A DNA stretch of 28,146 nucleotides, taken from contig JANOWM010000056.1 in assembly GCA_031417875.1 (NCBI GenBank), positions 1 to 28,146 on the forward strand, written 5' to 3'. Position numbers and translations under genes: made by a program. The notes beneath the pieces are model-generated. The model ran no database searches and was not told where the DNA came from. It worked only from the letters and a program-made list of their open reading frames with translations. Below, one piece after another: positions 1 through 28,146 of the stretch (positions are counted from its first letter, which is position 1; every line of letters begins with the position of its first letter). The stretch is from Candidatus Altimarinota bacterium (GTDB lineage: Bacteria; Patescibacteriota; Gracilibacteria; BD1-5; UBA2023).

Positions 1-379
1 ACTCGTTCATCTCTGCACGCTGGACGGCTGGCTCATCTGAGATATAACTTTTTGGAAGATTGTCATACGTCGGACAGTAGACGCACTTTCATGGGCATCA
101 CCAAAATTTGGTCAAAAGAGAGATTACAGCTACTCAGGAAAGAGAACGAACTGCGCGTTTTCGTAACACTATTCGAATTCTGATATCATCTGGGATCTTT
201 CATTCTTTTACAAGTTCATTGTACCTCTCTATCATCGCTATGTGAGATGGGCCGTCTTTTTCACGAAATTTTGAGAGAATGTGATTTTTTTCTTTGTGAA
301 AATGCTCTTTTGTGAGGATATCTTTATTATCAGCAAGACAATGGAGTATTTCATCGATGATATGTTGGTTCGTGGACAT
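1..379 (-). CDS. elp3: Elp3-like radical-SAM tRNA U34 carboxymethyltransferase, 5' part (runs off window start)
   Basis: Code-25 translation from ATG at 379: MSTNQHIIDEIL...RKRAVRSLSGVAVISLLTKFWGCPGKCVYCPTYDNLPKSYISDEPAVQRAE. Has the CxxxCxxC motif and the Elp3-typical RxxSGV and PKSY..EPA motifs. Several Gly codons are TGA. Confidence 0.88.
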
Positions 380-443
380 GTGAGGAGTATATGGAAAAAT
401 ATGAATATGAAAAATATTTGTTATCCCGAAGTTCCTAAAATTC

Positions 444-550
444 CGTCATCCCCGAGTTTCTGTAGTCGGGGAACTACCCGTTCATGAACAGATAGGTTCT
501 CTGCTACCATACCAGGGAATAACGGAGACTTTGAAATGAAGGAATGACAG
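444..550. repeat. Inverted pair of degenerate CGTC/TGTC-type REP-like palindromes
   Basis: cgtcatccccg...cggggaac on the left and gaaggaatgacag (reverse of ctgtcattcc) on the right. Same family as the repeats at 18924-19545. Confidence 0.5.
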
Positions 551-592
551 AAAAAAAGTTAGAAAAATTAAGAAAAATTTAATGTTTATTTG

Positions 593-598
593 TATAAT
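593..598 (+). promoter_or_regulatory. -10 box (TATAAT) for the putative toxin mRNA (~604-800)
   Basis: Perfect TATAAT just before a run of hairpins whose G-U pairs favour the + strand. No clear -35. Confidence 0.5.
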
Positions 599-657
599 GT
601 TCGTGCTCCTTCTCTTCCATTAGGAGCAAGGAGGTTATATTTTCTAACCTTTTCACT

Positions 658-750
658 ATGAGATTCTCTTGTAGAGTCTTCCTCTGGAAGCAATGCTGGG
701 TGATCGAATTCTCGATTACCAGAAAGCGTTTCGTGAGACGAGGCAAATAA
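658..750 (+). CDS. 30-aa basic/aromatic peptide, putative type I toxin
   Basis: ATG658..TAA750 = MRFSCRVFLWKQCWVIEFSITRKRFVRRGK. Upstream AAGGAGG is held in a stem (ggaggtta/taaccttt) and the ORF is followed by a terminator. Confidence 0.58.
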   Translation: MRFSCRVFLWKQCWVIEFSITRKRFVRRGK

Positions 751-769
751 CCTTGTCGGTCACGATAAA

Positions 770-800
770 GAAAAATCCCCATTCAAAGTGGGGATTTTTC
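770..800. terminator. Bidirectional intrinsic terminator
   Basis: Perfect 12-bp stem gaaaaatcccca / tggggatttttc with a 7-nt loop; T runs on both strands. Confidence 0.85.
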
Positions 801-844
801 AAGGAGGCTATAGTACCTTTTCACAGTATTCCTCTTTCGAGGAC
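770..844 (-). ncRNA. Putative ~75-nt antisense (antitoxin) RNA
   Basis: Lies between a minus-strand promoter (851-877) and the shared terminator. Starts with a cctc-GAAA-gagg tetraloop hairpin and crosses the second DR copy, so it is complementary to the SD/start region of the + transcript. 5' end is estimated. Confidence 0.55.
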
Positions 845-850
845 AATCTC

Positions 851-877
851 ATTATATCACTTTTTTCATAAAATCAA
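851..877 (-). promoter_or_regulatory. Sigma70-type promoter for the antisense RNA
   Basis: Minus strand: TTGATT-15 nt-TATAAT with extended -10 (TG-A-TATAAT). Confidence 0.6.
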
Positions 878-883
878 ACTTTT

Positions 884-1222
884 TTAGCTACTTCTTGGCA
901 TACCGTAAAAATCAAATCCTTTGAGGTCTACCATCGATTTTGTGATGTAATTTTTCTTTTTTCCTTTTTTAAAAAATCCGCGTTCATCCAGAATTCATTG
1001 TTCGATAAGGGAATCTATATTTTTTGTGGGAAGTTTCTTTTTCGGAAATGCTTCTTTATTCTGCATGTAGCGGGTTCGTTTTTTGTATGAGAGATTGAAT
1101 CGTGATTGTTTATTTTCGTTTCCTGTATACGAAAGAGCTGCTTTTTTCTTCCCTTTCGAGAGCTTACGTGCAGCAGCTTGTTTTTTTACGATGCTAGATT
1201 TGAGTCCGTGCGAATTTGCCAT
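884..1222 (-). CDS. Lys-rich hypothetical protein (112 aa)
   Basis: Track ORF 995-1222 reads through TGA (IEQG ILDERGFFKKGKKKNYITKSMVDLKGFDFYGMPRSS) to TAA at 884. Confidence 0.62.
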
Positions 1223-1417
1223 ATATTTTTTAACTGAATCTACTTATTTTAGAAAAATCTAAAAAATCTTTAATATAGCTGAAATGGGAAATAAAAATTC
1301 AAAAGCGAGAAATTCAAGAAAGAAAAATTTTTTCGCGGTGCGTTTACTGATTTGTAAATAAACAAGAAATAAATTTTTCTGACGCTGAAGTTCGATGCTT
1401 TTCAAATTTTATTTTTA

Positions 1418-1496
1418 TGGAGCGGGGAAACGGGTTCGAACCGTCACACCCAAGGGTTGAAGCCTTAGTACACTCACTCTTTTATGTTACCCCCGC
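1418..1496 (-). tRNA. tRNA-Gly(UCA), decodes UGA as Gly
   Basis: Cloverleaf: acceptor GCGGGGG/UCCCCGC, discriminator U73, encoded CCA, anticodon loop CU-UCA-AC (1458-1460), short variable loop, T-loop UUCGAAC. G1-C72, C2-G71, G3-C70 and U73 are Gly identity elements. Confidence 0.93.
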
Positions 1497-1552
1497 TTAA
1501 AAATAGTGAAAGGACCCTGAAAGGTTACTTTCGACTGTGAGTATATTTCAAG

Positions 1553-1756
1553 ATGCGTAAATTGCAAATCGGAAATCGATGGAAAACTCAATTCGTCACA
1601 CTGCATCGTGAGGAGGTCCGAAGACTCCAAGAATATGAGAAAAGAGATATGGCGGAATATGGCGGAAACTCAGTACAGGAATATCTTGCCAATTTCAGCG
1701 CTACCAAGAGAACTGACAGGGTTACTATGGATGATAATCTTCATATTAGAACCTAA
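1553..1756 (+). CDS. Small hypothetical protein (doubtful)
   Basis: 67-aa ORF with no recognisable motif; overlaps the candidate tRNA-Gly promoter (TTGCAA 1562-1567, TATACT 1540-1545, minus strand). Confidence 0.3.
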   Translation: MRKLQIGNRWKTQFVTLHREEVRRLQEYEKRDMAEYGGNSVQEYLANFSATKRTDRVTMDDNLHIRT

Positions 1757-1793
1757 TGATTTCGACTGTTCTACTTTTTAACTATTTATACTT

Positions 1794-2406
1794 ATGGGAA
1801 GATACTATTACGATAAAAAGAGTACAGTAGATGACTATAAAAAATTCACTATGTCTTTTCTAAAACAATACGGACACTTGCGAATGGAAAGCACTTATAG
1901 TTATGGAAATATCTTCTGGAAAATCGGTGATAGACCGAATGGAAGCATGACATTTATCGTAGAAAAAAATGATGATGACATGATCGGTACAGTACAAGTG
2001 AAATTTACTCAGACAAATACTGAAACCTGAGAAAAGAAAGACTTTGACTATCTCATTCGTATCGAAGCTTACCGAATGCAATTATGGCGGACTCAGATGG
2101 TGGTTTATAGATCCGTGCAGTCCCAAAAGTACACGTTGTAGCATTCTTTACTTTCAGTCGAATGGATACTTCGCAGGAAGAAAAATGCTCAATCTCACAT
2201 ACGATAGTAGAAATGAATCAAGATGATGAATCTGGTGAGCTGAGATGAAGGTGCTCAAGGCGGAAGCATTGTACGATAAGATCAAATACCCATACAGAAA
2301 TGGAAAACCCACTCGAAAGATGAGAAGAGTACTCGGGTATATTCGAACGAGCCGATATGCTTCCTACTACCAGTGAGATATTGCCAATGTTTTCTGATAC
2401 CGATAG
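1794..2406 (+). pseudogene. Phage/ICE-type hypothetical protein with a +1 frameshift near 2070
   Basis: Frame 3 reads MGRYYYDKKSTV...TGEKKDFDYLIRIEA. After one extra base, frame 1 continues TECNYGGLRWWFIDPC...LTYDSRNESRGG...YRNGKPTRKMRR to TAG 2406. Confidence 0.62.
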
Positions 2407-2463
2407 CATTTCCACTTGAGAAAATACAAAAATCAATACAATATATCTTATAATTTTTTCTCT

Positions 2464-3300
2464 ATGACTCCTCAATCTATCGCTCTTTTCGAGCAAAATG
2501 AAATCCGAAAAATCACTCATAACGATGAATGGTATTTCTCAATTATTGATATTATTTGAGTATTGACAGGAAGTGACAATCCACGACGATACTGGAGTGA
2601 TCTCAAGATAAAACTCTCAGAAGAGGGTATCCAAAATGAGTTGTACGAGAAAATCGTACAACTGAAGCTGACTGCCAGCGATGGAAAAAAATATGCAACT
2701 GATTGCACCAACACTGAGACAACTCTTCGTATTATTCAGTCCATTCCTTCTCCAAGAGCTGAGCCATTCAAAAGGTGGATGGCTCAAGTCGGATATGAGA
2801 GAATTCAAGAGATAGAGGATCCTGAGCTTGCTATGAAACGCATGACAGAGACATATGAGGCAAAAGGATACTCCAAAGACTGGATAGATAAAAGAACGAG
2901 AGGTATAGCGGTCCGAAAAGACCTCACGGATGAGTGGGATACCAGAGGAATAGAAGAGCGACAATATGGGATACTCACTGCTGAAATATCAAAAGCCACA
3001 TTTGGTATGACTCCAAGTGAATACAAAGAGTATAAATCCCTCACGAAGAAAAAAGACAATCTCAGAGATCATATGACAGACCTGGAACTTATCTTTACTA
3101 TGCTTGGTGAAGCTTCGACTACTGAGATCATAAAACAGAGAGATAGTCAGTGATTTTGGACGATAAAATGAGCATCTCAAGAGTGAGGTACAGTGGCGGG
3201 CAATGCACGGAAAGAGCTCGAAACAAAGACAAAACAAAAGGTGATTTCTCCTGGAAATCACCTACTTGCTACACCAGTAAATAAGAAACAACCTTTGTAA
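2464..3300 (+). CDS. Bro-N family (phage antirepressor-like) DNA-binding protein, 278 aa
   Basis: MTPQSIALFEQNEIRKITHNDEWYFSIIDIIGVLT...PRRYWSDLK...LKLTASDGKKYATD...IQSIPSPRAEPFKRWMAQVG...NLRDHM; code-25 read-through to TAA 3300. Confidence 0.88.
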
Positions 3301-3310
3301 ATTATAACAA

Positions 3311-3964
3311 TTATTTATATTTTTCACACCCTACCATTTCAGGCATCATTTTACAGTGTTCACGCATTGCGTCATTATTATTTGATGATGGTGCCATCAT
3401 TTCAGAAGACATAATAGCGTTTTCATTCATTGGCATATTGCCCATATTCATTGTCGACATAGGATATATGAGCATATATCCTACCATGATAACCATGACG
3501 AGATTTTCTGTAATAGTCACTTTTGTCATCGGGAGTTTCCATTTTGTTCCCATGCAAGCACAAGCAATATTTTCCCCTGACTTCACTACTGAGTAGGCAC
3601 TTATCATGCCAAGTAGAGATATAACGAGAGCCACGAGGTTGGTTTCTGTCATAAAAACCATACTTGTATTAAAAATATAGATAAGTCCCAGCACAATCTC
3701 GATACATGGAAATACATATCCCCATGATTTCCATCTTTTTGCTATGAGATCATATTGGGAAAATGATGTTACGAAACCATGAAGATCATAAAATTTCAAA
3801 AGTCCGAATGCAAGAAACCATACGCCCATCAGGTACATCATGAAGGTATTATTCGGGGAAAGATAGGTCAAAATCAGACTCACTCCTACTATACCTCCGA
3901 GGAGCATATAGAGGGGTGTGAGTGAATTTTTCTTCTCGATGTGACAACATTCTTTTCGATTCAT
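3311..3964 (-). CDS. MauE/DoxX-family membrane protein with Met/Cys/His-rich tail
   Basis: Five hydrophobic segments, FGLLKFYDLHGFVTSFSQYDLIAKR and CACMGTKWKLPMTKVTITEN motifs; C-terminus MREHCKMMPEMVGCEKYK. Confidence 0.8.
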   Translation of the reverse strand: MNRKECCHIEKKNSLTPLYMLLGGIVGVSLILTYLSPNNTFMMYLMGVWFLAFGLLKFYDLHGFVTSFSQYDLIAKRWKSWGYVFPCIEIVLGLIYIFNTSMVFMTETNLVALVISLLGMISAYSVVKSGENIACACMGTKWKLPMTKVTITENLVMVIMVGYMLIYPMSTMNMGNMPMNENAIMSSEMMAPSSNNNDAMREHCKMMPEMVGCEKYK

Positions 3965-3982
3965 ACAAGTAAAAATTATAAA

Positions 3983-4630
3983 TTAGTGATTACCAAGAAG
4001 TTTCTTAAATGTCGCAATTTCAGCATTTTGTGACCTGATAATATCATTTGCCATCTTCACGATCTCAGGTCGCTGAGATACTTCGAGGACTTCTGTTGCC
4101 ATGTGCACGGCTCACTCATGATGCTTGATCATATCTTCCATAAATGCATCATCGAGATCATGGCTTGAGAACTTTGAAAGATTTCTCATCATCGCCATAT
4201 AGCTTACTTTGAGGGTACTATTTGGATACCATGACTTCATCCATGATCCGAGAAGAGCAATCTCTGTTTTCTGTGCTGAGACGATGTTTTCGGCAATTTT
4301 CTTCAGTTCTGCATTTTCTGTTTTTGCGATGATGATGCTCGCAGTATCGACGGCTTCCTGATGATGTGGTATCATATTAGCGATGAATTCTTCTTCAGTC
4401 GATGCTCACATATGATCCATAGTTTGACCAGTTGCCATATTCATAGATCCATTTCACATATCCATCTGAGAGTGATCCATCCCTGACATAGAGTTATCCA
4501 TGGATGTGGAAGGAGTAGGAGCTACAGAAACAGGAGTGGTAGGTGTTTGTGTAGTGGGAGTTGTATCACTACAGCTTACGAGTGCGAGAGTCGAGAGGAC
4601 CATAAGTCCAAAGATAATAGGTGTTTTCAT
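3983..4630 (-). CDS. DUF305 (CopM-like) metal-binding lipoprotein, 215 aa
   Basis: Signal with lipobox LALVSC, Met/His-rich linker, and two repeats of the ferritin-like motif (FIANMIPHHQEAV; FMEDMIKHHEGAV). Confidence 0.88.
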
Positions 4631-4706
4631 AAAAGTGATAGAATGATAAAAATAAGCGGAAGTTTTAGAAAATTAGGGGTCCATAAAAGAAAAGGTGAGG
4701 AAATAA

Positions 4707-7700
4707 TTATTCGACAATAAACTGATTTTTCTGAGTCTTCTCTCGAAATCCGTCAGAGTAATATCGGTAAAATATGCCTGGTCGAAGTGCGAGCTCTATG
4801 AGTGTCGAGACAAAGAGTCACCAGAAGATCACTGTTGCAATCGGTGAGAGCATTTCTTTTCCTGCATCTCCTGCTCCGAGAACCAGAGGAAGCAGTCCGA
4901 GAATGGCAGAAAGTGCTGTCATCGATACAGGAACAATGCGTTCGAGAGATCACTGGATAATCGTCTCACGATCAAAGGGTTTTCATTCTTCCACACAGAG
5001 ATGTTTATAATGGTCTATGAGCATGATGCCGTTGCGTGAAACGATACCCATGAGAGCAATAAACCCAACCAGATGAGCCGTCGATATGACTCAGCCTGTG
5101 AGCCAGACTCAGAGGATGCCTCAGAACCATCCTGTGACAATACCGAGGAAAATCTGAAGAACTAAAACAACACTTTCAAAGTGCCAATAGAGAATACCAA
5201 AAAGCGTAATAAGTACTCCAATAGATATAAACATAAGCAGTCTGGATGACTCTTTCTGAGCTGAGTAGAGCCCTTCATAGGAAACTCTATATCCTATAGG
5301 GATAGTGATCTTCGATACTTCAGTTTGTATATCATATACGACATCGACGATGGAACGATCTTTGGTATATCCTGATATGACGATGCGTCTCTCTGAATTT
5401 TCATGGTTGATGATATTTCGAGATTTTGAGAGTTCAACACTGGCAACATTCCCGACAAAGAGTGTGCGTTCATCAGAAACCCAAAATGGAATACTACGAA
5501 TTGCTTCGGGCGTACTTGTCCATAAGGTAGGAAATCTCATAACAACAGGATATGAATTTTGTCCTTCTATGACTCGTGCCACCTCTTGTCCACCGATACC
5601 AACATCGAGGAGTTCTTTGACTTCATTATAGTTTACTTTCTGTGAAACAAGAGAAGGAGTATTTGGAGTGACGCTGATACTCGGGATTTTTGTCTGTGGT
5701 TCGAGAGATATATTGAGTGTTCCTTCCACTCCACCCGCGATTTCGACTACTTGTCGTCCCAGTGTTTCGAGCGTATCGAGATCTTCTCCAAATATCTTGA
5801 TTACGAGAGGGGCTCGGATACCTGAGATGATCTCCTCTACTCTATGAGTAATAGGTTGTCCGATACCCATGACCGCTACTTGTTTATACTCTCATATTAC
5901 GATATTGATCGCATCATAGATTTTTTCTTTTTCAGTTTTCGTTACATCGGGTGAGAGTGCCACTTCGATTTCTGCATTATTGGATCATTGGGCATGTGCA
6001 TCAGCATCAGCACGCCCGAGTATTACTCCTGCTCTTTCGACTCAAGGGATTTTTCAGAGTTCGAGAGAAAATTTTCTCGTGATGTCGAGCGTGTATTCGA
6101 GAGAACTTCCGGGCTTGGTCGTGATCGAGATAGTATAACTGGGCTCGTTAAATGATGGAAGTCCTTCCTGTCCAGCACTCATATATCCTATGATAGTCAG
6201 TGGTATAGAGAGAAGGGCGAAAAGAAGGGCTTTTTGAGGATTTTTCAGACTCCAAAATATTGGTTTTTTTGCCCAGTGTTTGAGTTTTTCTGTAAACCAG
6301 GTATCCTCAGAGATCTTCCCGCGTTGTTTCTCGATCCAAGAAGGAAGGAGATAGCTACAAATCACAGGAACAAATGTCACAGCAACCAGGAGTGACATGA
6401 TCATCGAAGTGATATAAGCAATACCAATTGGTGCAAGGATTTTTCCATCGACACCAGGCAAGAGAAGAAATGGAACAAATACTATAAGTTGAAGGATAGT
6501 CGCATATACTACACTTCCTCGTACTTCTTTTGAGGCTTCGAATATCACTTTGAGCGGATGAATATGTTCTTCTTTCGGAAGAAGGGCATTCAGACGAAGT
6601 CGCCTGAATATATTTTCCATATCCACTATTGCATCATCTACGAGTTCACCGATAGCAATAGTGAGCCCTCCGAGAACCATGATATTGATACCGATACCAA
6701 AAATATAAAATACAATAGCTGAGAGAAGGAGCGTGATCGGAAGAGAAATCATCGTAATAAATGCGGTACGAGCATTCATAAGAAAAAGAACGACGATAAT
6801 AGCGACGATAATAGCAGCATCTCTGAGTGCTTCTTTGACATTGGTCAATCACTTCTCGATAAACCATGTTTGACGAAGTATATCATCTTTGAGCTCTATT
6901 CCCTTAGGAAGTGTTTTCTGTATTTCTACTACTTTTTCGAGAAGAGTATTCGTGAGTTCTACGGTATTGGCATTTGGAACTTTGGAAACGCGGATAATCA
7001 CTCATTCTCATCCATCGATAAGGGCATCTCATCGTCTTTGGCTATTCTTCCCGACTTCTATACTCGCTATATCCCTCAAGATATTTCAATTTGGGAGAGA
7101 GATAGATCCTATCTTCTCTTCTGTATTTTGTATCGGGTTGAGCTTGATAGGATATTCTGACTTCTTGTCTATGGCGATACCTGCTCCCCCTGGATTGGTT
7201 ATCTCGGCGAGAGAACTTGTGAGATCTTCGAGGGTGATATGTTTTTGTGCGAGTTTTGCTGGATCGACGGAGATAGTATACTGAGGTGCTGATCCTCCCA
7301 TGATGAGAAGATTGGAAATCCCTGATACCGTCGAGAGGGATTGTCTGAGCTCTGTCTCCGCATAGAGACGAAGATCCGATTGATCCACGCTTGGGTCCGT
7401 CGAAGTGAGTCCGAGCCAGAGGACTTCTCCCATTAGTGCTGACTCAGGTGCGACAGTGAGATGCACTCCCTCGGGGAGAGTCACGGACTGGATTTTCTCA
7501 TACACTCATTGACGATTGATATTGACGGTACTTCCCCAATCGAATTCTACATTCACGACTGAGAGTCATCCTGCTGAGCTCGACCTCACTGCATCTACTC
7601 ATGGTATCGTTCTGAGTGTTCGTTCGAGCGGGAGAGTGACGATTTTCTCGACATCCTCAGAACTCATTCATTCGGCTTCAGCGAATACGGTGACACGAGG

Positions 7701-7832
7701 GCGATTGAGGTCTGGAAGGACATCGACAGGGAGATGAGCAAGGCTATAAAACCCAAAAAGTGTAACAATAAGATAGAGACAGAGAACCAGAGGTCGTCTA
7801 TTGAGGGCAAATTTTATAAGAGTATTGAGCAT
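4707..7832 (-). CDS. CusA/CzcA-family heavy-metal efflux RND permease, 1041 aa
   Basis: Single code-25 frame: [70 protein letters not shown]. Confidence 0.93.
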
Positions 7833-7837
7833 GATGA

Positions 7838-9781
7838 TTACGGATTAGTGGATAAAATCGCACTTACATCCATATCGTCTTTCCATTTCGGATTTGAAGT
7901 ATCTGTGACTATCTGTATATCTCCCTTGAGTCACTCTGTAACGATATATTTTTCTCCGATGATTTCATAGGAGATTTTCCACTTTTTCAATGTCTTATTG
8001 GTGAGGACTTTGTATACATATGCTTCGTCTCACTCTTCGTGGATACTCGTCTTTGGGATTTCGATATATCCTGTTCCTGTGAGTCCTGATTTTACGATAC
8101 GAACTTGTGTACCGACAGGAAGGTGCGATGTATCGATAGAGGCTTCGACAGAGATAGTTTGAGTATCTTTGTTCACTGATGATGAATAACGCGTAATCTC
8201 TGCTTGTGTGCTATCAGCGTCAAAACCTGGGAGACTGACTTGGATATTTTGTCCTTTCTTTATGGAACTATACTCAGCTACGGGAACTTCGAACCTGACG
8301 AAGAGATCGAGATCATCACTTTTTCCTGCTATATCAAAAAGTGGAGTTGTCACATCAACTGTCTGCCCAATACTGACATTTTTTCGTGAAATAACACCGT
8401 CAAAAGGAGCAATAGCATAACTTACTTTCATAGTACTCTGTATCGCTCATAGAGCATTTTGGAAGGCTTTGACACGATTTTCTGATCCGATTTGTTCTGC
8501 TTTTGCTTCTATTTTGAGTTTTTCGAGGTCAACACTTGAGAGAGATTGTTCTCCGCTGAGTGTTGCATAGTCTTTCTTCTTATTGGCTTCGAGGAGATCT
8601 CGTTCTGATTCGAGAAGCTTCATTTCTTGCTGGAGTCCTATGAGATCAGCATTTGCCTGAGAGAGTGTTCATGAAGCGGTTGCATTGGCACTCTGAGTTC
8701 ACTTTTCTATCTCGATGAGTCGAGACTGAAGTATGATGATACCATTATCTCCTGATAGAAGTGACAAGAGTTCTTGTTTGTTACCCGTATAATTTGTTAC
8801 CGATGCAGGTCAGATAATCGCATAGATAGTATTTGCATCATTGATGAGTGTTTCGAGCGTACTGAGAGTTTTATTGAGATCTACTGTCGATGATTCTGTC
8901 GAGAGTGGATAGGTCGAGAGGATTGCCCTCATATTTCCATGAAACCTCTCTGGTATATCCAATATCTTTTGTCGATCAGTAGCTCCCAGAGATCCCCAAT
9001 TGGTATTATACCCCCAATACAATGGATACGAAGTAGTGTTGACGGCGAGGTTATTCCTATCACCGTTATAGAAAATAGTGAGGAGTTCGTTTATTGCCTC
9101 ATTTGTCTTCCCGATCAGGTATTTTTTGGCAGTGTCTTGCTTTTGAGTATTTTCTGCGATGGTAGCACTGCTTGATTGCCGACTACTCTCGATGACCACT
9201 CATCTGGCTTCGAGATTTGCTCGAAGACTGGTGATCTTTGCATCGAGTTGTTTTTTCTGCACTTCGTACTGTATATCCAGTGCTTTTCTCTGGACATCAT
9301 ACGCCCGACTAAAAGAGCTCTCTGGGCTCGCAACTACATTGGTAATATATGCCAATTTCTCTTTTGCACTCTGGAGCTCTCATTGTGCGATGGCGATCTC
9401 TGCTTTTTGTCATGCGACCATACTGACCATTTCTGGAGTATTGGTAGGGGCGTTTATGAGAGCAACACGCTGTCATTTTTTCACGGTATCACCGAGACTA
9501 ACGAGGAGTTCTCATATGATACCCTGACGCTCGGGGAATATAGATCCATAATTATCTGAGAGGACTGTTCATGGATAAGTAGGAACGGAAAGGTTATTGG
9601 CATCAGTGACTTGCAGTGTAGTGAATATTGCCCCTGTAGAAACATCTATAGAAATACGTCACCCGAGGTTCTCTGCCTCTTCATCACCATGTCCACCATG
9701 TGCCCATATGAGAGTATATCATCCCACGATGGAAGCGAGCACTCATGTCAGAGCGAAATAAAAAATATTATTTTTTTGCAT
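7838..9781 (-). CDS. RND periplasmic adaptor (MFP), unusually long (647 aa)
   Basis: N-terminal TM then AHGGHGDEE; lipoyl halves (GIIGELLVSLGDTVKKGQ; IAPFDGVISRKNVSIGQTV); long helical insert; beta-barrel C-terminus. Confidence 0.87.
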
Positions 9782-9840
9782 ATAAAAAGATCTAAGAAAT
9801 ATAAAATACTCACACACGGTGAGTGAAAAGATATGATTTC

Positions 9841-10233
9841 TTAGATGAGTATTTTTTTCTCTCCTACAAGCAAATGTCAGAAAAAGTTATTTTCACTTCA
9901 GGGATAGTGCTGAAAATAAGTATCCTGCGTCAGCAGATATGATGAATCATCATACTCACTATACACTGAAATTGACCTCAGAGAAAGATGTGGTAGCTCG
10001 ATATTATCACGAACCTGCTGAGCGATAGTTGTGTCTATTTGAGTCTTGGTACAATGAGGTGGTTCTCTATTGTCCGCTGTCTCTATGATATGTGATTCTG
10101 TGATACCATCATGAGAATGAGATATGATTTCTGTATGAGGCGTACTTCAGGCATGCACAATAGCCATATTTCCAAAAAGAAATACGGCAAAGATTATGAT
10201 GACACTGATGAATTTCTGGTAGAGAAAAAACAT
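9841..10233 (-). CDS. Small His-rich exported protein (130 aa), missed by the ORF track
   Basis: MFFLYQKFISVIIIFAVFLFGNMAIVHAGSTPHTEIISHSHDGITESH...LLVGEKKILI; needs TGA = Gly. Confidence 0.7.
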
Positions 10234-10272
10234 ATAACACTGAGTATACGGGATAGAGAGGAAAAAGGCAAA

Positions 10273-10545
10273 TTATTTGCGAGTGGCAACATCCCAAGTA
10301 CGAACCAGTTCTTCGATAAAGTCTTTCTTTTCTTTTCCTTGTCCTGCAAGGGCTTTTGTACCACAACAAGCAAGATGATTTTTGAGAAGTTCACGATTTG
10401 CACTCTGCAATAGTCCCATAGACGCATTGATCTGATGGGCAACATCGGCACAGTACACATCATCATCGATCATTTTTTGAACCTTGGCAAGTGTTCCCAT
10501 TGCCTTCTTTATATTGAGTTGTATTTTTTCTTTTGAAATGATCAT
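10273..10545 (-). CDS. csoR: CsoR/RcnR-family metal-sensing repressor
   Basis: 90 aa, GTLAKVQKMIDDDVYCADVAHQINA...LLKNHLACC: Cys in YC, His-x3-Cys pattern of CsoR ligands. Confidence 0.9.
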   Translation of the reverse strand: MIISKEKIQLNIKKAMGTLAKVQKMIDDDVYCADVAHQINASMGLLQSANRELLKNHLACCGTKALAGQGKEKKDFIEELVRTWDVATRK

Positions 10546-10612
10546 AATGAAAGATTATATTGAAAAACCCTATGATTTCGATATACTCCGATTACTTTTT
10601 AGCGAAAGTACC

Positions 10613-10629
10613 TCCCGCATCCGCGGGAT
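10613..10629. terminator. GC-rich hairpin between the metallothionein-like ORF and csoR (attenuator or stabiliser; also a dispersed repeat)
   Basis: tcccgc-atcc-gcggga. Confidence 0.45.
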
Positions 10630-10641
10630 TTTATGTGCAAT

Positions 10642-10719
10642 TTAGTTGCAACATGTTCCATCACCGCAAGAACAAGTCTTGCAAGTACATGGATTACATG
10701 TGCATTTTTTCGTATTCAT
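10642..10719 (-). CDS. Metallothionein-like micro-protein (25 aa, 8 Cys)
   Basis: ATG10719..TAA10642 = MNTKKCTCNPCTCKTCSCGDGTCCN; three CxC plus one CC; first ORF after the CsoR-type operator. Confidence 0.8.
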   Translation of the reverse strand: MNTKKCTCNPCTCKTCSCGDGTCCN

Positions 10720-10738
10720 AAAAGTATTGTTATGAGTT

Positions 10739-10762
10739 ATACCTAACCATAGGGTATGGTTA
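10739..10762. promoter_or_regulatory. Candidate CsoR operator next to the operon promoter
   Basis: ATACC-N9-GGTAT (10739-10757) overlapping perfect TAACCATA-ggg-TATGGTTA (10744-10762); resembles the ATACC...GGTAT CsoR boxes of Firmicutes. Confidence 0.6.
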
Positions 10763-11423
10763 TAGTATATATAATTTTATGGAAAGCAACTCTTTTATAA
10801 AAAACTTGAAAAATGATGGTTATTCGTATACTGAAAAAAGTATTAATCGTAATTGATTGATGCGTTTATCTCCCACCAATATACATACCAATTGATAGGT
10901 TTTTGAGAAGTATCAGCTGTTTATAGCGAGTATAGCCCTTCACCAGAAGAAGAATACAACCAAAGTAAACGACAGAGCCAGCTCATATACCAATCCTGTC
11001 CTTATCGGATTTTGACACAAAACTTCTTTCTCTGCCATTTCCCTTGCTATGAGAATACGAGTATATAACTCGAAGAAGGTCTAAACAAAGTTACTAACGA
11101 AGGCTGTGGAAAAAGGTGAATCTTTTTTTCTATGCCTTCTTTTTCGTGAAAACGAAAGGAAAAAGATGAAAATTGTGTAACTATACCACCCCAGTGAAGA
11201 AGGAAAAAGTCTATCAAAATGACTCTCTCTTTTACTGAGTCGGATAACTCCCGTAATGAAGAAATCGACAAGATCATCTTGAAGACTATTTTCAAACTAT
11301 AGATACAAAATATATTCATATAACCTTTCAAAATAATCAATTAACTTGCAGTTATTCTCGATTCCCATATAGTGTTATAGCCTAATTATTTCGGTTATGA
11401 TACAATGAGGAAGTTCTCAAAAT

Positions 11424-13085
11424 ATGCGTGTAGCATTCTATATACGTGTTTCTACTGAAGAACAGAAGAAAGACGGATATGGACCAGAAATGCAAATGCA
11501 CGGACTCCAAGAAATGATAACCTATAGGGGAAAAGTATCTGGATGGACCCATAAAAAAGAATGGGAGTATCTGGATCTCGGATGTACAGGAGCAGATCTC
11601 AATCGTCCAGAATACAAAAAAATGATGCAGGATGCAAAAGCCTGAAAATTCGATATGATAGCTGTCTGGAAGATTGATCGTCTCTCTCGTAACCTTTCCC
11701 ACCTTCTCTCTACTTTTGAGATTCTCCAGAATCATAAAGTAGGGTTTTTCTCATTGAAGGAAAATATAGATTTCACCTGACCCATAGGAAAGCTCACCTT
11801 CCAGATATTTTGAACTCTTGCAGAATTCGAACGAGAGATGATAAAAACCAGAACATCTGAAGAGAAGAAACAATCAGCACGACTATGAAATTATGTACTC
11901 AATAAAACTCCATATGGGTATAAAAAAGAGGATGCTGAGAAAAAGCGAAATCGCTCACTCGAAATCATAGATACCGAAGTGCAGTGGGTAAAAAGAATAT
12001 TTGAGGACTTTATCTCTGGAAAGAGTCTTGAGCAGATAGCAAAAATTCTCAATGGAGAAAATGTCCAGAAAAACGATGGAAATCTCAAAAAAGATAAAAA
12101 TACAAAGTGGTATGGATCGACTATACGAGCTATTCTGGAGAATCCAGTATATACAGGACGGGCGGTCGATAACTCGAAAGATGAATCAGGAGAAATAGAA
12201 CAAATAGGGATACCAACGCCTCGACTCATCTCAGATATTACCTATGAACTCGCTCAAAATCGACTCAAATCACTTGATACCGATGCAAAGAGGGGCGGAG
12301 GTGGAAATGAATACCTTTTATCACGAAAAATTGTGGATATGGAAACGGGGAGAAAATTCGTAGGACTTCTTCGTCAAAAAGATAAAAAAGTCAGCTATAG
12401 ACGCAAAAACTTCACTCTTGAAGGGAAAACATATAAAAATATGGAGATACCCTGAGAACCTGTGGAAAAACTTGTTTGGGAGACTATAGCAAAGATGATC
12501 AACCGTCCGAAGGAGCTCTTCGCAATATTTCAGAAACAATCAATCGAGAGTCATGAGTATGATGCTCTTCTCAAAGAAAGAGAAATAAATCAAAGAGAAA
12601 TAGACAAGCTCGAAAGAAAAGAAAGCGAGATAGAGATGGACTACTATGATGGAAAACTCTCCGAAGATAAAAAGGACCGTTTTGTGAAAATCACTATGGA
12701 TCAAAAGAGTTCCTTCGAGAAGAGAAATGAAGAATTGGATAAAAAGATGGATACTCTTATTAAAATGGAAGAAACCAAGATAGCTTTTGAGAAATTCCAA
12801 AGTGATTATGAGATAAATCTGGAAAATCTGACTTTTGAGCAAAAGAAACTCCTCGTTGATCTCCTCGTGGAAAGTATAGAGGTTACAACCGTTGCGTCGC
12901 AAGTGAATCTGAATATCAAGCTACGGTTCAATCAATCAAAGATGACTGAAAGCACACCAGTGGTCGAACCTAAAAAAAGCTCCACAGAGCCACAAAGTGG
13001 GACTGAAGAGCTTAATATTGATAACTATGGTGCAACCGACAGGACTTGAACCTGTGACCTCCTCCTTCGCAGGGAGGCGTTCTAA
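11424..13085 (+). CDS. Large serine recombinase (integrase), 553 aa
   Basis: YIRVST catalytic motif, DLNRPEY, AGKFDMIAVWKIDRLSR, LAEFEREMI, recombinase domain (ILENPVYTG), coiled coil. Code-25 stop TAA 13085 lies inside the antisense tRNA-Arg. Confidence 0.93.
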
Positions 13086-13105
13086 TCCAACTGAACTACG
13101 GCTGC
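13028..13105 (-). tRNA. tRNA-Arg(GCG)
   Basis: GCAGCCG/CGGUUGC acceptor, anticodon arm CCUCC-CUGCGAA-GGAGG, T-arm ACAGG-UUCAAGU-CCUGU, encoded ACCA. Confidence 0.95.
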
Positions 13106-13120
13106 ATGGATTATACTGGA

Positions 13121-13190
13121 CCGAAACTTGAACCTGTGACCTCCTCCTTTCCCGCTTAGCGGGATTCTCATCCAACGAAAGCTACGGCTC
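13121..13190 (-). pseudogene. Degenerate tandem copy of tRNA-Arg
   Basis: Shares acttgaacctgtgacctcctcctt, ttct-atccaac, ctacggct and the flank atggatta..ctgga. One T-stem strand is deleted and the anticodon region is replaced by tcccgc-tta-gcggga. Confidence 0.8.
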
Positions 13191-13219
13191 TCATGGATTA
13201 CTGGAACTCTGGAAAATAC

Positions 13220-13297
13220 TGGAGGCACTAATCGGATTCGAACCGATGACTAGAGAGCTTTGCAGGCCCTTGCAATTGACCACTCTGCCATAGTGCC
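13220..13297 (-). tRNA. tRNA-Cys(GCA)
   Basis: GGCACUA/UAGUGCC acceptor, AGGGC-CUGCAAA-GCUCU anticodon arm, U73, encoded CCA; promoter TTGCTT-15-TATAAT at 13315-13341. Confidence 0.95.
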
Positions 13298-13349
13298 GAC
13301 AAGAGAGCTCGGGCATTATACAAAAACGTGAAAAAAAGCAAGAAAAAAT

Positions 13350-13895
13350 TTATTTACACCGAAATGTTTTAAAGAGTTCGATATAATTGTTCGCGAGCTT
13401 TCTACTTCCGATAGATGCATGTAGGAGGTATACTCGTGTTCCACAAACTTTCGCTGTTTGAATAAATTTCATGAGTGGAGTGGTCTTGTTGTAGCGAGCT
13501 TCGAATACATAGAGAAGAGAAATATCGGTATCTGAAAAAGTAATTTCTTGCTCTTCGAGCTTCGTATACTCAAGATAATTTTTGGTTGTTTGGATATGGT
13601 TGAGTTCACTATATTTTTTAGAAGTGATTGGCATTTTTAGCTCATCTTCCATGATGACATAATTATTTGAAAATCCATACTGAATTTCTTTTGAAATCAT
13701 TGCCATTGCGAGCGTTCCATGAGGAGGAATCGGGAGAGATCGTGCATCAGCTTTTTTCCAATTTTTTGGAACGGAAGTCGAAAATTCTGGGGTATCAAAA
13801 AGTACCGTATTAAGGACAGTTGGTTCGCTTTGAGTTCCTGGAAGTGAGCAAGATGCCAAGAAAAAAAGTGAAGAAATGAAAAGAAAGAATCGCAT
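13350..13895 (-). CDS. Lipoprotein, PsbP/DcrB-like fold suspected (181 aa)
   Basis: MRFFLFISSLFFLASC lipobox, FSTSVPKNWKK motif. Start moved from track position 14000 to 13895 to avoid overlap with the upstream gene. Confidence 0.72.
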   Translation of the reverse strand: MRFFLFISSLFFLASCSLPGTQSEPTVLNTVLFDTPEFSTSVPKNWKKADARSLPIPPHGTLAMAMISKEIQYGFSNNYVIMEDELKMPITSKKYSELNHIQTTKNYLEYTKLEEQEITFSDTDISLLYVFEARYNKTTPLMKFIQTAKVCGTRVYLLHASIGSRKLANNYIELFKTFRCK

Positions 13896-13899
13896 AAAA

Positions 13900-14262
13900 T
13901 TAAGAAAAAATGGGGGATAAGTGGACAAAAAGTGCCATTCATCCGAAAAGAAAAAGTACTGAAAGAACCGCATAGGGAATCCAGTTATGAAGAGGAGCAT
14001 AGAGGACTACCATATATTCAGCAATCGAAAATCCAAACCAAACGGTCGCTACAATCAAAAGAGAATAGAGATGAAATGTCAGCATACTCATCGTTTCAAT
14101 ACTCATCCATGGCAAGTAGTATCCCCCAATCGTAAAAAGAAATGAGAGAAAGTAGAGTGTCACAACAGTGATAAACATTCTTCTTGCCACCAGAAAACGA
14201 ATATCGTTATATTCGGCGGGGTTTTTGTGTATACGCTCGTGAATGTCCTTGATTTTCGGCAT
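13900..14262 (-). CDS. Small membrane protein (120 aa, about 3 TM)
   Basis: MPKIKDIHERIHKNP...; reads through TGA to TAA 13900. Confidence 0.72.
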
Positions 14263-14298
14263 ATATGTATATAATACTCTCACTTAGTATAATAAAAA

Positions 14299-14577
14299 AT
14301 GTCCCTCACGCAACACCAAATCTCACATCTTGCTAAACTTACCGCACTCAAATGAGAAAAGCTCAATATTTCTCCGATCATTGACTCGTTTGAAACTCTC
14401 GGAAAAGTCGATACCTCATATATCAAAAATGTCGGACGGAGTGGACAATGAACACTCGACAAAAGAGAGGATGTATCTGTTTTTTTATCTGACATAAGTG
14501 ATCTCCTTCTCGCACAAAGTGGTCAAAAGAAGGCAGCGCATCAAATCGTCCTCTCTGGTATTATGCATTCCGACTAA
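14299..14577 (+). CDS. gatC: Asp/Glu-tRNA amidotransferase subunit C
   Basis: MSLTQHQISHLAKLTALKG...FETLGKVDT...REDVS...LLAQS; 92 aa with GatC layout; missed by the track. Confidence 0.75.
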
Positions 14578-14593
14578 GACTTCTCAAATTTAT

Positions 14594-15658
14594 ATGCTCT
14601 CTTCTTTTTCTCTCAAAAACTTTCGTGGATGTACTCCAGGAGAATTTTATTTTGGAGAAAAAACATATATAGAATGAGTGAATGGCTCTGGAAAAACACA
14701 TATTCTCGAGGGGATACATCTTCTTTGTCAATGATGACTCTCTTATAATAATCTGCCTCTCTCGCATGAAACTTTTTTCGAAGCCCGATGGAAAGATGAG
14801 TCAGGAATACGAACATTTACGAGGTATCGAGATGAAAACTCAGATATTTATACACTCCAAGGGAAAAAAATCACTCGAATAAATTTTATTAAAAATCTTC
14901 CATTTCGAACCGTTTTTCTCTCACCTTTTGATATGAATCTTCTCTACTTTGCTCCGAGCATGAGACGAGACTATATGGACCATATTCTCGAACAAAGGTT
15001 CCATCAGTTTCGTGATGTCAGACGAGAATATGAGAAAATTGTCAGATCCAGAAATGCCCTCCTCAAAAGTGTAAGAGAATGATATACTCCGGCTTCAGAC
15101 CTCGATTTTTGGGATCTATCTTTTGCAAAATCTGCTCATACGTATCTCCTGTATCGAGAACGATATATGGACTTTGTGCGTGACACTCTCCCACTATTTT
15201 CTCACCTTCTTCCGAAATATTGTTTCCGATTTGTTCCCCTGATTTGTGAATATGAATGAGAAAACCGTATCGCATTTTTCGAAAATTACCTCAGAGAGAA
15301 ACGAGAACGTGATATCCTTTCTGGACATACACATATAGGTCCACACAGAGATGATTTTGAAATTCATATCACCAGTACAGAGAGTGAAGATATGGATGTA
15401 AAAAATTTTCTTTCGCGCGGAGAAATGAAGCTCCTTTTGTTGACACTTAAGTGTATAGAAGTGGCTTTTCTTGATTCCCAAGATAATAAGAGTGTCATTC
15501 TCCTTATCGACGATATATTTGCCGAGCTTGATGAAAAAAATATTTGCCGATTTATGAAATGACTTACAACATACCAAAGTATTTTGACAAGTCAAAAACC
15601 CCTTCCAAATGGGGAAAATTGGAGTGAATTTACTTGCATTAATCTCAAAGATTCATAA
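14594..15658 (+). CDS. recF: DNA replication/repair protein RecF (354 aa)
   Basis: LKNFRG, Walker A GVNGSGKTHILE (first G = TGA), PSMRRDYMD, RNALLK, GPHRDDF, SRGEMK, LLIDDIFAELD. Confidence 0.92.
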
Positions 15659-15728
15659 TATGGGCGCAATATGCCACAATAGTACGGCTTTTGATTTCTA
15701 CGATTTTAGCCCTTTAATGCTCTCCTCT

Positions 15729-17360
15729 ATGAGAAAACTTCTCGCACTCGCTTCCATGATCATCATGTGAACTTCTCCATTTATAGGGATTCAGGCCATC
15801 CATGCTGAATGATCGGTCGTTCAGTTTGAAATCATCGCCCCTGCAACGAGCCGGGTAAACGAAGCCATAGATGTCACCGTACGTGCCGTAGATAAAGATA
15901 AAAAAGTGGTTATTGGATATCGTGGTGCCATCATCTTCGTTCCAGAAAATTTTGGAGATACGGTTCCAATGCCTGGAAAATCCATTGCCTTTGGAGCTGA
16001 AGACAATGGAGAAAAGAAATTTTCAAAATGAGTGATTTTCAAAACTCAATGAAAGCAAAAAATTAGTATCGTTGATGTGGTCGATGATATTTCTGGAGAA
16101 GCTACCGTCAGCGTGGAAGCATGAGCACAAAGCAGTGGAAGTACGCTCGAAGAAGTGATGATCGTGAGTCCTGCCAAAAATTCAAAAATCACAAGTGATG
16201 TAGTCATCGTGAGCGGAAAGACTCGAAAAAATAGCAAAGTATCTCTTTCCGTTAATGGAAAAGATATGGGGGCTGTTCTTTCTGATGAAAGTGGAGTTTT
16301 CACAAAAAGTATCTCTGGAATTACTCAGGATTCAAATATCCTTTCTGCCAGCCTCATTGACTGAGCTGGTATCGTCATCGGAAAATCACTCGATACTCCT
16401 TTTTCAAAAATAGCAGCTGGACCAGCATTTTACAATCTTACTGTCTCACCAGGAACAAAGATAGATGTTGGATCAAAAATCACATTCCTTGCAGAAGCTG
16501 AGGCCTGACTTTCTGAAGTTCAGATACTCCTGGATGGTTCACTTCTCCCGATGAAAGAAGGTACTTCTGGAAAATACACACTCGAAACCGTAGCTCCTAA
16601 AAAAGCTGCTGACTATGATGTTTCCGTTCGTATAAAGAGTCCACTTGGACAGAGCCTCGCAAAAGATAATGTTCTAAAACTGACGACAATTGAGCCTACA
16701 TCATCATTTGAAGAAGTAAAACTCACAACTCTCGGGAAACGAGTTACCTTTAACTTTGGTGTGAAAAATCCTCCTGCCGATCTCGAAAAATTTAAAATCG
16801 CCTACGGTGAAAATCCTGAAAGCTTTTCAAACGAAGTCATGACCTGGAATACTGGAAAAATCCTGAAAGCAGATGGACGATATGAGTGGTATATAGATAA
16901 CCTCACTCCAAAAAACTATAGTTTCAAAATCATGGGAGTACGAAAAGATGGAACCATTTTTGATGCCATGGTTTCAGAAACACTCTCGACCACTATCGGA
17001 TCTAGCGCCAGTTGTACTATTTGAAATGTCGGAAATATAAAAATAGAAACCCTTTCAGATAAAAGCATTCTCACGTGGGATTCGCTTTCTGGAGCTCTTT
17101 CCTACAATGTCTATAAAATCGCTCCAAATGGGGACTCTACCCTCTTTCAAAACACCAAGGAAGCACAAACAACGATATTTCTCGCGAGTGGTGCTGTCGT
17201 ACTCGAAGACTTTGGTGTCAAAGCCCTTTGTGATACTATCACTGAATCTGCAGACTTCTCCAAAGCATCAAAAGTACGTACATGACCTGGTATGACTGCG
17301 ATCCTTGTGATCATTTCTGCCATCATCGGGGCAGTCATTATGAGACGTCGAAGCATATAA
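15729..17360 (+). CDS. Secreted Ig-like/FN3 surface protein with C-terminal TGP-TM-basic anchor (543 aa)
   Basis: Signal peptide, several beta-rich Ig/FN3-like segments, ends SKVRTGPGMTAILVIISAIIGAVIMRRRSI; one code-25 frame. Confidence 0.8.
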
Positions 17361-17374
17361 AATGATATTTTCAT

Positions 17375-17402
17375 TTGACAACTTCCATCTTTTTTATACA
17401 AT
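17375..17402 (+). promoter_or_regulatory. Promoter of the rpsT-infC-rpmI-rplT operon
   Basis: TTGACA-16 nt-TACAAT. Confidence 0.65.
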
Positions 17403-17454
17403 GCCCCTACTTTTTGGGTCATAAACCCATTTATTTTTGAAATTTTCTTATTTC

Positions 17455-17727
17455 ATGCCTACTACTCAGTCTGCGAAAAAAGCTCTCAAAGTGAGCGAAA
17501 AAAAACGTTCTCGTAATCGTCGGTTTCTTGCCCTTTTTAAGGCCAGCGTAAAATCCTTCGAATCTCTTGTCTCTTCGGAGAAAAAAGATAAAAAAGCTAT
17601 TTCTGTTGCTCTCTCAAAGGTGTATTCTGCTGTTGATACTCTCGAAAAAAAGAATATCATCCACAAGAATAATGCTGCTCGTAAGAAAAGTGCTTTTGCC
17701 AAGATCGAGAAATCTATAACCGCTTAA
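17455..17727 (+). CDS. rpsT: 30S ribosomal protein S20
   Basis: MPTTQSAKKALKVSEKKRSRNR...KKNIIHKNNAARKKS. Confidence 0.97.
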   Translation: MPTTQSAKKALKVSEKKRSRNRRFLALFKASVKSFESLVSSEKKDKKAISVALSKVYSAVDTLEKKNIIHKNNAARKKSAFAKIEKSITA

Positions 17728-17732
17728 TAGTC

Positions 17733-18272
17733 ATGCAAAAAAGAGGATTCCCTCAAAAAAGAAATGAAAAACGTATCAATGATGCCATCACTGCACGTGA
17801 AGTCATCGTGATAATGGAAAGTGGAGAGTCTCTCGGAAAAATGAGTAGAGACCAAGCCCTTCAAAAAGCCGAAGAACTCGAGCTTGACCTCGTAGAAGTT
17901 TGACTCCAAGAAGGAACTGTTCTCACGAAAATTGTAGACTATGGAAAGTATGTCTTCAAGCAACAAAAACAACTTTCCAGTAATAAAAGCCATCAAAAAA
18001 AGACAGAACTCAAGACCATGAAGCTCACGTACAAAATCGGTGATCATGATCTCGATGTACGAAGAGTCCAGGCAGAAAAATGGGCCAAAGAAGGAAATCC
18101 GATGAAAATCATTCTCCAACTCCGTGGACGAGAAAATCAGTACGAAGATCTCGCTATGTGAAAAATACACGAATTCATCGCATCTCTAGAAAACTCCTAT
18201 AAAAAAGATGTTAACTCGAAGATCTCAAAACAAGGTAACAATTTCAATATCATTCTCTATCCAAAAAAATAA
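17733..18272 (+). CDS. infC: Translation initiation factor IF-3
   Basis: RINDAITAREV...ALQKAEELELDLVEVG...KIVDYGKYVFKQ...KIGDHDL...LQLRGRE; code-25 read-through. Confidence 0.95.
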
Positions 18273-18293
18273 ATCTCTACTAACCTTTACTCT

Positions 18294-18491
18294 ATGAAAC
18301 TCAAGACACACTCCAGCGCGAAAAAGCGAGTGAAAATCACTGGAACTGGAAAATACATCGTCGACAAAACAGCAAAGCGTCACCTCCTCAAAGATAAAAG
18401 CTCAAAAGCAAAGGGTCGAGACAAATACGGACGTGTGATTGCAGCTGCCAACCAACTCGAAGCACGCATCTCTCTCCCATACGGAAGATAA
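18294..18491 (+). CDS. rpmI: 50S ribosomal protein L35
   Basis: MKLKTHSSAKKRVKITGTGK...KRHLL. Confidence 0.96.
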   Translation: MKLKTHSSAKKRVKITGTGKYIVDKTAKRHLLKDKSSKAKGRDKYGRVIAAANQLEARISLPYGR

Positions 18492-18524
18492 TTATTCTTT
18501 TTTACCTCTTACCTCCCCTCAAAT

Positions 18525-18869
18525 ATGACTCGTGTAAAACGTGGTGTGATGACACACAAAAGACATAAAAGCCTCATTGCCCTCGCAAAAGGATACCGCC
18601 GAATGAACGGAAACGTCTATTCTCGCGTTCGTACTGCTGTCATGAAGGCATGACAAAATGCGTATATCGGTCGCAAGGAAAAGAAAAGAAATTTTCGTCG
18701 CCTTTGGAACGTCCGTGTAAATAACGCTGCACGTCTTCACGGAATGACCTACTCGACATTTATCCACGCTATGTACAAGAAAAATGTATCACTCAATAGA
18801 AAGGTTCTTTCAAATCTTGCCATCTCTCACCCTGCAGTGTTTGGGAAAGTGGTTGAGTTCGTAAAATAA
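18525..18869 (+). CDS. rplT: 50S ribosomal protein L20
   Basis: MTRVKRGV...AKGYR...MKAGQNAYIGRKEKKRNFRRLWNVRVN (G = TGA). Confidence 0.97.
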
Positions 18870-18880
18870 AATGTTCTTTT

Positions 18881-18915
18881 AAAGAATCCCTCCGATTAAT
18901 CGGAGGGATTCTTTT
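18881..18915 (+). terminator. Intrinsic terminator after rplT
   Basis: Perfect palindrome aaagaatccctccgatt/aatcggagggattcttt followed by T. Confidence 0.9.
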
Positions 18916-18923
18916 GTTCCTGT

Positions 18924-18992
18924 ATCATCCCGCTGAGCGGGGATCCTGCTCCGTCATCCATACGCTTCGTCATCCTGAGAAACGAAGGATCC
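18924..18992. repeat. Cluster of CGTC-type REP-like palindromes
   Basis: atcatcccgctgagcggggatcc, cgtcatcc, cgtcatcctgagaaacgaaggatcc. Confidence 0.65.
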
Positions 18993-19005
18993 ATGCTCTG
19001 TGGTT

Positions 19006-19545
19006 CTGTCATTCCTGTCCCGCTTGGCGGGATAATACTCCTGCAGGAATCTTACTTACATTCTTCTGTACTTTTTCACCCTCAAGGGGTGCCTCGTCGA
19101 CAAAAAAGTACCAAAAAGTCTTCAGGGTCTTCCATGCTTCATTTTCTCGTATCTGTTGCCACTTGATTTCCTAAAATTGCAAGACTACCAAACGTTGCAA
19201 TTTTTACGGAAATCTTCATGGACAGATACGGAAAACTCGCATAAGGAAGAAAAAGAAATAAAATAAAAAACAAAGCCAGAGCCAAAAAATCGATGATGAA
19301 CAGTGAAGGGGGGTTCGAAAGTTTGGAGTGTTTGCTTCTTTTTTTGGTGAACTTTCTGATTCTGTCGTCGATGTTTTCGAAAAAATTGCAACGTTTCTGA
19401 ATTTTGCAATTTTAGAAAACAAGACGATTACAGAATCCAAAGTGAACCAATGGAAAGAAGGACCTTTTGGTACTTTTCAGTCATGAAAAGTACAGAGAGA
19501 AAGTTTTGAAAATATGGAGATCCTGAAACAAGTTCAGGGTGACAG
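19006..19545. repeat. ~540-bp fold-back element: two diverged ~200-250-bp units in inverted orientation
   Basis: 19173-19205 vs reverse complement of 19381-19413 match 28/33; matching tctgtactttt..aaaagtaccaaaa blocks at 19065-19120 and 19461-19496; TGTCA-REP termini at both ends. Confidence 0.8.
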
Positions 19546-19557
19546 GAACTGAGATAC

Positions 19558-19800
19558 TTATTTTAAGCCAATAATTTCTGCTGTTGCCCTTCTTTTATGA
19601 GTAGAACTCTCTACGATTGATGGACTCTTATTTTCTTTCGAGAGTACTTGATCAATATTATATTGCCCGAGGATCATTCATAGAACAATTGCTGTGGCGC
19701 TATTTTGAATCATTCTTTGAAGTTTTGCTGTTTTTGGGAATTGTGACATTCGAGCATCACCGTCTCACAATTCTTTATAAAGCTTCATACCTTTGAGCAT
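19558..19800 (-). CDS. Small hypothetical protein (~80 aa)
   Basis: Track ORF 19765-19947 reads through TGA to TAA 19558; start placed at 19800 to avoid overlap with the PAP2 gene. Confidence 0.4.
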
Positions 19801-19906
19801 ATGCAGTACAAAAATTATTGACAAATATAATATTATAAATATTTTATTTGTCAATTCATTCTCACGATTCCGCTTGTATTTTTTACGTAAAAAGTAGTAT
19901 GGAACT

Positions 19907-20506
19907 ATGTTCACATACCTCCTCTCTCTCGATACATCCCTTCTCATACAAGCACGTGGACTTATTGGCCACGAGTACTCACACCTAGTACAGATATTGG
20001 GTGAAAGTATTGTGGTATGGTGAGCGCTCTTTCTTCTCGCGCTCTGGATCTATGGAAAGATTAAAAATGATACTACCTATAAAATCAAAGCCCTTCAGAT
20101 ATTTTTTACGATCATCTTTGTTTTCGGACTTTATGCGATCATAAATTTCTTCCTTCCACAATGGAGACCAAGTCCGCAGACTGTCGTCGGAGGAATCATT
20201 CCACTTATCCCACATCCTCTCGATAATTCATTCCCTTCTGGTCATGCGCTTTTTTCTGGTGCGCTTATTTTTGGAATATGGAAATATTTCCGAAAGACGT
20301 CACTTTTGATAGTTATGAATATATTCGCGATACTCACCCTCTCGATGCGAGTGATCGGAGGAGTTCATTATCCAGGAGATATTGTCGCAGGACTTGTAAT
20401 CTGAGTCATCGGATGATACCTCTTCATTCCCATTATCGAGTGATGATTCATGCGACGATATGTCTACGCATTTTTTGTAAAGGTTGCTAGTTTTCTGAGG
20501 CTCTAG
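19907..20506 (+). CDS. PAP2-family phosphatase (undecaprenyl-pyrophosphate phosphatase-like), 199 aa
   Basis: WRPSP, SFPSGH and MRVIGGVHYPGDI motifs; multiple TM segments; missed by the track. Confidence 0.92.
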
Positions 20507-20514
20507 AAAAAAAC

Positions 20515-20587
20515 TTGCATTTTTTAAAAAATATCTATAATGGACCCTAAGAGATAAAAGACCTGCCACACGGCGAGTCTTTTTTTT
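20515..20587 (+). promoter_or_regulatory. nusA promoter plus leader terminator-like hairpin
   Basis: TTGCAT-15-TATAAT (20515-20541); aaaagac...gtctttt hairpin followed by a T run (20556-20587). Confidence 0.55.
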
Positions 20588-20616
20588 ATCCCTACTATCT
20601 AACTATCCACCCTATT

Positions 20617-21705
20617 ATGTTTGACCTACAAAAAATCGAAGCTGCGATCAATCAGATTTCCGCTGAAAAAAAGATTGCAAAAGAGAAACTCGTAGAAATC
20701 ATCGAGCATGCGATCAAAACGGCATATAAAAAAGACTTTGCGAGCAAAGACGCCAATGTAAACGTCAAACTCGATATGGCAACTGGATCTTGTGAAATTT
20801 CTATCGAAAAAACCATCGTGGAAGAAGTTGTTGATCCGACTATCGAAATTTCCTACGAAGAAATCGGTGGTGCAGACTCCGGATTTGCACTCGGTGATAG
20901 CGTCGAAATCGATGTATCAGATGAAGTACTCGGTAGTGAAGGATTTGGTCGTATTGCTTCCCAAGCAGCGAAACAAGTCATCGTCCAGAAAATCGGAGAA
21001 ACAGAAAAAGAAAAACTCTACCATCTTTTTAAAGATAAGGAGGATACTGTTGTGAGTATGCGTGTCGAACTCGTCGAAAAAAATCGTGTGGTTTTTGACT
21101 ACAATGGTCACCAGGTGATCCTTCCACGAAGCGAACAAAATCCAAAAGATAAATATATCCCTGGGCAACGTATGCACCTCTATGTACGAAGTGTCGAGAT
21201 TGATCCGGTAACTGGACCACGTGTCATCCTCTCTCGAAAAAACAAAGAACTCGTTGTAAAGCTCTTTGAAATGAATACTCCAGAGCTCGAAGAGGGAGTT
21301 GTCGAGATTGTTTCTATTGCTCGTATGCCGGGCGTCAAAACAAAGATCATTGTCGCATCTGACGATAGTGATGTCGATCCAGCTGGATGTCTCATCGGAC
21401 CAAAATGAATGCGTGTACGAAATATCGTCGATGAACTCTTTGGTGAAAAGATCGATATCCTCAACTATACCACCAATCAAGAAGAAATGGTTCGCCGTGC
21501 ACTTGTTCCATGAGTCGTCGAGGAAATCACGATCGATGAGGAAAATAATATCATCCATGCAACGGTAAAAGATGAAGAAAAAGCAAAAGTTCTCGGACGT
21601 GGAGGAACGAATATAAATATCGCATGAGATCTTCTCGGGTACCGTATTTCCCTCACAAATATAGAAGGAAAGGTCGTAGACCCAAAAGAAGAAACTACGC
21701 TCTAA
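20617..21705 (+). CDS. nusA: Transcription factor NusA (362 aa)
   Basis: N-terminal domain, GRIASQAAKQVI, S1, GPRVILSR, ARMPGVKTKI, GCLIGPKGMRV, GRGGTNI KH motifs. Confidence 0.97.
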
Positions 21706-21721
21706 AAGGTAATCTCTCAAT

Positions 21722-21758
21722 AAAAATATCTTCCAAATTTCTTGGAAGATATTTTTTT
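21722..21758. terminator. Bidirectional terminator between convergent nusA and the surface-protein gene
   Basis: aaaaatatcttccaa-atttc-ttggaagatattttt. Confidence 0.88.
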
Positions 21759-21770
21759 ATGATCTAAACC

Positions 21771-24700
21771 CTAGAGAGAATCAAAGAACGTATCTACAGA
21801 ATCAATAGTATCTCGTATAAACGCTTCACGTGTCGAGAGAATACGAATCACATATTGGAGCGCCTTATACTCACGAGCAAACGGCTTTGGTGAGAGATAT
21901 TCTTGCAGTCTCTTGGCTGAAGCACGGAGGGTATCAGCTTTATCACTTTCTGTCAGTGTCTCATTAATACTCACCGCTGTCAGTATATCTCGACCTGAGA
22001 ATCTGATATCTGCGACATTATCACCACTAGATTCTTCAAATTCTCTTGAGTACTCGAGTACTGATGATATATTATCGAGAAGTTCTGGAATTTCCATTAC
22101 GGTCTCATTTTGGAAAGTCATCGCCAGTGAAGATGGAGGGTTATTCCTGATATTGCCAGTAGAAGTTTCTGTATTAAATATACGACCGAGAAGAAGCTGG
22201 GAGAGGAGTGCTGATGATACTCATGCTGATGAACCGACAGAATCTGAAGATGATAGAGCCGTTCCATTTGAACTACCTCATCCACCCCCACCTCATCCAT
22301 TTCAGGTTATTACTGGTGCTATGACCACTGGAGCACACCCGGGAAGAGCTGCAAGAGCATTCGGAGAAACAACACAAACTGATATTGTTCAGGCTGAAGA
22401 GATTCCTCCACTTCCATCATCCGCTTGGTAGGTAAATGTGGCAGAACCGACAAATGAGTTAGGCGGAGTGTAGCTAAATCCTCCGGTTGAAGTAATAGTA
22501 AGAGCTCCCGTCGATGCAGTTGTCCCGGTAAATGTGAGAACTGCTCCCTCAATATCTGATCCACTGAGTGTTCCCATAAGCACCATAAGAGTACCTGAGA
22601 GAACATTTCCCGTCATCAAATAACTCGCATTTCCTACAGTTGGAGCATCATTCACACAAGTAAATGTAAATGATACGGTTCCAGTATTTGAGAGATTACT
22701 GACACTATCACGTGCTCGATAAGTAAGAGTATTTGATCCACAGTAATTAGCTGTTGGTGTTATTTGGATATTATTTCCTGCGATGAGAGCCGTTCATCCA
22801 GAGAGTGGCTGAGTAATCGATACGAGTGTGAGAACATCTCATACATCAATATCGGTATCATTTGTCAGTGGAGTCACTATGAGCACTACATCTTCTGATC
22901 CGGTGGCGCTATCATCGGTGGCAACTGGAGGGGTATTGAAGGTATTTGGAGTGACGGTGATGGCAATAGTTCCGGTTCCTACCGTTACAGTTCCATCCGA
23001 AACCTGAAATGTAAAATTATCTGATCCTGAGAACCCGAGATTTGGAGTATAGGTAAAGGTTCATCCAGTATTGAATGCCAGTACTCCATTTGTAACATTC
23101 GTGGAGAGAATATAACTAAGAACATCGAGATCTATATCTGATCCGAGGAGTGTTCCTGTCACGAATCGGCCACTATTGGTCGCGATATTTCCGATGAGAC
23201 CATAAGAAGCTCATGAAAGCGTTGGGGCATCATTCGTACATATGAGATTCACTGTAACATTTCCTGTTCCTGAGAGGGCACCACTTTGGTCAGTAATTTG
23301 ATAAGTAAAACTATCCATACCACACTGATTTGCGATTGGTGAATAGATCACTTCGGTAGCTCATGAAATCGAGGCCATTCATTTTGTTCCTTGTGTCAGG
23401 ATGAATTGGAGAGAGAGTATATCTCCTCCATCAACATCAGTATCATTGGCAAGCATATTCGAAATAAGTAGACCTGTGTCTTCTGTTCCTGTCGCAGTAT
23501 CATTGTTCGTTACTGGCGCATCATTTACTGAAGTGATCGTAACACTCATGACTTCTGAAGCAGATGTAAAGACTCCATCAGATACTCGGTAACTAAAGCT
23601 GTCAGTTCATGAATAGTTAAGATTTGGAGTATAGACATATCCCCCAGTAGATCCAATCGAAACGGTTCCGTTCGATCCATTTGTGTTCATAAGGAATGTG
23701 AGTGGTGTACCATCTGCGTCATATCCTGAGAGTGTTCCTACAAAGGGAGCATCTTCATTTGTTGTGAGATTTCCTGAGTATGCGAGAGGTGGAGTATTTG
23801 AGCTTGAAACCGTGATGTTAACAGTTGCTGTACTAGAAAGGTTTGCATCTTGATCTATGAGCATATAACTAAACGAATCCGGACCAAGATAGGAGGCACT
23901 TGAAGTATATTGTACTCCTGTACCGACAATCACGGCTGTTCCATTCGATGGACTTGTAAGACCGGTAATAGTGAGAGTTTGTGGCGTATACGGACTATCT
24001 GGATCATTGTCATTATTCATGACATCCAAAATAGTTGGAGTGGCCATTTGAACATTTACGGTATCATCTCCTAACATAGGAGCATCCATAGTTCCTGTTA
24101 TTGTGAGAGAAATCGTCGCGGAAGAAGAAGTAAGTGCTCCGTCGCTAATTACGAAATCGAAAGTATCAGATCCATTATAGTGAGGATTTGGTGTATAGGT
24201 AAAGTCTGCCCCACTGATAGTAATGGTTCACTCGGAAGGGAGAAGTGATGTCGTAAATGTGAGTACATCACCAGGATTGAAGTCATAACCGGACATAGTA
24301 GCCGTATATGGAGTATCTTCCGTTACTGTATGACTATCTCATGATGAAATAGGAGGAACATTTGATCCTGGAATAATATTGATAGTAACTGTTCCTGTAT
24401 TTGAGAGTCCTCCACTTTGATCTACCATCGTATAAAGAAATGAATCGGAACCAATATAAAATGGATCGGCGATAAACTCAAGCATCGTTCCAGAAATTGA
24501 GAGCGTTCCATGAACCGGATTCGTAAATCCAGTCAGAGAAAACGTCTGTACTTCATATGGTGAGTCAATATCCGTTTCATTCGCGAGGACATCGAAGAGA
24601 TTTACGGCACCTCAGGTAGCGGTGACACTATCGTCAATAGCCGTTGGTGCATCGTTAGTACAAATCACGGTTACTGTGGCGACACCTGGAGTCACACCAT

Positions 24701-27209
24701 CTGATCACATTCCAAAACCATCGAATGCACGAAAGGTAAAGGTTCCATCTCCACAAAAATTTGCTGTTGGCTGGAAATCATACGTTCCGTCACCATTAAA
24801 AGCTGTAAGCGTTCCAAATGAAGGAGCTGGAGGATCAAAAAGTGAATATGAAAGTGATCATCCTGAGTTAATATCGGTCGCGGTAACAGCTCCGGTGATA
24901 GAAAGTGCATCTTCGCTCCCTGTCGCAAATGAAGGAACAGTAACGGGTGGAGTATTACTCGTTACCACATCAGCCGTATAGGTAGTAAATCCGATATCAT
25001 TTTCGAGAGAGAGGGTATACGTATTAGTTCCATCATTTGGAGGGAAAATAGTTACTGCTCCTGATGATCCGAGAATATAGGTAAATCCCCCGGTATTTGT
25101 CGATCCAGACATGAGAACATTCGTAGCATTATTTGATGTCCATGAGAGATCTACACTTTCGTTATTCGCGATACTTCCAGCTGATGGAACAAATGTTCCA
25201 TTTGGTTTATGGAGAATATTCGTTGGTGTAAAGTTTGAATTTGGATCTCTCCAGAGAATAATTTGTGAACTATGCGCCACGATATTTACTGGAAAAGCGA
25301 CAGCAGTATCTGTGATATCACGGTACTGGAGAGAACACCCTCCACCTCCTGGACATGAGAAATTTCCAGATGTAGAACCAGTATTTACCATCAGACGAAC
25401 TTCATTCGTACGAGGATTACGTGTGAGTCCTGTAACTTGTCGCACTACGAGATTATCGAGCTCGATATCTGAGAAAGCGGAAGTCGTAAAGAAGACGAGC
25501 TGAGCATCTGCTGCCGTCGTATTTGCTGTGACATAAGCTGAAAAGTTCATTCCTGAACCGGTCGCAATAGCATCGACAACACGGTCAGCATAGAGCACAT
25601 TGAGGATATCTTGTCGGATCGTCATGGCAACATGCTTGCCTCCGGTTCCACTGAGATTTTTCAGAGTTCCTGATATTTCATAGGTAGCTCCTGCCGTCAT
25701 TGAAAAGTTATCACTTGTTATTGTTCCCATTTGAGCTCCTCATTGGGATGCATGAAGTGTTCCGCCGGTATTATCATGAACGAGCGAATTACCACTCCCA
25801 GTCCATCCGATCACATCACTCGTAAATGTTCCATTTGAGAGGAGATTTGCCCCTGCAGATCCAGTACTCGTATAGACCTTGTATCCAAAGAATCCAAACG
25901 TAGAAGCTCCAAGATCAAAAGTGGAGATGTCAGCTTTTGTATAAGAAGATGAAAGACCTCCGTTATGAAGAGAGAGAACGAGTGGAAGTTTTGGCTTGTA
26001 GACGTTTATATACTTATTATTTGAAAGGGTCGCAAGAGATCACGATGCATCTACTTGATCATCGATCTTAATCATTGAGTAATCAGGATTATACGCAGTA
26101 ATTGTATTGTTTGAGATAGTATTAGTTTGTGTCGCATTAATAATAGTTTCAGTAATAAGAAGCGCTTCTGTACGTGGATGAAACAGTGTATTATTTGTTA
26201 CTGTCGTGCCATAAACATCTGTGAGAACGATTGATCTCATAGCATTTGAAATCGTATTTCCAGAAATATTTGTCGCAAAAGCTGGAGAAGTCAGGCGGAT
26301 ACCATCATGAGACCCCGTAGAGAGAATTCCTGTTCCGACATTCATAATCACATTATTCGTAATATTACTTCCATCAGCTGAACCAAGAGTATTCGTAATG
26401 GCAGCACAATCAGTTCCAACTGTACAGATATTTGTAAATGTGTTTTGATCAATAGTGGTATTAGTCGTAAAAGTAATAGCACTCTCCGCAATATCGTTGA
26501 ATGTATTCCCTTCTACCAAAAGTGATGAGCCAAGAATATTGGCAGCACCTGCAAATATTGCATATCCATTATCTTGGAAAATACTATTTTTTACCATGAT
26601 TGCTCCGGAATACCAGAGTGTAAGACCGTTATCACAAGAATCAAATGTCGATCATGATATGGTAATATTTTTATCCCCGTTTTGAGTCATACAAGTTGAT
26701 CCAGGATTCATCATAGTGATGTTTTCGAGAACTATTCCTGTCTGTGTGCTCATGCTTATACCCGTAAAACTCACAAGACCTCCAGAAGAAACGATGTTAT
26801 GGAGTTCAACATATGAAATCTCTCCATTTTCGGAGATCGTATTTCCTCCCGTTCCTACAATCACTGGATCATTTGATCCATTACATGTTCCATATGAACT
26901 ATAGACTATAGGATTTCACTCTGCACCTGAGTACGAAAGAGCCAGTGTCTCATTCCACGACTCTCCACACTCCAGGAGAATCTGATCTCCTTCTGAGTAT
27001 CCTCCGGATCCAAAGGATGCCATAGAAAGTGTCTGCCAAGCAGTTGCTGGCGAAAGTCCATCAGCAAGATCACTTCCATCCGTTGCGTCTATATAATATG
27101 AGTTATTGAGCGCATAGGTCGTGGGCAAAAATGGTGAAGCTATCTGTGAAACGAGAGTAACGAGTGTCATGAATGACAAGGCTCGAGAACGAAATGATAC
27201 GTGTTTCAT
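21771..27209 (-). CDS. Giant surface protein/adhesin (1812 aa): signal, parallel beta-helix, CBM4/9-like domain, nine ~95-aa Ig/cadherin-like repeats, Gly-rich linker, C-terminal domain
   Basis: All seven track fragments (21771, 22389, 23607, 24858, 26040, 26652, 26916) share one frame and end in TGA; repeats start with NDAP or NTPP about every 290 bp. Gaps between fragments were only partly checked for TAA/TAG. Confidence 0.85.
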
Positions 27210-27388
27210 AAAAAGAAAGTAATAAATATCTCTTTTATTAGACCACTTATCTTTTCTTTTTGCAATAACTTTCTATTGCACAAAAACATTTTATGTTTCT
27301 AATATTTTTACTCCTTGGATAGTCTGAGTACTTACTTGCAATTTGCACCACAATTCATATGATACCTCTTGTTATTATCACGCTCAGT

Positions 27389-28146
27389 ATGACTGCGAAA
27401 GTAAAAAAGAAAAAAATTCTCATCATGACCGCTTCATGAGCATTTAATCTCTGAGATGAGCTTATTTTACAGGAGGAGGTACGTTTTTTACAAAAACACT
27501 ATGGAAACGTGGAAATTACGGCTTTTACTTATGATAAGAAGAGTGTCATTCTCAAGGATAACTCCGTACGTTTTGTACATTACTTTCCTACCAACTTTTG
27601 GTGAAATCCTTTCGCGAATATCATTTACTTGTTTCGGAATATATGGATTATCGCTCATGCTGAAATACTTGTCATCGGAGGATGAGGTCTTTTTTTTGAC
27701 AATGAACCAGGAGTAAACTTTAAAAAACTTATCGCTGAATGGGGATTTCGTATCAAAATCGCTCGTATCAGTGGAACGACTCTCTTATTTTGGGGAATTG
27801 GGCTCGAAATCGAAAGAATACAAAATAAAATGATCCTTAAAAAACTTTTTACGTATGGGGATTTTATTCTCGTTCGTGATACTCGTAGCAAATGACTCCT
27901 TGATGCACTCGAAATTCCATCTATAGAAGTAGAAGATATTGTTTATCTCTATAATCCGCCTGACGTTCCAAAAATAGAACTCGCGAAAAAACGAGTCGGC
28001 ATCTCTATCCGATGATGATTCCTCGAACAAAAGAAAACAGTCATTCCAGAAATATATGATTATCTTGTATCCGAGTGATATGATCCGGTATTTATCGTTC
28101 ATACAACAACCGGAGGAATTGACCAAAACGACGCCATTTTTATAAA
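27389..28146 (+). CDS. Polysaccharide pyruvyl transferase family (CsaB-like), 5' part
   Basis: GAFNLGDELIL, VIGGGGLFFD, WGIGL, VRDTRS motifs in code 25; open to window end; promoter TTGCAA-16-TATGAT at 27336-27363. Confidence 0.85.

Follow-up and report, generated by a model that had tools for sequence, protein, structure and literature searches.

Positions 545-890 of the window (the whole 28,146-nt stretch of contig JANOWM010000056.1 analyzed here) are probably one copy of a par-like type I toxin-antitoxin module, from a family that is multi-copy and patchy in its distribution. To judge from covariance-model matches, the module family is specific to one family of Gracilibacteria, and a sister family has diverged relatives of it. 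The host genome (1.0 Mb in 129 contigs) belongs to the Gracilibacteria, with MAGs of Candidatus Gracilibacteria / Patescibacteria as the closest named relatives. The window encodes a tRNA with the anticodon UCA (1418-1496), and its long ORFs stay open only when TGA is read as a sense codon, which together identify a code-25 genome.

Similarity among the copies in the same genome begins near position 545, which marks the left edge of the module. The edge region (545-598) contains the plus-strand promoter, with a TATAAT -10 box (593-598), a weak -35 element and an A/T-rich tract upstream. The -10 box occupies an equal position in 19/19 curated loci, and in relatives TTGATT or TTGACT is found 17-18 nt 5' of it. 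The predicted mRNA begins with a 5' hairpin (605-627, plus strand), in which GCTCCT (605-610) pairs with AGGAGC (622-627) in the minimum-free-energy fold. This is followed by a second hairpin (628-656), in which the purine box AAGGAGG (628-634) pairs with TAACCTTTT (645-653). The first copy of a repeat, the putative antisense target, lies in the same region and consists of DRa (627-639, CAAGGAGGTTATA) and DRb (647-656, ACCTTTTCAC), both located with a repeat finder. The peptide ORF (658-750, plus strand) comprises 30 codons and a TAA stop, and encodes the product MRFSCRVFLWKQCWVIEFSITRKRFVRRGK, with a net charge of +8.

The ORF is followed by a bidirectional intrinsic terminator (770-800), with a perfect 12-bp stem (770-781/789-800), a 7-nt loop, and flanking A- and T-runs. 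The terminator is common to both RNAs, which would therefore have overlapping, complementary 3' ends. Next to it lies the second repeat copy, assigned to the minus strand and also located with the repeat finder, which consists of DRa' (800-812, CAAGGAGGCTATA, differing from DRa by one mismatch), DRb' (815-824, again ACCTTTTCAC) and a third block (825-835). This copy (800-835) duplicates the mRNA leader in decayed form, from the purine box through the first codons, and on the minus strand it becomes the single-stranded targeting part of the antisense RNA. The 5' end of the antisense RNA forms a small hairpin (830-843, minus strand, UCCUC GAAA GAGGA). The right edge of the module (851-887) contains the minus-strand promoter, kept in all aligned loci, with an extended -10 element TGATATAAT (reverse complement of 851-859) and a -35 element TTGATT or TTTGAT (reverse complement of 872-878).

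From these elements, the antisense RNA would run from ~845 to ~765 (roughly 80 nt), and transcription of both strands is likely, the promoters on both strands being consensus matches only. The plus RNA (604-806) folds with a z-score of -6.7 relative to 200 shuffles, and the minus RNA with a z-score of -3.9, with single-stranded sequence between its 5' GAAA-loop hairpin and the terminator. Every feature of the layout was located at or within 1-2 nt of the position given in the original prediction, and AAGGAGG, which was expected to be held in a stem, is paired in the minimum-free-energy fold of the plus RNA. A reading of the module as a leader or attenuator of a neighboring gene was rejected, given that neither flanking gene is on the strand of the plus RNA, which moreover stops at a strong terminator.

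The same layout is present in 47 non-identical loci examined in detail, and it is mainly this conservation that excludes a chance arrangement. The 5' part has a constant order, from the -35 and -10 elements to a hairpin ~6 nt past the -10 box, the purine box, a short loop and anti-box (often followed by TAAC), a pyrimidine-rich stretch, and the ATG ~53 nt from the inferred start. The 3' part proceeds in an equally constant order from the ORF to the terminator, the shortened leader duplicate, the small hairpin and the convergent extended -10 promoter. The ORF stop lies between 18 nt inside the terminator stem and 20 nt before the stem (47 loci), while both -10 boxes are at conserved positions in the 19 curated loci and in alignments of 46 and 17 loci.

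Compensatory stem changes, proposed in the original prediction as a check on the structures, are found in the 5' hairpin, the terminator and the antisense hairpin. Both sides have changed in 4/6 pairs of the mRNA 5' hairpin (46 loci) and in 4/5 pairs of the antisense 5' hairpin, and compensatory changes are found in 7/12 pairs of the terminator stem, which is present in every locus (17 loci). Together, the two antisense-RNA helices have both-side changes in 11/17 pairs, a degree of covariation reached by 0/500 shuffles. In many loci the AUG also lies inside a hairpin (TTTTCAT-TTT-ATGAAAA or TCTCAT...ATGAGA), the sides of which change together.

The ATG is invariant in 46 aligned loci, and frame 0 is open from the ATG to the terminator in 47/47 loci, while early stops are present in frame +1 in 23/47 loci and in frame +2 likewise in 23/47. 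Values of pN/pS are 0.19-0.76 in 56/56 pairwise comparisons, and in three peptide families variation is highest at third codon positions. Comparison of the window copy with a 67%-identical paralogue on contig C59 shows that IEFSI-x-RKR-x-VRR is preserved via synonymous changes. By these measures the ORF, the retention of which in homologous loci had been set beforehand as a test of the prediction, is a real gene under purifying selection.

The ORFs (19-42 codons) encode at least seven peptide families. Family 1 (22 aligned members) has the pattern M[RK]..ELPYWK..IEFS...KR.V[KR]R.., in which M1, W10, K11, R24 and V26 are invariant, and family 2 (13 members) has the pattern MR.LL....G.E.V...RVTGRTRRKLLRQYR. 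Family 3 has an in-frame TGA read as Gly, indicating that the modules are native to a code-25 host. The net charge is +7 to +12 for peptides of 30-42 residues and +3 to +4 for two short ones (19 and 22 residues). Lys and Arg account for 18-41% of the residues, aromatic residues are abundant, and most of the peptides have a Trp and a basic tail. Uncharged runs reach at most 4-11 residues, depending on the peptide. AlphaFold predicts a single helix for family 1 (pLDDT 71, a moderate confidence that is uninformative for a 30-mer).

Profile searches found no relative of the peptides in Pfam, NCBIfam (both of which include models of type I toxin families) or PDB, nor was one found in the ESM Atlas, and a protein search with a 42-aa variant returned no match. 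An exhaustive profile search of 1.84 billion proteins gave only 11 matches, nine of which were inspected. Eight of these are the same peptide within over-extended ORF calls that run through the leader, mostly at the C-terminal end, and the ninth is a 30-residue call. Public gene calls mis-annotate module loci as longer spurious ORFs.

The short RNA had been predicted to pair with the translation-initiation region of the long one, and the computed duplex in the window agrees with this, having an energy of -38.5 kcal/mol that is reached by 0/500 shuffled antisense sequences. The duplex consists of three blocks (628-639/801-812, 647-656/815-824 and 675-685/825-835), of which the second ends 2 nt before the AUG and the third covers codons 6-10, so that the start codon is bracketed. 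The two RNAs are also fully complementary across the common terminator.

Pairing was compared locus by locus, by folding the 5' part of each antisense RNA (without the terminator) against every mRNA, with duplex energies that leave out intramolecular structure. The cognate partner ranked first in 15/19 curated loci and within the top two in 19/19, and in 30 independent loci, fetched later, it ranked first in 23/30 and within the top two in 27/30, giving 38/49 first ranks overall. In the 30-locus set, the mean energy was -35.6 kcal/mol for cognate pairs versus -22.1 ± 5.9 kcal/mol for non-cognate pairs. The complementarity of the direct repeats is thus kept in homologous loci with co-variation, as anticipated. 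The repeats vary among loci and agree within a locus, with GTTTCACGC occurring twice in one genome and GTTTCATAC twice in another, and with further agreement in CCGATTTATCGTAT (twice) and CTCCTTTACTTGAT (twice). The variable box DRb in particular is unlike among loci and matching within each. The agreement within a locus could derive partly from recent duplication or gene conversion and not from selection for pairing. From the predicted duplex energies and the co-variation, the small RNA may repress the translation or the stability of the mRNA.

The purine box resembles a Shine-Dalgarno (SD) sequence, and AAGGAGG had initially been regarded as a possible SD site, with the reservation that SD use is rare in the window. 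The rarity extends to the whole genome: GGAG, GAGG and AGGA are not enriched at any position upstream of 1,366 long ORFs, and G is depleted there. No 16S rRNA was found in the host assembly, and congeners were used instead. The 16S 3' end is GGACTATCTCTTTATC in two same-genus genomes and one sister-genus genome; the 16S rRNA of the genus ends in ...CUAUCUCUUUAUC, in which the anti-SD core CCUCC is replaced by UCUCU. Variants of the box across the family include AGGAGG, AGGAGT, AGAGGT, AGGGTGG, GAGAGG, GGTGAG and GGGGT, and these covary with the 5' arm of the first hairpin, the downstream anti-box and the antisense RNA. The SD assignment was abandoned on these three grounds (no enrichment in the genome, an altered anti-SD and a covarying box). 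Judged by its covariation, the purine box is an RNA-pairing element, which would account for its constant 23-nt spacing from the AUG.

The host genome contains eight complete and 3-4 truncated copies of the ~340-bp module. Complete copies are found on contigs C56 (the window), C21, C59, C65, C44, C3, C24 and C85, while one copy on C9 is cut by the contig end and only the 3' half is present at C9:4427-4568 and on C33 and C63. Covariance model R1, derived from the antisense half of 17 loci, matches 12 places in this genome. Within the same family, R1 matches are present in 35/89 genomes and 10/24 genera, with up to 12 per genome and several tandem arrays. Only weak matches were obtained in two sister families of the order, and none in 147 genomes from 33 other families of the class, which doubles as a specificity control. 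The neighboring genes differ at every copy. In the window, both genes flanking the module are on the opposite strand to the plus RNA. The module is absent at the orthologous elp3 locus in 11 same-genus genomes, and its position is therefore polymorphic.

The two halves of the module differ in their dependence on each other. Covariance model R2, derived from the 5' half of 46 loci, has 85 matches in the family, and beside 83 of these an antisense half is present with the spacing and orientation expected. The remaining two are at contig ends, and 83/83 assessable 5' halves are thus paired, a count obtained by manual comparison of the R1 and R2 tables and dependent on the sensitivities of both models. 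At least 11 antisense halves are solitary, or lie beside a truncated or replaced 5' half; some of them keep just the last ORF codons, and others adjoin a different repeat in place of the 5' half. One otherwise complete copy has an ATG to ATA change. The peptide half can be lost and the antisense half cannot, which is the pattern predicted by a toxin-antitoxin pair. The asymmetry is supporting evidence for toxicity of the peptide and not proof of it, and the peptide is presumed toxic in the scheme below.

In the proposed mechanism, transcription of the plus strand would produce an mRNA of ~200 nt. One hairpin would cap its 5' end, a second would sequester the purine box and, in many copies, a third would sequester the AUG. 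This mRNA would encode an Arg/Lys/aromatic-rich peptide of 19-42 residues and end at the bidirectional terminator. A strong convergent promoter would produce the ~80-nt RNA, composed of a 5' hairpin, a single-stranded antisense of the leader duplicate and the same terminator. The small RNA may pair with the mRNA at three places, namely the terminator, the purine box (~25-30 nt 5' of the AUG) and a segment immediately preceding or following the AUG. With the start codon bracketed in this way, ribosomes would be kept away or decay of the mRNA would be triggered, in a host where initiation does not depend on SD pairing. Loss of the small RNA, presumably labile, would then permit synthesis of the peptide. 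The strong positive charge of the peptide and its lack of a membrane-spanning stretch make an Fst-type membrane helix less likely than an action on nucleic acids or ribosomes, or a role as a surface-active cationic peptide.

Par-like loci were defined in a review of the Fst/Ldr family by convergent promoters, a bidirectional intrinsic terminator and the direct repeats DRa and DRb (PMC7472228). The module has each of these (convergent promoters by consensus only, a common terminator and crossed repeats), in line with the par-type organization originally proposed. Compared with par of pAD1 from Enterococcus faecalis (RNA I/Fst and RNA II) and the par-like loci of Firmicutes, the module has the same convergent promoters and single bidirectional terminator, the same two direct repeats read in opposite directions, and a small RNA predicted to pair with the translation-initiation region. 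It also has structural counterparts of the helix that begins the par mRNA and of the next stem-loop, with its purine box, both of which covary in the module. The peptide again has ~30 residues, a C-terminus that is charged and, in most cases, a conserved Trp, and several chromosomal copies are present in both. Unlike in par, the box in the module is not a functional SD, being 23 nt from the AUG in a host without SD usage and with an altered anti-SD, and the host is a code-25 bacterium of the candidate phyla radiation (CPR).

The peptides themselves differ from those of par. Fst/Ldr toxins have a hydrophobic transmembrane helix, a conserved Trp, a charged tail and a P/D/S/TXXXG motif, whereas the module peptides have neither a transmembrane helix nor a PXXXG motif, and the earlier view that the peptide is not Fst-like is borne out by the absence of a transmembrane stretch and of a family match. 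At the RNA level, a gathering-level Rfam scan of the window gave only tRNAs and no match to a type I antitoxin RNA. At E values up to 10, the region 350-1300 gave weak terminator-driven matches (e.g. AgrB, 28.7 bits compared to a gathering threshold of 40), and the module has no sequence similarity to the Fst antitoxin family of Rfam.

Other type I systems resemble the module in part. In tisB/istR-1 and zorO/orzO of Escherichia coli, the main antisense contact is likewise tens of nt upstream of the AUG, the leader is structured and translationally inert, and the small RNA does not simply overlap the whole coding region. These systems differ in that the sRNA genes are divergent or in trans, with no common terminator and no par-type repeats, and their toxins are hydrophobic membrane peptides, unlike those of the module. 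Nearly every characterized small type I toxin is a membrane peptide, and the lack of any uncharged run above 11 residues in the module peptides therefore counts against the toxin-antitoxin reading. SymE/SymR and RalR/RalA provide a precedent for a soluble, basic, nucleic-acid-directed toxin under RNA control, but these toxins have 60-113 residues and recognizable folds, while the module peptides have 19-42 residues and belong to no known family.

Other explanations of the locus were considered. The peptide may be a small basic accessory protein under antisense control, such as a nucleic-acid- or ribosome-binding peptide, in which case the module would be a regulated gene without any addiction or defense function. 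In their soluble appearance and high Arg and Lys content the peptides resemble arginine-rich RNA-binding motifs, and purifying selection indicates that the peptide matters but says nothing of harm. We consider this explanation unlikely, since the patchy occurrence (35/89 genomes), the range of 0-12 copies, the tandem arrays, the many peptide families in one genome and the absence of the module at orthologous loci in congeners fit a selfish or accessory module better than a cellular function. In addition, a harmless product would hardly call for three translational locks and for a 5' half that is never present without its antisense half. The same dependence points to self-toxicity and speaks against the suggestion that the product is an antimicrobial peptide acting outward on the hosts or competitors of an epibiotic or predatory CPR cell, with the antisense RNA only timing its production. 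CPR bacteria rely on host cells, and cationic, Trp/Phe-rich peptides of ~30 residues are antimicrobial-peptide-like. Nevertheless, the module has no signal peptide, leader, adjacent exporter or immunity gene, and its neighbors vary by copy, making this suggestion very improbable.

The multiple copies, the polymorphic position and the highly structured plus RNA (z = -6.7) would also be compatible with a non-autonomous mobile repeat or a structured non-coding RNA, in which the ORF is incidental and untranslated. A MITE-like element with terminal inverted repeats was rejected, the sole terminal inverted similarity being a 12-nt match between the promoter regions. The excess of third-position variation, pN/pS below 1, the invariant ATG and the 47/47 frames open to the terminator speak against an incidental ORF, and there is no Rfam match, leaving this explanation with hardly any probability. 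The par-like toxin-antitoxin module is the reading we prefer. It was further extended, more tentatively, to a CPR-specific, self-propagating type I family with a new class of soluble, Arg-rich toxins of ~30 residues whose target may be RNA, DNA or the ribosome instead of the membrane, in a host that abandoned SD pairing. In this extended form, which we regard as possible but speculative, the par architecture would be either very ancient or convergently reinvented.

According to a 2025 paper (PMC12390103), type I systems are known only from Proteobacteria, Firmicutes and Tenericutes, with a proposed cyanobacterial candidate, and the reasons for this narrow distribution have been discussed (PMC5367252). 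Our search of the full-text literature found no paper in which the candidate phyla radiation or Patescibacteria are linked to type I toxin-antitoxin systems. Papers with both Gracilibacteria and toxin-antitoxin in the text exist, but none has both in the title or abstract. The combination of a par-type architecture with a new peptide class, in a new phylum-level lineage and a non-SD host, thus appears to be new. If the assignment is correct, ~10 par-style copies in a 1-Mb genome would extend the type I class to the candidate phyla radiation, and would suggest that even minimal genomes hold many selfish RNA-controlled cassettes. More than 45 co-varying mRNA/antisense pairs would provide a natural set for the study of RNA-pairing specificity and of SD-free antisense control, and the peptides may represent a new, easily synthesized family of possible growth inhibitors. 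The sequencing runs listed as containing the window are all DNA runs of one freshwater-sediment metagenome study, with no RNA run among them.

In the best represented peptide family (family 1), a self-folding insert of ∼77 nt (ATGAGGC...GCCCTCAT) separates the conserved first ATG from the peptide ORF in some modules, found in the related-genome stretches L015 (1716-1800, minus strand), L016 (1640-1760, minus strand) and L043 (190-330). The insert opens an upstream frame, MRLCLLVLHS.QK.RASPHFLSPFEL, whose TGA shares two bases with the start codon of the peptide ORF (ATGA). Diverged modules, with unchanged layout and AGGAAG as the purine box, are present in a sister family of the same order (L089, 155-452; L095, 142-440). 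Their peptide, MRIY.SFK.K.YIFAFSITK...KARKKRG, has the FSIT motif in common with family 1, and the predicted duplex between the antisense RNA and the mRNA of its own locus ranks first in both.

Tandem arrays of 3-5 modules from different peptide families occur in four stretches (L065, at 900-2900 of contig C91 in genome G075, and L066, L067 and L068), where the modules are interspersed with solitary antisense halves and interleaved with a repeated ∼60-nt spacer, GCTGAAGTTCC...CCCGCCAAAAGGCGGGG. In three copies within the window's own genome (contigs C9, 4185-4583; C33, 7622-8015; C63, 6685-7065), the 5' half is replaced by a different repeat carrying TTGCAA...TTGCAA and GTACTTT...AAAGTAC hairpins. 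These copies retain the antisense half and the terminator, along with the final codons of the ORF. Hairpin units of this replacing repeat are also present at window positions 19006-19545, as observed in the original prediction. Directly upstream of the window's module lies a distinct short dispersed repeat of 85 nt (441-525), which encloses a palindrome (462-507) and has further copies in the same genome, on contigs C40 (2226-2310) and C87 (10830-10914), with 79-84% identity.

Among public protein predictions, module loci are called as proteins of 69-199 residues (P0001-P0009), in which the gene callers translate the leader as ...QEEQGVLLLN.FHF and continue into the peptide, thus concealing the true small ORFs in public protein sets.

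The 16S rRNA 3' end reads ...GCGGATGGACTATCTCTTTATC in two genomes of the same genus and one of a sister genus (L054, L055 and L057, each at 1500-1560), so that UCUCU stands in place of the anti-Shine-Dalgarno core CCUCC, and AUCUCCUU in two other genera of the family. The altered anti-Shine-Dalgarno agrees with the absence of a Shine-Dalgarno signal ahead of the ORFs of the window's genome. Window positions 1418-1496 (minus strand) encode a tRNA with a UCA anticodon, which ARAGORN labels tRNA-SeC. It is the recoding tRNA expected under genetic code 25, TGA being a sense codon in this genome.

Follow-up and report, generated by a model that had tools for sequence, protein, structure and literature searches.

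Copper metallothioneins of about 25 residues occur in fungi, where the family-8 proteins of Neurospora crassa and Agaricus bisporus contain about 30% Cys, carry CxC pairs, lack aromatic residues and hold their metal in a single small Cu(I)-thiolate cluster. In bacteria, the SmtA/BmtA proteins open at their N-terminus with a CxCxxCxC block, similar to the CTCNPCTC of the peptide described here. Bacterial metallothioneins are thought to be rare, with SmtA/BmtA and MymT as the main characterised families (PMC7558416). SmtA/BmtA, about 55 aa long, adopt a zinc-finger fold and bind a Zn4 cluster with the help of His ligands (PMC7558416). MymT is a 4.9-kDa Cu(I) metallothionein that was originally a non-annotated ORF (PMC7558416). 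Its gene, mymT, is under the repression of RicR, a paralog of CsoR, which acts via a promoter palindrome (PMC3944814), and the RicR regulon includes further copper-response genes (PMC3944814, PMC7558416).

In the window (the whole 28,146-nt stretch of Gracilibacteria DNA analysed here), we detected an ORF of 25 codons on the minus strand (10642-10719, stop included) that encodes MNTKKCTCNPCTCKTCSCGDGTCCN and ends in the stop codon TAA. An earlier reading of the DNA without database searches (the sequence-only reading) had pointed to an unannotated 25-aa, 8-Cys ORF at this position, and its translation was reproduced exactly. The ORF is the longest in its own frame. The peptide has a mass of 2.6 kDa, consists of Cys to 32% and is devoid of F, W, Y and H; its Cys residues are laid out as three CxC pairs, with two residues between the pairs, plus a CC. 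Metallothioneins are proteins of low mass (below about 10 kDa), rich in CxC, CxxC or CC and with few or no aromatic residues; the peptide has this size and this composition, and its Cys pattern is invariant in the relatives.

The composition is exceptional in the genome. Among all 8,783 ATG-initiated ORFs of 15 to 70 codons in the whole 1.0-Mb assembly, translated with code 25, only the peptide ORF combines a Cys content of 20% or more with a minimum of five Cys, and the background Cys content of the long ORFs is 1.6%. TGA is a sense codon in this genome, with 15-21 TGA codons inside long frames, and a tRNA with anticodon UCA was found. Shine-Dalgarno sequences precede 10% of the long ORFs against a background of 16.5%, which indicates that none are used, and the lack of a ribosome-binding site at the peptide ORF is therefore no argument against its translation. 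The preference for T at position -1 that is seen genome-wide is also found at this ORF.

Searches of Pfam, NCBIfam and PDB (the latter with the family profile) gave no match to the peptide even at E 10. The Pfam metallothionein models, including those of the eukaryotic families, left the window peptide unmatched, as did the PF02069 profile (E up to 10) and, by sequence, the SmtA structure entry; the G005 ortholog reached E 0.52 with PF12749, far below the cut-off. Ten exact peptide sequences, including longer ones from other phyla, were absent from a collection of 15 billion proteins, and a mixed profile compared with 5.8 billion clusters retrieved a single match, a 39-aa protein of Phenylobacterium. 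Literature searches returned no report of the 8-Cys peptide. The earlier suggestion of a possibly new family is supported by the lack of matches in the three libraries. By size, Cys pattern and absence of aromatic residues the peptide would be classified as a metallothionein with a predicted metal cluster, lying outside every described family; the profile libraries detected no relationship to MymT.

Of the known families, the fungal family-8 proteins are closest in size and composition, but they are eukaryotic, have another Cys spacing and lack the CxCxPCxC block. SmtA/BmtA would resemble the peptide as cytoplasmic bacterial metal sponges under metal-sensor control, whereas their repressors are of the SmtB/ArsR type and the window peptide is half as long and contains no His. 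CopZ is likewise a small cytoplasmic Cu(I) partner in the CsoR-controlled operons of many Gram-positive bacteria; it is, however, about 70 aa long, folds as a domain with a single CxxC and works alongside a P1B ATPase, while the window peptide contains eight Cys and lacks a fold of this kind. The likeness to MymT and RicR concerns both the product, a small Cys-rich protein, and the gene, which carries a palindrome for a CsoR-family repressor, here the putative operator at 10738-10761. It extends to the wider copper response, in that relatives of the window genome likewise join the Cys motif to multicopper oxidases. MymT differs in being about twice the size of the peptide, in its restriction to pathogenic mycobacteria and in that its gene does not lie between the operator and the repressor gene. 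We consider it likely, with a probability of about 0.7, that the ORF encodes a Cu(I)-thiolate peptide derepressed by CsoR, functionally similar to MymT under RicR and representing a new, smaller family. The interpretation offered by the sequence-only reading is thereby supported, to the extent that sequence data allow.

Loci of relatives were collected by a scan for the Cys pattern followed by a profile search. In at least 17 related genomes, belonging to four to five genera, the peptide is flanked by an invariant palindromic operator on one side and by csoR on the other, and an ORF of 25-28 aa is present on the operator side of csoR in all loci examined of the window's genus (eight) and of the g4 genus (four). 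Across the family, the profile search recovered the peptide in 18 of 89 genomes (one match being marginal), which represent 5 of 24 genera; a sample spanning the class contained it in 9 of 401 genomes. This patchy distribution is as expected for an accessory cassette, and the peptide-csoR cassette appears to move horizontally.

In the locus alignment the 5' leader is variable, and the start codon, the position of the stop and all eight Cys are fixed; the non-Cys residues N-P, S17 and G-x-G are also conserved. Across the 12 distinct nucleotide versions, third codon positions vary in nine columns, against five columns for first and three for second positions. TGT/TGC switching occurs at four of the eight Cys codons in these versions and not one Cys is replaced. 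The pooled pN/pS amounts to 0.30 for the whole peptide and to 0.14 when residues 6-25 are taken by themselves, values that come from 25 codons with little statistical power and from genomes related to one another. Nucleotide conservation alone is no proof of coding, because the non-coding flanks are also highly conserved. An operator-only scan of metagenome contigs served as an anchor that does not presuppose the Cys pattern: each of the four contigs recovered in this way has the ORF some 40 nt downstream of the operator, in every case with its eight Cys complete, and two new variants are among them. The Cys codons are thus kept in every syntenic locus, including those found without the Cys pattern, which speaks in favour of the interpretation given in the sequence-only reading. 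The ORF is most likely a real gene that is conserved as a protein among the relatives, as judged from the substitution pattern.

Two relatives show the peptide without an intact csoR behind it. In G406, which belongs to another family, the copy of the peptide (MKSTNGCNCSPCTCETCSCGTNCAC) has diverged but is again 25 aa long with eight Cys; an unrelated DUF4256 gene follows in place of csoR, and no transporter is nearby. A WACCCTA-N3-TAGGGWT palindrome is found in G406 both at the peptide promoter and at the only csoR of the genome, on a different contig. In G007, the csoR behind the peptide has decayed to a remnant of 21 codons, and the peptide and the operator are intact. These two loci speak against the view that the peptide is no more than a leader for csoR. 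The G007 cassette (L026:5048-8000) is also rearranged, with a csoR-like gene and a His-rich CDF transporter upstream of the peptide and, after the csoR remnant, genes for a small membrane protein and for another CDF transporter.

Upstream of the ORF, the alignment allowed us to assign a putative promoter P1 (10762-10789, minus strand) with a -35 element TTGCTT (10784-10789), a 16-nt spacer and a -10 element TACTAT (10762-10767). The TTG of the -35 element is conserved in the eight aligned loci, and the -10 element mostly reads TATAGT or a close variant among the relatives. Directly after the -10 element follows the CsoR-type operator AACCATACCCTATGGTTAGGTATA (10738-10761, minus strand), in which a 7-3-7 palindrome overlaps ATACC-N9-GGTAT. 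Its first 17 nt (AACCATA-CCC-TATGGTT) form a perfect 7-3-7 palindrome, and 23 nt of the operator are invariant across the eight loci. The operator that the sequence-only reading had placed ahead of the peptide is thus present, and we infer from its position and palindromy that CsoR binds it. A genome-wide search found the operator in two copies only, one at the peptide locus and one at a second csoR gene (csoR2) on contig C33. The copy directly before csoR2 fits an operator for CsoR autoregulation. At csoR2 (C33:10607-10925 in the window genome) the same promoter and operator are present with no peptide between, and DUF6962 and DUF305 genes lie downstream. A third csoR-family gene was detected on contig C40.

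The gene after the peptide, which had been named csoR in the sequence-only reading, was confirmed as such (10273-10545, minus strand; 90 aa; PF02583, E 1.5e-16). Its best PDB match is the CsoR of M. tuberculosis (2hh7), and C32, H57 and C61 align to the Cu(I) ligands C36, H61 and C65 of that structure, so that its ligand set is of the Cu type. In the second shell, Y31 and a Glu align to Y35 and E81 of 2hh7. The N-terminal His of the RcnR/InrS-type Ni/Co sensors is absent from the CsoR sequence. The adjacent regulator has the ligand fingerprint of the Cu(I)-sensing CsoR branch of PF02583, to which we assign it on this alignment.

Between the peptide and csoR we detected two hairpins and a promoter-like box on the minus strand. 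Hairpin 1 (10613-10628; UCCCGC-GGAU-GCGGGA) has a GC stem of 6 bp and begins 13 nt after the stop; it corresponds to the GC hairpin noticed previously, and its structure is conserved with compensatory changes. It folds in all relatives, G444 having an unrelated stem of its own at the same place. In 13 distinct sequences, 94.8% of the alignment cells of hairpin 1 are paired, compared with 45-62% when the partners are slid. A compensatory change from G:C to A:U is found at one pair in 3 of the 13 sequences, and the closing pair changes from U:A to A:U in the metagenome contig L177. The possibility that hairpin 1 is a dispersed repeat was tested and rejected. Hairpin 2 (10593-10611; GUACUUU-loop-AAAGUA) is AU-rich and is predicted in four of the five relatives folded, with differing sequences; G444 has a stem of 3 bp only. 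Neither hairpin is a classical terminator, because no U-run follows either of them on the minus strand. The core of hairpin 2 resembles a scattered family of GGTACTTTTT-loop-AAAAAGTACC palindromes with conserved flanks, found at 19470-19493 in the window and at about 11 other loci of the genome.

The promoter-like box P2 (10554-10581, minus strand; TCGAAA-16-TATAAT) matches the consensus at 10 of 12 positions and is conserved across eight loci, and its spacer carries CATAGGGT, likewise conserved, which corresponds to the operator core in reverse complement. Hairpin 2 and P2 are additions to the elements noticed in the sequence-only reading. Given this internal promoter-like box, the peptide may form a nearly autonomous unit and be more than the leading cistron. 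P2 and csoR are separated in G013 by a tRNA-Cys gene. This extra tRNA-Cys(GCA) (L028:15609-15682, minus strand; 74 nt) lies between the peptide and csoR, and the genome has a canonical 78-nt tRNA-Cys elsewhere; the G013 peptide is the most Cys-rich version, with 28 aa and 11 Cys. The cassette tRNA-Cys may be a dedicated Cys-tRNA supply for the peptide, or it may be a hitch-hiker.

The peptide-csoR stretch, ORF included, is matched at 85-100% identity by contigs of relatives from four metatranscriptome runs (three studies), and one RNA-library contig of 84 nt is identical to the window. In the smallest RNA run, word depth peaks over the ORF and is zero upstream of about position 10743. These contigs come from RNA libraries in which DNA carry-over is possible, and they are suggestive only of transcription of the peptide locus.

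Five genes on the minus strand follow csoR. The first encodes a 130-aa protein without family assignment (9841-10233), hydrophobic in an N-terminal segment and containing several His, which is syntenic in the relatives. It is followed by a membrane-fusion (adaptor) protein of 659 aa (7838-9817; HlyD_D23, HlyD_3 and TIGR01730) and a heavy-metal-type RND transporter of 1041 aa (4707-7832; ACR_tran, E 1.4e-214), for which the CusA/CzcA family is the best NCBIfam match. A CopM/DUF305 copper-binding protein (3983-4630; DUF305, E 5e-43; NF049983 CopM above the cut-off) has a lipoprotein-like N-terminus and a Met/His-rich linker. The last gene of the block encodes a MauE/DoxX-like membrane protein (3311-3964; PF07291) that is also syntenic in the relatives. 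The conserved block contains no maturase, radical-SAM, protease or peptide exporter gene.

The downstream pump is thus not a P-type ATPase but an RND transporter with its membrane-fusion protein. The best PDB match of the transporter is CusA, followed by ZneA with nearly as good a score. M573, M623 and M672 of CusA align to S, N and E in the window protein, and a canonical CusA was rejected because this Met triad is absent. Since the RND transporter lacks the CusA Met triad and CDF transporters flank the G007 peptide, the metal of the pump and of the cassette could be broader than copper. TM4 of the RND transporter reads AIG-x3-DDA-x5-EN.

No HMA domain, E1-E2 (P-type) ATPase or CopZ was detected in the 87%-complete assembly; in control genomes, HMA was found in 13 of 14 and E1-E2 ATPases in 14 of 14. 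The idea that the peptide replaces the P-type ATPase throughout the family was not retained: the ATPase is absent from 12 of the 17 peptide-bearing genomes of the family versus 34 of the 72 others, a weak trend only, among genomes that are not independent.

Read together, the elements of the locus suggest the following model. When copper is absent, CsoR would occupy the palindrome that immediately follows the -10 element and block P1. Binding of Cu(I) to C32, H57 and C61 would release CsoR, and the peptide would be made first and in the largest amount. Translation of 10642-10719 would yield a cytoplasmic peptide whose eight thiolates are predicted to gather Cu(I) ions into a small polynuclear cluster of presently hypothetical stoichiometry, making it a minimal metallothionein. 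The two hairpins after the peptide stop may end or stabilise most transcripts, and csoR and the export genes would be served by read-through together with the internal promoter P2. Higher expression of the peptide than of the pump genes is compatible with this presumed division of labour among P1, the hairpins and P2. In a cell whose assembled genome encodes neither CopZ nor a P-type ATPase, the peptide would buffer incoming Cu(I).

The locus can also be read in other ways, chief among them a chaperone role and a different or broader metal. If the peptide passed Cu(I) on, as a chaperone or relay, to the RND system, CsoR or exported copper proteins, it would take the place of CopZ, in agreement with the absence of HMA/CopZ domains from the genome; the use of the Cys motif as a tail of CopM/DUF305 proteins and multicopper oxidases likewise resembles a hand-off or loading module. 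However, eight Cys in 20 residues point to cluster chemistry rather than to a single CxxC, no partner interface is visible and the copy in G406 is isolated, without a transporter in its neighbourhood, and we regard a chaperone role as unlikely, although it is compatible with a copper sink and does not exclude it. That the peptide is a metallothionein devoted to a different thiophilic metal (Zn, Cd, Ag or Hg), or a general thiol or redox buffer, appears quite unlikely. The CsoR has the x-C-H-C ligand set without the N-terminal His of the Ni/Co sensors, CopM in the window and multicopper oxidases in the relatives are copper proteins, and the peptide lacks the His or Asp/Glu ligands of Zn metallothioneins. 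A metal other than copper would agree with the RND transporter, which lacks the Met triad and scores nearly equally with the Zn-exporting ZneA, with the CDF transporters on both sides of the G007 peptide and with the MerR-family regulators adjoining the similar cyanobacterial and Melainabacteria peptides.

The order of a short ORF, two conserved hairpins and regulated genes, together with the extra tRNA-Cys in the G013 cassette, is also what might be seen if the ORF were a regulatory leader (uORF) with a functionless product, the pace of its translation, reduced at Cys codons or by copper, governing hairpin formation and so the expression of csoR and the pump. We consider this highly unlikely, as the non-Cys residues N-P, S17 and G-x-G are conserved, the stop lies 13 nt before hairpin 1 and no alternative pairing with the ORF appears in the folds of the relatives; the G406 copy has neither hairpins nor csoR behind it, the motif recurs as a protein domain, and the internal promoter-like box would bypass a leader. 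Least probable of all, in our estimate, is that the ORF encodes the precursor of a modified or secreted (RiPP-like) peptide or is a remnant of a CopM/DUF305 N-terminus. Cys-rich short precursors do exist elsewhere and the motif is common to the N-termini of longer proteins, but maturation and export genes of the kinds sought are missing from the conserved block, and the preservation of length, stop and all Cys across genera with a low pN/pS is unlike decay.

The Cys motif of the copper-binding candidate is found beyond the cassette. In relatives, CxCxxCxCxPCxC recurs as an N-terminal tail before a membrane helix in CopM/DUF305 proteins (211-234 aa) and in multicopper oxidases (about 600 aa). 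In other phyla, a pattern scan whose matches are mostly GC-rich off-frame noise, and which yields examples rather than frequencies, included among the matches listed unannotated ORFs of 31-57 aa with a CxCxPCxCxxCxCG block (among them L087:6472-6570, L053:1713-1862, L098:5222-5395 and L158:5066-5239, of 32-57 aa, from Melainabacteria, Chamaesiphon and Acidimicrobiales-type MAGs). Among these listed matches, a MerR-family regulator is encoded directly beside the Cys-rich ORF in two cases (Chamaesiphon and a Melainabacteria MAG), a CsoR-family gene in an Acidimicrobiales MAG and an HMA-bearing P-type ATPase beside another ORF; several other candidates among them have no metal-related neighbour. 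These ORFs are too short to tell homology from convergence. We tentatively propose, as a possibility that we hold to be the less probable side of the question, that the block defines a broad and almost entirely unannotated class of bacterial mini-metallothioneins, paired with more than one kind of metal sensor (with CsoR in Gracilibacteria and Acidimicrobiales and with MerR in cyanobacteria and Melainabacteria), reused as the tail of membrane-anchored CopM/DUF305 proteins and multicopper oxidases, and serving as the main cytoplasmic copper defence in reduced Gracilibacteria without CopA/CopZ.

The findings suggest that the rarity of bacterial metallothioneins is partly due to gene callers that skip such short ORFs. 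If the proposed function is correct, the 25-residue peptide with its eight thiolates would be the smallest bacterial metallothionein, and it would show how copper is handled in genome-reduced, recoded bacteria without CopA/CopZ. The peptide is easy to synthesise and could provide a compact model for Cu(I) cluster chemistry, and a Cys-rich micro-ORF beside a metal sensor offers a search pattern for other phyla.

Further observations concern the surroundings of the cassette and the tailed proteins. The flanks upstream of the peptide are different in every relative. The csoR of the window is 93% identical to that of G330, a genome of another genus, versus 64-67% to the copies of its own genus. 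In the window, a serine recombinase gene on the plus strand (11397-13297 region) ends within a tRNA-Arg gene (13028-13105, minus strand), which is adjoined by a tRNA-Cys gene (13220-13297). In the tailed CopM and multicopper oxidase proteins (L025:6110-6787, L029:5546-6229, L030:695-1330, L023:97-1944 and L031:4640-6424), the Cys-rich tail is about 35 aa long and contains more Cys beyond the motif, followed by one membrane helix.
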